Positions 1 through 64,000 of a stretch of DNA of 64,000 nucleotides are shown one piece after another; positions within the stretch are counted from its first letter, which is position 1; each line of letters begins with the position of its first letter. A program made the position numbers and the translations under genes. The stretch spans positions 155,465-219,464 of IMG/VR virus record IMGVR_UViG_3300045051_000720; one strand, written 5' to 3'. A model generated the notes under the pieces. That model had not been told where the DNA came from, made no database searches, and was given only the letters and a program-made list of their open reading frames with translations.

Positions 1-155
1 ACCTATGGCCCCGATGGTGACCAACCCCTCCGCTGGGTCCCGCTCAAGGACTGTACGCTTGACCATCTCAAGGCCATCCAGAGGACCCAATCGCACATCG
101 TTGGCACGATAGCCGAGAAGGTCGTGGACTGGTGGGTTAAGGAGAAGGAGGGGCT

Positions 156-656
156 ATGACCTACGACCCCCACGTCTGGCTGGTATGGAGCCGGGAACAC
201 AACGCTTGGTGGCGACCCGCCGCGGCGGGGTATTGTACCAGCGTGCTGGACGCCGGGCGCTTCACGCTTGAAGAGGCCACCGATCACTGCAATCTGCGCT
301 CGCGCGTGGCTGGGGAACAAGACCCCGAGGTGATGATCCATGTGGACGATGCCCTCAAGGGACCGCACGGGCTGGATGACTATGCGCAATGCCGAGAGTG
401 GATAGATGAACTGGACCCCCTGCTATGGGTCCCACCCACCACCAAGACACCCGCGCAGCAGTTCCGCGAGCTGAAGGAAAGCAGCGAACGGTTCCGCTGC
501 GAGGTGATCGACCTGCGTTGTGCCCTCACCCAAGCCGAAGCTGAACTACGTGTGGGCGATAAATACTCGGTCTTGGCTGCGCTCCAGACCATCCGAGACG
601 CTCTCGCCGCACAGGTGCCGCGCGAACCGGCCAATGGGACGGGATGGAAAAGCTAA
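156..656 (+). CDS. phage hypothetical protein
   Basis: 166-aa ORF; WLVWSREHNAWWRP..GY..AGRF motif typical of phage hypotheticals, C-terminal coiled coil. Confidence 0.7.
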   Translation: MTYDPHVWLVWSREHNAWWRPAAAGYCTSVLDAGRFTLEEATDHCNLRSRVAGEQDPEVMIHVDDALKGPHGLDDYAQCREWIDELDPLLWVPPTTKTPAQQFRELKESSERFRCEVIDLRCALTQAEAELRVGDKYSVLAALQTIRDALAAQVPREPANGTGWKS

Positions 657-862
657 TGGGCTTCGCACTTCCAACTTGTCAGCCTCCCACCCGCTGCTAC
701 GGCTGCCGTCATGGTGAGGTTTGGACAAACCCCGCTGGTCATGCCACCCTATGGTGCAACCGAGCCCAGCGCGCGGCGCGGGTGAAGCGCAGCAAGGCTT
801 TGTTTACCGTAGCCCAGCTCAACTCAACCCCTCGCCCGAAGTGGTGCCCGCTTTCTTCATGA
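656..862 (+). CDS. small Cys-rich hypothetical protein
   Basis: ATG overlaps upstream TAA; CxxC..H..C motifs. Confidence 0.5.
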   Translation: MGFALPTCQPPTRCYGCRHGEVWTNPAGHATLWCNRAQRAARVKRSKALFTVAQLNSTPRPKWCPLSS

Positions 863-1290
863 CTCCTGACCAATCCGATCCTCTCCCTGACTCTGGCCAA
901 CGCGCCCAGTTCGCAACCGGCGCAGTGCGCGATCTTTCCCTTGGGAAGGGTCACTTTCACTCGATCCCTCCCATCGCTTTGCGTAAGCTGGCGAAGCGGT
1001 TCGAGGACGGCGCACGGAAGTACGCTAAAAATAATTTTGCCAAAGGTATCCCCCTCAGTCACTTCCAAGACAGCTTGACGCGTCATATCCTTGCTTGGGC
1101 AGAAGGCGACGAGACCGAAGACCACGCTGGAGCCATCTTGTGGAACGCCGCCGTGATGATCTGGACCGACGAGGAAATCAAGGCTGGTCGACTACCCAAA
1201 GAGCTGGACGACCTTCTATACCGCAACCGATGCACGACTACATCCGCCTCCACTCCGGCCGACGCTTCCACTTCCTCAAGCCCGCGCTGA
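859..1290 (+). CDS. dATP/dGTP diphosphohydrolase domain protein (DUF5664)
   Basis: DSGQRAQFATGAVRD..GKG..IP..AL..LAKRFEDGARKY..NNF.KGIP..SL.RH..EDH...ILWNA motifs; ATG at 859 overlaps upstream TGA. Confidence 0.85.
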   Translation: MTPDQSDPLPDSGQRAQFATGAVRDLSLGKGHFHSIPPIALRKLAKRFEDGARKYAKNNFAKGIPLSHFQDSLTRHILAWAEGDETEDHAGAILWNAAVMIWTDEEIKAGRLPKELDDLLYRNRCTTTSASTPADASTSSSPR

Positions 1291-1739
1291 ACGAGCTGTG
1301 CATCGAGGACGTAGCGCACGCCCTTGCTTACATCTGCCGATTCACTGGCCACACCCGCCAGCACTACTCGGTAGGGATGCACTCGTGTCTGGTGAGCGAC
1401 ATCCTCCCGCAAGACCTCAAGCTGTGCGGTCTCTTACACGATGCAAGCGAAGCATATTGCAACGATCTCGCAGCTCCGCTTAAGGCCGTGCTGCCTCAAT
1501 ATGTCGAGCTGGAGAATCGCGTGCAACGCCTCATCGCGCGCAAGTGGCGGTTACCCTATCCCTTCCCTGCCGCCGTCAAGACTGCCGATATGACTCTACT
1601 GGTCAGTGAGATCCGTGATCTCGTGCCCAAGGGCCAATGGAGAGAGTACCCCTACACGCCGCTCGATTATCGGATCAGACCTTGGACGCCTGAGCGCACG
1701 CGGCGCGAGTTCATGCGGCGGTTTCGCCGGTTGACATGA
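1230..1739 (+). CDS. HD-domain phosphohydrolase (YfbR/5'-deoxynucleotidase-like)
   Basis: IEDVAHALAYICRFTGH..YSVGMHS..LLHDASEAY..D..P.K and AD..LL..E motifs. Confidence 0.85.
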   Translation: MHDYIRLHSGRRFHFLKPALNELCIEDVAHALAYICRFTGHTRQHYSVGMHSCLVSDILPQDLKLCGLLHDASEAYCNDLAAPLKAVLPQYVELENRVQRLIARKWRLPYPFPAAVKTADMTLLVSEIRDLVPKGQWREYPYTPLDYRIRPWTPERTRREFMRRFRRLT

Positions 1740-1755
1740 TACGCGTTTCCACGCA

Positions 1756-1790
1756 TAGACACACCCCCTAAACCCTGCTATCCTCTCCCT
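1756..1790 (+). promoter_or_regulatory. sigma70-like leaderless promoter
   Basis: TAGACA(1756)-17 nt-TATCCT(1779)-6 nt-ATG(1791). Confidence 0.7.
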
Positions 1791-2369
1791 ATGGACCTTC
1801 TCGCCTCTCTCATCAAGGGTCTGAAGACCCCTCCCGAAGACACATCCCTCTGGGGTCGTCTGCTCTCCCACTGGTGGGAGGTCAAGTGGTGGTGGGGGGA
1901 TCATATCTGGTCACACGCGCCGCGCTGGCTGAGGCATAGCTGGAGGTCATTCGCGCGCTGGTGGCACGAGCAGATCACTTGCCGCATCAACCCGCGCCAG
2001 CGATGGTTCACCAAGCAGATCCCGCGGACTTGGACCGAGAAGGAGGAGCTGATCGAGCTATGCCTCTACGCCGCCATCATCCACTTCGTTGAGGGCGAAG
2101 ACTGCTTCAACACCACCACCATTGACGAACCCCTCGCGAGCGAGCTGCGTGCCGTATACGACTGGGCCAAAACCGGCCGCGCCGCGGCGTTGGCGGCTCA
2201 ACAGGCCTCGTGGCATCCCGGTGCATGGGAGATGTGTGGAGTCACCATCGGCGAGGGCGTGGAGCGGGGGTCCACGGAGGAATATCGCCGTCTTGGCGAC
2301 GAGATCGAGGCACGGGACACCAGATGGCTTCAGTGGATCGTGGTCAACCGCGCGCACCTATGGACCTAG
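1791..2369 (+). CDS. hypothetical protein
   Basis: 192-aa Trp-rich ORF directly behind a leaderless promoter. Confidence 0.7.
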   Translation: MDLLASLIKGLKTPPEDTSLWGRLLSHWWEVKWWWGDHIWSHAPRWLRHSWRSFARWWHEQITCRINPRQRWFTKQIPRTWTEKEELIELCLYAAIIHFVEGEDCFNTTTIDEPLASELRAVYDWAKTGRAAALAAQQASWHPGAWEMCGVTIGEGVERGSTEEYRRLGDEIEARDTRWLQWIVVNRAHLWT

Positions 2370-2596
2370 ACGCCTTCACCACCACCGTCCTCTTCGTCGC
2401 CGCCATTGGATGGTCGGCGCTGGGCATCGCGATGTGCCATGAGCTGTACCATCTGGCCCCAACGTGGCGATGGAAGGCGTTTCTCATCGCAGCGGGCGGC
2501 CCAGCGGTCTGGGGCGTCGCGCTGTATCGAGGATTCAAGGCCCTCCGCCATAGGGTTCTTCACCACTTCGGCGTCGACCACTTCAGCTGCTCATGA
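2360..2596 (+). CDS. small membrane protein
   Basis: two hydrophobic segments; overlaps neighbours. Confidence 0.55.
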   Translation: MDLDAFTTTVLFVAAIGWSALGIAMCHELYHLAPTWRWKAFLIAAGGPAVWGVALYRGFKALRHRVLHHFGVDHFSCS

Positions 2597-2832
2597 CCCC
2601 TCAAGCCATCGCCACTCTCGCCGCCAGTCTGGGGTTCGACATCACACTGGACGGCGAGACCGTCCGGCTGGACGAGGATGTGTGGGTCTTGGACGATGAG
2701 TCGGGGGTCGAAGCGTGGGACAGGTATGTCGAGATCTGCCGGGTGTTGCACGCCCATGGGCTTGACATGCCCTTTGGTCTCGTTACCATAGAGCACGATC
2801 ACATCAGCGGTGTAATTACTGCGCCCTTATGA
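2593..2832 (+). CDS. hypothetical acidic protein
   Basis: ATGA-coupled 79-aa ORF. Confidence 0.6.
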   Translation: MTPQAIATLAASLGFDITLDGETVRLDEDVWVLDDESGVEAWDRYVEICRVLHAHGLDMPFGLVTIEHDHISGVITAPL

Positions 2833-2839
2833 ACAGAGC

Positions 2840-2875
2840 TTGACACTCTTGGTCAATCCTGCTATACTGTAACTG
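2840..2875 (+). promoter_or_regulatory. promoter of tnpB
   Basis: TTGACA(2840)-17-TATACT(2863)-7 nt-TTG start; TTGAC/GTCAA inverted repeat over the -35 and spacer. Confidence 0.7.
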
Positions 2876-4645
2876 TTGAAGACTCTCATCTACCGCTTCC
2901 GACTTGCTCCTAGCGTGCATCAATGTGCCATGATTGAGGCGAGTAACACACAACTGTGTCGGGTATGGAATGCTTTAGTAGGTGCCACCAAGCACGCCGA
3001 GCACGAATGCAAGCATGGACGCAAGACTTGCGTGGTCAAGCGATTAACTGATTTGCTGACCCAGAAGAAAGTCGTCGGGATGCGCGCGGCTGCCGTGAAA
3101 AAGCTGGCAGAATCCAAAGCAATATCATTAACGGATGCCAACAATCTTCTCACCCGCGAGCAGGTCGCCCGTGAGAGTCGCACGATTGTGCGCAAGAATG
3201 GAACCAAAGCGCGACGGTGTTCTATTCGTAAGCTGGCGTTGGCCTATGCCATTGCTACGGTAGGTCATCAGATCAACCGCTTCGGAGTGGAATCCGCCGC
3301 GTTTTGGGGAGTGATTGAAAAATTCAAAACCTCTACCGCCGACTATCCATTGGGCAAACGGGGTGCGCCCCGATTCAAACGAGTGGGTGATAACGTGTCC
3401 ATGCAGGCTCAGACCAAGAATCAACACGTCAAGGAGGGGGTCGTTGACCTATCGCGTTTAGTCGGTTCTAGTTGTTCCTGTGTCCACATGATTCAACACC
3501 GCCCGATTCCAGACGGCGCGATTGTCAAGCAGATGGCCGTGGTTAAGCAAAATGACCGGCTGTTTGTGGCCATCTTTGTTGATGTGCCAGATGCGGCGGC
3601 GCAAAAGAGTTTAATGGCAGCTAGTGGAGCGACGGCTGGTATTGATCCCGGCCGTAAGACGGCAGTGTCGCTCAGTTCTACAGACGGAACAATCCAACAG
3701 GTTGTCTCGCCCCCACTCTTGCGGGACAAACGGTTCATGCGTCGCACGGCGCGGTTGGCACGCAAGTTGGACAGGCAACGCCGCTTTGCCAATCCAGACC
3801 GCTACAATGAGGATGGCACCTTCAAGCGCGGAGCGCGCGGTGTGTGGGTGACAACCAAGGGAATGACTAAGACCCAAAAGCGTGCGAACGATTTGCGTCG
3901 CCGTCTTGTGGATGTACGCACAGAGCACTATCGTCTCAAAGCGCGCGAAGTGTTGAATCAGTTTGACCACGTTGGGATCGGTACATGGCGGCCCAAGGGT
4001 GCGCCGGGTGAAGGACAAGCCAAACGCGCACAGTTGCGCAAGGACGCAGATAACGCTTTGGGTCAATTCGCGGGTATCCTTCGGGACTATGCTGCGCGCA
4101 ATGTGACCCCCAAGAAGATCTACGATATCAATGAGGTCAACACCACCCGTCGTTGCATCAATTGTGGCGAGATGACGGGGCCGAGTGGGTTGTCCAACCT
4201 TGGGGTGCGCGAGTGGACGTGTTCCCACTGTGGTGCCCACCATCAGAGAGACTTTGCTAGTGCGCGAGCTATCGCTCTGCGCACTCAAATCGTGGCCGAT
4301 ACGCATTTGGTTAACGATGGTCCAACGACCAAAATTCAGCCTGTTCGTTATGCCGCAAAGCGTAACAAACGAAGTGGGTTGGTGGCGACACCAATCAATG
4401 TGCCCGTGGAACAGGAAGCGGAGGCCGCGAGGTCCCGTCTGAGTAAAAACGGTGCTCGTGCGAGTGCCCCAGTGGTAGACCATCCGGCCGATTGCACTCG
4501 CGTGCGAAAAGCCAATGCTGACGAAGGCTCTAGCAATATCCTCGCGTCAGAGCCAGCTACCAATGCCTGCAAAGGTAACCATCGCTCGCATAGTTGCGCC
4601 GTAGAACTTGAGTCCACGGTAGTTGTGGAGGAACACTCACTATGA
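2876..4645 (+). CDS. tnpB: TnpB-family RNA-guided endonuclease (IS200/IS605-type), solo, with rearranged RuvC-II
   Basis: N-terminal YRFRLAPS..LCRVWN, RuvC-I GIDPG, RuvC-II region DHVGIGTW, INEVNTTRRCINC..CSHC zinc finger, RuvC-III HQRDFASARAI; lower GC than flanks; no tnpA in window. Confidence 0.9.
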   Translation: MKTLIYRFRLAPSVHQCAMIEASNTQLCRVWNALVGATKHAEHECKHGRKTCVVKRLTDLLTQKKVVGMRAAAVKKLAESKAISLTDANNLLTREQVARESRTIVRKNGTKARRCSIRKLALAYAIATVGHQINRFGVESAAFWGVIEKFKTSTADYPLGKRGAPRFKRVGDNVSMQAQTKNQHVKEGVVDLSRLVGSSCSCVHMIQHRPIPDGAIVKQMAVVKQNDRLFVAIFVDVPDAAAQKSLMAASGATAGIDPGRKTAVSLSSTDGTIQQVVSPPLLRDKRFMRRTARLARKLDRQRRFANPDRYNEDGTFKRGARGVWVTTKGMTKTQKRANDLRRRLVDVRTEHYRLKAREVLNQFDHVGIGTWRPKGAPGEGQAKRAQLRKDADNALGQFAGILRDYAARNVTPKKIYDINEVNTTRRCINCGEMTGPSGLSNLGVREWTCSHCGAHHQRDFASARAIALRTQIVADTHLVNDGPTTKIQPVRYAAKRNKRSGLVATPINVPVEQEAEAARSRLSKNGARASAPVVDHPADCTRVRKANADEGSSNILASEPATNACKGNHRSHSCAVELESTVVVEEHSL

Positions 4646-4685
4646 GTGGGCGAAAGTTCGTTCAATGCGGCCTCACCACATGCGC
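4560..4685 (+). ncRNA. putative omegaRNA 3' end / element right end and guide
   Basis: hairpin CACTCA-CTA-TGAGTG (4634-4648) then TTCAA (4661-4665), resembling IS200/605 right ends; 5' boundary is a guess. Confidence 0.35.
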
Positions 4686-4940
4686 CAGACCCTCTGCTAC
4701 CTTGACACCCCTCGCGCGTGTGTGGACCTCATCGACCGGCTCAACGCCGAATATCGCCGCGAGTTCGGGCGCAGGTTGACGGTTGATATGACTCTCACTG
4801 TAGGGTCGCACCGTGATTTCCCATCGCGCCGTGATGGGACACCCCGCGATGAGTACAGCATCACCTTGCACGCGGACCCCGTAACCCAAGCCCCCGAGAT
4901 CACATGGCTCATATCGAACACCCAGATCCCCGCAGCGTGA
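4665..4940 (+). CDS. hypothetical protein
   Basis: ORF after tnpB; ATG at 4665 or 4680. Confidence 0.55.
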   Translation: MRPHHMRQTLCYLDTPRACVDLIDRLNAEYRREFGRRLTVDMTLTVGSHRDFPSRRDGTPRDEYSITLHADPVTQAPEITWLISNTQIPAA

Positions 4941-5176
4941 AATGGCTTTACAAGATCCGCACCTATATCGCGCCTCCCATTGAGGTGGGTTCGAGATGGG
5001 TGTGTCGCTCAGACAAGGGTAATCCGTTCGTCGAGTACGCCTACGAGGTCGAGGCCGTTGAGAACGGCTTCGTGACCTATCGCTATATCCAACCCAAGAC
5101 TGGGTATCGGTATAGCGAACTCAGTTCACTCAGTGTCTCGTCTTTCCGCATCTGCTACTGCCCCCTTATCACATGA
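4937..5176 (+). CDS. hypothetical protein (SH3-like beta)
   Basis: GTGA-coupled ORF. Confidence 0.55.
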   Translation: MKWLYKIRTYIAPPIEVGSRWVCRSDKGNPFVEYAYEVEAVENGFVTYRYIQPKTGYRYSELSSLSVSSFRICYCPLIT

Positions 5177-5403
5177 CCATTCCGCTTCTCGACTGGGCCT
5201 CGGCCAACCCATGGTTGGCGTTTGGGCTATCGTTCCCCACCGCCATGGTCATCGTCAGCATGGCATGGCTCGTTGCCGCGTCGTGCGAGAACGCGATGAA
5301 CCTGATTTTGCGCCTCGTCAATCAGGTGGTCAACGGGGCAGTCATCCTATTTCGCGGCTACGCTCCCATGCCTGACGAGCCCGAGCCTGACGAACAGAAA
5401 TGA
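5173..5403 (+). CDS. small membrane protein
   Basis: hydrophobic segments; ATGA overlap. Confidence 0.55.
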   Translation: MTIPLLDWASANPWLAFGLSFPTAMVIVSMAWLVAASCENAMNLILRLVNQVVNGAVILFRGYAPMPDEPEPDEQK

Positions 5404-5451
5404 CCCTGCTGGTGGTGTTGGGGGTGTGCATCGTGTTGGCGTTTTTCAACC

Positions 5452-5949
5452 ATGACGACTGATTTCTTCGGCCTCTTCAATCCGCCCGGTCGGTACGGGA
5501 AGGTCATCAACTACGGGAGGACGACCGCCGTCACGTTGACCGGCTCGCCCGAGTTCCGCGCCAAGGGGTATAATCTGTTTGCGTCCTTCGGCAGCACCGA
5601 CAGCACGGACCTCCCGGTTATCCGCAAGGCCGACCGACCTGACACCGATTGGTTTTGCCTCCCTCTCGCGCGCATCGAGAGCGCGGTGCGGCTGTACCTC
5701 TATGGTCAACTGCGACAGGCGGCGCCCAAACGGGAGATCCGCGACGAGGAGGGCGACCTCCTTGAGATCGTCTGCGACACCGAGCCCGCGCTGTGGGAGG
5801 AGGCAAGTACACTCGCCGCGTGGTTTGTACAGGAGATGCCAGCCGACTGGGACGCCATCCCGGCGGACGACTGGGTCACGCTCCCCCATGATGAGTACAC
5901 CCTCGGCGAGGCGCGGTGCGCGACGCTGCCGGTGGGGCGAGAGGATTGA
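5452..5949 (+). CDS. hypothetical protein
   Basis: 165-aa ORF with phage-like codon use. Confidence 0.65.
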   Translation: MTTDFFGLFNPPGRYGKVINYGRTTAVTLTGSPEFRAKGYNLFASFGSTDSTDLPVIRKADRPDTDWFCLPLARIESAVRLYLYGQLRQAAPKREIRDEEGDLLEIVCDTEPALWEEASTLAAWFVQEMPADWDAIPADDWVTLPHDEYTLGEARCATLPVGRED

Positions 5950-5996
5950 TTCGGGATTGACTTGACATCGCCGTTCAACCCTGAGACACTCCCTCT

Positions 5997-6308
5997 ATGT
6001 TCGATCCCAAATACGGCCCCAACTGGGGCTTCGCCATCCCTGACAAACGAGAACGCCCGCCCATCGACATCGACCCGCGCGAGTGGGCTCGACGCACGCA
6101 GAGCAAGAGCTACATCCGCCGCATTAAGCGGTCCGTGCAGTCCGTCGATGGCTACTTTATGCGATGCCGTGGGCGGATGAGGGGACTAACGGGTCACCAG
6201 CGCGATGCGTGTCACTATTTCGCTGCCGTCAACACCGTCGAGGACTACCGCCGTGGGCGTAGTCGGACGGACACCAACGCCGCGCCCAAGGACAGCCTCC
6301 TTTACTGA
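5997..6308 (+). CDS. hypothetical protein
   Basis: behind promoter TTGACA(5962)-17-GACACT-6-ATG. Confidence 0.65.
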   Translation: MFDPKYGPNWGFAIPDKRERPPIDIDPREWARRTQSKSYIRRIKRSVQSVDGYFMRCRGRMRGLTGHQRDACHYFAAVNTVEDYRRGRSRTDTNAAPKDSLLY

Positions 6309-6700
6309 TGAACACTACATACCTCCTCCTCACCCTTATTGTCATTGCCATCGCCGTTGGGGGATGGATCGTGGCAATATATTCCTCCTACAACAGCACG
6401 ACGGAGACGGTTGGTGTGGCGACTGGCATCATCGGCTCAATCGTCAGTCTGGCTCTCGTCCTCGCCAGCTTTGGCGGCAATGGTACCCCCACCACCGATG
6501 AAACCACCTCCTTCTCTCTCGAACGCACTCCCTACCGAGTCATCCTCAAAGCGTTTGACCGCGAGGTCACGTTCACCGATGCGTTCACGGTCGCCAATGC
6601 GGACCGCATCGAGAGGGTGCGTCGCACCACCCAGCACAACGCGTGGGGGTTGGAGGTCGGTAACCCGACCATCGCGGCGGTGTTCAAAGAGACCAAGTGA
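6308..6700 (+). CDS. membrane protein, two N-terminal TM helices
   Basis: LLLTLIVIAIAVGGWIVAI and VGVATGIIGSIVSLALVLASF. Confidence 0.65.
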   Translation: MNTTYLLLTLIVIAIAVGGWIVAIYSSYNSTTETVGVATGIIGSIVSLALVLASFGGNGTPTTDETTSFSLERTPYRVILKAFDREVTFTDAFTVANADRIERVRRTTQHNAWGLEVGNPTIAAVFKETK

Positions 6701-6713
6701 TCCCTCGGGAGGC

Positions 6714-7220
6714 ATGATCCGCCACACTCTCGTCCGCTTGGTCTCGTTCGGGGCGATCCTTTGGCTGATGGCCGGTGTTGTTCGCGCCCAGCCTACGCAA
6801 GCGGACCCCTTTCGTTCGTATCTGGTCAGCGTAGAGGGGTATCGTCAGGCCCCTTATCGCGATCAGAATCATTGGGCCGTGGGCGTGGGCCACAATTTAT
6901 CTTCGCACAAACAGCCCGTTCGTACCTACTCCCGCGCCCAAATCGACTCTTTCTACCAAGACGATCTCGCGATTACCCTGCGCGCGGCGCGGGGTGGGGT
7001 AAGGGATTTCGATACGCTGCCCCTCAGTGCGCGGCAGGTGGTGGTGGGACTCATCTGGACCACCGGCCCGGCTGGATTCAGGGGGTTCACGCGCTTCCGT
7101 CAGGCCCTATCCACCCGCGACTACCACGATGCTGCGCGAGAACTTCGCGCTTCGAAATGGTGGACCCAAGTCGGCCAAGCCCGCGCGCGGCGGGCGTATG
7201 AGGCGTTGATGAGACTATGA
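6714..7220 (+). CDS. GH24 (T4-like) lysozyme with N-terminal signal peptide
   Basis: EGYRQAPYRD..HWAVGVGHNL catalytic region, SKWWTQVG..RA C-terminal motif; GGAGG RBS; hydrophobic leader ending VRA-Q. Confidence 0.85.
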   Translation: MIRHTLVRLVSFGAILWLMAGVVRAQPTQADPFRSYLVSVEGYRQAPYRDQNHWAVGVGHNLSSHKQPVRTYSRAQIDSFYQDDLAITLRAARGGVRDFDTLPLSARQVVVGLIWTTGPAGFRGFTRFRQALSTRDYHDAARELRASKWWTQVGQARARRAYEALMRL

Positions 7221-7648
7221 TTGACATCACCCGACCTGTTCAGCTCAATAAGCTTCGCGAGCAACGCGAGGGGTTGCTCCCTACCGGTTATTGGTGCAAG
7301 GCATTTCTGCTGGAGGTACCGACCGTAGGACAGACGCTTCGCGCGGCCCGCTATGAACGTGCGCGCCAGCGTCCCGAGGAGCCGGAGTCGGTCAAGATCG
7401 AAGGGCTTTACGTCTCATCCCCCGTACGCACCATCACCGAGCGCGAGGACGGGTCGTTGGTGTGCGAGACCATGAACAGCACATGGGCGATTGTTCAGCT
7501 TGACAGTGGGGTTCAACCCGCCCAAGATGACACCCATGAAGGTCACGCACCCCCAAATCCTGCTCCTCCGCAAGGTGCGGAAGCCCCTGCCCCCGCCAAC
7601 GGTAGTGATCCCCGACAAGAAGCGCGCGGCGGCGCGCAAGCGGGTTAA
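7217..7648 (+). CDS. hypothetical protein, Pro/Ala-rich tail
   Basis: ATGA-coupled ORF. Confidence 0.55.
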   Translation: MIDITRPVQLNKLREQREGLLPTGYWCKAFLLEVPTVGQTLRAARYERARQRPEEPESVKIEGLYVSSPVRTITEREDGSLVCETMNSTWAIVQLDSGVQPAQDDTHEGHAPPNPAPPQGAEAPAPANGSDPRQEARGGAQAG

Positions 7649-7809
7649 GGTCAAACCATGATCATCGCTCTCATCCTCTGGACGCTCATCGGTGGGTACT
7701 GGTACTACCAGACCACCTCCCTCTGGGCGGAGCGTCTGCTTTGGATCTCCATCCCACTGGGTGGCCCCGGCGTGTGGGTCATGGAGTGGGTGTTTCGGCG
7801 GGAGGACGT

Positions 7810-8046
7810 ATGATCCAACCCAACTACCGCCGCGGCACGCGTTACTTCTACGTGCATTCCGCCAGCCTTGCCTGTGTTCATCTCGGACTGGGTGAGTCCT
7901 TCCGCGTTTATACCAAACGCCCCAGCCCGGCTAGTGAGTTCCATCGGGTCGAACTGAATGTGGTCCGGACCAAAGCCGAGGCGCGGGCGCTGGAGCGCAA
8001 GTGGGCCAAGGTGCGGGCACAGCGTGCGAGTCAGGCTTCCTCATGA
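7810..8046 (+). CDS. hypothetical protein
   Basis: GGAGG RBS, ATG 7810. Confidence 0.55.
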   Translation: MIQPNYRRGTRYFYVHSASLACVHLGLGESFRVYTKRPSPASEFHRVELNVVRTKAEARALERKWAKVRAQRASQASS

Positions 8047-8246
8047 ACACCCTTTTCGACGCCATCAACAACGCCTGCGCGGCCCTGCCGGACAACTGGA
8101 CTGTCCATGTTCACGCTGAGAACGGCGCGGCGTGGGTTGAGCTGGAGGCACCCGATTTCGAGACCTTCGAGCCGTCGTGTCCCGATGATCCGCTCTCCAC
8201 ACAGATCGAACAGCTCATCGAGTTGGCACAGGCTAAGGCAAACTGA
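8043..8246 (+). CDS. hypothetical protein
   Basis: ATGA-coupled ORF. Confidence 0.55.
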   Translation: MNTLFDAINNACAALPDNWTVHVHAENGAAWVELEAPDFETFEPSCPDDPLSTQIEQLIELAQAKAN

Positions 8247-8434
8247 CCATGCCCACGTCACCGCTATCCGAACTGACCCCCGAGCAAATCCAATCCCTGC
8301 TTGACCGCACCGATTGGTCCTCCTACTGGTGCGACGTAGCCGAACGCGTCAACGAGGGGTGTGAGCAGTACGAGCGGGCAAGCGCGGCGACGATTGGGGC
8401 ACTCCGCTAACGCCCGATCTGAACCCATGCCGAT

Positions 8435-8656
8435 ATGAAGACATCGCACGAACTCGCGCGGGAGTTGCTCGCGCTGCCCGAGGGTAAGATATGGCATTAC
8501 GATCCCTCCTATGCGGACTCCGCCACGTGGGAGGAGGACCACACTGTCGCGGAGCCGGTGATTGAACCACATCTCATCCAGAACGACAGCCGGCGGTACT
8601 ACCTCATCAAGGGAGACCGCCCTGACTGGGCCAAGGACCGCGTGAAACCCCTTTAA
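8435..8656 (+). CDS. hypothetical protein
   Basis: [15 protein letters not shown] motif common in phage small proteins. Confidence 0.6.
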
Positions 8657-8660
8657 TCCT

Positions 8661-8831
8661 ATGCTCAACTACGCCCTCGTCTTCCTCGTCATCGCGATCC
8701 TATCTGGTGTCCTCGGCTTTGGGGTGCTGGTTGGCACCGCCGCGCTCGTCGCGAAGGTGAGCTTCGTTGCCTTTCTAGTCCTGTTCCTGTACGCCCTGTT
8801 CGGGGGCGAACTGCCATCCAATGAACCCTAA
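8661..8831 (+). CDS. DUF1328 (UPF0391/YtjA-like) small membrane protein
   Basis: manual translation [56 protein letters not shown]; below ORF-track cutoff. Confidence 0.85.
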
Positions 8832-9093
8832 TCCACTCAACCAACCCGGCGACGTAATCGCCTACCCGAAACTCGGGCGCGGGCAATGGGTCGTTGTCGC
8901 GACCTGCATGACAGGTGGCGGGACAGGTCACGGGCCGGGCGATGTGTACCCAGACGGTCACCAGCTCATCTTGCGGCGGCTCAAGGGTGATGTCGTTGAC
9001 TGGACGGTGCCCGAGAAGCGGTTCTATCAATCGGGGTCTTTTGTCGACAGTGTGATGCTGCCTTACCTCAAGCCAGTCAGGAGGTTGGGATGA
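8821..9093 (+). CDS. hypothetical protein
   Basis: 90-aa ORF. Confidence 0.6.
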
Positions 9094-9293
9094 TCACTCT
9101 CGAAGGGGGCAAGTACACGGTTGAACTGGCGCCTGATGGGCGTCTTCGCGCCCTCCGCCACGGCAAGGAGTGGCGAGACCTGACGGGCGACAAGCTGGTT
9201 TTGGCGTTGGTGCACGAGGTGGAGAGGCTGCGCGGCAAACACACTGCCCGCCAATATATCGACGGCGAGGACGATCACGGGGCGGCGTGGTAG
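9090..9293 (+). CDS. hypothetical protein
   Basis: GKYTV..DGRLRALRHGKEWRDLTGDKLVLAL motif typical of phage small proteins. Confidence 0.65.
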   Translation: MITLEGGKYTVELAPDGRLRALRHGKEWRDLTGDKLVLALVHEVERLRGKHTARQYIDGEDDHGAAW

Positions 9294-9818
9294 AGACTAC
9301 GTATTTTCCACACCCCCGCACGCGTGCAAAACCGTGCGATTTGCATTTTTAGCCTTGACCAGACGCCTTGCCTCTGGCACTATCTCTTTCCATCGTGACT
9401 CCCCAAACGGTCTGCTGTCCAGCTCCGCCGCCTTGCTGGACTAGCCAAGCTTCTTATTCGCGCGGTACGTTGAGGATCATTCAGGTGGTCCTCCCCTGTT
9501 CGGTGCATTATGTGCTCACTCTCAACCACATGCCCATTGCCGACGATGACGACATCACCCCCCTTGTCCGTCTAGCCGAACACGAGTGGGCGGAGTGCTC
9601 AAGCGCGCGCCGCGCGGGATAGAGCACGTCACCGTGCAGGATAGCGGTCGGAGTAAGTATAGTCCCCTACCTCACGATCAGCCCTTCGCTGATTGTTGTT
9701 GACAACGGGGTCTGGTAGAGTAGCGTCCATGCACTCATCCAACCTCGGATCACCACTGGCAACCACCCACGACGGGCGGCCCGGTGAATGGTTCGGGACT
9801 TGGCGATGAGGATACTCA

Positions 9819-10481
9819 ATGAACGCTACATCCCCAATCGCCACTGGCGATCTGAAGACGGACGGCAACTCGCCGCTCTCGACCGTACCCACCAACATCG
9901 ATCAACGCCTCGCCGAGATCGAAACCGAACGCGCGCGGCTCGTCGCGCTTGATGAAGAAAAGAACCGTCTGCTTCGCGAGAAGGAGATCGCGCTGGCCAA
10001 GCGGCGGCAGGAGACCCTCGCCACGTTGCCCGGCCTGTTGCAGGTTGGGTCGCTCAATGAGGTGCTCGATCTGATCCGCAACAGCGGAACGGTGCGGCCC
10101 GCCGCTTCGCGCACGAGTGGCGCCCGTATCCCCGAATCGACGCGCGCACAGGCCCGTCAGATGCTCGAAGCCGGTACGCCCGTCAACAAGGTCGCAAAGG
10201 CCTTGCGTATCGGCGAGGCCACGGTGTGGCTCTGGAAACGGAGCTGGGGTCTGACCAAGACCCGCACCGTGAAGGCCGCCAAGACCAAACCCGCCAAACG
10301 GCGCAACGCCCAGCCCGGCGCGCTGAGTGAAACCGAGCACGATCGGCTGATCGCGGAGCTGAAGGAGGGCAAGGTGCCCGTGGCGAAGCTGGCGAAGCAG
10401 TATCGCAGGTCGAGGGCGCGTATATATCAGATAGCCAACCACTTAGGCATCCCGACGCCCAGCCTGCGTCACGCCGCCTAG
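9819..10481 (+). CDS. coiled-coil plus tandem helix-turn-helix DNA-binding protein
   Basis: N-terminal coiled coil; HTH1 TPVNKVAKALRIGEATVWLWK; Lys-rich linker; HTH2 PVAKLAKQYRRSRARIYQIA. Confidence 0.75.
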   Translation: MNATSPIATGDLKTDGNSPLSTVPTNIDQRLAEIETERARLVALDEEKNRLLREKEIALAKRRQETLATLPGLLQVGSLNEVLDLIRNSGTVRPAASRTSGARIPESTRAQARQMLEAGTPVNKVAKALRIGEATVWLWKRSWGLTKTRTVKAAKTKPAKRRNAQPGALSETEHDRLIAELKEGKVPVAKLAKQYRRSRARIYQIANHLGIPTPSLRHAA

Positions 10482-10518
10482 TCGTTGACACTCGCCTTGA
10501 GGGTGGCTATGATAGAGG

Positions 10519-11055
10519 ATGCTCGATCAAGCCACCCTCAAAGAGTGGGTTCATTACGACCCCGAGACCGGCGTTTTCACGCGCCTCAAGGTAAACACCG
10601 TACGGTGGCAGTGCCTTGTCGGACAACCAGTCACCAATCGCCGTCACGGTTATATCCGCGTCTACATTGGGAGGCGGGAGTATCCGGCCCACCGCCTAGC
10701 ATGGCTCTACATGACAGGGGCATGGCCGAAGGTACAACTGGACCATATCAACCGCGTCAAGACCGACAATCGGTGGAGCAACCTGCGCGAGGCCACCATA
10801 GTTCAAAATGCCGGCAACGTTCCGCCCCAGCATCGTAAAACACATGGCCGTATGGGCAAGCAGTCCGGTGTCCGTGGTGTCTATTGGCGGGGAGGCTCAC
10901 CCGTCGACACCAAATGGGTTGCTCATCTCGACAACAAGCACCTCGGCGCGTTTGATACCATCGACGAAGCCAAGGCGGCCTACGAGGCGGCAGCAAAGGC
11001 CAAATGGGGTGAGTTCGCGCACGTCTGGGACCTGAGAGAGTCAGTCCAGTCTTGA
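10519..11055 (+). CDS. HNH endonuclease with AP2-like C-terminal domain
   Basis: HYDPETGVF, AHRLAWLYMTG.WP..LDHINRVKTDNRWSNLRE, SGVRGV, HLGAFDTIDEAKAAY; own leaderless promoter TTGACA(10485)-17-TATGAT. Confidence 0.9.
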   Translation: MLDQATLKEWVHYDPETGVFTRLKVNTVRWQCLVGQPVTNRRHGYIRVYIGRREYPAHRLAWLYMTGAWPKVQLDHINRVKTDNRWSNLREATIVQNAGNVPPQHRKTHGRMGKQSGVRGVYWRGGSPVDTKWVAHLDNKHLGAFDTIDEAKAAYEAAAKAKWGEFAHVWDLRESVQS

Positions 11056-11086
11056 CAGACCAGTTCAACGCCCCTATATTGGGCGC

Positions 11087-11242
11087 GTGAAGAAGACACT
11101 GACATCGGGCAAGGCCCGGACCATTGGGAAGGGGCGCACTCGCCTTGACGCCGCCGAGAAACGCCGCGCCAACCGTGGCACGCGGCAAGTGCTCAAGCGC
11201 GAGACCGAGGTACTCGGCTGGCTGGGTCAACGCATCCCATGA
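11087..11242 (+). CDS. small basic protein
   Basis: GTG 6 nt after TATATT of promoter TTGACA(11052); manual translation 51 aa. Confidence 0.5.
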   Translation: MKKTLTSGKARTIGKGRTRLDAAEKRRANRGTRQVLKRETEVLGWLGQRIP

Positions 11243-11514
11243 TCTACCTCGTCTCTGCCCACAACGCCATCGGCACCAAAAGCCGCGCGTTTGGCTGGTT
11301 CAGTACCGACCGCGAAGCCGACGAAGCTGTGGCCAACGACATCGGTGGCCTGCGGGAGGCTCTGTATGACTGGGTGGTCATCGAGAGCCAACCGTCCGGC
11401 ATCCACGCGACCGCGCGGGTGGTGAGGTGGTATAGATGGGGTGATGGGTGGTATAGATCACGCACCGCGCCCGAGTGGGCGAAGGGGATGTGCAATCTGG
11501 GAGGGGTCGGATGA
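11239..11514 (+). CDS. hypothetical protein
   Basis: ATGA-coupled ORF. Confidence 0.6.
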   Translation: MIYLVSAHNAIGTKSRAFGWFSTDREADEAVANDIGGLREALYDWVVIESQPSGIHATARVVRWYRWGDGWYRSRTAPEWAKGMCNLGGVG

Positions 11515-11699
11515 CCCGACAACGCGCTTTCCAGATCGCCCACCGCGAGGCGGGTCTCTGCACCCAGTGTTCTGAACCCGCGGCCAAGGGTGCGACTCGT
11601 TGTGCCAAGCACCTCAAGGCGGCGCGGCTGGAGGCACGGAAGCGGGCGGGGTGCAAGGCTTGGCGGGCTGGTGCGAGGGGTCGCCCACCCAAAGGATAG
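11511..11699 (+). CDS. small Zn-finger protein with AT-hook-like end
   Basis: CTQC..RCAKH and RGRPPK. Confidence 0.55.
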   Translation: MTRQRAFQIAHREAGLCTQCSEPAAKGATRCAKHLKAARLEARKRAGCKAWRAGARGRPPKG

Positions 11700-11774
11700 C
11701 GGTTTAGTACCCCGCGAGACACCGCCCCGCTTTTTTCGCTTGACGGCGGTGGTCAACTCGGGTACCTTGGCGCC

Positions 11775-12086
11775 ATGACCCAACGCACGACCATCCGCCA
11801 GATGTGGGAATACGGAGCAAACGCCGAAGGGTCATTGGTGCTAGCAAAACCCCTTGAGGGGTGGACCTGTAAAGGTCAATCCGTGTTGGTCGTGCCCTAC
11901 AATCCAACCTGCCGTCTCGCCACGATCAAACGGACGACCAAAACCCTCTGGCCACGCGCCAAGGGCAAGCGCCGTGAGGAGATGGAGGCGCTGGTGATGT
12001 ACGTGCTCGGCACCGCTTTGACCCCATCTCGGCGCCCGCGCTGGATGCCATCAAGCGTGGGGTCAACGAAGCCGGGTTGGTTCTAG
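11775..12086 (+). CDS. hypothetical protein
   Basis: leaderless promoter TTGACG(11740)-17-TACCTT-6-ATG. Confidence 0.6.
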   Translation: MTQRTTIRQMWEYGANAEGSLVLAKPLEGWTCKGQSVLVVPYNPTCRLATIKRTTKTLWPRAKGKRREEMEALVMYVLGTALTPSRRPRWMPSSVGSTKPGWF

Positions 12087-12133
12087 GGACTTGACCCTAT
12101 AGACACCACCGCACGACCTGCTATCCTCCAGCC
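12084..12133 (+). promoter_or_regulatory. palindrome-promoter module (type example)
   Basis: TAGGG-ACTTGA-CCCTA + TAGACA-16-TATCCT-6-ATG. Confidence 0.75.
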
Positions 12134-12312
12134 ATGCTCACCAAATCTGACACCGAACTCTGCACCATCATCCTCAACCGATGGGCGAGTCGCACTCGCC
12201 GTGCGGAGGCCCTGACCACTTTGGTCACCCGCCGCGAGGCGACCTCTTACGAGGCGGGAGTCAGATATGGCCATGCGCGAGGCAGTGCCACGGCGGACGC
12301 ACGGAGGGGACA

Positions 12313-12579
12313 ATGACCCTTATCGATCTGCTCACCCGCGCCGGGAGCGACCTCAAGCACCAACGGCTTGACGAATCGTTCGTGTCCATGCGACAGAGAA
12401 AAACCCATGCTGAGGTTACTTTTTCGACCGAACCGGAGGTTGCGGCGCAACTCGCGCGCAGTATGTTGACTAATCAAGCGGCCGACTACGTGGGCATTGT
12501 CGTGTGGGTGCCGGCGTCGGCCTTCACTCAACACCGCGACGACGATCTCGTGATCAGAGGTCATTCGGCAACGCCTTGA
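12313..12579 (+). CDS. hypothetical protein
   Basis: GAGGGG RBS, ATG 12313. Confidence 0.55.
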   Translation: MTLIDLLTRAGSDLKHQRLDESFVSMRQRKTHAEVTFSTEPEVAAQLARSMLTNQAADYVGIVVWVPASAFTQHRDDDLVIRGHSATP

Positions 12580-12585
12580 ACGAAA

Positions 12586-12894
12586 ATGGCTTACAAATGC
12601 TCAGACCCCAAGTGCGGTAAGGTCCAAGTTGCCTCCACCCGTTGCCTAGCCTGTGGCGCGATCTGCTTGCCCCACGTCCTGCCGTGCTCGCCTGCTGGTG
12701 CCGATTGCGCTTCAACCACGATGCCGATCACTTCACTACCTACAATTTGGGAGGCGTTCTGCGACGCCAGTTACTACGATATGTGGGCCGTGCGCCGCAC
12801 AACCGAGACCGGCTGGGGTGAGTGCTTCCACCTCAACAGCAAGGCTGAGGCCGAAGGGCTGACCAAGCTGCTCAATGACCACAGTGTGCCTTGA
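12586..12894 (+). CDS. Zn-ribbon hypothetical protein
   Basis: CSDPKC..CLAC motifs. Confidence 0.55.
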   Translation: MAYKCSDPKCGKVQVASTRCLACGAICLPHVLPCSPAGADCASTTMPITSLPTIWEAFCDASYYDMWAVRRTTETGWGECFHLNSKAEAEGLTKLLNDHSVP

Positions 12895-13098
12895 GGACGA
12901 AAACATGGACCTCGCTGACTACCTTCGCCGCATCGCCGCCGTTCCGCTGACCTCCGGAACCACGCGCTACGTTCCCGCGTTGTGCCGTCCTTGGCGGCGC
13001 AAACAGTGAATGACATGACCTTCATCGTCATTAGCTGCCTCGCGGCGCTATTCGTTATGCTGTTCGCACACAACGATTGCCGGTAGAACGAACCTGAC

Positions 13099-13290
13099 AT
13101 GAAAAATCCATTCGACGCCAACCTAAGCAACGACGCCCTGCGCGAGATTCGCGCCATACTAGAGCGCGAGATGGCCGAACTCATGCGGGTCACTTCTCTT
13201 TGCTCTTACGCGCCCGCAATCGAAACGGGCCGCGCCAACATCGCCAAGGTTCGTAGCCTTATCGCCGCCATCGACGCCGCCCAGTCCTGA
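13099..13290 (+). CDS. hypothetical protein
   Basis: flanked by GAACGA motifs. Confidence 0.55.
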   Translation: MKNPFDANLSNDALREIRAILEREMAELMRVTSLCSYAPAIETGRANIAKVRSLIAAIDAAQS

Positions 13291-13296
13291 ACGACC

Positions 13297-13521
13297 ATGA
13301 GCAAAATCCCCGACGCATTAGACCTCGCTCGCGAGGCACTTGACGAAGCCGAGTCCGAGATCAACGCGGTGCTTGATAGCTCGACACCGGAATGGCGTGC
13401 GCTTCACGCGCTTCATTCCGCGCTATCCTATCTGCGGATCGCAATCCGCGAAAACCGCGATTCAACAGCCCGCGCCGCGAACGTCGCAAGCTGTCTCGCC
13501 AACGGAATCCAGCCGGACTGA
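13297..13521 (+). CDS. hypothetical protein
   Basis: flanked by GAACGA motifs. Confidence 0.6.
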   Translation: MSKIPDALDLAREALDEAESEINAVLDSSTPEWRALHALHSALSYLRIAIRENRDSTARAANVASCLANGIQPD

Positions 13522-13754
13522 CAGAACGAACCATCTTACGCCCCCTTGAGGCTTAGCCACTCTGGCACTCACCGGGGCACGCTTTAACCGAACGAGCCAT
13601 CTTGACCATGAGCATTATTCGAGGCCATTGCTTCACCAACTTAGACGAGTACAAGCACGAGGAGTGGCCGGAAGCGTTTGTCGCCGTGCCGCGCGAAGGC
13701 GCTTCGCTCTATCGCTGACAACGTGGATTCCTGACCCGCGAACGAACCGAACCG

Positions 13755-13960
13755 ATGACCAACGACGAGCGAGATTTACTTGTGAAAGTGCTATGCACGC
13801 AGGACGGGCGCGGGCCTGTCGTGAAACGTAACTCGATGCGTTGCTCATTGCTGAGCGTGTCGAGATCCAGCGCGAGAATGCCAAGCTGCGCGAGGAAATT
13901 GCCCGACGGAACCGACTCGACCAAATGCCGCACCACCACGGCGCAACGGCCTCGGAGTGA
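13755..13960 (+). pseudogene. probable frameshifted small gene
   Basis: MTNDERDLLVKVLCTQDGRGPVVKR continues in another frame as LDALLIAERVEIQRENAKLREEIARR..SE* whose TGA (13958-13960) abuts a GAACGAA motif. Confidence 0.45.
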
Positions 13961-13973
13961 GGCGAACGAAGCT

Positions 13974-14270
13974 ATGAACGACAACTGCACCCCATGGCAG
14001 GCAACGCCAGCAGGCGACCTGCGGAACCAGATAATGAACTCCAACATCCCGAAGAACGAGCGGGAGTGGTGGGCAGCGCGCTGCATAAAAGAACTTGAAC
14101 GCAAGAACGCCAAGCTGCACGAGGCGCTGACAAAAGCGGAAGCGCACGACGAATCACTCCACGCTTTCGACGACCTGCAATGCTTTGTCGATGACCCTGA
14201 CACGCGTAACGAGTATTGGCCTGAATACTGCCGCCGCTGCAACCAACGGCAGGCGCTTGGAACGTCGTGA
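13974..14270 (+). CDS. hypothetical protein
   Basis: ATG 13974 directly after GAACGAAG motif. Confidence 0.55.
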   Translation: MNDNCTPWQATPAGDLRNQIMNSNIPKNEREWWAARCIKELERKNAKLHEALTKAEAHDESLHAFDDLQCFVDDPDTRNEYWPEYCRRCNQRQALGTS

Positions 14271-14278
14271 ACGAAAAT

Positions 14279-14509
14279 ATGGACACACCACTATTCAGAC
14301 CCGAAGCGGTTGCGGCATTTAACGCATTCGCCGAGGCGTTATCAGGGGCGCCGGAAATCCGTCGCCTTACCGCAGTAATCGACTCGCACCATCAGCTCGC
14401 GGCCAAATGCCGTTCGCTGCTTTACAACGGCGGAGCCGGGCCGAATGCCTCACAGCTTCAGCGGGTGGACGCCATGCTCCGCACCATCGCCGGCCTGCCG
14501 CCAACCTGA
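14279..14509 (+). CDS. hypothetical protein
   Basis: ATG after GAACGAAAAT. Confidence 0.55.
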   Translation: MDTPLFRPEAVAAFNAFAEALSGAPEIRRLTAVIDSHHQLAAKCRSLLYNGGAGPNASQLQRVDAMLRTIAGLPPT

Positions 14510-14521
14510 CCCGAACAAACC

Positions 14522-14674
14522 ATGAGCGCCCCAACCTGTCCCCGTTGTGCCTCGCATCGCGTGTCCCGTGTGGGACTGCGCCGCTACGTGTGTGCCGCGT
14601 GCGGCAAGGCGTGGAGCGTTCGCAAACCGGCCTGCAATTGCCGCCAGTGCCGAACCAAACGCGGATGGAAGTAG
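14522..14674 (+). CDS. small Zn-finger protein
   Basis: manual translation MSAPTCPRC..CAAC..CNCRQC, 50 aa. Confidence 0.55.
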   Translation: MSAPTCPRCASHRVSRVGLRRYVCAACGKAWSVRKPACNCRQCRTKRGWK

Positions 14675-14688
14675 GTCCATCGAACGAT

Positions 14689-14898
14689 ATGCAAATCGAA
14701 CTCGTGAGCGGCCCGTACAACGGGCGACGAATCGAAGACTTGGGAACGGTCGCAATCCGCATGGAGATAGCGGAGCGTTGGCCGCAGCAGGATGGCGACA
14801 AGTGCGGTGCTGCCGTGTACGAGCCGAATGCCGAGCGCACACACGCATTCTGGCTGAACAACGTGTGGGACGGAACCCACGTCGAAACAATCGAGTAA
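14689..14898 (+). CDS. hypothetical protein
   Basis: MQIELVSGPYNG motif; flanked by GAACGA motifs. Confidence 0.55.
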   Translation: MQIELVSGPYNGRRIEDLGTVAIRMEIAERWPQQDGDKCGAAVYEPNAERTHAFWLNNVWDGTHVETIE

Positions 14899-15219
14899 CC
14901 GAACGAACATGAAACGACTCCGCACCAAGTTTACCGACGATTTCCACTTCCGCCGCGCGCTGGAAACCGAACTCAAGCAGCGCATCGCCGACCGTGACTG
15001 GCTCAACCGGCAAATCAGACATATCCGTGCCGTCCTGCGGCTGCGTACGAACTGAATGACATGCACTCGCTTTATTGGCTTTTCTTCCGCTCCCTCGCGT
15101 GCCGCCCCAGCATCGGGTTGCGCTGGCGTGTGTGGGCATGGATTAGCCGGCGCATTTCAGCCGCGAAGCACCGGGCGCGCGGCAACAAGTTTTAACCGAA
15201 CGAAGGGGCTGATTTTACC

Positions 15220-15567
15220 ATGAACAAGGTCATCACCGACGAGATGGTTGCGCAGCTTTCCAAACTCGAAAAGCTGCTGTTTTCTCTGCACCGCGACGAG
15301 TCCGACGCCGTGGCGTATAACCAACTCGGCTACGCATGGATCAGCTTGAAGCAGGCCCGCGAAGCGATTTTAGGCGAGATGCGCGACGAGCATTTGCTGG
15401 GCGAGCAAATCGACGTGTGGAAAGTCTCGGATGGCTCGTCATCGTATTACACGACCGACGAAGCCGCCGCGAAAACCGAGGCCGAAGGCTGCGACGACAT
15501 CACCATTTCGCGCGTGAGAATGGCGCGGAAGATTTACGACAACCTGCCCGAGTTCGCGGGCTTCTGA
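15220..15567 (+). CDS. hypothetical protein
   Basis: 115-aa ORF between GAACGAA motifs. Confidence 0.65.
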   Translation: MNKVITDEMVAQLSKLEKLLFSLHRDESDAVAYNQLGYAWISLKQAREAILGEMRDEHLLGEQIDVWKVSDGSSSYYTTDEAAAKTEAEGCDDITISRVRMARKIYDNLPEFAGF

Positions 15568-15588
15568 GGCGAACGAACAATCACACCG

Positions 15589-15813
15589 ATGAATCTATCC
15601 GAACTGAGGGGTTACAAACGCGGGCAGCGCGAGGGTGAGAAAATGCGCGCTCAACTGTTGCGCATGGCTGACTGGCTCGCGCGAACCCGCGCTGCTGCGC
15701 TCAAAATGGAGCAGCAGAACCGCGGCCGTTTCGACTCGCTCGCCGACTCTTGCAAGGCCGATGCGGCCAACGCGGAGAAGATGGAACGCGATTGCCGGGA
15801 TGCGGCGAAGTAA
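15589..15813 (+). CDS. hypothetical coiled-coil protein
   Basis: 74-aa ORF between GAACGAA motifs. Confidence 0.55.
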   Translation: MNLSELRGYKRGQREGEKMRAQLLRMADWLARTRAAALKMEQQNRGRFDSLADSCKADAANAEKMERDCRDAAK

Positions 15814-15835
15814 ACCACCGGAACGAAAAGGAACT

Positions 15836-16207
15836 ATGACTTGGCACACTCTTTCCAGCATTTACCACGGCACCCGCCTCACTGAATTGCTCGCCGCCGC
15901 GTGTGACGATGGCATCGGCATCATCGCTCGCTGGACCCGTCGCGAAGACGGCGCGTGGGATGTTGAGGCAATGGACACCGAAGGCACAGACGGCATGAAG
16001 CCAGTGACGGAGTTTGACGAAGGCGAGTCGGTGCCACCGGAGCCGCCATCGGCGGAGGCGGAGCCAAAAGCAGAGGACGAGAGCGAGATTTGGCCACCAT
16101 GCCCCAAGTGTGGCAGTCAGCAGAGTTACGCGGTTGTCGGCACCCAGCGACGGTGCTGTACCAACTGCCGAACTAAGTTCTGGCCGGAGACCAACGCAAC
16201 CAAATGA
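15836..16207 (+). CDS. hypothetical protein with C-terminal Zn ribbon
   Basis: CPKC..CTNC; ATG 15836. Confidence 0.6.
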   Translation: MTWHTLSSIYHGTRLTELLAAACDDGIGIIARWTRREDGAWDVEAMDTEGTDGMKPVTEFDEGESVPPEPPSAEAEPKAEDESEIWPPCPKCGSQQSYAVVGTQRRCCTNCRTKFWPETNATK

Positions 16208-16365
16208 ACAAAGACCACAACTGGGAGGCATGGAAATCCGGCTTCATGAGCGGAGCGTTTCTAGCGATCTGCGTCATGTGCAGCATCATCTACCTCGTGA
16301 CCCACTGGACCCGTTGAACGAAACGAACGCTGCGAAATCACGTAAGTCACTCGGCAGATCGCCCA

Positions 16366-16411
16366 TTTTCGACATCCAACGACAGGCCTTTTCGACATCC
16401 AACGACAGGCC
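16366..16411 (+). repeat. perfect 23-bp tandem duplication
   Basis: TTTTCGACATCCAACGACAGGCC x2. Confidence 0.9.
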
Positions 16412-16428
16412 TTTCCTACGACTTTCCC

Positions 16429-16674
16429 ATGAACAACGACATTGCCTCGCGCATCCTCGCTTCGATTGCCGCCCTTCCGGTGCATGAGCAAGCCGATGCG
16501 ATTTCATCCCTCATCGGCTCGGCGCTCTATCAGATGCCCCTAGCTACGGTCAACGAGGTCCGCGCCGAGATCGCGGGCCAGTTCGATCCCACCATTCCAA
16601 TTGTCCGCACCACACTCGATCTGATTGATGGGCATCTGGCGCTGCGCGAGATCGGCGCGATCAACGAGCCATGA
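16429..16674 (+). CDS. hypothetical protein
   Basis: 81-aa helical ORF. Confidence 0.6.
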   Translation: MNNDIASRILASIAALPVHEQADAISSLIGSALYQMPLATVNEVRAEIAGQFDPTIPIVRTTLDLIDGHLALREIGAINEP

Positions 16675-16852
16675 CCGAGGTCGCACGCCACCTTTCCAAT
16701 CTGTCGTCGGTCCCGGGCTGGAACCTGACCACGGACAAGGTCACCGCGCGGGCGTTATTGGCGCACGAGTGGGTGTTCTGTCAGGGCGACATGCGGGACA
16801 TCTGCGTTCGGCATCTCGGGCTGGGCGTGTACAAGGTCTGGACGGAACCACG

Positions 16853-17062
16853 ATGACTGGCTGGCGCACCTTCCGCTGCGCGTGCGGGCTGGCCTTTGAG
16901 GAGGCCACTCGCGACGCGCTTTCTCCTTCGCTCACTATCTGCCCGCGCTGCAATGAGGAGTGTTTTCCTGATGCTCATCGACTTGACGATCTGGCCACCC
17001 ACATGGGCAACCTGACCATGCCATGGTCGGCGCGGGTGAGGGTTTTGGGGGATTTGCCCTAG
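16853..17062 (+). CDS. Zn-ribbon small protein
   Basis: CAC..CPRC; ATGA overlap with 16671-16856. Confidence 0.5.
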   Translation: MTGWRTFRCACGLAFEEATRDALSPSLTICPRCNEECFPDAHRLDDLATHMGNLTMPWSARVRVLGDLP

Positions 17063-17095
17063 AGACAACGCCATCTGATCTGCTACCTTTTCACC

Positions 17096-17470
17096 ATGTC
17101 CACCCATTTCCCTCAATCCTCCGGTGGGTCCATCTACTTCCCCTGTTCACCCGACCAGTTCGCGGTGTTCAAGCGGGGCGATAGGGTCGTGCGCACAGCG
17201 GTCAGCGTCCCCTCTTCCTTTGAGTGGATAGAGAGCGGTGAGCCGCCGCAGAAGGACAAGGTCTATGTGGTTCGCGACTACCACTACGGCTACGCCGAGA
17301 CCAACGGCGGTCGCCCCCCTGTCTATGGCCAAATCCTCAATCTGGTCGAGTGCGTGTGTCATAGGACCCCGCAAGGACTTGAATACGGCTGGTTTCACGC
17401 GGGTTTTCGTAAGGTGACCGAGGAGGAGATCGCCGCGCGAGTGGCCCAGACACAGGAGGTTTCTTTATGA
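17096..17470 (+). CDS. hypothetical protein
   Basis: behind palindrome-promoter module at 17046-17095. Confidence 0.65.
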   Translation: MSTHFPQSSGGSIYFPCSPDQFAVFKRGDRVVRTAVSVPSSFEWIESGEPPQKDKVYVVRDYHYGYAETNGGRPPVYGQILNLVECVCHRTPQGLEYGWFHAGFRKVTEEEIAARVAQTQEVSL

Positions 17471-17714
17471 CCACATCTATACCCCAATGGGTTCTCGACG
17501 CCGCCTCCGAGATCGGAGGGATCGGCGAGCATGGTGTCCAGCGCACCGCCCAGATCATCGCCAAGCACTGCCGCGCGAGTGATCGCTACCGGGCTGCTCT
17601 GGTCGCGCTGGTGGGTTCCGATGATCCCAAGACCCTGCGGGGCATCCGCGCCTATACGGTTCAGTATGCCCCCAACGAGACCGCCATTCTCAACGCCATC
17701 GATCTGTTGCTCGA

Positions 17715-18095
17715 ATGAACTGGCGCGCCATGGCCAAGGCCCCGAAGGACGGGACCCATATTCTGCTCGCCTACCCCTCGTTCAGCGACAACGGTCAGGT
17801 CTATGTGGGGATCGGGAGGTGGGTGGATTGCCCACCCCAAGCCGCGGTCGAGCGCGAATGCCGTGAGGCTTATGACCAACACCGTCCTGTTGTGCCTGTC
17901 GATCCGGGCAAACCCCACTGGGAGGTCGCCTATGTCGCGGAGCTGGAGCACGGCGGGGCCTATAACGGCCACTCCTACGAAGCGCGCTCGGCAACCATCC
18001 ACCATCCGTTTGGTTGGATGCCGTTGCCCAAGACGCCCAAGCGTATGTGGCGAGCGACCGCGTCGTTGTCCTACCTGTCCTACCTGAGGGATTGA
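17715..18095 (+). CDS. DUF551-like protein
   Basis: W..MAKAPKDGTHILL and C-terminal WMPLPKTP. Confidence 0.65.
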   Translation: MNWRAMAKAPKDGTHILLAYPSFSDNGQVYVGIGRWVDCPPQAAVERECREAYDQHRPVVPVDPGKPHWEVAYVAELEHGGAYNGHSYEARSATIHHPFGWMPLPKTPKRMWRATASLSYLSYLRD

Positions 18096-18134
18096 CCCTA
18101 TTGCGCGCGCCGCGCGGTGTGTTACCATCCGACC

Positions 18135-18680
18135 ATGAAGACCATCACCCTTCATCGCCTCAAGACCATCCTTGAGAACCTGACCCACGCCACGCCCGTG
18201 GGTGTCATCGCTTTGACCACCGCGGACTGCCGCGCCAAGGGGCCAACCGGCCCCAACCCATGGGGCAAGGATGGCGTCAAGAAACTGACTCGGCTTAACG
18301 CTATGATCGGCACGGACCACGAGCTGTCCATCCAGCGCCAACAGGCCCGCGAGGGTCAGGAAGCCGATTTCCTCGCTGCGCCGCGCTCATGGGGCGTTCG
18401 GATCGGACCGGGGTTGGTTGAGCATAGGGGGCAGTACTATTTGCCTCTCCAACTCAGTCCCGTCAACGCGGTGCGTCCATTATACTTGGTCCCCCGAGAA
18501 CGCGGGGCCAAGACCATCCTCACCGCCGTACCCAAGGAAATCGTTGCACCGTGGTTATCACCCGCGCGGGATGAGCGTGTCTATCAGGGGGTAGTCCGAC
18601 CGGTAGTTAGGCGCGATCTAAGGCTTGACAGTATCGTTAGCATCACTCTTGGCGGGGAGAAGTATCGCATTAGATCTTGA
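18135..18680 (+). CDS. conserved phage hypothetical protein upstream of the pentamer array
   Basis: leaderless ATG 18135; NPWG..VKKLTRLNAMIG..QRQQAREG..F..PRSWG..LVEHRGQYYL motifs. Confidence 0.75.
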   Translation: MKTITLHRLKTILENLTHATPVGVIALTTADCRAKGPTGPNPWGKDGVKKLTRLNAMIGTDHELSIQRQQAREGQEADFLAAPRSWGVRIGPGLVEHRGQYYLPLQLSPVNAVRPLYLVPRERGAKTILTAVPKEIVAPWLSPARDERVYQGVVRPVVRRDLRLDSIVSITLGGEKYRIRS

Positions 18681-18708
18681 CACTAGGCATCGTTTGGCAA
18701 CACTTAAA
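18677..18708 (+). promoter_or_regulatory. probable promoter of the pentamer array
   Basis: TTGACA at 18677, weak -10 (AACACT ~18699); predicted start near 18709 where the array begins. Confidence 0.5.
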
Positions 18709-19105
18709 GGCGGGGCTTGGCAGGGCTGGGCACGGCGGGGCACGGTTAGGCAAGTGTAAGGCAAGGAACGCGGTTCGGTATGGCAACGCGGGGCGACGCC
18801 GGGTTTGGCCGGGCGTGGCCGGGCGCGGCGAGGTTGGGTTAGGCATGGAACATGGTGTGGTGAGGCTGGGTATGGCGGGGCATGAGTAGGGCGAGGAACA
18901 TGGTAGGGCAAGGCTGGGCGCGGCTGAGCAGGGTCAGGTCCGGTACGGCTAGGCTCGGTTAGGCAAGGTCCGGGGCAGCGCGAGGTGTGGCACGGCTTGG
19001 CTGGGCAACGCACGGCCGGGTCCGGCGAGGCAAGGAACGAGGTGAGGTGGGGCAGGGCAGCGCGCGGCGTGGTCAGGCAGGGCTTGGCAGGGCAACGCAA
19101 GGTCC
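18709..19105 (+). ncRNA. GGY-NN pentamer array, candidate guide-RNA locus (VIPR-like)
   Basis: 64 exact GGYNN units plus 7 CGC/AGC variants in 5-nt register, six segments punctuated by GGC(AA/AT/GA)GGAAC; no credible ORF. Confidence 0.85.
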
Positions 19106-19138
19106 GAGGCGCGACGGTCTATCCGCGCACAATTTCTC

Positions 19139-19167
19139 TTGACAGTAGGCTCTAACATCACTACCTT
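19139..19167 (+). promoter_or_regulatory. promoter of RAMP gene
   Basis: TTGACA(19139)-17-TACCTT(19162). Confidence 0.65.
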
Positions 19168-19245
19168 CACATTATCTCCAATAGGCACCTACGCTCAGAC
19201 AATCACGTCAACGAGCATCACTCGTGACCGAACGAGACAACGCAC

Positions 19246-19908
19246 ATGCAAAAGTATAATATCGCACTCGTTGGGGCAAATCCGCTCCTTCTTCATCACG
19301 ACAACATCTCGTGGGCTGGGCTCATGAACGAATGGAATACGGACCCCGCGAACAAAGCCAAGTCCGTCGCGGGCGACGACCGCACTCCCGCTCACCGTTG
19401 GATTGGTTGTCTATACCACGAGGGTGGTCGTCTCATCGTCCCCAGCGATAACCTCATGACTATGCTGCGTGAGGGTGGCGCGCGATGTCCGACTGGAAAG
19501 AAAGGCGCGACGTTCAAACGTCAGACCCAATCCGGGCTGGTTGTCGACCAGAGCGGATGGTCCTTGACTGTTGATGGCAAGGAAATCCCCTATGATCCTA
19601 TTGCCAAGCTTATCGACGAGCCCGACTTCACCAAGCACGAGAAGACGGTAGCGAAGATGGGTTTTGCGCTGTTTGTTAAACGCGCCCGTGTCAACCAGAC
19701 CAAACATGTCCGTGTGCGTCCTCGGTTCGACCGTTGGGAGGCGGCGGGCTCCATTACCGTGTTCGACGATACTATCACTGACCGCGTACTCGAAGACATC
19801 CTCAAGTTTGGAGGTCGTTACGCCGGTCTTGGCGATTGGCGTCCATCATCCCCGAAATCCCCCGGACCATTCGGAACCTTCACGGTGACCGTTTCCCCCG
19901 CATCATGA
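19246..19908 (+). CDS. stand-alone RAMP/Cas7-like protein (Vipr-like candidate effector)
   Basis: N-terminal strand YNIALVGANPLLLH, IVPSDNLMTMLREGG, RVRPRFDRWE strand and C-terminal Gly-rich loop GGRYAGLGDWRP..PGPFGTFTV. Confidence 0.8.
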   Translation: MQKYNIALVGANPLLLHHDNISWAGLMNEWNTDPANKAKSVAGDDRTPAHRWIGCLYHEGGRLIVPSDNLMTMLREGGARCPTGKKGATFKRQTQSGLVVDQSGWSLTVDGKEIPYDPIAKLIDEPDFTKHEKTVAKMGFALFVKRARVNQTKHVRVRPRFDRWEAAGSITVFDDTITDRVLEDILKFGGRYAGLGDWRPSSPKSPGPFGTFTVTVSPAS

Positions 19909-20378
19909 GCGCAACAACCAAACTCTTCGGCGGCGGCGTTCCTACTCAACCCGAGGTTGAAAGCCTGATCAAACGATTTGGTGTTCCTGCGGTAGGGACA
20001 TCGATTCTCTATGTCGATATTGCGGCTACCATTGGACATCCTGTTCGTAGCAATCGCTATCTCGCTGTAGTATCAAGGTGGCGTAAACGTCTGTTCCAGC
20101 AGCATAATCTATTGCTGGACCCTATTCATGGTGAATCCTATACGGTCTGTAACAACAGCCAACGTATTTCCCACAGCACTGGCAAGTACAAAAGCGGCCT
20201 TCGGCATATTCGACGTGCGTCCGAAGTAGCTGCTCGGACCGACACAGAAGGATTGCTTCCCGACGAGATGCGGGCTCGCGACCATATCGTCAAGACCGGT
20301 AATGCTTTGCAGCTAGCGGCGGCCACTGCCGCACGGCAACTCAAATATGTTGCGCCGGGGCTACCTCAGTCAACGTGA
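19905..20378 (+). CDS. RAMP-coupled accessory protein
   Basis: ATGA overlap with RAMP stop; 157 aa, basic, helical. Confidence 0.7.
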   Translation: MSATTKLFGGGVPTQPEVESLIKRFGVPAVGTSILYVDIAATIGHPVRSNRYLAVVSRWRKRLFQQHNLLLDPIHGESYTVCNNSQRISHSTGKYKSGLRHIRRASEVAARTDTEGLLPDEMRARDHIVKTGNALQLAAATAARQLKYVAPGLPQST

Positions 20379-20400
20379 AGATGTCACGTACCGTTTTACC

Positions 20401-20838
20401 ATGACCATCGTTGACACCTCCACCCGCCTCCCCACCACCCCCGGACCCTACGCGGTTCTGGTCAAACCCGCACAGGGCTACCACCGCGCCATTGAGACCG
20501 GCGTGAGCTGGGATGGGTCATGGAAAGGGACCGATGATCCCGTCGTCGCGTGGGTTGACACCGCCGCGCGCGTTGCCGTTGTGCCTTCTCCGACTCAGGC
20601 GGTTGAACCCTCATCCTATTCCCTCACCCTCGTGGGCTTCGATCCTACCAGCAAGATCGGCGTGATCAAGCTCGTGCGCGAGCTGACGGGGCTCGGGTTG
20701 GCTGAATCCAAAGCGACGGTCGAGGCCCTTGCGATCAAACCCCTCATGATCAAGGAGAATGCTTCTCGCGCCGAGGTAACCGCACTGGACACCCGTCTGC
20801 GCGCGGCGGGTGGGGTGACCAAACTGGAGGCCGTATGA
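20401..20838 (+). CDS. ribosomal protein L7/L12 C-terminal-domain fusion protein
   Basis: YSLTLVGFDPTSKIGVIKLVRELTGLGLAESKATVE..P..IKENASRAE..L..AGG matches bL12 CTD; unrelated N-terminal domain. Confidence 0.8.
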   Translation: MTIVDTSTRLPTTPGPYAVLVKPAQGYHRAIETGVSWDGSWKGTDDPVVAWVDTAARVAVVPSPTQAVEPSSYSLTLVGFDPTSKIGVIKLVRELTGLGLAESKATVEALAIKPLMIKENASRAEVTALDTRLRAAGGVTKLEAV

Positions 20839-21053
20839 CCGACCGACTCAAAGGCTGCACTGTGATCTTCGATCACGACATCCGCGTGGATGACGCCGAG
20901 GCCCTACTCAATGCTATACGCATGATCAAAGGTGTCCAATCGGTCGAACCCTCCATCAGCACGAGCGAGGATTGGATGGCCGCGCGCAAGGCGAAGACTG
21001 ATATGATCAATGCCTTCCAGACGTGGCTCAACGAGCAGTGGGACAAGCGATGA
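20835..21053 (+). CDS. hypothetical protein
   Basis: MTDRLKGCTVIFDHDIRVDDAE..IRMIKGV motif. Confidence 0.65.
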   Translation: MTDRLKGCTVIFDHDIRVDDAEALLNAIRMIKGVQSVEPSISTSEDWMAARKAKTDMINAFQTWLNEQWDKR

Positions 21054-21484
21054 ACCGTTCCACTTTTCTCCGTACCATCCTCGCCGCCCCAGCCGCGCTG
21101 TGGGCTTTGACCCGTCCCACCCACGCGGTCGATTGGCGCAAGGAGGTAGACCCCAAGCTACCCCGCGTTCGCGCGGCGGTGTGCTATCAGCGGTTCTACA
21201 CCAAACTGACCGAGCGTGTCGTCCCACTGCGCGGGCCTTACAGTGTGCCGCTCCGAACCCATTGGATTGTCGGAAGTACGGCCGAGGGTGACACCGACCG
21301 CTTCCGCCAGCTCGAACGGTTCGAGCGTGGCGAGTGGGTGGTCGAAGACTGTTGGCGCGAGCAGGGAAGAAAACGCATCAGGGGTTCGCTCCAACTGAAC
21401 CGATGGTCCTACGTCTCTAATCGTGCGTCGTGGGCGCGGGACATCGTTGCTATCGCGCGGTGGTCAGAGTGGGAGACGACATGA
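21050..21484 (+). CDS. hypothetical protein with Tat-like leader
   Basis: MNRSTFLRTILAAPAALWAL. Confidence 0.55.
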   Translation: MNRSTFLRTILAAPAALWALTRPTHAVDWRKEVDPKLPRVRAAVCYQRFYTKLTERVVPLRGPYSVPLRTHWIVGSTAEGDTDRFRQLERFERGEWVVEDCWREQGRKRIRGSLQLNRWSYVSNRASWARDIVAIARWSEWETT

Positions 21485-21992
21485 CCCACCCAACAGATCT
21501 CCGCGATACCGTCAGTTCCCGCATCCGCCGCACGGTCGCGGCCAAGGCTTACAACCGCATCCATGCGTTCAACGCGGGCCGCGCCGAACCCCTCACCGAT
21601 GACGAAACCCACTGCTGGGCGGCGGGCTTCATTCAAGGCTACCTGCTGCGCCGCAACGAGCAGGCCAAGAAGAAGACGCGGTGAACCCCGTCCGTCAGCG
21701 GGTCGTTGAGAACCCAACCCTGATCGTGGACACCACCACCGCCGCGATGGTGGCTTGGCTTCGCGCCGCCGGCTTCGTGGATGGCGATCTCAAGGACATC
21801 TCGGACCGCCCACCCGAGGGCGTGTACCTGCGTCGGGGCACCACCTACGTGTTTATCGCGACCTACGAAGGTCGCTTCTGCGAGGCCATCATCGAGCGAC
21901 TAGACCAACCCAAACAGCCCAAGCGGAGGGTGGTTGGTACTGGGACGATTGCGCGATCGATGGACGAGCTGGTGGTGGTCATAGGGTCTTGA
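21481..21992 (+). other. two small coupled hypothetical ORFs (21481-21684, 21681-21992)
   Basis: ATGA/GTGA overlaps. Confidence 0.55.
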
Positions 21993-22033
21993 CCCTACTT
22001 GACAACCGCGTTCAACTCGGGTAGGGTACCACG

Positions 22034-22498
22034 ATGTCATCCTGCACCTGTCAATCCTGCCAAGGAGCTTGTAAGCGCAAACCCGGCTGGTTCAAGCCCG
22101 GTGAGGTTGAAGCCGTGGCCGCGTTCATGGGGTTGACGCTGCCCGAGCTGTTCGCCAAACACTTGGCGGCGGATTGGTGGGAGGATAGCGAACCTACCTT
22201 CGTGCTCTCTCCCGGCATCATCCGCTTTGGTGAGCCCCACGTGGGCACCGAGATGCCCGGCAACCCGCTGGGCCAGTGTGTGTTCTACAAGGATGGGCGC
22301 TGTTCCATCCATAAGGTCAAGCCTTTTGAGTGCCGGGCCTACCATCATGAGCTGACTCACGAACAGGTCAAAACCAACCATCGCGCGGCCTTCGAGGCTT
22401 GGGCCATGCCCGAGCACCAGAAGCAGATCGCGGACCTGTTGGGCCGCGAGCCGGTGGCTGAGTCGTACAGCATCTTTGACTCCTTCATGTGGCGATGA
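22034..22498 (+). CDS. YkgJ-family cysteine-cluster (Fe-S/Zn) protein
   Basis: CTCQSCQGAC..CVFYKDGRCSIHKVKPFECRAY; perfect palindrome-promoter at 21982-22033. Confidence 0.8.
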   Translation: MSSCTCQSCQGACKRKPGWFKPGEVEAVAAFMGLTLPELFAKHLAADWWEDSEPTFVLSPGIIRFGEPHVGTEMPGNPLGQCVFYKDGRCSIHKVKPFECRAYHHELTHEQVKTNHRAAFEAWAMPEHQKQIADLLGREPVAESYSIFDSFMWR

Positions 22499-25400
22499 AA
22501 CCCGAACGCCGTCACAGTCGGTCCGAGTGCAAGAAGATGGACCGCTTCCTCAAGGACCACGCGTGGGGTGGCTACTGGTACCGCCCGCACAAGCTGCGCA
22601 AGATCAGGTACACGGACGCCGACATCGCACTCCTGCTTGAGGCCCGCAATGCGGCGCAAGAGGCTGGTCGCCGTCGCATGGTGGCGCGCGGGTTGTGGCA
22701 GTACGCGCAAGCTGGTGAACTGACCCTCGAACAGGCCAAGCGGTGGGTGGCCGAGGGCAAGCGATTGCCTGACGAGGTGCTGAAGGAGCATGGGCTGGTC
22801 GGGCCTTCGTATTCATGAGCCTCGCCTCTCGCCAACGTGAACTCGCCCGTCGTCTGTCCAATCCTCCGCGCAACCCTACTTCGTCCGAACGACGCCGTGG
22901 TGCTCCACCCCTCAAGCCCGAGGAGTGGGAACGGTTGCGGGCATGGCAGGTGGCCCAGCGCGCGGCTCTGTGCGGCCCATGGTTGCCGTGGCCGGATGGC
23001 GAGCTGATACCGATCCCCACACCCGATCTCTATCCCGACCCCCTATGACCACCCGTCTTCCGTGGCCAGAGGTCCAGCGCCTGTACGTGGGCCGCACCTT
23101 TCGGCGGCGCACGCCCCGGCAGGAGACTCGCTGGGTGACCGATGTCACGCTCCGCGGGGACGTGGTTTATCAGTTTGACCGGAACCGCTCATGGACCAAA
23201 ATCGCGCCACAGGCTGAGTGGCTAGACTGGGTCGCCAAGGCCAAGGAGATCGCATGACCACACGACGCTCGTTCCTCGCTACCCTTGCCGCGCTGCCCGT
23301 GGCCGGGCTGGCTATCGCGCGAGCACTGGCCTCGCCACTACCCCCACCTCCGGCTAGCACCATCACGCTATTCGGCTGCACCACGCGTGCGCAAGCCAAG
23401 CGGGCCGCGCTGTGGTACCGGCAGTGTGGCTGGAAGAGCAACCCGGCGTGGGTGATGTACAACCATCTGGTCGCGACACACGGCCCAGCCGCCGTGGACC
23501 ACAAGTCCTTCGCCCGGCTGGCCGCGTACTGTGACGAACCCGTGAAGAAGATCTAGAGGAAGGACCTGTCTCATGACCAATTGGACTCCCTCAACCCACT
23601 GGGACCACGCCATCCCTACCTCCATTCCCGAGGTCATTGCGCTGCTCGAACGGCGCATCGAGGTCCATGCCAAGTGGCTGGACTGGTTTGAGAACGGTCC
23701 TAGCGCCGAAACCGCCCGCGCGACAGAGGAGGGAGTTGGATGCGCTGCGTCGCAACGCGCGTATATCGCCCAGTATCGGGGCGCTATCGCGGCGCTTAGG
23801 GACAACACCCTATAGACACCGCGCGTTCGATCCGCTACCGTCTCGCCATGACTCCACGCACCGACGCCCAAGTCTGCCGACTAACCAAGCCCCTGACCGG
23901 GTTTGCGTCCTATCCCGACACCACTGAGGTCGTGCCGGCAGAACTGGCTCGTGAACTGGAGCGGCGTTTGACCACCCTTGGCGGCATCCAAACCCTCTGC
24001 TCAGAAGCCGCCCGCGCGTTACGTCAGATCAAGGACCTCGCCAATGTCAACGAGCACACGCGCCAGATGCTGGTCAGCATTGGCAACAACCTCAACGAAG
24101 CATCACGTCGATGAACCCCCTCTCCTACGACGATCTACTCGCCGCCAACCGCGCGGCCAATGCTCTGATCTCCCAACAGGCCGATGAGATGGCCGCGCTC
24201 CAAGCTCGCCTAGACCAGATCGCCGCCGCCCTAAGCCACCCTGAGGCCACCCATGCCGAGGTGCTGGAGGACATCGCCATCCTCAGGCAGCTCATGTGCG
24301 CTGGGCGCGACCTAGAGGACACCGTAAAACGGTATCTCGAACGGCGCGACGCTGGCTACCCAAAGGTCGCTGAGGAGTACGTGCAGGGTATGCGGCGGGA
24401 CGTGACCAAGTGGGAAGGGGTCAACCGCCGGGACCCAGCGTTCATCTCGTCATGAGTATCCGGCCTTCCCCTCTCGCTCTTGACATCGCGCGTCATTTGG
24501 TCGGTGAGTGGTCAATCGGCCTCGTGTGGCGTGACGACGATAAGACCGACATTGGGTTCGCGACCGAAGAGGAGATCGCCGCCGCGATTGACACCATCCT
24601 CCTCCCCCGCCTCGCCGCGCACGCTGATGCCATCGAGGACGCCCTGAACGGGTCTGTCGATTCCCGCCCCTATCCTGACGGTCCCAATCTGGACCGCGAC
24701 ACCCGCGCCGCGCTGCGCAAGAGCCTTGAGGAGTTGAAACCATGACCCGTGCCGAACGCCGCGAACGCGCGCAACGCATCGTTGCCGACCTAAACGACAG
24801 CAGTGACGAGTGCCTGATGGCCCTAGACGACCTGCTCATCCTCGATCTGGAGGACGCCCTTGCCGCGCTGGTGTGGTCCTGTACTCCCACCCGCATCCCA
24901 TCCGATGTCGGGTATCCCGGCGTCAAGGCTCCCGATAAGAGAGTGCTCGAAACCGCGCGCCGCCTTCTGCCATGAACACCCCCGACCTTCCCGATGACAT
25001 CAGAGACGCCATCGACCGCGCCGCGCGTGCGGTTCGCCGCCGTCATCAACACCGCGCCGGCTATCTGGTTGACAAGGATGGTCCCTTCGTAGCCGAGCCT
25101 TCGCTCGACGACTTCGCCGAGGACATCGCCGACCAGCTCGTGATCCCACTGGCCCGGCGAGACGCGCAGGTTGAGGCTTTGCTCGCTGCCATCGAGGAGG
25201 CTATCTCGTTGAACGACAACGGGATGAGCGCGCTGGCGTGGGAGCGGCTGCGCAGTGCCATCACCACTTTGACATGAAGACCCGTTCCCGCAAAGCCCAC
25301 GCACGGTTCAACGCCTCGCTGGGGATCAAGCCTCGATTTGAAGGACTCCCGCCCGCCAAGGAGATGGGCCTCAAGCACGAGGAGTGGGTCGCGCTGATTC

Positions 25401-27341
25401 ACATTCGCAAACTTTACGGTGAGGTCCGTGATGGGTTGAACTACCTCACCATTGACCAGTGCGAGGCCAAGCTCGCGGAGGCCGAGTCGTGTCTCAGACT
25501 CCATTTTCCTGATTGGACCAGTCAACGTCTAGTCCAGATGTCCCAAGAGGACCTTTACGAGAGCGCGGCTGGGTGATATTCCCCAGCCATATGAGGGACA
25601 CACCCTATGGTGTTCCACCGCCGGTCTGCTATACTAGACACCGTGAATACACCTATCCTCTCAGTTACCTTGACCGCCGCGCAGGGCCGCACCCTGCTTG
25701 CCTCTCTTCCCGAGGCCCCCGAAGGCTTGACCTACATCTGCATCGGCCCCAACGTCTGGGGCTCCGCCAAGGTGGCGTCGAGCGCCGCGAAACGAGCGCG
25801 CGAGGAGGGTGGTGGCAAGGGACCCTACATCATCCATCTGGTCAACGGGGGTGCCGAGGTTGACTGCGTGAGCGGCAACCTCTACTACGCCAAGAGCACG
25901 ACTGGCCTTCAACTCGGCATCGCCCGATTCAAGCAATGAACCAACCTGTCGCCAATCCCGGCTATGACGGCACCGTCAAGGTGCTGCGCGAGGCTGGGTA
26001 CCACTGCACCCGCCAGTTCCGCTGTTCCGACTCCATGCGGAAGGGCTACATCCCCTGCGAGGAGCTGATGGAGGTCTGGCTGGGACCCAAGGGCGTCCTC
26101 ATCGTGCAGAAGTGGACCAAGGGTTGCGGCGCGCAGGTCTACCTTGGCTGGGGTGCTGGTCAGACCTTTGACGAGCTGAAGGCGGCGTTATGACCAAGAC
26201 CGACCGATTCGCCAAGGCGCTCCTCGAAAACGGCTTTCGTGAGTACCGCCAAGACGGTAAACGTGCGTTCGAGCGTAGCGGTAACCGTCGTCACGCGAGC
26301 TTTACCCTGCTAGGCAACGGGTGGGTTCATGTGTACACGCGCGAGTTCCCTGCCCGGGAGGGATGGGCCATATACAACTGCCGCGTCAGTGAGGCGCGCA
26401 AACTGATTGGATGGGTATGAGCACCACCAAACGCCCCCGCGCCACGAAGCGTGTCCGCACGACGCTCGACGTACTCCATCGCCGTCGCTACGATCTGTTT
26501 GCCTTGACTACCGAGGAAAATGCCAAACTGCGCCACGCCCTCCAGCTCCACATCGATTTTCTTGACTCCCTGCCTCGGGGTTGGCTGGGTCGCACGGTCG
26601 CGGACATCGGCCTCCTCAACGACGCCTACCTTGCCTCGCGTGCGGTGGGTGTGGTCAGCCGGAAGGAACGATGAGCACGCTACTCAAGCGCAAGGTCACT
26701 CGCATCACGCAGTCTTCACTCGACGGCTGCTTTGGTCCCGACCGGGGTCGGCGTATCGCCATTACTCTGGTCCCCGGCACGGATGTCATCCCCGATCTCA
26801 TCGTCCTCCGTCCCCACGGCACGCGCCGGCCCGAGTCAATCGCGGCCATCGATTGCTATGCGTACGCGATGAGGTGTCGCGTTTCCAAAGCCCAGCGCGA
26901 CAAAGCCCTCGCCAAGGCCCAAGCAATCAAGGCCCGCAAGGACGCGGCGAAGCGCGAGCGTGAGCTGGCGCGGGCGGTACGGAGGGAGCAATCATGAACC
27001 GCGAGCGTATCGACCTCTGCGCCGTCTGCGTCCCGGTCATCAAGGACCGCTTCATGCACGCGGCTGACCTATTCGAGCCCTTCAAGGTGCTCATCGAGGA
27101 GCCCATCCACATCTCGGGCTACATTGCCGAGGGCAACGATACCGCGTCCTGCATCACCAAGACCCGTGCCGCGCTAGAGAAGACCGGCGACTATCGGGTC
27201 ATCGCCATCTGGTGCTTGCAGCATCCAGAGGGAGCCTATCGTGACGAGACGGTCAAGGTGGTCAGCACCGGTCACGGCTGGTGTCTATTCCACGAGCTGT
27301 TGGAGCGGTATCAGTATCCGGTTGAGGTCTCTCCCCTATAG
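22495..27341 (+). other. run of ~17 small coupled hypothetical ORFs (22495-22818, 22815-23048, 23045-23257, 23254-23556, 23573-23815, 23848-24114, 24111-24455, 24452-24745, 24742-24975, 24972-25277, 25274-25576, 25643-25939, 25936-26193, 26190-26420, 26417-26674, 26671-26997, 26994-27341)
   Basis: gap-free + strand tiling with ATGA overlaps; no family recognised. Confidence 0.65.
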
Positions 27342-27373
27342 ACATCCCCATCCAACTCGTCTATCCTCCCACC

Positions 27374-27688
27374 ATGAACACCTTCGTCATGCTTTCCGAC
27401 TGCGTGGACCCCAGCGACCCCCAAGGTCGCACCTATCGCGAGATCAACGCCGCGAAGACACACGGCATCCCCATTGGCGCGCTTGTCGAGATCGGTCATC
27501 TCGACTATCCCTCCCCGATGGACGGCGCGCGGCTGTTTGTTGTCGCGCATAACCGTGATTGTGACGGCACTCCCCTGTATGCCCTCTGCGCGGACCCCGA
27601 GGACACAATCGTCCAGCGTAAGGGATTCGCCAACGACAAATGGCATCATGGGTACAGCGAGGACAGTCTGACGGTTATCCGACCATGA
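27374..27688 (+). CDS. conserved phage hypothetical protein
   Basis: THGIPIGALVE..GARLFVVAHNRDCDGTPLYAL motif; leaderless promoter. Confidence 0.7.
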   Translation: MNTFVMLSDCVDPSDPQGRTYREINAAKTHGIPIGALVEIGHLDYPSPMDGARLFVVAHNRDCDGTPLYALCADPEDTIVQRKGFANDKWHHGYSEDSLTVIRP

Positions 27689-28507
27689 CCCACCCCCTCA
27701 CCAACGCTCCTCTCTTCCGCGGCGAGCTGATCAACGGCGAACCCGCGCGGTTCTACGTGTGGGAGCCACTAGGCAACGCCCAAGAGGTCTGCCACCGATT
27801 CGATGACGAGTGCCTAGCCACGCAATGTGCGGTGAGACTCGGCACGACAGTGGAGGTCGAATGAGCCACACCCGCCGCGATCATCCTCCCGCCGCCGGCC
27901 TTCACGGCGACTCCGTGATGGACGAACCCCACAAGGGCATCTGGCACCGCCAAGACCACCACTACGGCGACCAGCGCAAGATGCGCGCCAAGGCCAAGGT
28001 GGCGATTCGGCGGCGTGACCGCAAGCGGTTGGGCAAGCCGACTGAGGAGTCGGGGGTGATCGAACCGGTGGCCAAGCGCACGCGATTCGGGTCCATCAAA
28101 TGAGCTTTATCCGTTGCCTGTCCAACCCCGAGGGTCTGTACGTTTACCATGACGTATGCGGCTTCATCTCCGTCCACGGGCCTGTCAATACCCGAATCGG
28201 GTTGCGCGACTGGGGTACCCTCAAGCGAATCTACCGCGCTAACCGCATTGCCGACATGGATGGCAAACGCCTCAAGGTCACCCACGACGTGACCGTGAAC
28301 CAGCGCGGGCGAGAGGTAGACAGGAGCAAGTGGTCTCTTCGGCGCCGCGTGTCCGGCCCGCGCTGTGACCTCAAGGTCCGCATCGCCATCTTGCACAGGC
28401 GCACGTGGCACCGATTCTACCTCTGGGAGGTCACCTATCGCTACCTGATGGACAACGCCATCGCGCAGGACGATTGGGCACGTGACAAGCGCATGGTACG
28501 CATATGA
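27685..28507 (+). other. three small coupled hypothetical ORFs (27685-27864, 27861-28103, 28100-28507)
   Basis: ATGA overlaps. Confidence 0.55.
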
Positions 28508-28932
28508 TCCTCTCCATCAGCGCGCCGTTCTGGCAGGTCGAGAAGTGGACCCACTCATGGCGCCATCGCGTGTGCCTCATTGAAGGCTTGACCTGCATCC
28601 AAGGCCAGACCCACTACAACGGGAGCACCCCTACCGCCATTGTGGTCGATGCCACCATCGCGCCGATTGTGCTGCGCCTGAACGAGCTGGGCCACACGAC
28701 CCAGTTCTCATGCAGTGGGCTGAAGGAGGATCATGACGATCCCCGCTGGGGGCACTTCGACGGGACGCATTGGGCCTATCTGGCGTTTGACCAGTGTGAT
28801 CCCACTCTCGCGCCGCGCGGGGTGGTGGTCCAAGACACCCACCATGTCCATTGGACCTTCAGCCGTCAACTCACCCATCTCCGCACGCAATGGGAAGAGC
28901 TGGCGGCGCGGTTGGGAGTGGAGCTGTTGTAG
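28504..28932 (+). CDS. hypothetical protein with TYW3-like motif
   Basis: DATIAPIVLRLNELGHTTQFSCSG. Confidence 0.55.
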   Translation: MILSISAPFWQVEKWTHSWRHRVCLIEGLTCIQGQTHYNGSTPTAIVVDATIAPIVLRLNELGHTTQFSCSGLKEDHDDPRWGHFDGTHWAYLAFDQCDPTLAPRGVVVQDTHHVHWTFSRQLTHLRTQWEELAARLGVELL

Positions 28933-28981
28933 GGTAAACACCCTGCTTGACGGGCCACCCATCATCGAGTAACCTACCACC

Positions 28982-29445
28982 ATGCGCTATCACTATCTCC
29001 TCACTCTCTCCACCTTCTGCCTTGGCTGGGCCGCGATCGATGTAGTCAAGGGAACCATCAAGACATCGACCCATGGGTTCACCCTCGCCGCGCTGGCGCT
29101 GGTTGTGATCTATCTGGCGATCAAGGAGGCTCGTTCATGAAAGCCATCGGCTATATCACCGTCACCATCCTCGCCATCGTCCTCTCCACCATCTGGGGCG
29201 GCTATATCCTCTCGATCCTGTGGTCGTGGTTCATGGTCAAGGCATTCGCCCTGCCCGTACTCACCACCGGCCAAGCGATTGGCGTCTCGCTGGTTGTCGG
29301 TTACTTCCATCGGGGACTGGCTACCACCAAGACCAAGGAGGAAGACTCGTTTGGTGAAACGCTTGCCCGTTCGGCGGCGATGGGGTTCGTGTTTCCCTTG
29401 GTGTTCCTCGCGATTGGGTGGGTTGTTCATGTCTGCGTTGGTTGA
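28982..29445 (+). other. two small membrane proteins (28982-29140, 29137-29445)
   Basis: hydrophobic ORFs behind palindrome-promoter at 28930-28981. Confidence 0.6.
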
Positions 29446-29448
29446 CCC

Positions 29449-32400
29449 ATGACACCTACCTACCTCGTCTGGGTCAAAGGCCCTCGCGGAACCAAGCTGC
29501 TCCCCATCCAAGCGGGCGACCGCATCTCTTGCCGCCGCACCGTCAAGCCGCGCAATGTGCTCGGGACGGTGTTGGAGGTCAAGGGTGGTCTCCGCGTCGA
29601 ACTGGACCCCTACGACAGCAACGAGGTCAGTCTGCCGGGTGGCGAGATGACCCTCCGCCCGCGCTGGTTGGTGGGCGCATGGCGCGATGGGATTCACCTT
29701 CACGATCTGCCCGAGAACGCCTCGCGATGACCGATCAACCCTCACCCCTCGCCATCAAGCTGGCCGCGCGTTTCCATCCCAAGGGACCAGACGCCGCCGC
29801 GCAGGTCCAATCCGTCCTCGACTCCCACCAGTGCGACGAATGGGAGCGCAAGCGCGCTGAGAACGCGCGCCAACCCCGATTCGCTGACAACATCTGGGTC
29901 AAACGCGCCCGCGCGCCGTCCTATGTCGCGGAGTGGCTCACCCTCTCTCTGGCTCCCGCAGAGGACGATCACCCCTATCGGGTTCAGCTCCGGCGGTATT
30001 GCACGCCGGGCCGCATTGCGACCTACTCGTTTGACATGCAGATTGCCGCGTGCGCGGGCGTAGGTCCGCGGTTCCGGTACTATAGCGAGCCGTGGTGCCC
30101 CATCGCCAAGGCCATCCAGATGGCGCAGGTTGATCTCGACAGGCCACAGGTGGTCGCACTGTGCGTGAAGGCGTTCGAGGTTGAGTGCATCGTCCGTGCC
30201 TACGGGCACGAGTTTATCTGGCTGCTTGACATCCTCGCGCCGAAATCGCGCACCTACCGCGCGGTCAAGCGGGTATGCGACCAGACCATGGAGGCGCGAG
30301 CGACGCGTCTCAAAACCTCGAAACCATGAAACCCCGCCTCTACATTGCCTTCGGCTATCACCTGTCCTGCATCGCGGACGAGCACCGCTCGGCCAACGGC
30401 TCTTGTCAGGTCAGCGTGGCCGCGCTGGTGCCGACCAAGAAACGGTTCGCGGAGCTGCTGTGTGAGATGGGCCGTGGGAACGTAACCCCGCGCGACGTGA
30501 ACAGCACCCTGCGTACCCTCAACACCTACTGCCTCGTACAGGTAGCGCACGAACACATGGCTGTGTACCCCACCGTGACCGCGGCGGTAGTGAAGGTCAA
30601 CACCCTCTACTATAGCCCGGACGGCCACTGCATGGAGGGGTACGTAAAGGAATGGTTTGAGGTCACGTCTCGGTCATGAACACCGAGCCCCTATCCACTT
30701 TCCTGCGTTCCGCCATCGCATTGCTCGACAGCGTGACCGGACAGACGCGCATCCAGCGTTTTCTCTACCTCCGTTACGACCTGCTTAACCTCCACTATCC
30801 CCATGAGCCGTTCGGCGTCGATCAGGGCACTCCTGACGTGTTCGCCGAGATGCTGTCCTATGTCACAGGCGCGCAACCTATTCCCGAGCGCAAGCCCGGG
30901 TCGGATGCCCAAACGGACCAGACCTATTGGCGACGCTACCGTGACTGGCTGCGGCAGTATGTCGTGAGGTAGATTCCCTATTGCGCCCCGCCACAGACCT
31001 GCTACCATCCCCCGTGACATGAAGCGCCTGCCCTACATCAACCCGTGCTTCCGCAAGCACCTTGACGGGACATGGAGCTGGCGCGCGGTTGTGTTCGCCA
31101 GTACGCCCCCTAACGCATACCAACGTCGCCACGGGTTCATGCAGATGGCCCATTGCACACTCGAAATGGCCACCTCGCCTCAGCCCACTCTTGAGGAGGC
31201 CGAAGCCGATCTAAAGGCCGCGCTCAAGGTGCTTGGGCTCTCTCGCGCCAAGTCCTCGCCACGCTCATGAACCACCTCCTCTTCACCATCTCTGTGCCCA
31301 CCCGCGCGCGCAAGCCCGAGATCATTGACCGCGAATGGGAACGCATCAAGCGCCGGCTTGAGCGAGCAGCGACCCGATCTAAGGACCCCGAGCGGCGCGC
31401 TGTGGTGACGCCTGTGGTTCAACACCTCTCATGACTGACCTCACCCCCCTATCCGACGAGCTGAGCGACCTCGACACCATCGACGAGACCGCCATCCGCT
31501 GGCTCCTCGATCTCAAGGACATCGGCGAGCGCGCCTCATCGCGGCTGTTTGAGCGTTGTGCCTCTATCCTATCCGTCGCGCGGCAGTGTCGGGACACCCA
31601 TCTGTACATCCCCTTCCACAAGGCTTATCATCGTACCCATGAGGCTTTAGTCGGCACACTATTCGAGGGCCATGGTTCCATCGACACCTTCGAGGTCTAT
31701 ACCGAGAGGGTCACTCTCAACACCATCTCGTACGGACGGCACGGTGACGGCGATGAACATTGGAAGCTCTCCTTTCCCATCGCGTGGCTGTGGATGTCAT
31801 ATGACGACGTGAAGCTGCTGTGCAACGCCGAGCTGGATGTGTTGGCGACCAAAGAGTGCCGCAAAGAGGACGTTGTCAAGGCCATCCGCGAAGCCGCCGA
31901 GCGCGCCAAGCTGGTGGAGTTGCGTGCCAAATACCCCGACCTATGACCTACCGCACCGCCACCCGCCGTCTGATGAAACGGTTGCGCGATGTATGTCGGA
32001 GCATCGCATCTGGCTACCATCCCAGTTGGTGGTTGACGTGGCGATGGCCCGACTAAACACCTTTCTCCATGACCCTTTACCTCCGCGCTCTCTGGCGGCT
32101 GCTCTTGTTCAAAACCAGCGCCCCAATGACCGATCATCAGTACCACACCATGATGGCACAGGCTGGCGCGCGGTGCCGGCACTGCGGGCTGCATCTATGA
32201 TCTCATCTCTCAAACCCGACCCCGCCATCCTCGGACCGATTGACGAGGCCCTGACCGCCTTTTATCCTGACCCTTGGACCTATCGGCACGAGGAGGGGGT
32301 AGCGTACTGGCGATGGCTCTGTGTGGATCGAATCGTGACACCGGAAGAGCTGGGTGTCATGCTGGACACCGTGCGCGGACTCAACCCGCGCGGGTTTTTT

Positions 32401-32460
32401 CGAGGGACGGTACTAGGCAAGCCGCTGACGGCTATTTTCTTCTATCCCGCGTTCTCGTAG
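29449..32460 (+). other. run of hypothetical ORFs (29449-29730, 29727-30329, 30326-30679, 30676-30972, 31019-31270, 31431-31946, 32197-32460)
   Basis: + strand tiling, overlaps, leaderless promoters. Confidence 0.6.
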
Positions 32461-32509
32461 GGTAATCCCCCCGCTAGACAGACCCCAATCGATCGGCTAT
32501 CCTGCTCTC

Positions 32510-33397
32510 ATGACCATCCAACCCGCCATTGGCGACCAGCTTCGCATCAAGGTCCTCGCCGAGAACCGCGAATGGGGCTACAACCCCGCACCGGACGGCA
32601 CCATCGTCACGGTCCGCGATTTCGGCCGCATCACGTACGGCCGGACCAACAACTTCGGTCTTCGTCCCGGCGTTTACCTCAACCGTTGCTGGCTCGATGT
32701 CGAGTTGGACGGCAAGGTGGAGTCGATTTCCCACTGCCACCTCGAAGGGTTGAAGGGCGAGTACGTCGGCAGCGACGCGTTTGAGAACCGAGCCACTGAT
32801 CGCATTGGCGATTTGCCCTCCACTCCGATCTGGGAGGAGGACATCGTGGTCGCGCCGGCTGAACGCCAATACCCCGAACCCCGTGACGGTCTGGTCGTAC
32901 AGGGCATCGATTACGGCTGGGTCCATGGACTCGACTACGCGCGTCTGAGCAGCAGCGCGGATGCGGGCTGGTATACCTCCTACCCCATCCGCGATCTCGT
33001 GCTCAAGCGGCGCGGACCGGTGTGGACCTATTACAACGATCCGGCCTCCCTCGACCTGAGCGACGCCGATCTCATCAACCTGCACAAACGCCTCGGGTTG
33101 GCGCGCGAGCAGTGCAACCCCCGGACCAACGACTATAGCTGGACCGTCAGTGAGGCTCTTGAGGACATCCGGGCTGGTAAGGTAGACGCCATCAGTGCAT
33201 CGCCGGGTCTGTTCGGTGCCAGCGCGTCCCTCTCGATCTACCGGTTTGATGATCCCAAGGTGGGAGTCAAAGCCCGTGCCGCGACCATCGCGGGATGGGC
33301 TGGTGCGACGCCCGAATCACTCGCCGAGTACGACAAGCCCCATTTGGAGCAGCGCGCGCGGGTTGACGCCCTGCTACGCGACCACGCACGACGATGA
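32510..33397 (+). CDS. hypothetical protein (295 aa)
   Basis: long ORF behind palindrome-promoter 32458-32509. Confidence 0.75.
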   Translation: MTIQPAIGDQLRIKVLAENREWGYNPAPDGTIVTVRDFGRITYGRTNNFGLRPGVYLNRCWLDVELDGKVESISHCHLEGLKGEYVGSDAFENRATDRIGDLPSTPIWEEDIVVAPAERQYPEPRDGLVVQGIDYGWVHGLDYARLSSSADAGWYTSYPIRDLVLKRRGPVWTYYNDPASLDLSDADLINLHKRLGLAREQCNPRTNDYSWTVSEALEDIRAGKVDAISASPGLFGASASLSIYRFDDPKVGVKARAATIAGWAGATPESLAEYDKPHLEQRARVDALLRDHARR

Positions 33398-34055
33398 GCA
33401 CCACCCGAGGCTACCACTGGACCTCCCGCGCGTGGTACGCGGACGCCTGCCGTCGTCCCGACATCACCGATGAGGTGACATTCGGGCTCTACTGCACCGA
33501 TGGCGGCACGACTGGCGAGATGACCATGAAATGGGTTGACCTCGGCCCCTATGCCGCCGCCCAACTGTGCGTCTTCAACGATGCGTGGAAGGTACTCGCC
33601 TCCATGACCGATCTGATCGGCGCGTTGGGCAGGTTGGGCGAGCATGTGACGGCGGAGCAGTTCTGCGCGGTTCTGCGTAATCTCGGGTTCAAGGACCTGA
33701 CTGCCTACGCGACGCCTGAACGGTATCGTATCGACCATCCAATCCCATGATCAATCCTCTCCACCCCTCCCTCTTCCGCGAAGCAGCGCGCCGCATTGCC
33801 CAAGGCGAGACCCATTTTGCGTGCTGCGCCTTGGACGAAGCCAGTGAGGCGGAGGGTATCCACTTCCATGCGGATAGCCCCGCCTGCCTGTGGTTCGCGG
33901 ATGTGTTTAAGCCGCGGGGTGCGTATGCGAACAGCCCGTGGTACAGCAGTCAGTCCGATGGTTGTGAGTATTCGACCTATGCTCGTGACCAGATGGCCCG
34001 GTCTCTCGGGCTTTTGCTCGCCGCTGAGCTGATCGAAGAGGGGTTTGAGCCATGA
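33394..34055 (+). other. two coupled hypothetical ORFs (33394-33750, 33747-34055)
   Basis: ATGA overlaps. Confidence 0.6.
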
Positions 34056-34387
34056 GCAACGGCGAAGACTCCATCTGGGTCGAGACCAAGCCTCACCTAC
34101 GCCCCGGTGCCAAGCAGCGGCGCGTGGTGTGCGCAGCCAACCGCAGTTGGGGATGCCTCGTTGTCGGTCCTCGCCACGGTGACGCTGTTATGCGCGAGCA
34201 GGTAGACGCGCGCGTGCATGGTGGGGAAGACCCGGCGTGGTGGCGCGGGGCCGAGCAGGGTTTCGTGGACCAATGGGGCACCTTCATGGACCGCAAGGAG
34301 GCTTACGCCGTGGCGGTGGCCGCTGGTCAGATTCTCTATGGGCCGCACCTGTCGGGCGGCGAGCTTGACTCAAGCGACTTGTACTGA
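34052..34387 (+). CDS. conserved phage hypothetical protein
   Basis: RVVCAANR..GPRH..QGFVDQWGTFMDRKEAY..AGQI..LDSSDLY motif. Confidence 0.7.
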   Translation: MSNGEDSIWVETKPHLRPGAKQRRVVCAANRSWGCLVVGPRHGDAVMREQVDARVHGGEDPAWWRGAEQGFVDQWGTFMDRKEAYAVAVAAGQILYGPHLSGGELDSSDLY

Positions 34388-34434
34388 GGTCAACCCCTCA
34401 TTGTCCCGCCCAACCATCCTGCTATCATCCTTCC

Positions 34435-37400
34435 ATGAACCCCCTCGATCAAGCCTTCCGCGCCCAGTTTGGTGACGCCTATCCCACTCGCCGCGCCGAG
34501 GCCGAGGCGTTCATGGAGCGGGCGCTGCAAAACGCGCTGGTGATGCGTTGGGTTGGGTCGTTATCCCCAGCTTTTCTCGCGGCGGTCGTGGCGAATCGGG
34601 CCGCTGTGCTCAACTGCCCTATTGCCGAGATCGACCCGACCTTTCAAGGTCCCGACGAGATCGACTGGCTTTGGCACTCCTACCGGGCCACGATCCGGCT
34701 TTTTGCCGACGACGAGCTATGAGGGATTCTCCCTACTGGACGATCGGGTGCCTTTCCGGTATCCTGCCCCCATGCCCTCTGAAGACGATTACTTCACCGA
34801 CCGCATCCGCAAGCTTGCGTCGGTGCGCCGCATGCACCATGAGCGCGCTACTGAGTCGATTTACCAACTGGAGCGCGGGTTGCCGGGGAACGATCCCCTC
34901 CGCGCCGCGTTTTATCGCCTGCGCACTGAGCTGGCGGCCCGTTATGCCGAGCTGATTGCGCGGGATAATCGACCGACCCAAACACCATGACCAACATGTC
35001 CTACTGCCGCTTCCGCAACACGCTGGAAGCCCTCCGCGAGTGTGCCGACGACCTCGCCAACAAGGAAACACTCGATGAGCTGGCGTCGGCCGACGAACGC
35101 GAAGCCGCGCGCCGTCTACTCAAGCTCTGCGATACGCTCGCGAGCGATTGGGGCATCGAGGTTGAGCAAGCCAGCCACAAGGGCTGACGAATCATGACGC
35201 CGCTCGAAAAGGCCGACGAGATACTTGCGGAAGCAATCCGCATTCGGGACACCCACAGCGGTTGTCACTCACTGCCGTCGAGCGTTTACGACCTGACTCA
35301 GTTCCGAAAAGCACTCGAACGCCATCCAGACGACGCCGAATCCCTTCTGGCGTGGATGGAGTTTACCATCGCCCATATCCGTCGCAAGGTCGGTTTGCTC
35401 AAGACCTGAGCTGTCACCCTCTTTATTATGTCCCGCCCACCCTTTACCCGCCCTCTTCCCGATCCCGTGCGTGACCGCACGGTTTACGTCACCGATCAGG
35501 TCTATACGCTCAAACGCACGCCTCCCGATCACGTCCGGGGGCTCGTCAAGGGCGCGAGGGTTCGGCTCATCACCGGGGTTGGTGACATACCCGGCGCGCA
35601 TCCCGATCACGACTGGCGAACGATCTGCCCGGCGCGCAGCAAGGTCGCGCAGTTCTATGGCGTGATGGCCAGCGATCTGCGGAAGGCGCGGAATGGGTCG
35701 ATTCGGCGAGTGGCTGTCACCGCATGAACCTTACCCCCGTCCGCCTCTACATCGGTGGGGCGTATCGCACGATCCCCGCGCGGGTGGATGGGCGAATTGC
35801 GGTCGTCAGCCTGCGGTGTCGCTCAATGAACGGCGAGGACTGCGATCGGTGGTTTCCGTTCGACACCCACCACGGAGCCAAGCTCGCGGATGGGTGCGGG
35901 ACGATGAAACGGGCGGTCGAGATCGGTCGTGAGACCATAGCCAGCATGGTCGGTGCTGGGGTGATCCCCCCGGTTGACAAACCGGCGAGAGGGTGTAAGG
36001 TGGGGGTATGACTCCCTTCTCTCATCTCACGGTCCTGCGCACCGGTCCCGCCGAGCGGTATGTTTTGGTGGACGACAACGGCGAGCATGTTATCAGCATG
36101 TACGCCGCCGACCCGCGCGGCAAGGAGCGTGCCGAGTGGCTGGCCGCGACAATCAATGGGCGTATCCCTGTCGTGGGCGCCGAGGCGGTTGACTGCCTGA
36201 CCACGCTTCTGCAAACCATCGCCGATGACGGGCAACTGGAACAACTCACCACCCCCGAGTTTCGCGCGCGGTGTGAAGCCATCACCGGTCCCATCAAGCG
36301 AGCCCTGTTCAAATGAGTGCGCAACGCTTCACCACCGACATCGGCGGTTTCATCGAGACCCACTCATCGCTCACCGTAGCCATCCGACACGTTGAGCAAT
36401 CGGCCTCATTTGCTTCCCCCATCGAGTGGGACGAAGAAAAGCGGCCCTATGGCACTGTTCACATCGCGCGTCAGATGGGCAGCGACCAATACCCGCGCAT
36501 CGTGGGCAAAGTGTTCGTGTCGGAGGTTACATGACCCTCATCGATCCCTCTACCGATCCCGTCTACCGTGTCCGCCGGGCTATGGAGAGACTGGAGTCAC
36601 TGAGTAACGGCGTTCATCGCTGCGCTACCACCGCGCAACTGATTGCCGATGGTTTTGCCGCTCTTGACACCCTTCGCGCGCCTGTTGTGGAGCCAGCCAC
36701 GCCCGCCGCGCAATGGACCGCCCTCAAGGCCGAGATGAGCGCACGCATCGAAGCGATTGACCGCGCCACTCCATGGGCCGAGACCGAGCCGCGCTGGTGG
36801 CTGGAGATGATGGAGGTCAAGAGGCACCTGCTGTGACCCATGGAGACCCGCATAATCCCCCTCCAAACCGCGCTTGACCTTCTCCACGCCTGCGTGGCGG
36901 TTGAGGCCAACGGCGAGTTGTGCCGTCCTATGTTCCCCGACTCCGACGATCCGCATGATCGCGATGTGTTCCTGCTTACCGCCCATTTCACCTTCCGCGC
37001 TGGTGACAACACCACTGTCCAAGCGCGCCCGGACGGGTTCGTGCTGCAAAGCGTTGGCGGGACGCGGGTGTTGGTGATGCCTCTGATGGGGTGCATGGGT
37101 TTGGGGTCTTCCCCTCACTAGACAGCACCCAACCATCTGCTATCCTCCCTCCATGAACCTGTTCATCGCTCTCGTCTTCGCCGCCGCCCTTTGGATGACG
37201 GACATCAACCTCGCCAACACCGCTGCCGCGGTCGCGGGGCGTCATGTCAACGGGGCCAATCCCCGCCATACCGGTATCGCCATGGCCCTGTTGTGGGGGC
37301 TGTTTTTCTATCTCGTCCGATGAACCCACTCCGCCCCGCCGCTGAAGCACGCGTTGATGCGATTTTCACCGCCGCCGCAGAATGGGTCGTTGCCTCGCGC

Positions 37401-37888
37401 GGTTCGATCTCTGCGGAGAACCAAGCCATGGACAACCTCCGCGCGGCCATTCGATTGGCCCTTAAGGAGCAGGACCGCGATACGCGACATGCCTGCGCCG
37501 AGGCTGTGCTCGGGGTGGGTGCCGGCGAAACCAACATCTCCATTCGTCTCATAACCGACGCCGTATGCACCCGTGCACACGCCGTCTGCATGAACACCCA
37601 TGCGGTGTGACCAGATAGGGTAAACACCCGGCTAGACGCCTCGCAATGGTGTGCTATCCTCACCCCATGACCCTTCCCTCCGAGTATCTGATCCTCCGCC
37701 AGCCCGGCCGTGTGGCCGAGGTGGTGTTTGTCCAGCACGGCGCCGAGCATGTCATGTTCTCGGGCAAGCGGTGGGATGCGAGGCGTTCTCTTCTGCGCAT
37801 CCGCCAATCCATCGGGTTTGAGCATCTGCCTGTGTACGTGCGCAAGGAGACCGGGGCGATTGAGCTGAGCGAGCGAGTGACGCTCTAG
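34435..37888 (+). other. run of small hypothetical ORFs (34435-34722, 34772-34990, 34987-35187, 35194-35409, 35428-35727, 35724-36011, 36008-36316, 36313-36534, 36531-36836, 36840-37121, 37320-37610, 37667-37888)
   Basis: + strand tiling; 34987 ORF has the common phage MSYCRFRNT motif. Confidence 0.6.
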
Positions 37889-37935
37889 GGGGTTGTTCCC
37901 ATAGACACCGCGCGCCAACCTGTTACCCTCCCATC

Positions 37936-40900
37936 ATGAGACCTTCCCGACCCGTCCAACCGAACCAGATCGACCTGCTGGCAGACGCTCCTGCCAATGC
38001 GCTGCTGTTCAGCGCGCTGTGCGAACAGATCAAACCCGACAGCCCTCTCTTCGGTCCCATCCGTAAGGACCACGGGCTCGTCACCCTTCAGATCGTGATC
38101 AACGGGGTGGAGCTGCCCAACCCGCTCACGGCACTGGAAAAGGTGGCCAAGGCGTGGGGCGAGCAGAGCGAGGCTGAAGTCGGTCGCCGTGCGCTGGAGA
38201 TGGTCACAGAAGCGGGTTTGACCGGGGTGCACGAGGCATTCGAGAAGACCCGCCGCACCATGGAGGAAGCCCGGCGCGAGCTGAAGCGCGTGCTGGTCGA
38301 GAAAGCGGGCGCGCAGTTCTATGGGGACGATGACTAGGGGCGACGCCCTATAGACACCTCCCACCCATCTGGTAGGATGACCCCATGACCTTCGATCAAA
38401 CCCTAGCCGCCCTCCCCCTGCGCCGCACCTACCCGCGCGGCAAGCTCCGCCCCATCAAACAGGCCGAGAGCGATGCCTTCAACGCGGCGGTGATGGCCTA
38501 CATGGAGGGCTATCCTCTGGCCCCGATCCGCGTTCCGACTGACGACTGGACCGCCGAGGGTCGGCGTCTGTGCTGCATGGCTCGGGATGAGGATGAGCAA
38601 GCGTGGCTGGTTGACACTGAGTTCGGACCCCTCCGCGTGGCGGTGCCGCGTCTTGATCACGAGGTGCTATTCACGGTCTGGACCTGCTTCATGGGCACGC
38701 CTGACCAGTGCTGCGCTGCGGCCAAAGCCTTCGACTCCAACCCCTTCAGCGGCAAGTGGAACGTGCACCAGTATGAGGCCGCAGACGCGCTGCGTCAGCT
38801 TGACCACCAACTCATGATGGCCAACGCCGCGAGCAAGCCAACCCCCGTTTTGGGGGTTTCTCCCCACTAGACACGGCGACCAAACCTGCTATCCTGAGAC
38901 CATGGACCCGACCACCGAACGCCACCTCCGCCGCATCGTCAAGGCCCCGCTTGCCCAGTGGGCAACCCTCGCGGCCAAGCTACCCCCGAGCCAACAGTTC
39001 GACATCGCCCGCGCGGTTGATTCCGACGCCGAACGGTGCGCGCTGCTGGGGGCGTATCTCAGTGCCCTGTCGTATGGGGCCGAGCACGCCACCGCCCGCA
39101 AACGCGCCGCGTGTGTCGTCACAAAGGTCCGCTCAGCAATGGGCTACTCCTACCCCGGCCAAGGCTTGGCGCAGGCGAGCTGGTAGGGTCTTTTCCCTAT
39201 TCCCATCCCCCGCCAACCTGCTACCATCGCCTTATGAAACGCTTAATCGCCTTCCTGACCCTCGCGGTTTTCACCGCTTTGTTCGCCGCCCCGTGTTCCG
39301 CCACCGAGACCCCGCGCACCTCAACCGAGGCCGTGTTTTACGCCCAAGGGGCGATTGACACCAACGCCGAAACGGCCCTCGCGCTGCCCGCACAACGCTC
39401 ATCCTTCCGCACCATGGCGGGGGTGAACCGAAACAACGCGGGGGTGTTTCTCGCCTTCGCGGCACTCACATCCGATCCGGCGCAGGCGGCGGCCAATCGG
39501 ATTATCGGGTTTTACTTCCTCGGGCGCGCCGACGCCTTCGATTTGCTCGCTGATCTGGAGGGCTGACCTTGGGGCATCGTCCCCGATCTGGACCTAGCCC
39601 CGGGTTGCCACGCGCGATCCGGGGCTTTGGGCGTCGCCAATGCTTGCGGTGTGCGTAATCGTTTTGCTTCTGATCGTGCTGGCGTCCAGCAGGGAGGAGT
39701 GAGGACAACTCCCTATGGTCAAACGCTCTCCCATCGCATACCCTACATCATGAAACCACGCTTCCCCCTTGGCCGCATCGTTGACGGCGGCCCGCCCATG
39801 CTCTACACGATCCGCGAGCTGCCTAGCGGCCTGTTCCTCTACCAACGCCGCCCGGAATACGGCTGGGGCCACAGCGCGCCCGGCTGGACGATTCACCGGG
39901 AGCAACCCGGCAAGGGGCGGCCGGTTGAATCAATCGGCCACGGTCGCACACTGCGAGAGGCCATCGAAAAGGCGAAGGGGATCAAGCCGTGAGCCCAGCA
40001 CAGGCCAAGCTCCTGCGCGAACTGATTGAGGCCGAACGGGCACACGCCGCCGCGGTGCTAGAGCACACGCGCCGCGAGGGGGAGGGATGGGCGTATCCCC
40101 AGCCCGGTCTCAGATGGGTTGAGGTAAGCGGCCCGACCGTCCGCACAGCTTACGCCCTTGCCGATGCGGGTCTTGTGGACCTAGAAGGACGCGCCGAGGG
40201 GCGGCAGTTGTGGGCGCGGCTCGCCATAGGGTAAACCCCCGACTAGACATCCCCTCTCGTTCTGGTAAACCGACCCGATGAAGACCTCCAAAGCCATCTA
40301 TGAGCAAACCGCCGCCATCCTGCGCGCGCGTCTGCCCGACGAACCCGACATGAGCAACGTTGGCGACTATTGGGCGGTGGAAAACGTGCGCCTGTTGGCG
40401 CTCGCTTTTGCCGATGCCTACACCGTCGACAACCCGAGGTTTGACCGATTCCGCTTCTTTGCGGCTTGCGGATTGGCGGGCAAATGACCAGCGAGCTTTA
40501 CTGGCGCGGCGGTCCGGCAGAGACCTCAGAACGCACGCTTGACCGCGACGGCGACACCTTTTGGGCCAAGCGCACGGCGCGCCGCTGTGCTAGGCAGATG
40601 CGAGAGCTAGCCGCCGCGCTGCCCGACGACGCCCCAAAGGCTGAACAGCGCCGGGCTTGCTTGCTCACTCGCGCCGCCGAGATCGAGGCGGGTCAATCCA
40701 ACCCCGTGCATCACTTTCGCGTTGCCGTGCCTTTCGAGCGTGTCGCCCCCTCCGGACGCAAGTCAAAGCGCGTGATGACGTACCCGTGTTCTGGTTGCCT
40801 GCTCTACACCTTCGACGAGGCTTGGCTTCTGATGGAGACCTTCGCCGCGCGCAGCTACGCCGCGGGCACGGAATGCGATGTGTGGGCGGAAGGACGCGGG

Positions 40901-42623
40901 CAGAATTTCACGCTCGACATCATCTATGACGGCATCGCCGACCCCATGCGCGAGGTATCGCCCGGCCCGTCTAGGGAGAATCCCTGATGGACACGCCGCG
41001 CGGAGCTGCTAGACTACGCCCGATGCACCTCACCTATACGATCAGCCCCGACCGTCGCACCCTCACGATCCGCGCCGATGAACGCACTCGCGTGGAGCTG
41101 CGCGAGTTGCTGGCAGAAAACCCCGACCGTGACAACCTGTGGGACGCTTTCGAGAACCTGATATGCAACAGCGAGCTGGGATGGATCGACCCCGCCACCT
41201 GTGGCGATCTGACGGACGCTCCGATCCTTGGCGTGCTGAGCGATGAACGCCCCGGCAAGGGCCGTGATGGGGACCTTGGAAGCGGGTCCGTCCTCGTTTC
41301 CACTGGGCGCGATGGGTTCACGGTCTGCGATGTGGTCGAACGGTGGGGCTTCATGTCCTACGCCGTGCGCGATCCCCTCGCGGACCTCTGCGACACAGGC
41401 GAGGCCGTTTTCACCGCGCCGTGATGCAAACCCTGCTAGACACTCACGCCGCCGGGCTGCGCGTTGATCGGGTCTCCCCGCACCGTTGGACGGTCTGGGC
41501 TCCTTCCGATCAAGCCGCCGACACCCTATCCCGCGCGCTGCTTCCGTTCATGGACGCCGGGGTTGAAGGCCACGAGTATTGGCGCACCCTTGGCGAGATC
41601 GTGCCTGTGAAGGTGATGCGGAAGGGCAGAGATCGCGTGAGGGTGCTTTCGCCCGGCTACCCGCCGCGCGGGATGTTTTCCAATCTCCGGGCGCTGGAGA
41701 GGGTGTTGACGGTAGGGTGATCTCCCGACTAGACATCCCATCCGGGTCTGATAGACTGCGCCCCGATGAAACACGCTAACGGCTTTTACTATCTCGCCCC
41801 CCTCCTACGCTGCGACACGATCCGCGATCTGCAATGGCGACTGACGCGCAAGGCAGAGCAACGCGATCCTCGCTTGCTGGAAACGGTCGAGGTTCGCCCG
41901 ATGGTATGGGACCGCCGCCACCGCGATCTCGTGGCTCAAGTCCACGCGCAGATCATGGAGCGTTGCAAGCGGTTGTTCCCGCGCCTGTTGCGCTCCTATG
42001 AGTGGATCGCCGAGCGCAACTGCGAACACCTTGCGACGTTGACTCCCGAACAGGCCCGCGCCGCGTTCGATCTGTATCACAACACCGGGTTAAACGGCGG
42101 ATCGTGGGGTTGTCTCGACTGGTTCGAGGTACTGCCCCCGGGTATCACCCATCAAGCCGCCGCCGATGCGTTGGGTGAAGGATTCACTGTTGATCGCGGC
42201 TGGCACAACGAGGGCGGGCGGTCTGTCAAGCGGCATAGTGAGTTCACCCCCGGCGCGGCGAAGCCACGCAAGGGGACAATGGTGGCGAAACGCATCTAGT
42301 GTGATCCCCCTCTGGTATTGACCCAACGATCTGCTATCCTACCCCCCATGACAACCCGCCAACGTTTGACTGAGGATCGCACGCGCCGCGCCAAGGTGGC
42401 GCAACAAGATCGCGTTTTCGCCTATATCGCCGAGCAACGCGCCGCCGATCCCCAAGCGTGGGACGCCAAGGTAAACGCTTTCGTGCTCGCCAACGATTGC
42501 GCCGGGGCCACCCTACAGCCTGACGGCTGGTTCACGGACCCGCAAGGGCGGCGGCTTTACCCCGTGGGCTCGGTGCGCTGGCAATGGGAGGAAGAACGAT
42601 TCGCGGCGGCAGAGTTGGGGTGA
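37936..42623 (+). other. mostly individually promoted hypothetical ORFs (37936-38337, 38385-38870, 38902-39186, 39234-39566 secreted, 39750-39992, 39989-40234, 40278-40487, 40484-40987, 41023-41424, 41424-41720, 41766-42299, 42348-42623)
   Basis: most start 6-8 nt after a -10 box of the palindrome-promoter module. Confidence 0.65.
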
Positions 42624-42667
42624 TCCCCCTATTGTGCTTCCCAGCCCCTATGGTATAGTCACCCCCG

Positions 42668-43297
42668 ATGAATCCGACTACCGAATCCCCCGAATCGCTC
42701 CCCGACTATCAGATCGCCGCGCAGGAGCTTGCCGCCCTTTGGGCCGCCCTTGGCTTCACTGCCGAGATCACTGGAGCACACGCTGCCATTGAGCCCGCCA
42801 CCTCTGCGGAGGGTCGCGAGTGGGCACACGTCGCCGCTACCGTCACGATCACCCGTCAGCCCATGGACAATGGGCACGGGCGCACGATGGGCAAAGCCGC
42901 TTCCGCGTCCTTTGACTGGAAAATGGGGATAGGTTTGGCCGATTGGCCCGCCATCCTCAAGCGCACGCATGTTTCATCCGACGACTACGTTGCGATCAAG
43001 GCCATGGCCGGGCATGGTTCCCTCTCCGCCGCCGCGCAGGTGAGGCTTGCCGCCAAGTACCTGCCGGCCTTTGTCAAGCAGGTCAACCCCGCCGAAGTGC
43101 TCGCGCGGTGTTGCGCGGACGGTCAAGAGGCTTCCGGCTCATCCTTTGAGGATTGGGCCGGCAATTTCGGTTACGATACTGACAGCCGCAAGGCGGAAGC
43201 CGTTTATCTCGCCTGTCAAGAGGCGGGAACCAAAGCGCGCAAACTGGTTGACGGCAACACGTTCGCGAAGCTTGCCGAGCTGGCAAACCGGCTTTAG
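42668..43297 (+). CDS. conserved hypothetical protein
   Basis: SFEDWAGNFGYDTDSRKAEAVYLAC motif seen in phage/plasmid hypotheticals. Confidence 0.7.
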   Translation: MNPTTESPESLPDYQIAAQELAALWAALGFTAEITGAHAAIEPATSAEGREWAHVAATVTITRQPMDNGHGRTMGKAASASFDWKMGIGLADWPAILKRTHVSSDDYVAIKAMAGHGSLSAAAQVRLAAKYLPAFVKQVNPAEVLARCCADGQEASGSSFEDWAGNFGYDTDSRKAEAVYLACQEAGTKARKLVDGNTFAKLAELANRL

Positions 43298-43346
43298 GGT
43301 TTCCCCTCACTTGACTCCCTCCCCCTATTGTGGGACACTGCGAGCG

Positions 43347-43730
43347 ATGAACAAACCCAACACACACGCCCCGGCCGCCACCGCGCAGACGATCAACACG
43401 CAAACGCCCGGCCCGCTCACCGTCGCAGCACTCTCTGGCAAGATCACCGCGGGCGGCATGACCATTGCGGCGAGCTACGATCTACGGCATGACAGCCACG
43501 GCAAGGAGGAGCATGCGAACCGGCGTTTGCTCGCCGCCAGTTACACCGCCTTTGACCGCGCCGGGCGCGAGCTTGGGATCGATGCGGTCGATCTGGCGGA
43601 ACGGATCGATCTCGCCGCGCTGATTCGTGCGGCCCGTGAACTGCTCGACGCCGCCGAGCGCGACACGTTCAAGAGTCACGGACGCGGGCAGAGTGAGATC
43701 GAAGCGATGCGCCGAGCATTGGCGATCTAG
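43347..43730 (+). CDS. hypothetical protein
   Basis: leaderless ATG 43347. Confidence 0.6.
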   Translation: MNKPNTHAPAATAQTINTQTPGPLTVAALSGKITAGGMTIAASYDLRHDSHGKEEHANRRLLAASYTAFDRAGRELGIDAVDLAERIDLAALIRAARELLDAAERDTFKSHGRGQSEIEAMRRALAI

Positions 43731-43779
43731 GGCCAACCCCCCATAGACACCTGCCCCGCTTTGGTCTAACCTTGGGACG

Positions 43780-44373
43780 ATGAAAACGATTGCGCTTCCC
43801 GTTACCGTCGCCGCTATGCGCGGCGAGAATCACCCGGCCGATTTTAAGCTTGCCTTGGCAGGCGGTTTGACTGCTCACATCCGAACCGAACGCGACGACG
43901 ATCACGAAGCCCCTTGGGAGGACGGCGACGGGCGCGGGATTGTGTCGAATTGGACAACCCGCGACAAGCGGCCCGGCGAGCGCGTTTTGTCTTCGGACGG
44001 ACGCAGCAAACGGTTTTACGATTACGCGGCGACCATTGAGATCGCCAAGCGTGACGGCTGGGACGCCCCGCCATACAAGACGGGAACGAAGGACCAACAG
44101 GCCGCGCGAGCCGTTGAGGCCGATTTCGAGTTTTGCCGCAGTTGGTGCGCCGATGAATGGGAGTATATTGGCGTGATCGTCACCCTTACGGACGGCACCG
44201 GGCGGAAGGTAGGCAAAGATTCGATTTGGGGGATCGAATCGTGCGAGAATCCCGGGCATGGGTTTTATTGGCACGAACAAGCGGCCGAAATGGTCAACGC
44301 CCTTGCCGAAGCGCACGCCGCGGAGAGTGCGGAACGTGCCGAGTGGGAAGCCCGGGACACGGTGACGATCTAG
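43780..44373 (+). CDS. conserved hypothetical protein
   Basis: DEWEYIGVIVTL..DSIWGIES motif. Confidence 0.7.
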   Translation: MKTIALPVTVAAMRGENHPADFKLALAGGLTAHIRTERDDDHEAPWEDGDGRGIVSNWTTRDKRPGERVLSSDGRSKRFYDYAATIEIAKRDGWDAPPYKTGTKDQQAARAVEADFEFCRSWCADEWEYIGVIVTLTDGTGRKVGKDSIWGIESCENPGHGFYWHEQAAEMVNALAEAHAAESAERAEWEARDTVTI

Positions 44374-44423
44374 GGTGTAGTCCCTACTAGACAAACCCCC
44401 GATCCTCTGTCACACTGGCGACG

Positions 44424-45095
44424 ATGAACACAACCGCCCCCGCCAACCTCGCAACCCTCGCCCCGGCCATTTGCCGCGCGCTGGGGTTTAACAGCCTCCA
44501 CCATTGGACGGCTTCTGATTTCCAGACCTACCCGCGCAGCGACGGTGAATGCACCCTAACCCGCGCCGACGGTCTTGCGCTTTACGTGGTCGCCGGGGGT
44601 TACGGCAAGGCCGGACGCATCACGATCACGCACTCGCGCCCGCGCGGCGTCAAGGGCGAATGGGTCGAGCTTTGGGGCGAAGGCGCCGCCAAGATCAACA
44701 GCCCCGAGATCACCGTTGCGGCCACGGCTGACGCCGAGCGGATCGCCAAGGAGATCGCGCGCCGGTTGCTCCCCGATGCGGAGTGCGTGCAAGGCTTGGC
44801 CATGGCGCGGATTGACGCCGATCGGGCCTACCGGGACAGCCGGCTTGCCCTCCTCCGCGCGATCTGCGAAGCGGCGGGCGAGCCCGTACCCGGTGAACAC
44901 CGCCACAACCGGGAGCAGGTTTACAGCGTTGACATTTACGCCAGCGACGCCGCGCGGAAAGAATACAGCCCGATCGCCCGCGCCGAGGTGCGCGGGGGTT
45001 ATGCCGAGATCAAAGTTGACGCCAAGCCCGGACAGGCGGAAGCCCTGATCGCGTTCCTCCGCTCCCCCGCCTACCTCAACGCGGGCACCGTTTAA
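44424..45095 (+). CDS. hypothetical protein
   Basis: 223-aa ORF behind perfect palindrome-promoter 44371-44423. Confidence 0.7.
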   Translation: MNTTAPANLATLAPAICRALGFNSLHHWTASDFQTYPRSDGECTLTRADGLALYVVAGGYGKAGRITITHSRPRGVKGEWVELWGEGAAKINSPEITVAATADAERIAKEIARRLLPDAECVQGLAMARIDADRAYRDSRLALLRAICEAAGEPVPGEHRHNREQVYSVDIYASDAARKEYSPIARAEVRGGYAEIKVDAKPGQAEALIAFLRSPAYLNAGTV

Positions 45096-45112
45096 CCCTT
45101 CACCCTTTCGCC

Positions 45113-48100
45113 ATGACTCACCCGACCATTACCACGCAAGGCGCCTTGCGCGCCGCGTTTTGGGAGACGTACTCCGATTCAATCGCCCGCCACTACCGGC
45201 GCGGCAAACGTCAAAACGATTACCCCGCCGATGTGCGCATGGCTTGGGTTGACTACGTTGACGCCTGCCAGCGCAACGGGGCGATCTCGGAAAAGCTGGC
45301 GCAGCGTGCGACCCTCTAACGGGTTGCGCTTGTTTCCCCGCTTGACCCGCGCCCCCTCTTTGCCTAGTCTCCCTTTAGGGTGAGAGATCACCCGCTCACG
45401 CAAACGGTTGTGTGTTCATCCTCGGGCCGGTGGGCTAACGCTCGCCGGCCCTTGGTGTTTTTGGGGGTTTGTCCTCAGTTGACGGACGGGCGGCAATGGG
45501 TTAGGGTTGAGGGGATGAATACGATCCCCGCCAAGGTAACAAACCCTCGCGAAGTGCGCTATCTTGCCCCGCAAGGGAGCGAGCTTGCCCCCTACGTCCC
45601 CGTTGGCGACTGGCAACCCTTCCCGGCTTGGCTTCACCTTGCCGATCATATCGCGCACAACCTGCCGCGATCGTGGCGTTGTGAAGGTGAGGCGCGGTTT
45701 TATGTCGCGCCAAGCGGTGCAATCGGCTTTTGCGAAGTCCGCTAGGGTCTTCCCCCCTCTAGACAACACCCCCCGCGATCTGGCAGGATAGCCCCCGATG
45801 AACACAACCGCCGCCCGTTTCACTGTGGAGCACAAAGGCCGCGCACACGGCTTTGCCACTCTCCCCGCCGCCAAGGCTTGCGCCGACAAGGTATTTGCGC
45901 AAACTGGCGTGGCCCTTGGCATCACGCCCGCTTTCCTCATTCGCGACAACGCCGGGCGCGGCTATCTCGCGGCCAACGCTTCAACCTCCTTTGACCTACC
46001 GCGCAATTGGACAACCGCCCGCCGGGCGCGTCTGTTCGCGACGTTTGACGAGGCGAGCGCGCACGCGCAAGCCTTTTTCCGGGCCGGGTTTGTGAGGATT
46101 GAGGCCGCGCAATGAGCCGATCCGCAGAGCTTGCGGAGTTAGAACGGGCCTTTGCCGCTGGCAACGTATCCGCGGAGGTCGCCCAAAAGCGCGCCGCGCA
46201 ACTACTTGGCGCCTTTCGCAATGACTGGCGCACGCGCGGCCGGTGCGTGTTTCTTTGGAATGCCGCCCGCGCCAAGGTGGGAGACAAACAGAAAGCCGCG
46301 CGCAAGCGTGGCACGGGCAAGGGGCGCTAAGGTGTTTACCTTACTAGACAACACCCCCGCGATCCTATAGGGTTGACCCGATGAACACCCCTCGTTACAC
46401 CGTTTTAGACACCTATCCGGCCGATCTCCGCAACGAGACGCCGCCGCGCCGTGAAGAGATCGCAGAGATTCAGGATCGCGAAGCGGGCGATCTGTTGTGC
46501 TACGCCAACCCGGCACACGCCGCGCGGATTTGTCAAGCGGTCAATGGCTACGCCGCCGCCCTCAACGTGCTGCGCGAAGTGCTCGACGATTGCACCGATC
46601 ACACGGGGATCGGGGTGGGCGGCGGAACGCTTGCCCGGGTCCGCGCTGTGCTCGCGGACAACGAGGGAGTAACCCCGGACCCGATCGCCTCCCTCCTTTG
46701 GCGTCTCACCTGTCACGTTGAGGGGTTAGCCGCTTACACTCTCCCCGCGACTGCCGATCTGTGCAATGAAATCCGCCGCACTCTCGGCAAACCGGAGATC
46801 AAGCCGTGAACCTCCTAGCCCCCACCGATCCGCGCTACCTTCGCCGCCTTGTGCGCGAGTGCAACGCCCTGCCGGATGGCTTCTATGCCGATCACGGCAC
46901 CTTGCGCGCCCGATTCAACCGCACCCGGTTTACAACCGCCGGCCACTTCACAAGCGGCGGAGCGTTCCAAGCGCGCCCCATAGGGGATCGCCGTTGGCTC
47001 ACCCTTGATCCCGCACAGATCGCGAGCATAGGCGACGCCTACGGGCGCAACGTGTGCGCGAGTCGTACCCCATGATCGATCCCCTTTCCGCCTTTGCTAA
47101 CGCGATGACGCTCGCCCGGGTTGAGGAATTGACCCGCCAGCGCGACGCCTTACAGCGCGAGATCGCCGCGATTGAAGCACACGATCCCGCGACGCTTGCC
47201 CGGTTTCACCTTTACACCGGGGAGCAAATCACCCGGCATGGACTCGACTGCGCGGCGCGCGAACGGGCGCGGTTCACCCCGGCGGAACAGGCCGCCGCCA
47301 ACGCGCGAGCCCTCGCCGCGAGTCAAGCGGAGTTTGACGCATACAAAGCGCGACGCTAGGCGATCAACCCTAGAGACAAGCGCGCCGCTATGGGTTAGGC
47401 TTGATCTGATGAAAACGCCCCTTTGCTACGTCTTGACCCAAACGCGGGATCGTGAATATGCCCACTTGCGGCTGACAATCCGCCACCTTGGCGATACCCG
47501 GTTCGGTGACTCGCCGACCGCTGAAATCCGGTTTCAAACCGATGCGGAGAATCACAAGAGGACCGGGGGCGGCTTTTGGTACGGTTACCGGATCGAGATC
47601 AACGCCAAGAGCGGCGCGGAAGCCGCGCGCCTTGCCAGCGCGATCACCCGGGTTGAAAAGACGATTGAAGAGCGCAAGTCGGAAGACTACGCCGCGCGCC
47701 AGATCACCCCGGCAAACCTGTTATGGGCTCTGGATCAAGCCAAGATCGGCCGCGCCGTGTTCGATGGCCGGACGGACCTTTACACCTTGATCGGCAAGCT
47801 CCCCGATCCCGCGCTCCGGCAATGGGGCAACCGATCCGTGAGTGTGTTGGCGGAAGACGCGGAACGCGCGCGCCGCTTGCTCGCGGTCAAAACCGCGGAA
47901 TACAGCCTCAGCGCACTTGAAGAGTGGATCGCCGCTGGCAAGCCCGTCACTGAGGGGCGCGACGTTGCGCCGGTAGTCGAACCGCTTGACAAGCTTCTCG
48001 CCGATCCCTTCGCGCCGATTGCCACCCCTCAAGCCCCCGCTAGCATATAGGGGATCAACCCTATAGACGGCGGACCCGTTATGCTATAGGCTACCGGTGA

Positions 48101-48777
48101 TGAACGCAACCCTATCCCGTAACGCCCGGCGCGCTTTGCTTGTGCGCCGTTTTCGTTCGCTTCGCCTCGGCGGAGCTGCCGCCCTTTCCCTCTTGACCGT
48201 CCGCGCCATCGATGCGGAAAGCTCCCGTGAGGCCGCCCGAATTGCGGCGAGTATCGCCAAGGGGCGCGAGCGGGATCGATCGGTACAGGATGACACCCCG
48301 ATCGCCGAGATCGGCGAGTCTCACGGGTTGAGTCTGCGCGGATATACGCTCACACACGCCGACCGCGCCACCCTCGCCGCGAGTTTGGGCCGGGCGCCCC
48401 GCGCGTTGGTCGTCAAATCCGCGCCGGTTGTCAATGATGAGCCGATCGATCCCGGTTTCATCCCGGCCCCGGTTGAGCCCTACGCCCCGATCATCACGCA
48501 CGATCCCGCGATCGATGCGCAAGCCGCGATCGAAGCCGCCGCGGAGGTTGCGGAGATCGAAGCTCGTGACGCGCGCGACGCTGACGCGCTCTCTTTCGTC
48601 TCCGATCTCGAAAGCGGGATCGTTGACTATACGCCGGCCATCCCGACGATCGCGACGGTCGCCCCGGTTGACAACAGCGAACACGCGCAACTCGCGCGCC
48701 TTGTACTGGCAAACGTTGCCATTGCCCGGGAAGCAGCGCACGTCGCGCGGCGCAATGGTCGCACCGTCGCCGCCTAG
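45113..48777 (+). other. run of hypothetical ORFs (45113-45319, 45515-45745, 45798-46115, 46112-46330, 46381-46809, 46806-47075, 47072-47359, 47409-48050, 48100-48777)
   Basis: leaderless promoters, GATC-rich codon usage. Confidence 0.6.
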
Positions 48778-48881
48778 TCTTCACTCTCCCACCCCCGCCC
48801 CGGGTACGCCAAAAGCGCGGCCCGGGGTTGCGTGGTCAAAACGCTTGACACTATCATCCAACATTTTTAGACTAGGGATCG

Positions 48882-49325
48882 TTGGCATCCATCTCTAAAC
48901 TAAACGCAATTATTGAAACCGTCTCCGGAGGAGACGACGTAAAATGCTGGATATGGCCCTATTACAAAAACGCTTGCGGTTACGGTCGAGTCAGTTTCAA
49001 AGGGAAAGCGTGTTTTGTTCACCGCTTGATTTATCAGCTTAGAGTTGGTCCCGTGCCGGACGGATGCGAACTTGATCACTTGTGCCGCAATAAAGCTTGT
49101 TTCAATCCCAAACACCTAGAGCCAGTATCGCATCGGGAAAACGTTATGCGAGGCGATGGAGTAGCCGCGAAACACGCGCATAAAACCCATTGCATACACG
49201 GACATCCATTTTCGCCAGAAAATACACGTATTAGAATACGTCCTAACGGACCCGAACGTGTCTGCATAGCTTGTATACGCAATTACAACGAAAGACGCCG
49301 ACAAATGCGGCTAAAAAATGACTAG
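48882..49325 (+). CDS. HNH homing endonuclease
   Basis: CWIWP..GYGRV..HRLIYQ..GPVPDGCELDHLCRNKACFNPKHLEPVSHRENV..KTHCIHGH; markedly lower GC than flanks. Confidence 0.9.
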   Translation: MASISKLNAIIETVSGGDDVKCWIWPYYKNACGYGRVSFKGKACFVHRLIYQLRVGPVPDGCELDHLCRNKACFNPKHLEPVSHRENVMRGDGVAAKHAHKTHCIHGHPFSPENTRIRIRPNGPERVCIACIRNYNERRRQMRLKND

Positions 49326-51724
49326 ATATCCCGCCACCCCCCGCACCCTTAACCCGGATCACTTCTACGGCTCGACGCCGATCCCGCACGGGCGCACGAT
49401 TCCCCATGACAGGCAATCGCTTGCGGCGCAAGGGTTTACCTTTGCGATCATGGCACTTGCCTTTGTCGCTTTCGTCATGCTTGCCGCTTGGCTCTAGGGT
49501 TGATCCCTCAATCGTGCAAACGGGCTTGACACTGTACCGATCGCGGCTAGGTTCGCCCCGATGAATGCAACCCGTTTCAATCTCACCTTTGAAGTGATCA
49601 CCGAACGATCCGCCGAGCAAGGCGACTTTGCCCGGCATGGATTTTTGCCCCGATCGGGCGATATCCCGCGTCGCACTTATATGCCGAAAAACCCGCACGC
49701 CTTTACGCTGCGCGAAGCGATCGAAATCATGGCGCGACACAATAGCGGGTTTGCCCGCTGCGAGGCGGACAGTTGCCCCGTCAGCCGTCCGCGTTGGCTG
49801 ACGATCCGCGGGGAGATCGATGATTATCCCGGCATGCCGGACGCCCTAGGCGTGTCGCTGCATATCCCGGAGACGGTTAGCACGGCGAGCGCGCGGCGGA
49901 TCGCGCGTTTGCTTGGGTGTTATGGGTTGCCCCGGTTCCGCTCTCACGTCGCGGAAATCGCCTTTGCCATCGGAGCCGATGCCATGCGCGGGCTTGGCGC
50001 GAAAGGGTTTGACAATGACGGGATCGCTGGTCAAACCTCCCCCCGATGAAAACAAACACCCTTGCACCGTTCCGCCAGTGGGGGAACGCTCACCGGCACG
50101 CCGCGCCGTTTGTCCTGCCTTATGCCGTCAACGTTGGCCGGTGAAACCCAACGCGCGCAAAACGGCGCAACCGTTTTTGGCAAACACGCTTCCCCGTCAA
50201 AATCCGTCAGCTCGACAACGCATTCGCGTTTGCCCGCTTACGCGGAAAGGTTAGAGCGGGCTTGGCAAATTATCATCCGACACGGGTATTCATCCGGGGG
50301 CGGTTCCCATAGGGGGATCGCCCCTTGTGCTTTTTGCTATTGACAGGGGGAAGGATCGGACCACACTTCGCCCCGATGAATACTGAAACCATAAGCGCAA
50401 GCGCGCTTGCCATCGTCGCCGGGATCGATTGGGATCGCGGCTATTTCACGCGGGAAGAGTGCACGGCGATCGAAACTGGATTCCGCAACCCGTTCCGCGT
50501 TGAGCGTCTGACGCGCGATCTTGAAGCCGTTCGCCGCGTTGAGAATATCTCAACGGCGGATTTCAGCGACACGGCGCGCGAATGCACGCGGCTGTTTGGC
50601 AACGGTCAAACGCTCGACAAGCCTCTAGAGGCAATGGCGATTGCGCTTGACCACGAAATTTGCGAAGAAAACAAGCGCGCGAACATTGTGCGCGCTTTCG
50701 GATTCAAACGCGGACCCGATGAGGCTTGGCGCTTGTGGATCGTGTTGACGCGGGAAGGATCGAAGCTTTTCCCCACGGAAAAGGCTTGCGCAAACCTTTG
50801 GGCGGGATGGGGTTTTGATGCCGCCGCGTCGCCGCAATCGGAGTATTCTCCGACCGGCCGAATGTTTCAGGGTGAATTGCACGTTCGCCGCGCAAGCAAC
50901 AGCTGCGCGATCCTGACGCAATCCGGCGCGCGAGACGTTTAGGCTTGATCGGATCGGATCAAATCGTCAACCCTGTCACCGATGAAAACGGAAATCCGGA
51001 TCACCCCTAATCGCGATCGGGGCTATGATGCCACGATCTACAGCGTGCGCGCCGTGCGCCTGTCCGCGTTTATGCGCAACCTTTGCGAGCGTACCGGATC
51101 GGATGGGAAGGAGCGCGAACCGATGCACACTGTAAACGCCCCAAGCGAAGCGAAAGCGCGCGAAATGGCGCAAGCTTGGATTGATGCGCAACCCAAGCGC
51201 ACGCGCAAGCCTCGCGCGCTTTCGGAAAGCGAATGCGAGACGCGCGAAGCGATCGCTAACGAAAAGCGCGCGCACGGTTGACCGTCTCTCCCACCCTTCA
51301 CCCCTAGGTTGCCAAAGCCTAGGGGTTTTCTATTTGACAGACCCTCCGGATCGCGTTCTATTGCCAACGATGAAACCCTCGAAACTCTTATCCGATCCGC
51401 GTCTCGCCGCGTCGCGCGACGCTTTCACCCTCGCCGCTAAATACTCGCGCCTATGGGATCAAACCGTTGCGCGCGGGATCAAACGCTTTGGCGAACGTCC
51501 GCAAGGTGGCCACGTCTCCGGAATCTATTCCGAACACTTCCCGCAACGCTGGCAAACCCGGTTGCGCAACCTTGCGCGAGCCGTCACCGAACACTCGGAT
51601 CGCGCCTATGCCAGCAAGCCCGCGCGCGTGCGTCTGGCAACCTTGCGCCAATTGCGCGCAGCAATCCACGCGCGAGACGGATCGGGCTTTTACGGTTAAT
51701 CTGCTACCCTCCGCGCAAGCGTTC

Positions 51725-51749
51725 AACCCGGTGCAAAGCCGGGTTTTTT
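51725..51749 (+). terminator. intrinsic terminator
   Basis: AACCCGG-TGCAAAG-CCGGGTT followed by T-run. Confidence 0.75.
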
Positions 51750-52767
51750 CGTGCCTACTCGCGCAGATTGCATGATGCGGCTGATTTGCATTAGACCTAG
51801 GGGATCAACCCTACCGCACTAGGCTTGCAATCGCGCGCGAGGGTTATACTTTCCCCCCTGTGAATACCTCTAACCCGTCAGATCAAAACGTGGCGCAAGC
51901 CATTGTGTTCTCTCCCGAAAACGAATCAAAAGCAATTGCTTGGCTCCGCACGCGCGGAGGAATTGCGGTTTGGTCTAATAAAGACCTAGGCTCGCCGGAC
52001 CTAGGCTCGCAATCCTTCACCCCGGCATTGACTGAAGACGGCAAGCCCTATCCCTCGCCAAATTGGCGTTGCGGAACGTCCGGACCCGATCGGATCGTCA
52101 CCGATGTCACGCAAGTGATCGTTCAGACCTACCGGGAAGTTGCGCGCGTTAAGATTCGCCGCGGTCTGCCCTATCTGGGATGCGTGCACCGTGCGGATCG
52201 CGATCGTCTCGACAAAGCTTTAGCGGCGGCCGGACCGGCGGCCGGATGGAACGCGGATTATTCCCGTATGGCATACGGATCGCCTTGGTTTGAGGCAGTG
52301 ATCAGCGTACCGGCGGAAACGCGCGCGCCTAACCTTTCGCTCTAATCCCATGAAACTGTCTTCCCCATTTTTCATCTCCGCGCGTTTGGCTCCGGCGGTC
52401 CGCATTGCGGACGCGGTTTTGTCCTTTGATCGCGGTCAATTCGTGCTGGATTTGCCAGACGGATCGGAGCACCGGATCACTGACTTTCACTTTCCGGCCG
52501 GACGCGTGCACGGTGCAACGGATGAAAGCGAATTGCAAGACGCGTTTGGCGCGATCCTGTCTTTCCTGTCAGCTTGTGCCGAGTCTCGCGCATACGCTCG
52601 GCGCCGCGGACGTGATGAGAGTGAAGGTGAAAACAGTGATCTCTTTCCCGCGAACGTCGGCGAGTGGGCGGAAAGTGTATCGGATGAACTTGGCATGCTG
52701 GCATGCGAACTAGAGGAAACCCGCGGATTAATCGCGCCGGAATAGGCTTTCCCTCCCTTCCCACCTT

Positions 52768-52798
52768 AAACCCGCGTGCGTCAATGCTGCGGGTTTTT
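52768..52798 (+). terminator. intrinsic terminator
   Basis: AAACCCGC..GCGGGTTT followed by Ts. Confidence 0.65.
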
Positions 52799-53457
52799 AC
52801 TTGGCTAGGCGATTGCCAGTTGCGAATGAGTTGCGAGTAGGAAAACGCGAAAACGCTGTTGACAGTAGCCAAAAACTCCATTTGCTAGGCGTTGCATGAA
52901 ATCTTACCTTCACACTTGGATCGGAGACGAGCCGCGCGGCTCTTTGCCTTGCACGTTGGCGGAATTGCTGGCATTTGGCGTTCCAATGTCCGCAATCGAA
53001 TCGGATATGCGCGGCGAGTTGAAAACGATTGGACCGTGGCAAATCCCGGTTTCCTACCGTGCGCTAGCAATGTCGACGGTTTACACGGACGAAACGCGCG
53101 CAATGTGGTCCGCGCAGACTGATTCGAAGACCGTGCATGGGATGCGGACAATGACGCAATGTCATCAGGAAGGATATCAACTAGAGGGTAGGGTAACAGT
53201 CGACGGGAAATCCCACCGTGCGTTTACGTCTTCGCAACTCTTCAGCGTTCGCATGCCAGACGGCACGATCAAACTTGTCAAGATGGCCACGATTCATGTC
53301 TGCATCGATGACAAAGAGCAAACCGCGCAGATCACCGCGTTGCGCGCGGCCGGTCTGATTCCCTCTCACGTTGCCAAGCAAAGAGAGCCAATAACTCGCG
53401 CGGAGACTCTTTGCGCGTTGCTTGGCTACCGTTAAAGGGGTTTCTCCTTCCCTTTCT

Positions 53458-53486
53458 AGACCTACTCGCAAGGGTAGGTCTTTTTT
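53458..53486 (+). terminator. intrinsic terminator
   Basis: AGACCTAC-8-GTAGGTCT followed by T-run. Confidence 0.8.
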
Positions 53487-53841
53487 GCGTCTAATGCACA
53501 GGAAAGAGGCCTAGGGAGGGAATGAGGGAAGGTTTCCCCCAATAGGAGGAAAGACAGTAAAAGGAAAGAACCCCAAGGGAGGGTAGCAAAGCAGAGTTTG
53601 GCTAGGGTGGGAGGGTAGTCCGTCCCTCCCTCAATAACCCCTAACTAGTTAGGCACCTAACTATCTCACTTCCCCTCCCTTCCCATAGGTTCAGCCTATG
53701 GTTTCCCCCCTAGGGTGTTCCACGTGGAACAATTAGGTGATCAACCCTACTACTCTAGGCTTGCTCTCTACCCTCTAACCCTCCCTAGTGGTGGCAAGGC
53801 GCAAACCGGGCGCTGAATCCAAAACCTAGTCTAGTCCAACG

Positions 53842-54135
53842 ATGAAAACTCCCTCCGTCTACTGTGTTCTTAGTCTGAATCAGCTAGAGGCAATGATCAC
53901 CCAAGCCCGCCAGCAAATGGCCATTTCTCGGGATCAAGGTCTCCGGCCGGCCGATTCCGTTAATGGCCAAGCGTGCGCAATCTTCTATGGCGATCGGCAC
54001 GAAGACCGGACGGCAGGCATGGATCAAATCTCCTTCACTATGCTGCGCGACTCCGCTTCTAGTGAACCGGTCTTGCTATTCTCCGCCGCATCTCGCGTGC
54101 CGTCGCTTCCCATCCCCGCGCGCGTTTCCCTCTAA
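53842..54135 (+). CDS. hypothetical protein
   Basis: only credible ORF in the CTAG-rich region. Confidence 0.5.
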   Translation: MKTPSVYCVLSLNQLEAMITQARQQMAISRDQGLRPADSVNGQACAIFYGDRHEDRTAGMDQISFTMLRDSASSEPVLLFSAASRVPSLPIPARVSL

Positions 54136-54242
54136 CCCTCAAGTGTTTACGTCTATGCCTTCCCTCCCTTCCGCTCTTTGCGCCAAGTGTCCGGACGTTG
54201 TTTCGTTCGTTCGCCTTTAAGCCTCTCCCTCCCTACCCTTCG

Positions 54243-54271
54243 CCCTACCCTTACCCGGGTAGGGTTTTTTT
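54243..54271 (+). terminator. intrinsic terminator
   Basis: CCCTACCC-6-GGGTAGGG followed by 7 T. Confidence 0.8.
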
Positions 54272-55409
54272 GTGCCTACACTTCACACACTAGGCGCGCC
54301 TAGGTGTATACCAAGCGCACGCACGCATGCCACATTGCGCCAACGGTCACAGCGTCTCTTAGGAGTATGAGTCTGTCCCTACCTAGTAACCAAGCTCTAG
54401 CATGCGAGCGATAGCAGTGCGGCTCTTTAGTTAGCCGACTAGTCACCCCTTCACTCGCCTAGTTTTGCGCCACTCGCGCGCGACGCTAGGCGCAACTGCG
54501 TCCGGGTTTTGCTCATAGCCTCAGACCGTACCAAACCGGGCTTGCCAACCCTCGCCGCTATAGCCTACGCGCACGAGGCTGTAGAATCAAAAATCCGACT
54601 GTCAGATTGATCTGTGCCTCTAGAGGTAAACCCCCCTTGCTGCGGTCTAGTGGCTGCCGCGCATCAAATCGCCTTAAATCGCACGCAATGGCCATTGCTG
54701 CACAAATCGATGCGACGCAACGAATTGAGTTGTTCTCCCTATTGACAACGCGCCCATCCCCCAGATCAAAATGAGGGATCATCCCGATTGACATAGGGTG
54801 AGCACCCTAACGCGCCTAGGGGGTATTTATTCGAAAAATGGGGGGAAGACCCTACCCCGTCGCGGCGGCGGGGGGCTTACATCCTGCCGCTCAACCCCAT
54901 TTTTCGCAGGCTGCGCAAGGCAGATTTATTCATTTCCTACGTCTGTCTCCCCCTATTCGTTCAGACCACCCTTCAAAAAATCCGCGAGGCAATTTTTCAA
55001 ATTACTGCCACCTTGTGGCCATAGACCCCCTCAACCCACCATTCCTCCGTACTGCCGCCGGTCGCGCTGGCTTCGCGACATAATCATACCTTCCCTCCGC
55101 TTTTTCCCGAGCGACCCGTCGCGCGATCCTGTAGTCCAACCACTGGTCGAATGTCCAACCCTCTGGGCATGAACGCACAACGCGCGATTTGGCCCGGCGA
55201 GGCGACCACGCCGCGATCAGAGCGTTCACTCCCACCCGTACGGCCGACCGACGTGCGATTGATGAGAAAAAAGAGACCAGCGACCTACCCGAGAAAAATG
55301 ATCGGCCAAGCGCGAGACGCATGGCACCATCGTGGCGACGTTCCCTACACCTGTCAAGCACCAAAAACACGGCCCGCCCGCGCGGCGCGCGCCTCGTGTA
55401 TATCACCGT

Positions 55410-56402
55410 ATGAGTCGACTCCTCGCTATCGACGCAGATCTGAGTGCCCCGCCCTCCAGCCCGAGTTGCTTTCGGGATGTCTCGTTGCAAGCGGCTATCC
55501 ATCACTACGATACGATAGCGATCTGCCCACCCGACTGGGTGGACTCCTACGACACGTGGTTCGCCAGCTATGGGCTCTGGGACTACCTCGACGCCATCCT
55601 CACGCCCGCCGAAGCCGAACACGAAGACATCACGATTCATGTCCAAGGTGGCCCCAACGCGCGGCTCAATGTGCTCAACCTTCACGCGGTCATTCGGATG
55701 TTGACATGAGGGGTTAACACACCTACCATGGATTGGTGAACCCACCCTGCGCCGTTCAAGCCTGCCCTGCCAACCGGGACCTTTTCTGCTCGCGACCTAC
55801 CCTAATCCAGATCAACGAGGCAGGGGTATGCAAGACCGGCGCGCGGTTTTTAAGACGCGAGCCCAAGGTCGTCAAGTCACCTTTACGTCGACTAACCCCA
55901 TGTCACTAACCCCCAACTGGATGGTCGAGGACAACCTTGATCGGTCCGTTCGTGACGGAGTCCGGCGCGCCCAGCGGCGCGCATTAGAAATCTGCATCTG
56001 CACGGCCTTTATGACTGCCGACCGCCGCAGTTGGCCGGTAGGTAAAGCCTTCGCCCGCGCCAAGGAGGATATGAGCCCCGACGAGCTGGCCGCCCTCCAA
56101 TCTATTACCTCCTTCGACAACGACCTCCCATGCCCAAGCTCCAACCCCCCGACCTCGACTCATCCGGTCTGACCATCGACTCTCATCTGGCCCTGTGGAC
56201 CGATTTCGCGCGCGATGCGCTGCACGGTATTCTATCCTTCCACGGGACCCACTCGTCACCCAAGTCGATCGCCACCCTAGCCGCTCAAGTGGCCGACGAG
56301 ATGCTCAACCAGCGCGCAGCGCGGCGGGTCGCGCACAAAGACGCCAAGGAAGCCGAGCGCGCTAAGGGACAGATTGGCGCAGTCGTTCAACAATTTGAGT
56401 AA
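55410..56402 (+). other. three hypothetical ORFs (55410-55709, 55900-56172, 56130-56402)
   Basis: + strand ORFs after the non-coding region. Confidence 0.5.
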
Positions 56403-56451
56403 CCTTCCCTCGTAGGGCACTTGGCATAGCGTGTGCAAGACCCCAATCCCT

Positions 56452-56850
56452 ATGATCCAATCCTACCCCATCTCGCGCTATCTACCCGCATTTCGCTCCA
56501 TCCAGCCGCTTTTCAGCGCGTTGGAGCAAACCCTCGACGATTTGGCCTATCCGACCCGCCTCGTGTTGGAGGACGAAACCGACGCCGCCTATGTGCTTAC
56601 CCTCGCGCTGCCGGGGTTCAAGAAGGGCGAGGTTGACGTAGAGGTGAGGGACGACACCCTCGCGGTGTTCGCCTCGCGCAAGGGGACCAAAACCGATCAC
56701 GCCTCAGATCGTCACACAGTCCAGAGGTCCATCACCCTGCCCGGTGACATCGACGCCGCCAAGATCGAGGCGCGGCTTGAAGATGGCGTTCTGACGCTCA
56801 CCCTGCCCAAGACCGCCGCAGCGGTGCCGCGCAAGGTCGACATCAAGTAG
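56452..56850 (+). CDS. Hsp20/alpha-crystallin small heat-shock protein
   Basis: EDETDAAYVLTLALPGFKKGEVDVEV..L.V..RSITLPGDIDAAKIEARLEDGVLTLTLPK. Confidence 0.92.
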   Translation: MIQSYPISRYLPAFRSIQPLFSALEQTLDDLAYPTRLVLEDETDAAYVLTLALPGFKKGEVDVEVRDDTLAVFASRKGTKTDHASDRHTVQRSITLPGDIDAAKIEARLEDGVLTLTLPKTAAAVPRKVDIK

Positions 56851-57349
56851 CGCGCCAGTCCACGTCTCCGTACAGATCGTCGGGTATCACCACGTTGGCC
56901 GGTTTGGCGTGTCGTTCGATGGCGCGTGCAAGGGTGGAGGCCATCTCGGCAGGTGTCCACCCGCTCAGTCCCGCCCCTATCGGGGTGAACAACACCTCCC
57001 GCGTCGGATTGGCTTCTGCCCACTCAAACAGGGCGACAATCTGATCCTCGATGTCGCGCAACGGGGTACTGCGCTTCCAACCGGGCCGCTCGATGGTCTG
57101 GATGGCATAGGACGTGCCTTCGCGGCCTTGTTGCAATCCCCGTGCTACGCCAAACACCGCCCAGCGACCCACCCGATCTGGATGACCCACTGGTGCGCAT
57201 ATGGCAGCGAGGAAGGCGGGATCTGTACGCCATGTGTTGGCGGCGGTACCACGCATAGCCAGCCCAGCCGCTCCTGCACCGTGAAAACCGCTGGCGTTGC
57301 TGCCGAACAGAAACACCTGATGCGGCGCGAGGGTCGTTATCGCCTTCAC
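56843..57349 (-). CDS. macrodomain-like protein (VFVFGSN/HGAGAA family)
   Basis: VFLFGSNASGFHGAGAA..GTSYAIQT..TPIGAGLSGW motifs; GTG start overlaps upstream TGA. Confidence 0.7.
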   Translation of the reverse strand: MKAITTLAPHQVFLFGSNASGFHGAGAAGLAMRGTAANTWRTDPAFLAAICAPVGHPDRVGRWAVFGVARGLQQGREGTSYAIQTIERPGWKRSTPLRDIEDQIVALFEWAEANPTREVLFTPIGAGLSGWTPAEMASTLARAIERHAKPANVVIPDDLYGDVDWRAT

Positions 57350-58314
57350 CCCTTCCACCCCTCCTCGGGCCGCAGGTTTGCTTCCCTCCACTCATCCTCA
57401 TCTTCGGCTGGCAGCATGACACCCGACACCAGCGGCGTACCCTTTTTCTCCGCCGCCTCGGCCAGTTCAGTCAGATCTTTACGATCCGGCCACGGGCCGA
57501 TCGCCCGGAGGAACAAGAGGACCACGCCCTCGTTCTCGTGGCGCGAGTGAAGGGTCACCCGTGCGGTGTATCGCCTCCCGTCGCGGCGCGAGGTGTAGGT
57601 GTAGCGGTAGATGGGGTCGGTCATACCCTCACCGTCCCGTAGTTCTGCCCGCGCTTGCAGAAGGCAAAGGTGCCCACCACCTCGCCGCGCACCATCTCGC
57701 GCGCGAAGCCCGTGTCGAAATCGTCCATGAAAACGGTGAACGCGCGCGCAGTGGTCTTTGACACAAAACACAGGTACGCTGCGCTCCGCCCCCGCCGATA
57801 CCCATCATAGACCAGCGTGTCCTCAAACGGCGCGTTGGGTTTCCATACGATCTGATCGTGCTGACCGACCATCGGTTTGTCGCTGTTCCATCCCTGTTGA
57901 GTCTGCGGCGTGGGGTAGATGACCAAGCCCATCTCCTCGTGGGTGAATGTGCGGATGGGTTCGCGTTTTTGCGCACCATACCCATGCCACCCCCACACAT
58001 CCGTCCCATCCCAATCCTCGGCGCTTAGGTAGCGCGGGTAGGTGGGTTCGGGGTAGTGGAGCTGGTTACCCCACAGGTCGAAGGGGATGGGGCCGGCGTA
58101 GCGTTTACTGCTCATCGGGGAGGTCGAGCGGTTTGGTGGCGGTCAACTCGCATGCCCAGTGTTCCTTCTCGTCAACGGGGTCATCCCACGTGACGAGGTA
58201 GGTCAAGATCCCCTCTGCACGGACCAGATATCCAGTCACCATCCCTTTCCGCTCGGCGTTGACGACGAGATAGATGACCGATCCGATATCGTACTCGGGG
58301 GTGGGGAGTCTCAT
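57346..58314 (-). other. three coupled hypothetical ORFs (57346-57624, 57621-58115, 58105-58314)
   Basis: minus-strand tiling with overlaps. Confidence 0.6.
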
Positions 58315-58814
58315 TGCGCGCGAAACTGGGCCTCCAGTGCACGGCAGGCGGCCTGTTCGGCGGAGGTGAGTTCGGGCGGTCCGTCTGGGTCAAACGAGGC
58401 GAATAGCTCTGCCCACGGTGTGGGCGGCAACCGCACGGGTCGGCGCGGCGCGGTGTAGTCACCTCCTTCTATCCCAACGGACGTTAACGCATCACGATAC
58501 GTCAAGCTGTTGCACAGGCCCGATACGAACGCTATGGCCTCGTCCAGATCGACTCGGAAGAACTCACGTCCCTCGTTCACGCGCGCATTATCAAATCGTT
58601 CATGGGTAAGGCGTTCCGCCTCAAATGCATCGTCGAAGTCGTGGTAGTATGCCAAGATCATCTCTTCGGGTACCCCGGTCCCCGCGCTCAGCTCTTTCGC
58701 TCGCTGAAGGGGGTGCTTGCGCGTGGCCCCGATCTTGACCAACCCGGGCATGTGGGGATTGGCCACCAAGTAGACAAAACCTTGGCGACCGTTGTCAAGA
58801 TAGAGCGAGGACAT
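58311..58814 (-). CDS. T5orf172/MUG113-type GIY-YIG-family nuclease
   Basis: GFVYLVANPHMPGLVKIGAT..P.QRAKEL..TGVP..AE..H..REFF; leaderless promoter TTGACA-17-TACCAT-6-ATG on minus strand. Confidence 0.85.
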   Translation of the reverse strand: MSSLYLDNGRQGFVYLVANPHMPGLVKIGATRKHPLQRAKELSAGTGVPEEMILAYYHDFDDAFEAERLTHERFDNARVNEGREFFRVDLDEAIAFVSGLCNSLTYRDALTSVGIEGGDYTAPRRPVRLPPTPWAELFASFDPDGPPELTSAEQAACRALEAQFRAQ

Positions 58815-58948
58815 ACCCTCATGGTAGCCGGGTTGGACGGGTGTGTCAAGAGGGAGTTGACAAGACCCCGCTAGGTGTATATCATATCTCGATGGGCAAT
58901 CCCGCCCATTACAACCGGGCCGAGTAGTCGGCCTAGAAGGAGTACACC

Positions 58949-59815
58949 ATGACAGCACACATCAATGTGGACCTCAAGGTCCACGTCAACGGCAACGCAG
59001 TTGCTACCTATACCCACGAGGGTCGCACCTACGTGGAGGCTCGCGAGGGGTCTGAATACGCCCTCTTCATCAAGAACAACAACCCCTTCCGCGTGAAGGT
59101 GGTTCTTAGCGTCGACGGAATCAACGTGGTTGGAGGCGAGGCCGCCACAGGCGAGCGCGAGGAGACGGGCTATATCCTCGATGCCTATCAATCGACCACC
59201 ATCAAGGGCTATCGCGTCGATGACAACACCGTCGCCGCTTTTCGCTTCACCAAAGCGGACGGCGGTTATGCCAAGGCCGAGAAGGGCCTGACGGGCACTA
59301 CAGGCGTGATTGGCTGCCGGGTGTGGCGAGAAAAACCCGCGCCCGCACCCGTCATCAAGGAGATCCATCACCATCATGGTTCGTATGGCCAGCTGTGGCC
59401 CTATCGTCCGCGCTACTATGGCGATCCCATCTGGTACTGGAACGACTCATCTTTTTGCACGCTGACGTGCGGTACCAGCAATGTGGCAGGAGGTGCAGTG
59501 GCTTACAACGCCTGTGCGCAAGCGTCTGTCGACAATGCCGTGCGCATGATGAACTGCTCCATGCAGTCCTCGACGCAGTTGGTCCCAGAGACTAACCCCT
59601 TTGACGCCGGGTCTACGTGGGGCGGGAAAGTCGAGTCTAAGGTTACTGCGGTCGGCTTCGAGGCTGAGACCTTGCTGGACACCCTCACCATCTACTACGC
59701 TTTCAAGGCGGGGTTGATGGCGTTGGGCGTAGACACGAGCCGCGCCCAGAAGGTGGCCTTCCCACAAGCGTTTAGCGGGGCCTACTGCAAGCCACCCGCG
59801 AGTTGGGTAGGCTAA
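58949..59815 (+). CDS. conserved hypothetical protein (288 aa)
   Basis: EGSEYALFIKNN..VVLSVDGINV..GYIL..IKGYR..FRF..GVIG motifs; AGGAG RBS. Confidence 0.75.
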   Translation: MTAHINVDLKVHVNGNAVATYTHEGRTYVEAREGSEYALFIKNNNPFRVKVVLSVDGINVVGGEAATGEREETGYILDAYQSTTIKGYRVDDNTVAAFRFTKADGGYAKAEKGLTGTTGVIGCRVWREKPAPAPVIKEIHHHHGSYGQLWPYRPRYYGDPIWYWNDSSFCTLTCGTSNVAGGAVAYNACAQASVDNAVRMMNCSMQSSTQLVPETNPFDAGSTWGGKVESKVTAVGFEAETLLDTLTIYYAFKAGLMALGVDTSRAQKVAFPQAFSGAYCKPPASWVG

Positions 59816-59928
59816 GCGCCGTACACCTGCCGCGCGCCCGTTTCAGGGCCGAGCCCGCGCCGCGCGCGGCGGTGTATCTCTCATCGGTGGGTCACCACCT
59901 GTTCTTTTCTGCGCCAACCCCTCATCCA

Positions 59929-60705
59929 TTGAGCAACAAACGCCGTCTGGCCAAAGCCAAGTCTCATCCTGCCACCACAATTCAGCTTCCCGTTGATCGC
60001 AGTCCAAAGGTCCATCAACGAGACAAGCTGAGTCAAACGCTAGCCATCCGACAACGCGACGATCTAACCGAACGACAGAAGGTCATCCTAGAGACCGCAC
60101 TACATCGCGACACCCGTGCGCTTTTTATTGACGGTGTGTGGGGCAGCGGTAAGACCTATCTCGCTGTACTCGCGTCCCTTATGTTGCTTAACACCGGGCG
60201 TGTTGACCAAATCGTTTACATTCGCAACCCGATTGAGGCTACCACGACAGGCAAGCTGGGTTATCTCAAAGGCGATCAGGGGGAGAAGATGGCTCCTTAC
60301 TGTGCGCCTCTCTATGACAAGCTAGACGAGATGCTCTGCAAGGGAGACATCGACTCTTTGGTCAAGGATGATCGTGTAGAAACACTACCCCTCGGCTTCA
60401 TCCGTGGACGCAGCTGGAACTGCAAAGCCATTATCGTAGACGAGGCCTCGTCTATGACGTGGGACGATCTGTTACTCATCCTCTCGCGATGCGGTGAGTT
60501 CACTCGCGTCTTCCTAATCGGAGACAGTATTAACCAGAACGACATCGGGTCTAAAGCGGGCTTTCGCCGCATGTTTGCTACTTTCGACGACCCCGACAGC
60601 AAGGAGCATGGGGTGTTTGCATTCGAACTGCGCGAACCGAGCGACATCGTGAGGAGTCGGTTTCTACGCTACGTGATGACCAAGACGGGGGTCATAAAAG
60701 GATAG
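59929..60705 (+). CDS. phoH: PhoH-family ATPase
   Basis: Walker A GVWGSGKT, PLGFIRGRSW..IIVDEAS..LSR.GE..GD..Q.D motifs. Confidence 0.9.
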   Translation: MSNKRRLAKAKSHPATTIQLPVDRSPKVHQRDKLSQTLAIRQRDDLTERQKVILETALHRDTRALFIDGVWGSGKTYLAVLASLMLLNTGRVDQIVYIRNPIEATTTGKLGYLKGDQGEKMAPYCAPLYDKLDEMLCKGDIDSLVKDDRVETLPLGFIRGRSWNCKAIIVDEASSMTWDDLLLILSRCGEFTRVFLIGDSINQNDIGSKAGFRRMFATFDDPDSKEHGVFAFELREPSDIVRSRFLRYVMTKTGVIKG

Positions 60706-60729
60706 CCCATCAAGTGTATAGTCAACGTC

Positions 60730-61437
60730 ATGTCTTACGGACTCATCTATCTCGCCACTAATCAAGATAACGGGCTCAAATATATCGGACAGACTGTGGC
60801 TACCCTCATCACGAGACGCCAAAAACACATTGATTCGGTAAACGCGGGTAGCACGACCTATTTTCACAACGCGATGCGTAGTCATGGGATAAACGCATTT
60901 GCGTTTACTGTGATCGATACCGCCGACTCCCAAGATGAACTAGACCGCAAAGAGCGGTATTGGATACAGTATTATGAGACTCGCGAGCGCACTAAGGGAT
61001 ATAACACCAAAGACGGCGGTAAACTAGGTGCCGTCCTCAACGAAGATATTATCCGCAAAATCAGTCAAGCCAATACAGGTAAAAAACGTTCCCCGGAAGC
61101 ACGAGCGAAAATGTCGGCCCGCAAAAAGGGTATCCCTAATCCCGCGCATTCGGAACGGATGAAACGTCTGTTTCAGGAGAGACCTAGCTGGTGGATAGGC
61201 AAGACGCATACCGAGGACACAAAGAGGCTACTGGCCGATAAACACCGAGGCAAACACCATTCGCCACATACGCAATACCCGTCAGTAACTATACAATGCG
61301 TGGAGACGGGTGTAATTTTCCCGTCCATCTCTGCCGCGGCACGCCATGTAGGTGTCAATCCGTCAGGCTTCGACCGGCTTAAAAAACATCCGAATCAGCG
61401 TGTCAAAGGGTTTCATTGGGTGCGTCTGACAGCTTAA
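60730..61437 (+). CDS. GIY-YIG homing endonuclease with NUMOD3-like repeats
   Basis: GLIYLATN..KYIGQT..R..H..E.YWI..GYN; TGKKRSPEARAKMS and GKTHTEDTKRLL repeats; low GC. Confidence 0.9.
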   Translation: MSYGLIYLATNQDNGLKYIGQTVATLITRRQKHIDSVNAGSTTYFHNAMRSHGINAFAFTVIDTADSQDELDRKERYWIQYYETRERTKGYNTKDGGKLGAVLNEDIIRKISQANTGKKRSPEARAKMSARKKGIPNPAHSERMKRLFQERPSWWIGKTHTEDTKRLLADKHRGKHHSPHTQYPSVTIQCVETGVIFPSISAAARHVGVNPSGFDRLKKHPNQRVKGFHWVRLTA

Positions 61438-61441
61438 TTAA

Positions 61442-61570
61442 CCCTCCTACCGCGAGAAGGGTATCCACTACGTATCCTTCACGGAGGATGACATCCTGCG
61501 GTCCGGCATCACCCGCGAACTGGTCAAGGCCCTAGCTGCTTACCGGGCCTCAATCAGGCCAGCTCACTAA
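61442..61570 (+). pseudogene. orphan phoH 3' fragment
   Basis: PSYREKGIHYVSFTEDDILRSGITRELVKALAAY..* with no start codon; parallels the last ~35 aa of the upstream PhoH. Confidence 0.75.
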
Positions 61571-63219
61571 TACTGGACTCCAACCACCCGCCAGTTAGAC
61601 GCATCACTGCGTACGGTCACGCCCTGCCCCTGCCCGCTGACCACCCAGCTGGACAGTCCATTGATGGTCTGAGCACCCACCGGGACCACCGCCACGCGAT
61701 TGGCTGAACTGTCAGTTTTGATCACGGTGAACTGCTGGCCGAGATTGAACTCGGCGGTCGGTAGATAACCCGTGCGCGGCCCCGAGGTGGCGTCCATCAG
61801 CAGCGTGTCCCACCGGAAGTCGAGAGTGGCGTTGGCGGTGGACGAATAGACGGGGACACTGATCGCCTTGTTGAAATCCTGCGTGCCCGGCCCGAGGTTA
61901 CCGAAGGCCTGCGCGCCGCTGATGAATCCCGGCGAAGGGAGGGCCATGAACCCCGCTGAATCAGCGCGGGCAGTGTTGTTGCCCTCGAACAGGAGGCTGC
62001 GGAACCCCACGGTAGCATTGGCGGTATAGAACGAAATACCCGCCACGTCCGCGCGCCCGCTGAACATGTTGCCACAGAGGTTCAGCCCGTTGCAGATGTA
62101 GTCGGCGTCCAAGAACACGAAATCGAAGCCGCTGACCGTGGAGAACGAGTTCCCGCAGATGGACAGATCGTTCCACGCCTTCGCATTGATGCCGTGCGCG
62201 CCGTTGGTGATGCCGATGATCATGGCGATGTTGTTGCCCATGATCTTGATGTTGTCGCTGTACTGGAGGTCCACATGCGTGCCGGTGAAGCCGGTGACGT
62301 GGTTGCCCGTGACCGTGACGAAGGTGGAGCCCGAGTTGAGGCTGATGGCGTTGCCAGTGCTCAGCACACCAGCCGCGGACCGCCCATCAATCGTGTTGCC
62401 CGTCACCGTGACCTCCGAACAGGCGGCCACCTCGATGCCGTACGTGCTCGGCGCGTTGATGACGTTGCCAGACACCGTCATCTTTTTCGATCCAGACAGC
62501 GAGATCCCCATGGTCACGCCGCGAATGGTGTTGCCGGTCACCGCGCAGGAGTCCACGCTCGTTTGCAGCTCAATCCCCTGCACGATGGTACCCTCAAGGA
62601 TGTTGTTCGCGATGGTGTGGCCGCCATAGGGGGCACTCGCTGTCCCATGGAAGGTGATGCCGCTGCCGCCGCTGATGGCCGCACCGAGGTAGTTGCCCAC
62701 GATGCGGCAGTTCACCGGCTGGGTGCCGCCGCTGGTGTTGCCGAAAATCGCGGTGCCGTAGGCGGTGAAGCGGTTATCGCGAATCAGGATGTCCGAGCAC
62801 GCGCCGAGCACGCGCACGCCGCAGTCGGCGGTGTTCTGGAACGTGCAGTCGGCCACCGTGATCTTGGAGCAGGTGATGAGGTCAATCAGCCCGTTGTTGA
62901 CCGCCGCCGCCGCGCTGACCCACGCGCCGTCCAGCGTGAAGCCGTAGAACTGGACGTTCGTGCGGCTGGTGCAGGTGAACATCACGTATTGGGCCTCGCT
63001 GGACCCAATCAGTTTGGCCCCATAGCCCATGAACCGCATGTTGTCGTTGGTGATGGTCAGGGCCGCGCTCAGTTTGTATGTGCGACCGGACTGGAATACG
63101 ACCGACCCGCCCGGCCCAGCCGCCGTGATCGCACGCGTGATGGCCGCGTAATCGTCGATGACGCCATCGCCCACCGCACCATAATCGGCTACGTTGACTG
63201 TATAGGTTGTGTTTGCCAT
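61567..63219 (-). CDS. tailspike/depolymerase-like right-handed beta-helix protein (pectate lyase 3-like)
   Basis: VNVADYGAVGDGVIDDYAAITRAI N-terminus followed by many parallel beta-helix repeats (VTGNTI, ISGNVI); ATG at 63219. Confidence 0.85.
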   Translation of the reverse strand: MANTTYTVNVADYGAVGDGVIDDYAAITRAITAAGPGGSVVFQSGRTYKLSAALTITNDNMRFMGYGAKLIGSSEAQYVMFTCTSRTNVQFYGFTLDGAWVSAAAAVNNGLIDLITCSKITVADCTFQNTADCGVRVLGACSDILIRDNRFTAYGTAIFGNTSGGTQPVNCRIVGNYLGAAISGGSGITFHGTASAPYGGHTIANNILEGTIVQGIELQTSVDSCAVTGNTIRGVTMGISLSGSKKMTVSGNVINAPSTYGIEVAACSEVTVTGNTIDGRSAAGVLSTGNAISLNSGSTFVTVTGNHVTGFTGTHVDLQYSDNIKIMGNNIAMIIGITNGAHGINAKAWNDLSICGNSFSTVSGFDFVFLDADYICNGLNLCGNMFSGRADVAGISFYTANATVGFRSLLFEGNNTARADSAGFMALPSPGFISGAQAFGNLGPGTQDFNKAISVPVYSSTANATLDFRWDTLLMDATSGPRTGYLPTAEFNLGQQFTVIKTDSSANRVAVVPVGAQTINGLSSWVVSGQGQGVTVRSDASNWRVVGVQY

Positions 63220-63233
63220 GGGTGTGGGGGTGC

Positions 63234-63530
63234 TTACATCATGCGGAGCCACGAGCCGCCGTCGCTCTGAAGGACGACACAAGCGTATGGAGTGACCGTG
63301 CAGTTGGTACCGTAGTCCACAGAACCGGTGAGCAGGAGAGACGCGCCGGTATTGATGCTCTTGATCGTGAGTTGAGCGCCGGAGATGACGCTCGGCGCGG
63401 CCAACGTGCCGGTCCACGAGAGTGCTCCTTGGCCCGACCAGAGGTAGCGCGAACCGTAGCCGCTGAGCGTAAAATTGCCGGTCACGTTGGACCAAGGGAG
63501 GAGGGTGAATTGTGTAGGGAAATAGGCCAT
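63234..63530 (-). CDS. small tail-associated protein
   Basis: 98-aa beta-rich ORF ending LQSDGGSW. Confidence 0.6.
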   Translation of the reverse strand: MAYFPTQFTLLPWSNVTGNFTLSGYGSRYLWSGQGALSWTGTLAAPSVISGAQLTIKSINTGASLLLTGSVDYGTNCTVTPYACVVLQSDGGSWLRMM

Positions 63531-63533
63531 GGG

Positions 63534-64000
63534 TTATAGAATCGCCCACACCGTGCCGTCATATTGCGCAATAACGGCGTCGCCAGTATTGAGGGGCATG
63601 GTAGCGGCGGTAGTGTTGGTAAAGAGGTTGGCACCATTACCTGAGACCGTGATCAATCCCGCCCCCTTGTTCTTTATCAGGTACCGCTGGCCCGTGCCGG
63701 GGCCGGCGGGCAGCGTCACGGTGAAGGCCGAGCCGGAGTTGCAGACCACGGTGTCATACGAGGTGTCAAGGGTCGTGCCGGTGGTGATGACTGCGATCTT
63801 GGACAGCCGACCGCCGGCCGTGGAGAGATTACCAGTCCCGGAGACGGTGAGGTTGCCGGCGAGGGTGGCGTTGCCTGTGGTGCCTAACGAGAAAATGGAT
63901 GAGCCGCCGTCAACCGTCATATACAGCGTGGTCGCGCCGCCGAAAATGTCCCAATCATGCGCCCCCGAACGGGTCAATCGGAGTTGACCGTCTGCGCTGG
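63534..64000 (-). CDS. tail fibre/virion protein, 5'-truncated by window edge
   Basis: frame open to the window end; Gly/Thr-rich fibre repeats then YDTVVCN..FTVTLP..YLIKN..YDGTVW domain. Confidence 0.7.
   Translation of the reverse strand, partial: SADGQLRLTRSGAHDWDIFGGATTLYMTVDGGSSIFSLGTTGNATLAGNLTVSGTGNLSTAGGRLSKIAVITTGTTLDTSYDTVVCNSGSAFTVTLPAGPGTGQRYLIKNKGAGLITVSGNGANLFTNTTAATMPLNTGDAVIAQYDGTVWAIL

What the first reader, a model, noticed from the sequence alone, without database searches (positions are those of the whole stretch)
19246..19908. Stand-alone RAMP/Cas7-like gene with no other cas genes
Seen: a 220-aa protein with an RRM-like start (YNIALVGANPLLLH) and the terminal Gly-rich loop GLGDWRP..GPFGTF.V typical of RAMPs. 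There is no cas1/2/3/5/6/8/10 and no CRISPR array in 64 kb. Inference: the effector that coats the pentamer RNA. With no nuclease partner evident, it probably binds DNA or RNA to repress transcription of competing elements.
Basis: partly seen in the sequence, partly recalled or inferred. Interest (0 to 1): 0.9.

Follow-up and report, generated by a model that had tools for sequence, protein, structure and literature searches.

The report
Phage VIPR RNA-guided silencing locus
The lone Cas7-like gene is the effector of a VIPR system, a phage-borne RNA-guided DNA-silencing module first described in 2026, and it sits here with its six-guide pentamer RNA array and a small DNA-binding partner gene in a 219-kb phage contig, so it is a genuine new example of a known kind.

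Summary
The 220-aa ORF at 19246-19908 (+) is real. It folds confidently (pLDDT 95.9) as a single-domain RAMP, and its only significant PDB fold matches are CRISPR backbone subunits (Csm3, type VII Cas7, Cas7-11). By sequence it is not a Cas7. It belongs to the Vipr family (family profile vs solved SUSP1 Vipr, E = 1.9e-16, full length) and keeps the published GGY-reading residues: H17, R158, D197, W198, R199. Directly upstream on the same strand (18709-19107) lie all of the window's GGY-NN pentamer runs (9 runs vs 0.4 expected), arranged as six guide blocks. Directly downstream, overlapping by ATGA, is a 157-aa winged-helix-like gene remotely homologous to the gene in the vap1 position of cultured VIPR phages. 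All 83 related loci have a same-strand array next to vipr, and 74 have the partner gene. Loci with 99-100% identical Vipr often share no guides. There is no CRISPR array and no cas1-10. The distinctive feature is a compact array punctuated by a 7-nt GGAAC-R-N delimiter instead of long structured tails. No natural target was found. Verdict: new member of a known kind.

The parts
18675..18705 (+). Putative promoter of the vrRNA array: TCTTGACA, then 17 nt, then ACACTT, ending 3 nt before the first pentamer
   Evidence: The octamer TCTTGACA occurs 9 times in the window against 1.3 expected, with no shuffle reaching 9. The -10 is weak and the consensus scan did not call it. This is an inference.
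18709..19107 (+). vrRNA array: about 67 GGY-NN pentamer units in six guide blocks
   Evidence: All 9 runs of at least 4 GGYNN units in the 64-kb window lie here on the + strand; 0.4 are expected. N4 and N5 entropy is 1.94 and 1.95 bits. ORFs called across this region (e.g. 18618-19100 minus strand) are artefacts of the repeat.
18709..18753 (+). Guide block a (9 units), followed by punctuation 18754-18771 (GTGTAA, GGCAA, delimiter GGAACGC at 18765-18771)
18772..18846 (+). Guide block b (15 units, 2 degenerate), followed by delimiter GGAACAT at 18847-18853
18854..18883 (+). Guide block c (6 units), followed by punctuation 18884-18901 (GAGTAG, GGCGA, delimiter GGAACAT at 18895-18901)
18902..18966 (+). 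Guide block d (13 units, 1 degenerate), followed by delimiter GGTCCGG at 18967-18973
   Evidence: the delimiter was re-read using the grammar seen in relatives.
18974..19033 (+). Guide block e (12 units, 2 degenerate), followed by delimiter GGAACGA at 19034-19040
19041..19100 (+). Guide block f (12 units, 2 degenerate), followed by the terminal delimiter GGTCCGA at 19101-19107
19109..19140 (+). Terminal GC hairpin (GCGCG 19109-19113 pairs with CGCGC 19124-19128) followed by the conserved ACAATTTC U-rich stretch; possible array terminator or 3' cap
   Evidence: RNAalifold on 4 relatives predicts 5 pairs, 2 of them with compensatory changes. The single-sequence fold is not better than shuffles (z = 0.14). 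Tentative.
19137..19167 (+). Putative promoter of vipr-vap: TCTTGACA, then 17 nt, then TACCTT
   Evidence: Inference.
19246..19908 (+). vipr: 220-aa minimal RAMP, the effector that polymerises on the vrRNA
   Evidence: phmmer vs PDB 36pp 'SUSP1 Vipr protein' E = 2.8e-5; family profile E = 1.9e-16 over the full length. hhalign vs the Felixounavirus homolog 99.3%, E = 3.3e-20. PHROG 4652 E = 3e-16. Fold. Contact residues.
19905..20378 (+). vap-like accessory gene: 157 aa, start overlaps the vipr stop (ATGA), winged-helix-like N-terminus plus a long helical hairpin
   Evidence: A homolog is present in 74 of 83 related loci, usually directly downstream. AF2 pLDDT 90.8. Foldseek hits are weak (best E = 0.02) and almost all are winged-helix DNA binders. 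hhalign to the gene in the vap1 position of phage wV8 gives 93.9%, E = 1.6e-7, and of LESphi2 88%, E = 3e-6. No Pfam or PHROG family.

Best explanation
This is a complete VIPR (Viral Interference Programmable Repeat) module carried by a roughly 219-kb phage. A promoter-like element upstream of 18709 most likely drives a roughly 400-nt precursor holding six guides, each 6-15 GGY-NN pentamers long. One Vipr protomer binds each pentamer. Residues H17, R158, D197, W198 and R199 hold the GGY bases flipped out, so the variable NN dinucleotides are presented as a non-contiguous guide. The filament then binds double-stranded DNA that matches NN-x-NN-x (the 1-nt skip rule) and blocks transcription of a competing phage, prophage or satellite. 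The small winged-helix-like Vap partner assists. The guides are separated by a 7-nt GGAAC-R-N delimiter rather than by long structured tails. Shown here: the homology, the fold, the conserved contact residues, the array and its grammar, the conserved three-part synteny, guide turnover, and the phage context. Inferred from the characterised SUSP1 and P. fulva systems: transcription, RNP assembly, DNA binding, silencing, and the role of Vap.
For: Vipr homology: with 122 cultured-phage homologs at 97-99% coverage. RAMP fold. GGY-contact residues defined by cryo-EM and mutagenesis (paper .720927) are identical in the window and conserved in 62-69 of 69 homologs. Array: unique to this spot and strand, with NN at near-maximal entropy. 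Synteny: 83 of 83 related loci have same-strand arrays next to vipr and 74 of 83 have the partner gene, while the other flanking genes are not conserved. Guide turnover occurs under 99-100% identical Vipr. The partner is related to the gene in the vap1 position. Phage context: an IMG/VR contig with lysozyme, PhoH, homing endonucleases and a tail spike. No CRISPR array or cas genes. No self-target, as published for other VIPRs.
Against: Identity to the only experimentally characterised clade is just 23-29%. The residue aligned to the functionally required SUSP1 K33 is T32 here; it is K in 32 of 69 homologs. The array lacks the 60-120-nt structured tail seen in type II guides. Block c has only 6 units, below the published range of 9-16. 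No natural target was found for any guide. The promoter elements have weak -10 hexamers. There are no expression data.
Confidence: 0.88

Rival explanations
1. A relic or orphan CRISPR Cas7/Csm3 gene captured by a phage, with no guide of its own. It would act as a decoy or anti-CRISPR by soaking up host crRNAs, and the neighbouring pentamer tract would be unrelated.
For: The best PDB fold matches are Csm3, type VII Cas7 and Cas7-11. One BFVD hit is named 'Cas system-associated RAMP'.
Against: No Cas7 sequence model matches: Pfam none, PADLOC none, and the PDB profile search finds only Vipr. The pentamer array co-occurs with the gene on the same strand in 83 of 83 loci. The residues that read GGY are conserved.
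Confidence: 0.03
2. The GGY-NN tract acts at the DNA level, for example as iterons, a protein-binding or G-rich structural element, or a spurious Gly/Ala/Arg-rich ORF. It would not be a guide RNA, and the RAMP would bind it as a regulator.
For: ORFs can be read through the tract; public gene callers do call a 117-aa gene in L001 and there is a 160-aa minus-strand ORF here. No expression data exist for this locus.
Against: A 5-nt period cannot keep a reading frame. Strand polarity relative to vipr is absolute, with nearly no minus-strand runs in 83 loci. NN positions are maximally variable and turn over between identical proteins, which suits a guide and not a binding site. Homologous arrays are transcribed and co-purify with Vipr in SUSP1 and P. 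fulva (paper).
Confidence: 0.04
3. A VIPR that destroys its target or targets RNA, like the nuclease-linked, host-domesticated types III and V, rather than silencing DNA transcription.
For: The paper reports nuclease- and helicase-associated types. DNA versus RNA targeting was not tested for this clade. The closest fold matches are RNA-targeting type III subunits.
Against: The only conserved partner is a small winged-helix-like protein with no nuclease motif or match, and it is related to the type II gene in the vap1 position. The locus sits in a phage, not in a defence island.
Confidence: 0.05

Closest known systems
Type II VIPR systems of Escherichia phage SUSP1 (Felixounavirus) and the Pseudomonas fulva prophage (bioRxiv 10.64898/2026.04.26.720920 and .720927; PDB 36pp)
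   Same: A single minimal RAMP effector with identical GGY-contact residues (H17; R138 = R158; D177/W178/R179 = D197/W198/R199). Canonical GGY/NN pentamer guides on the same strand. A small downstream partner gene that is remotely homologous. Phage-encoded, with no CRISPR array or cas genes.
   Different: Only 23-29% identity. The protein is 220 aa against 195-202 aa, with an insertion around residues 100-135. Guides are packed back to back with a 7-nt GGAAC-R-N delimiter instead of each carrying a 60-120-nt structured tail. All guides lie upstream in one array. The host is an uncultured 219-kb phage with about 60% GC.
'Staggered' vrRNA arrays mentioned for non-type-II VIPRs (fig. S18 of the discovery preprint)
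   Same: Guides abut so that the end of one marks the start of the next, which matches the compact layout here.
   Different: The figure and tables are not held, so identity with that class could not be verified. The paper states that only the ribozyme-interspersed and single-guide architectures were confirmed by sRNA-seq.
CRISPR class 1 backbone RAMPs (Csm3/Cmr4, type I and type VII Cas7, Cas7-11)
   Same: RRM core, glycine-rich loop and thumb. One protomer per repeat of the guide with periodic base flipping. Best solved-structure fold matches.
   Different: No detectable sequence-family membership. The guide period is 5 nt (3 bases sequestered, 2 read) rather than 6 nt. There is no CRISPR array, Cas6 or Cas5 handle, large or small subunit, adaptation genes or nuclease.

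Membership tests
VIPR system | Effector homologous to characterised Vipr proteins | tested here: met
   phmmer vs PDB 36pp SUSP1 Vipr E = 2.8e-5. Family profile E = 1.9e-16, residues 2-215 vs 2-188. hhalign vs wV8 gp096 99.3%, E = 3.3e-20.
VIPR system | Minimal single-domain RAMP fold (RRM core, G-loop, thumb; no second RRM) | tested here: met
   AF2 pLDDT 95.9; one beta-alpha-beta core with a beta-hairpin at 141-161 and the G-loop at 194-212. Foldseek hits at E <= 1e-3 are all Cas7-type RAMPs.
VIPR system | Residues that read G1, G2 and Y3 of the repeat (SUSP1 H17, R138, D177, W178, R179) | tested here: met
   They align to H17, R158, D197, W198 and R199 and are conserved in 62, 69, 63, 63 and 66 of 69 homologs. 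The K33 equivalent is T32 here, so that one is not conserved.
VIPR system | Adjacent same-strand tandem YNNGG (GGY/NN) repeats, at least 4 units, with variable NN | tested here: met
   Nine runs totalling 56 perfect units at 18709-19095, found only there; 0.4 expected. NN entropy 1.94 and 1.95 bits. Same arrangement in 83 of 83 relatives.
VIPR system | Each vrRNA has 9-16 repeats followed by an invariant structured 3' tail | tested here: inconclusive
   Blocks have 9, 15, 6, 13, 12 and 12 units. There is no long tail. Instead there is a conserved 7-nt GGAAC-R-N delimiter (97 gaps of exactly 7 nt across the family) and one terminal hairpin with weak covariation support.
VIPR system | Accessory vap gene next to vipr | tested here: met
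   A 157-aa gene overlaps the vipr stop and is conserved in 74 of 83 loci. hhalign to the gene in the vap1 position: 93.9%, E = 1.6e-7. That wV8 gp095 is vap1 is inferred from its position.
VIPR system | Not associated with a CRISPR array or cas operon; mostly viral or proviral | tested here: met
   (no array, no cas1-10). (IMG/VR contig of 219,464 bp). (phage genes). Relatives sit next to integrase, RecT, terminase and portal genes.
VIPR system | vrRNAs are expressed and co-purify with Vipr | not testable with these tools
   Requires sRNA-seq and pull-down.
VIPR system | Guides match natural dsDNA targets by the 1-nt skip rule (at least 80% of NN positions) | tested here: inconclusive
   Nothing exceeded shuffled-guide controls in the window or in 83 loci. 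Exact scans gave 0 hits for guide d in all three collections and for the guide b core in the viral collection. The guide b core gave 8 hits in cellular genes and guide f gave 3 hits, both at about chance level.
VIPR system | Assignment to one of types I-VII (Vipr phylogeny, array architecture, vap class) | not testable with these tools
   The reference tree and tables are not held. A vap1-like partner suggests affinity with type II, whereas the array architecture differs from the type II loci examined.
CRISPR-Cas Cas7/Csm3 | Match to Cas7-family sequence models | tested here: not met
   Pfam: 0 families at E <= 10. PADLOC: no Cas7 hit. The PDB profile search finds no Cas7 or Csm3 at E <= 1.
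CRISPR-Cas Cas7/Csm3 | Encoded with a CRISPR array and other cas genes | tested here: not met
CRISPR-Cas Cas7/Csm3 | RAMP fold | tested here: met
   (E down to 3.6e-5, TM 0.35-0.50).

The most novel reading that the evidence does not exclude
This clade may define guide boundaries without a structured tail. The 7-nt GGAAC-R-N delimiter puts a purine at repeat position 3, which the Y3 pocket sterically excludes in SUSP1 Vipr, and it shifts the register by 2 nt. It could therefore act as a stop or ruler for Vipr polymerisation and expose a cleavage site. One short transcript would then yield six tail-less guides. That would be a new and very compact rule for multiplexed guide biogenesis, which the discovery paper mentions only as 'staggered arrays' and did not test.
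Probability: 0.35. Interest if true: 0.55.

Novelty: new member of a known kind. Interest (0 to 1): 0.35.

Why it matters
VIPR is a very recently described RNA-guided system, proposed as the ancestor of CRISPR RAMPs and as a programmable DNA silencer without a PAM. This locus adds a well-resolved member from a large, uncultured, high-GC phage. It belongs to a big environmental clade: 1,629 homologs in the word-index search and 914 representatives at 50% identity, all annotated only as hypothetical. The clade shows a simple, countable array grammar (6-15 pentamers plus a 7-nt delimiter) and fast guide turnover under an unchanged effector. That grammar could help annotation, because public gene callers currently mis-call these arrays as ORFs. 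It could also help design compact multiplexed guide arrays. It does not change how the system is thought to work.

Tried and rejected
1. Pfam on Vipr, Vap and eight neighbours gave nothing for Vipr or Vap. PHROGs gave only phrog_4652 'unknown function' for Vipr.
2. Rfam found no family in the array region or the whole window, so there is no hammerhead-interspersed architecture.
3. The search for related loci with the diverse alignment A1 failed for lack of a conserved stretch. The single-protein query returned only the source contig. The closer alignment A2 worked.
4. Target search. The local mismatch-tolerant scan of the window plus 83 loci, which also tests self-targeting and targeting of relatives' vipr genes, found nothing above shuffled guides. 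Exact 1-nt-skip scans of guide d (22 specified bases) returned 0 hits in the viral, metagenome and genome collections. The guide b core returned 0 viral hits and 8 metagenome hits. Those 8 lie in a PotA-like ABC ATPase, a Gfo/Idh/MocA oxidoreductase, a glycosidase and an unknown gene, in mixed codon phases and with unmatched flanks, so I rejected them as chance. Guide f returned 3 genome hits: one in a Terriglobia MAG and two identical ones in a Ca. Udaeobacter MAG (23 of 26 NN bases). About one hit is expected by chance, there is no phage context, and I did not accept them.
5. The Vap profile vs PDB sequences gave nothing meaningful. Foldseek gave no hit at E <= 1e-3.
6. Terminal hairpin: the eight-sequence alignment collapsed, the four-sequence subset gives weak support, and the single-sequence fold is not significant.
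7. The consensus sigma-70 scan did not call the TCTTGACA-based elements as promoters.
8. Type (I-VII) assignment was not possible because the paper's supplementary tables are not held.

Full report
OBSERVATION. An AlphaFold2 model built on 69 diverse homologs is very confident (mean pLDDT 95.9, pTM 0.90). It starts with a beta strand (residues 2-10, the 'YNIALVGANP' segment) and ends with the glycine-rich loop (G194-L-G-D-W-R-P200 ... G207-P-F-G-T-F212). Foldseek against the PDB returns 36 hits at E <= 1e-3. Every one is a CRISPR backbone RAMP (Csm3 of type III-A, type VII Cas7), with Cas7-11 just below the cut-off, at TM 0.35-0.50. BFVD returns viral RAMP-like proteins at TM 0.55-0.67. The window contains no CRISPR array (TRF; Rfam). 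PADLOC and Pfam scans of 59 plus-strand ORFs find no cas1-10 gene; the only cas-like protein is a TnpB/Cas12f-like ORF at 2876-4645.

WHAT IT IS. No Pfam family matches. The PDB sequence search, however, hits chain 36pp_D, 'SUSP1 Vipr protein' (E = 2.8e-5). A profile of the family hits it over its full length (E = 1.9e-16) and finds no Cas7 or Csm3 chain even at E <= 1. hhalign against the homolog in Felixounavirus wV8 gives 99.3% probability, E = 3.3e-20. tblastn finds full-length homologs at 23-29% identity in 122 cultured phages, mostly Felixounavirus, and also in Pseudomonas LESphi2, Mycobacterium LittleE and Gordonia Trine.

Vipr is the effector of VIPR (Viral Interference Programmable Repeat) systems, described in 2026 preprints. 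A minimal RAMP polymerises on a vrRNA made of GGY/NN pentamers. It sequesters each GGY and presents the NN dinucleotides, which pair with double-stranded DNA following an NN-x 1-nt-skip rule. Binding silences transcription of competing phages, prophages and satellites. A small vap gene usually accompanies vipr.

The cryo-EM paper names the GGY-contact residues of SUSP1 Vipr as H17, R138, D177, W178 and R179; alanine substitutions of D177 or R138 abolish silencing. In the HMMER alignments these correspond to H17, R158, D197, W198 and R199 of the window protein. They are conserved in 62, 69, 63, 63 and 66 of 69 diverse homologs. The residue aligned to SUSP1 K33 is T32 here (K in 32 of 69).

THE GUIDE ARRAY. 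Immediately upstream on the same strand, 18709-19107 is built of GGY-NN pentamers. All nine runs of at least four perfect units in the 64-kb window lie there and none lies on the minus strand; shuffles give 0.4. Positions 4 and 5 carry 1.94 and 1.95 bits of entropy, and 15 of the 16 dinucleotides are used.

Register parsing resolves six blocks (a-f: 9, 15, 6, 13, 12 and 12 units). The blocks are separated by a 7-nt element: GGAACGC, GGAACAT, GGAACAT, GGTCCGG, GGAACGA and a terminal GGTCCGA. Two junctions carry an extra 6-nt insert plus one more unit. Across 78 non-redundant related loci, the gap between successive blocks peaks sharply at exactly 7 nt (97 cases), with consensus G-G-A-A-C-R-N. 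GGAAC follows 25% of blocks against a background of about 1.6%.

After the last delimiter comes a GC hairpin (19109-19128) and a conserved ACAATTTC stretch. Four relatives support five base pairs, two with compensatory changes. The single-sequence fold is not better than shuffles, so this feature is tentative.

The octamer TCTTGACA is over-represented in the window (9 vs 1.3 expected). It occurs 33 nt upstream of the array and again between the array and vipr, each time with a weak -10 hexamer 17 nt downstream. These are plausible promoters, but the consensus scan does not call them.

THE PARTNER. The vipr stop overlaps the start (ATGA) of a 157-aa ORF (19905-20378). A homolog is present in 74 of 83 related loci, usually directly downstream, whereas none of the other flanking genes is conserved. 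It has no Pfam or PHROG match. Its model (pLDDT 90.8) shows a helix-strand-helix-helix-beta-hairpin unit followed by two long helices. Foldseek gives no significant hit, but the weak hits are nearly all winged-helix DNA binders. A profile of the family aligns to the gene in the vap1 position of Felixounavirus wV8 (93.9%, E = 1.6e-7) and of Pseudomonas phage LESphi2 (88%, E = 3e-6). It is therefore best read as a vap1-like predicted DNA-binding accessory, not a nuclease.

COMPARATIVE SUPPORT. The family is large: 1,629 homologs in the word-index search and 914 representatives at 50% identity, all unnamed. Every one of 83 fetched loci has a same-strand GGYNN array next to vipr, either upstream, downstream or on both sides. 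Contexts are phage or prophage, with integrase, RecT, VRR-NUC, terminase and portal genes. Loci whose Vipr proteins are 99-100% identical frequently share no guide, for example L042/L045 and L047/L049/L050. This is the turnover expected of a programmable guide set.

The window itself comes from IMG/VR contig UViG_3300045051_000720 (219,464 bp). It carries a lysozyme, PhoH, GIY-YIG and HNH homing endonucleases and a tail spike.

HOW IT DIFFERS FROM THE CHARACTERISED SYSTEMS. In wV8 and LESphi2, each 8-11-unit guide is followed by 60-120 nt of tail or spacer. Here six guides are packed into about 400 nt with only the 7-nt delimiter between them. [quoted passage not shown] It states that only the ribozyme-interspersed and single-guide architectures were verified by sRNA-seq. 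I could not check whether this clade is the one shown there because the figures and tables are not held. The delimiter carries a purine at repeat position 3, which the SUSP1 Y3 pocket is said to exclude. A role as a stop or ruler for filament growth and as a processing site is my inference.

TARGETS. Applying the 1-nt-skip rule, no guide matches the window (no self-targeting, as published) or any of the 83 related loci, including their vipr genes, better than shuffled guides do. Exact-pattern scans of the public collections found nothing for guide d and nothing for the guide b core in the viral collection. The metagenome hits for guide b and the genome hits for guide f were at chance level and lay in ordinary cellular genes. 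The target of this system is unknown. The collection tools cannot do the mismatch-tolerant search used in the paper.

VERDICT. Its interpretation, a RAMP coating a pentamer RNA to silence competitors, coincides with the published VIPR mechanism. The locus meets every sequence-testable membership criterion except the structured tail, which is replaced by a short delimiter. It is a new member of a known and very recent kind. The compact delimiter grammar is the one feature that merits experimental follow-up.

Noticed in passing
window 2876-4645 (+): A 589-aa TnpB/Cas12f-like protein (Pfam Cas12f1-like TNB domain; PHROG transposase; PADLOC Cas12u2/Cas12f, E down to 9e-26). This is a second, unrelated RNA-guided-nuclease-type gene in the same phage, about 15 kb from the VIPR locus. 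I did not look for an omega RNA or IS ends.
   Followed up: partly
window 20347-20838 (+): A 163-aa protein whose C-terminal 67 residues match the ribosomal protein L7/L12 C-terminal domain (Pfam E = 5e-14). It overlaps the end of vap. It is not conserved next to VIPR in any of 82 other loci, so it is probably unrelated cargo, but it is an unusual phage gene.
   Followed up: partly
window 11050, 18675, 19137, 24478, 36662 (+); 43214, 53276, 58793, 58844 (-): The octamer TCTTGACA occurs 9 times against 1.3 expected. At least three copies have a -10-like hexamer 17 nt downstream. It is possibly this phage's early-promoter motif.
   Followed up: partly
L001 5629-5982; L002 375-728; window 18618-19100 (-): Public gene calls and mechanical ORF lists read straight through vrRNA arrays, for example a 117-aa 'gene' in the JGI contigs. 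VIPR arrays are thus being mis-annotated as proteins.
   Followed up: yes
window 18754-18759 and 18884-18889; L001 5769-5774: A second, rarer punctuation: a 6-nt insert (GTGTAA, GAGTAG, GAGCAA) followed by one more pentamer and then the GGAAC delimiter. Its meaning is unknown.
   Followed up: no
L093 6167-6198 (-) and L094 4567-4598 (+) (Candidatus Udaeobacter MAG DASXNN01): Guide f matches an identical sequence on two contigs of one Verrucomicrobiota MAG at 23 of 26 NN positions. The number of hits equals the chance expectation and there is no evident phage context, so I did not accept it as a target. A relative of the Vipr does lie in an Opitutaceae (Verrucomicrobiota) prophage (L003).
   Followed up: partly
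window 16366-16414: A perfect 2.1-copy tandem repeat of a 23-nt unit (TRF score 98) in an intergenic or small-ORF region. Unexplained.
   Followed up: no
window 59803-61437 and elsewhere: PhoH-like ATPase (59803-60705), GIY-YIG/NUMOD3 homing endonuclease (60730-61437), two HNH_3 endonucleases, an Hsp20 and an AP2-domain protein, as is typical of large-phage accessory regions. Most of the 59 scanned ORFs have no family match.
   Followed up: no

What the first reader, a model, noticed from the sequence alone, without database searches (positions are those of the whole stretch)
59929..61570. Homing endonuclease cassette that appears to have replaced the 3' end of phoH
Seen: a complete phoH ends ..PDSKEHGVFAFELREPSDIVRSRFLRYVMTK. 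After the low-GC GIY-YIG gene comes a start-less fragment, PSYREKGIHYVSFTEDDILRSGITRELVKALAAY*, which is a second, divergent PhoH C-terminus. Inference: the endonuclease invaded within phoH carrying its own replacement 3' end, which would be cleavage-resistant and keep the gene intact without splicing. The original tail was displaced downstream, making this an intron-less homing footprint.
Basis: partly seen in the sequence, partly recalled or inferred. Interest (0 to 1): 0.65.

Follow-up and report, generated by a model that had tools for sequence, protein, structure and literature searches.

The report
Nuclease gene beside phoH, stray tail
In a roughly 220-kb soil phage, a complete phoH gene is followed by a mobile GIY-YIG nuclease gene and then by the orphaned last 42 codons of a different phoH type; the same trio recurs in related phages, where the orphan tail still evolves like a working gene.

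Summary
A complete phoH lies at 59929-60705. A GIY-YIG/NUMOD3 nuclease gene lies at 60730-61437. A start-less 42-codon PhoH C-terminus lies at 61442-61570; it ends ...AAYRASIRPAH*, not ...AAY*.

- **No replaced 3' end.** The intact phoH is one type ("A") along its whole length, with no junction. Five nuclease-free relatives end in the same A-type tail.
- **The fragment is a different type.** It belongs to "B", which is about 40% identical to A overall.
- **B alleles exist at this locus.** More distant but syntenic relatives (L210-L212) carry a whole B-type phoH at this same place. The phage group therefore has two alleles here.

My best reading is an intron-less, nuclease-driven allele replacement: phoH-A plus the nuclease overwrote a B allele, and only the B tail survived.

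The surprise is that the same trio, with the same junction, occurs in three other lineages (GC 0.42-0.55). There the tail shows 10 synonymous against 2 non-synonymous changes, with saturated third positions. So it is not a decaying footprint. It is either renewed from working B alleles or translated.

In this window the tail has no start codon and is shut by two stops, so it is probably silent. There is no intron signal. No RNA data exist.

The parts
58311..58814 (-). T5orf172/MUG113-domain gene, transcribed divergently. It is the conserved left neighbour of phoH in every relative, whether A-type, B-type or nuclease-bearing.
   Evidence: Pfam T5orf172 60.8 bits. Homologues lie next to phoH in L022-L024, L038-L040 and L210-L213.
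58949..59815 (+). 288-aa gene of unknown function (weak DUF7918 match) between T5orf172 and phoH. It is present in the nuclease-bearing relatives L022 and L044 and in L213. It is absent from L023, L024, L038, L039 and L040.
   Evidence: It is 52% identical to the L022 homologue.
59929..60705 (+). Complete A-type phoH (258 aa, TTG start). It is the only PhoH gene in the 219-kb genome.
   Evidence: Pfam PhoH E 9.8e-37, profile 6-200/205. It is the only PhoH match over cut-off in the genome. It is 74-80% identical to relatives along its whole length, and its tail scores 102.7 bits on the A-tail HMM against 32.4 on the B-tail HMM. The AF2 model has pLDDT 86; residues 222-253 form a short helix, the last beta-strand (229-234) and the C-terminal helix (244-253).
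60706..60729 (+). 24-nt spacer between the phoH stop and the nuclease start. It is too short to hold an intron core.
   Evidence: Sequence. No Rfam match.
60730..61437 (+). Free-standing GIY-YIG homing-endonuclease gene (235 aa): catalytic domain, two NUMOD3 motifs and one C-terminal helix-turn-helix repeat. The last repeat seen in its orthologues is missing.
   Evidence: Pfam. Alignment A3 with orthologues from L022, L044 and L042 keeps the conserved Arg, Glu and Asn columns; the window protein ends at the second ...HWVRLT repeat. Low GC.
61435..61441 (+). TAATTAA: the nuclease's stop codon overlaps a stop in the fragment's frame. A further stop (TGA 61427-61429) lies in the fragment's frame just upstream.
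   Evidence: Sequence, read by hand.
61442..61570 (+). Start-less 42-codon B-type PhoH C-terminus. The PhoH-homologous core is 61442-61543. Its stop overlaps the stop of the convergent downstream gene.
   Evidence: GC3 is 0.74-0.79, resident-like. Counterparts lie at L022:7757-7882, L044:2576-2707 and L042:1021-1140.
61567..63219 (-). Convergent beta-helix (pectate-lyase-like) protein, probably a tail fibre or spike. It marks the right border of the locus. The longer ORF runs to 63549.
   Evidence: Pfam Beta_helix 66 bits, NosD, End_N_terminal. It is called as 550 aa in the independent contig.

Best explanation
This is a phoH locus that went through an intron-less, homing-endonuclease-driven allele replacement.

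Phages of this group are about 190-220 kb. They carry phoH next to a divergent T5orf172 gene, and the gene comes in two types, A and B, that are only about 40% identical.

I infer the following sequence. A phage carrying phoH-A with a free-standing GIY-YIG nuclease gene behind it met a phage carrying phoH-B. The nuclease cut the 3' part of phoH-B. The two gene bodies are too different to recombine, so repair copied the whole A gene together with the nuclease gene. Only the B piece downstream of the break survived, about 42 codons.

PhoH-A is complete, so no splicing is needed.

Shown:
- the three parts and their types;
- the existence of both alleles at the same locus;
- the same three-part arrangement in three other lineages;
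- protein-like constraint on the B tail in those lineages.

Inferred:
- the cut site;
- the direction of replacement;
- why the tail stays conserved.

For the conservation I favour renewal from working B alleles at each homing event, with the tail serving as the right-hand homology arm. Translation of the tail is the alternative.

In this window the nuclease has lost its last DNA-binding repeat. The tail has no start codon and two stops ahead of it, so here it is most likely an unexpressed remnant.
For: **Types.** The window PhoH is A-type throughout. The fragment scores 37.7 bits on the B-tail HMM against 7.0 on the A-tail HMM.

**B alleles at the same place.** L211 (a 190,671-bp contig), L210 and L212 share T5orf172, a 69-aa gene, DUF4326 and HSP20 with the window group. 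They carry a whole B-type phoH beside T5orf172. It is 59% identical to B-type P0289 and 42% to the window PhoH, and scores 78 bits on the B-tail HMM against 36 on the A-tail HMM.

**Position.** The fragment's stop overlaps the stop of the convergent gene. The phoH stop sits the same way in nuclease-free relatives: overlapping in L023 and L040, and 12 nt away in L024.

**Patchy nuclease.** It is present in the window, L022, L044 and L042/43. It is absent from L023, L024, L038, L039, L040 and L210-L213.

**Composition.**
- The fragment's third positions match each host genome to the extreme: GC3 0.79, 0.85, 0.21 and 0.24.
- In the window, L042 and L022 the nuclease is shifted towards the middle: 0.51, 0.61 and 0.40. 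In L044 it is not, at 0.31.
- In the three nuclease-bearing genomes where phoH-A is known, it is shifted towards the middle: 0.62, 0.44 and 0.47.

This pattern fits a resident tail and travelling genes, though weakly.

**No intron.**

**Precedent.** In fungal mitochondria, mobile endonuclease ORFs leave a native C*-terminal downstream (PMC3630166; PMC6279837). Free-standing nucleases in T4-like phages are described in PMC2988022.
Against: - The five nuclease-free relatives closest by PhoH all have the A allele. No close relative with a B allele was found, although those relatives were found with PhoH-A as query, which biases the sample.
- phoH-A is not a compositional outlier in this genome (GC3 0.62 against 0.68 +/- 0.095).
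- The ratios of divergence of the nuclease and phoH are alike for window-L022 and L022-L044. This looks like long vertical co-inheritance rather than recent homing.
- The known B alleles are only 0.59-0.76 identical in DNA to the fragments, so no present-day homology arm is shown.
- The PhoH tree is star-like. It neither unites nor firmly separates the nuclease-bearing lineages.
- No cleavage data exist.
Confidence: 0.5

Rival explanations
1. Cargo model. The resident gene was always A-type. The nuclease gene arrived from a former home inside a B-type phoH and brought the B tail downstream of it as a hitch-hiker. The pair was inserted once, just behind the A-type stop codon, and has been inherited vertically since.
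For: - Five nuclease-free relatives have A-type phoH at this place.
- In L022, L044 and L042 the nuclease ORF ends inside or just before the B-derived sequence. B homology reaches ..IFDWFNQPSS.. upstream in L044. That is what an ORF inserted into a B gene would look like.
- The fragments of L022, L044 and L042 share derived residues (K-H, C[V/L]SF) against full-length B tails.
- Divergence ratios among the nuclease and phoH fit vertical descent.
Against: - In the window, L042 and L022 the fragment's GC3 differs from the nuclease's, although both would have arrived together. In L044 the two are close, 0.24 against 0.31.
- B alleles do occur at this very locus in the group.
- The fragment ends where a native phoH would end relative to the next gene.
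- An insertion exactly behind a stop codon needs an unexplained illegitimate event.
Confidence: 0.25
2. Translated mini-gene. This concerns function, not origin, so it can be combined with either origin model. The B tail encodes the last strand and helix of the PhoH fold. It is made as a small protein or as an extension of the nuclease, and is kept by selection on that product.
For: - L022 against L044: 10 synonymous to 2 non-synonymous changes in 34 codons, pN 0.02, pS 0.47, binomial p 7.5e-6.
- DNA identity is 0.82-0.88 in the fragment. It is 0.37 just downstream and 0.47-0.57 in the spacers.
- All pairs show positions 1+2 far more conserved than position 3 (Fisher p from 2e-2 down to 7e-7).
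- The conserved residues are the PhoH family's own (G, I, F, D, I, R, S).
- No minus-strand ORF longer than 25 aa covers it.
- The fragment is in the +1 frame relative to the nuclease in all four lineages (my reading).
- Gene callers predict 55-62-aa ORFs in L042 and L044.
- About 25 short PhoH-tail ORFs exist among cluster representatives.
Against: - There is no conserved start. L044 has ATG and L042 has GTG, but L022 and the window have none.
- I saw no convincing ribosome-binding site or slippery site when reading the sequences.
- The window's frame is shut by TGA 61427 and TAA 61439.
- All seven further nuclease orthologues end ...W.Y.. without any fused tail.
- There are no RNA data.
Confidence: 0.2
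3. The nuclease cassette carried only a cleavage-resistant replacement 3' end. The phoH body is native, and the displaced piece is its original tail.
For: The layout matches the fungal mitochondrial cases: inserted C-terminal, then endonuclease ORF, then native C*-terminal (PMC3630166).
Against: The body and tail of the intact gene are both A-type with no breakpoint. Nuclease-free A-type relatives have the same tail. The fragment's type is about 40% identical overall, so it cannot be the original tail of this body.
Confidence: 0.04
4. Intron or recoding. The nuclease gene sits in a self-splicing intron or a bypassed segment, and the mature PhoH carries the downstream tail.
For: Both tails are conserved, so a use for the second tail is wanted.
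Against: - No Rfam family matches at E up to 10.
- Non-coding spacers of 24 and 4 nt leave no room for a ribozyme core.
- The RNA fold is unremarkable, z = -1.0.
- Nuclease-free relatives have the upstream tail as their only tail.
Confidence: 0.02

Closest known systems
Mobile endonuclease ORFs with a duplicated gene C-terminus in fungal mitochondria (Allomyces macrogynus atp6; Glomus atp6, atp9, cox2, nad3; Endoconidiophora cob, atp6). Sources: PMC3630166, PMC6279837.
   Same: The layout is a complete gene, then an endonuclease ORF (GIY-YIG in some cases), then a divergent start-less C-terminal piece of the same gene family. No intron is needed. The events are explained by a double-strand break and repair.
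   Different: In those cases the in-gene tail is the foreign one, and the displaced tail matches ORF-less close relatives almost perfectly. Here the in-gene tail matches its own body and the nuclease-free A-type relatives. The displaced tail belongs to another allele class about 40% identical overall. It is old (third positions are saturated between lineages) yet still constrained. The host is a large phage, not an organelle.
Intron-less homing by free-standing Seg and Mob nucleases of T4-like phages (PMC2988022).
   Same: The nuclease is a free-standing GIY-YIG gene with NUMOD motifs lying between genes. Its presence among relatives is patchy. Flanking markers are expected to be co-converted.
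   Different: No cleavage or cross data exist here. T4 cases exchange near-identical flanks. Here two alleles that cannot be aligned at the DNA level seem to have been swapped, leaving a piece of the loser behind.
Genes split by nuclease insertion: Aeh1 nrdA/mobE, T4 gene 39/60 with mobA, phage 25 gene 43 (PMC2988022).
   Same: A nuclease gene lies between an upstream coding part and a downstream piece of the same protein family, and the downstream piece is under selection in relatives.
   Different: In the split genes the upstream part lacks what the downstream part supplies, and both parts have their own starts. Here the upstream gene is complete, and the window's downstream piece has no start.
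I-TevI-like GIY-YIG endonucleases.
   Same: The protein has an N-terminal GIY-YIG catalytic domain, NUMOD3 linker motifs and a C-terminal helix-turn-helix. At 235 aa its size is similar to the roughly 245 aa of I-TevI, a figure I quote from memory.
   Different: It is not encoded in an intron. The C-terminal domain matches are below Pfam cut-offs (I-TevI_DNA-bd 12.4 bits, NUMOD1 12.5 bits).

Membership tests
PhoH-like ATPase (PF02562): gene 59929-60705 | Full-length match to the family profile above the curated cut-off. | tested here: met
   126.9 bits against a cut-off of 27, profile 6-200/205. The AF2 model has pLDDT 86.
PhoH-like ATPase: fragment 61442-61570 | Match to the C-terminal part of the family profile, at the right profile position and above chance. 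| tested here: met
   Pfam alone gives no hit for the 42 aa. A custom PhoH HMM gives 8.7 bits at positions 224-252 of 259, against at most 4.1 bits in 1000 shuffles. The B-tail HMM gives 37.7 bits, E 4.9e-14. The counterpart in L022 is 65% identical over 40 aa to a full-length PhoH.
GIY-YIG homing endonuclease (free-standing, Seg-like) | GIY-YIG catalytic domain with its conserved residues. | tested here: met
   PF01541 38.4 bits against a cut-off of 22.6. The Arg, Glu and Asn columns are invariant in alignment A3.
GIY-YIG homing endonuclease (free-standing, Seg-like) | A DNA-binding region made of NUMOD or helix-turn-helix modules. | tested here: met
   NUMOD3 34 bits against a cut-off of 20.4, in two stretches. 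The helix-turn-helix matches are below cut-off. One repeat fewer than the orthologues.
GIY-YIG homing endonuclease (free-standing, Seg-like) | Patchy presence among otherwise syntenic relatives. | tested here: met
   Present in 4 lineages and absent from 9 syntenic loci.
GIY-YIG homing endonuclease (free-standing, Seg-like) | Site-specific cleavage of the nuclease-free allele, and super-Mendelian inheritance. | not testable with these tools
   Needs protein, substrates or phage crosses.
Fungal-mitochondrial-type endonuclease ORF with inserted C-terminal and native C*-terminal | The in-gene tail is foreign, differing from ORF-less close relatives. The displaced tail is the native one, matching them. 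| tested here: not met
   The in-gene tail matches five nuclease-free relatives. The displaced tail matches only the B allele of more distant syntenic relatives, at about 55% amino-acid identity.
Group I intron with an endonuclease ORF | A ribozyme core flanking the ORF and exons that join to a continuous gene. | tested here: not met
   No Rfam match at E up to 10. Spacers of 24 nt and 4 nt. The upstream ORF is already complete.
Gene split by a nuclease (genes in pieces) | The upstream piece lacks the segment encoded downstream, and the downstream piece has its own start. | tested here: not met
   The upstream PhoH reaches profile position 200 of 205. The window fragment has no start and stops lie ahead of it.

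The most novel reading that the evidence does not exclude
The orphan PhoH tail is a working part of the mobile cassette, not a scar. One possibility is a built-in right-hand homology arm. This would let the nuclease overwrite a non-homologous allele (B) with its own linked allele (A), and the arm would be renewed from working B genes at every homing event. The other possibility is a small translated PhoH-tail protein. Either would be a new way for a free-standing homing endonuclease to carry and maintain a piece of its target gene across lineages that have drifted from 42% to 61% GC.
Probability: 0.35. Interest if true: 0.75.

Novelty: new variant of a known kind. Interest (0 to 1): 0.55.

Why it matters
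Free-standing homing endonucleases are thought to spread by dragging near-identical flanking DNA along. This locus suggests that one has swapped two phoH alleles that share no usable DNA homology and left a datable piece of the loser behind.

The arrangement is the phage counterpart of the duplicated C-termini known from fungal mitochondria, but with two differences. The roles of the two tails are reversed. The orphan piece stays under protein-like constraint in at least three lineages.

This turns a vague idea, that nucleases shuffle whole alleles between phages, into something testable. The tests are to cut B-type phoH with the enzyme, look for close relatives with intact B alleles, and ask whether the tail is translated. 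It also shows that phoH, a widely used phage marker gene, is a repeated target of homing elements: a free-standing GIY-YIG gene here, and a LAGLIDADG-bearing insertion in L036.

Tried and rejected
- **Rfam** at E up to 10 over 59500-62000: no intron or other RNA family. The RNA fold of 61400-61620 is unremarkable, z = -1.0. Promoter and terminator scans were at chance level.
- **blastn against GenBank phages:** no match. tblastn with PhoH and with the 288-aa protein gave only distant hits (25-35%), including Rhizobiales jumbo phages.
- **The 42-aa fragment as a related-loci query:** too short.
I did not pursue it. I built no joined phoH-plus-fragment sequence and did not search with one.
- **Close relatives of the nuclease or the 288-aa gene in IMG/VR:** none.
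- **Distant GIY-YIG relatives.** Of 80 loci in IMG/VR, only one has a PhoH nearby, and it is convergent, so the association is specific to this nuclease lineage. The 80 loci from species genomes are all distant.
- **A second PhoH copy** that might act as a conversion donor: none in this genome. The L022 record is not held.
- **A minus-strand ORF** as the source of the codon periodicity: excluded.
- **Complex prediction** of L022 PhoH with the L022 fragment ORF: no verdict, score 0.29 against a mark of 0.34. This is not evidence either way.
- **Sequencing runs:** one DNA run (rhizosphere metagenome) and no RNA. Read laying on 1901 letters laid nothing.
- **Similar orphan gene pieces near the other nuclease genes of this genome:** nothing convincing.
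- **DNA identity of the fragments to known B alleles:** only 0.59-0.76, so a present-day homology arm is not shown.

No alternative genetic code was used.
Full report
**Setting.** The window is the last 64 kb of a 219,464-bp IMG/VR virus record, estimated 96% complete, with GC 0.59. The only public run that holds the stretch is a rhizosphere metagenome.

**What is there.**
- **phoH.** On the + strand, a PhoH gene runs from TTG 59929 to 60705. The longer ORF starts at 59803. Pfam PhoH scores E 9.8e-37 and covers profile positions 6-200 of 205.
- **Nuclease gene.** After a 24-nt spacer comes a 235-aa gene at 60730-61437 with a GIY-YIG domain (38.4 bits) and NUMOD3 motifs (34 bits). Its GC of 0.496 is the 12th lowest of 253 ORFs.
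- **Fragment.** The nuclease's stop sits in TAATTAA, which also closes the next frame. From 61442 to 61570 a start-less frame reads PSYREKGIHYVSFTEDDILRSGITRELVKALAAYRASIRPAH*.
- **Right border.** The fragment's stop overlaps the stop of a convergent beta-helix (tail-fibre-like) gene.
- **Assembly check.** An independent 27,960-bp Logan contig has the same gene order.

**Is the fragment a PhoH tail?** Yes.
- Against its own gene's tail it is weak: score 31, reached by 118 of 2000 shuffles.
- An HMM built from 124 PhoH proteins places it at positions 224-252 of 259 with 8.7 bits. A thousand shuffles never exceeded 4.1 bits.
- An HMM of one PhoH subfamily's tails gives 37.7 bits, E 4.9e-14.
- In an AlphaFold2 model of the intact protein (pLDDT 86), the matching residues form a short helix, the last beta-strand (229-234) and the C-terminal helix (244-253).

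**Two types of phoH.**
- I call the window's gene A-type. Its tail reads ..GVFAFELREPSDIVRSRFLRYVMTKTGVIKG.
- The fragment is B-type, like ..GIHCFSFTKEDIVRSGILKYIVERIE.. in full-length proteins such as P0125, P0127 and P0289.
- The two types are about 37-42% identical overall.
- The window's gene is A-type in every 30-residue window from residue 31 on. It is 0.64-0.86 identical to A and 0.25-0.45 to B, tail included. There is no breakpoint.

**Relatives without the nuclease.**
- *Found with PhoH as query.* I found syntenic loci in which phoH is followed at once by a convergent gene: L023, L024, L038, L039 and L040/L041. These contigs reach 170 kb (L023) and have GC 0.48-0.58. All have A-type genes ending ..FELRE..DIVRS.FLRYVM.KTGVIK... 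However, these relatives were found with an A-type query, so the sample is biased.
- *Found through the neighbouring T5orf172 gene.* This search gave L210, L211 (a 190,671-bp contig) and L212. They share T5orf172, a 69-aa gene, DUF4326 and HSP20 with the window group. They carry a whole B-type phoH at the same place.
- *L213.* It has a more distant A-like phoH plus a homologue of the window's 288-aa gene, and no nuclease.
- *Conclusion.* The phage group holds two alleles at one locus, and the window's orphan tail belongs to the one it no longer has.

**Relatives with the nuclease.** The same trio occurs in three other lineages:
- L022, a 200,510-bp contig with GC 0.42;
- L044, GC 0.44;
- L042/L043, GC 0.55.

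In each, a complete A-type phoH (only its end is seen in L042) is followed by an orthologous GIY-YIG gene, then by a B-type tail starting at the same residue (PSS/PT..EG). The nucleases are 35-81% identical. The tail is in the +1 frame relative to the nuclease in all four, by my reading. In the three relatives the nuclease's stop lies in or just before B-derived sequence.

**The orphan tail is not decaying.**
- Between L022 and L044, the 34 homologous codons carry 10 synonymous and 2 non-synonymous changes: pS 0.47, pN 0.02, binomial p 7.5e-6.
- DNA identity in the tail is 0.82-0.88. That is as high as in phoH and higher than in most of the nuclease. The sequence just downstream is unalignable (0.37), and the spacers are 0.47-0.57.
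- Between the window and L022, identity by codon position is 0.59/0.74/0.15. In the first 24 codons it is 0.75/0.83/0.12, the same pattern as the working tail at 0.78/0.82/0.20.
- No minus-strand ORF explains this.
- Third positions have gone all the way to each genome's bias: GC3 is 0.79 and 0.85 in the GC-rich genomes, and 0.21 and 0.24 in the AT-rich ones.

**How can a start-less piece look selected?** I see two answers.
- **(a) Renewal.** Each homing event into a B allele recombines within the tail, so the orphan piece is repeatedly resampled from working genes and serves as the right-hand homology arm.
  - For: the two alleles at one locus, the patchy nuclease, the resident-like GC3 of the tail, and the middle-shifted GC3 of phoH-A and of three of the four nucleases in nuclease-bearing genomes.
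  - Against: no close B-allele relative was found. Known B alleles are only 0.59-0.76 identical in DNA to the fragments. The divergence ratios of the nuclease and phoH look like vertical co-inheritance.
- **(b) Translation.**
  - For: the conserved residues are the family's own. Gene callers predict 55-62-aa ORFs in L042 and L044. Many short PhoH-tail ORFs exist in public data.
  - Against: no conserved start or shift site. Nuclease orthologues carry no fused tail. The window's frame is shut by two stops.
- I cannot decide between them. There are no RNA data, and a complex prediction gave no verdict.

**The window's copy.** Its nuclease ends at the second ..HWVRLT repeat and lacks the third helix-turn-helix repeat of its orthologues. 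The tail begins five to seven codons later than in L022 and L044, and its second half is more diverged, although the hydrophobic spacing of a helix is kept. I read this as a deletion that removed the nuclease's last repeat together with the head of the tail. That leaves an unexpressed remnant here.

**Origin.**
- I favour allele replacement: phoH-A plus the nuclease overwrote a B allele (confidence 0.5).
- The cargo model is the main rival: the nuclease plus the B tail was inserted behind a resident A gene (0.25).
- The PhoH tree is star-like. The nuclease-bearing lineages are not united, but one origin is not excluded.
- The strict replaced-3'-end model is contradicted (0.04).
- An intron is very unlikely (0.02).

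**Comparison with what is known.**
- The layout matches the mobile endonuclease ORFs of fungal mitochondria that leave a native C*-terminal downstream (PMC3630166, PMC6279837). In those cases, though, the in-gene tail is the foreign one and the displaced tail is nearly identical to ORF-less relatives. Here the roles are reversed, and the displaced piece is old but constrained.
- The nuclease resembles the Seg-type free-standing enzymes of T4-like phages and their intron-less homing (PMC2988022).
- A full-text search for phoH together with homing endonuclease and GIY-YIG found no description of such an arrangement.

**Limits.**
- No cleavage, expression or cross data exist.
- Only four nuclease-bearing lineages have sequence.
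- The selection test rests on 34 codons.
- The look-up caps stopped me from reading the contexts of five further nuclease orthologues.

Noticed in passing
L036:2912-4753 (+): A B-type PhoH ORF of 614 aa carries an insertion of about 340 aa just after the P-loop region. PhoH HMM positions 10-75 and 57-253 are separated by it. The insertion has a LAGLIDADG_3 domain (27.3 bits), so it is probably an intein with a homing endonuclease. phoH is thus hit by more than one kind of homing element.
   Followed up: partly
window 58311-58814 (-): A T5orf172/MUG113-domain gene lies divergently beside phoH in every relative examined (A-type, B-type and nuclease-bearing). I recall this domain as belonging to the GIY-YIG clan, so the neighbour may itself be nuclease-related. 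I did not test that.
   Followed up: partly
window 60730-61437 (+) against L022:6835-7743, L044:1654-2571, L042:90-1034: The window's nuclease has NUMOD3 motifs where L022, L044 and L042 have a first helix-turn-helix repeat. It also lacks their third repeat. Orthologues P0171 and P0172 are about 50 aa longer than the three-repeat forms, with an extra segment after the catalytic domain that looks NUMOD3-like by eye. The DNA-binding part of this nuclease lineage is being reshuffled.
   Followed up: partly
L128:41-289 and L129:511-714: These are orphan PhoH-tail mini-ORFs (82 and 67 aa; 36.5 and 28.6 bits at HMM positions 213-253) with no phoH or nuclease gene in the short contigs. In L129 the next gene is DnaJ-like. 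In L128 an AT-rich stretch and an ATG precede the ORF. About 25 further short PhoH-tail ORFs appear among cluster representatives.
   Followed up: partly
window 61567-63219 (-) and 63234-63977 (-): A beta-helix/pectate-lyase-like protein with an endosialidase-type N-terminal match, probably a tail spike, lies convergent to the phoH block. The genes right of phoH differ in every relative, so phoH sits at the edge of a variable region.
   Followed up: no
genome outside the window: G000:C1:38283-38519 (-), 117106-117348 (-), 136738-136875 (+): There are three further GIY-YIG matches in the same genome (one over the cut-off) and a set of low-GC ORFs (GC 0.42-0.50), probably other mobile genes. A weak 25-aa similarity links a small ORF at 35331-35465 to residues 682-706 of the 1658-aa gene at 39353-44326, near the nuclease gene at about 38.3 kb.
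   Followed up: no
window 58949-59815 (+): The 288-aa gene upstream of phoH has distant homologues (25-30%) in the jumbo phages Sinorhizobium phage Phosso, Agrobacterium phage Atu_ph07 and Rhizobium phage RHph_I1_18. The sample is from a rhizosphere. This is a weak hint at a soil alphaproteobacterial host.
   Followed up: no
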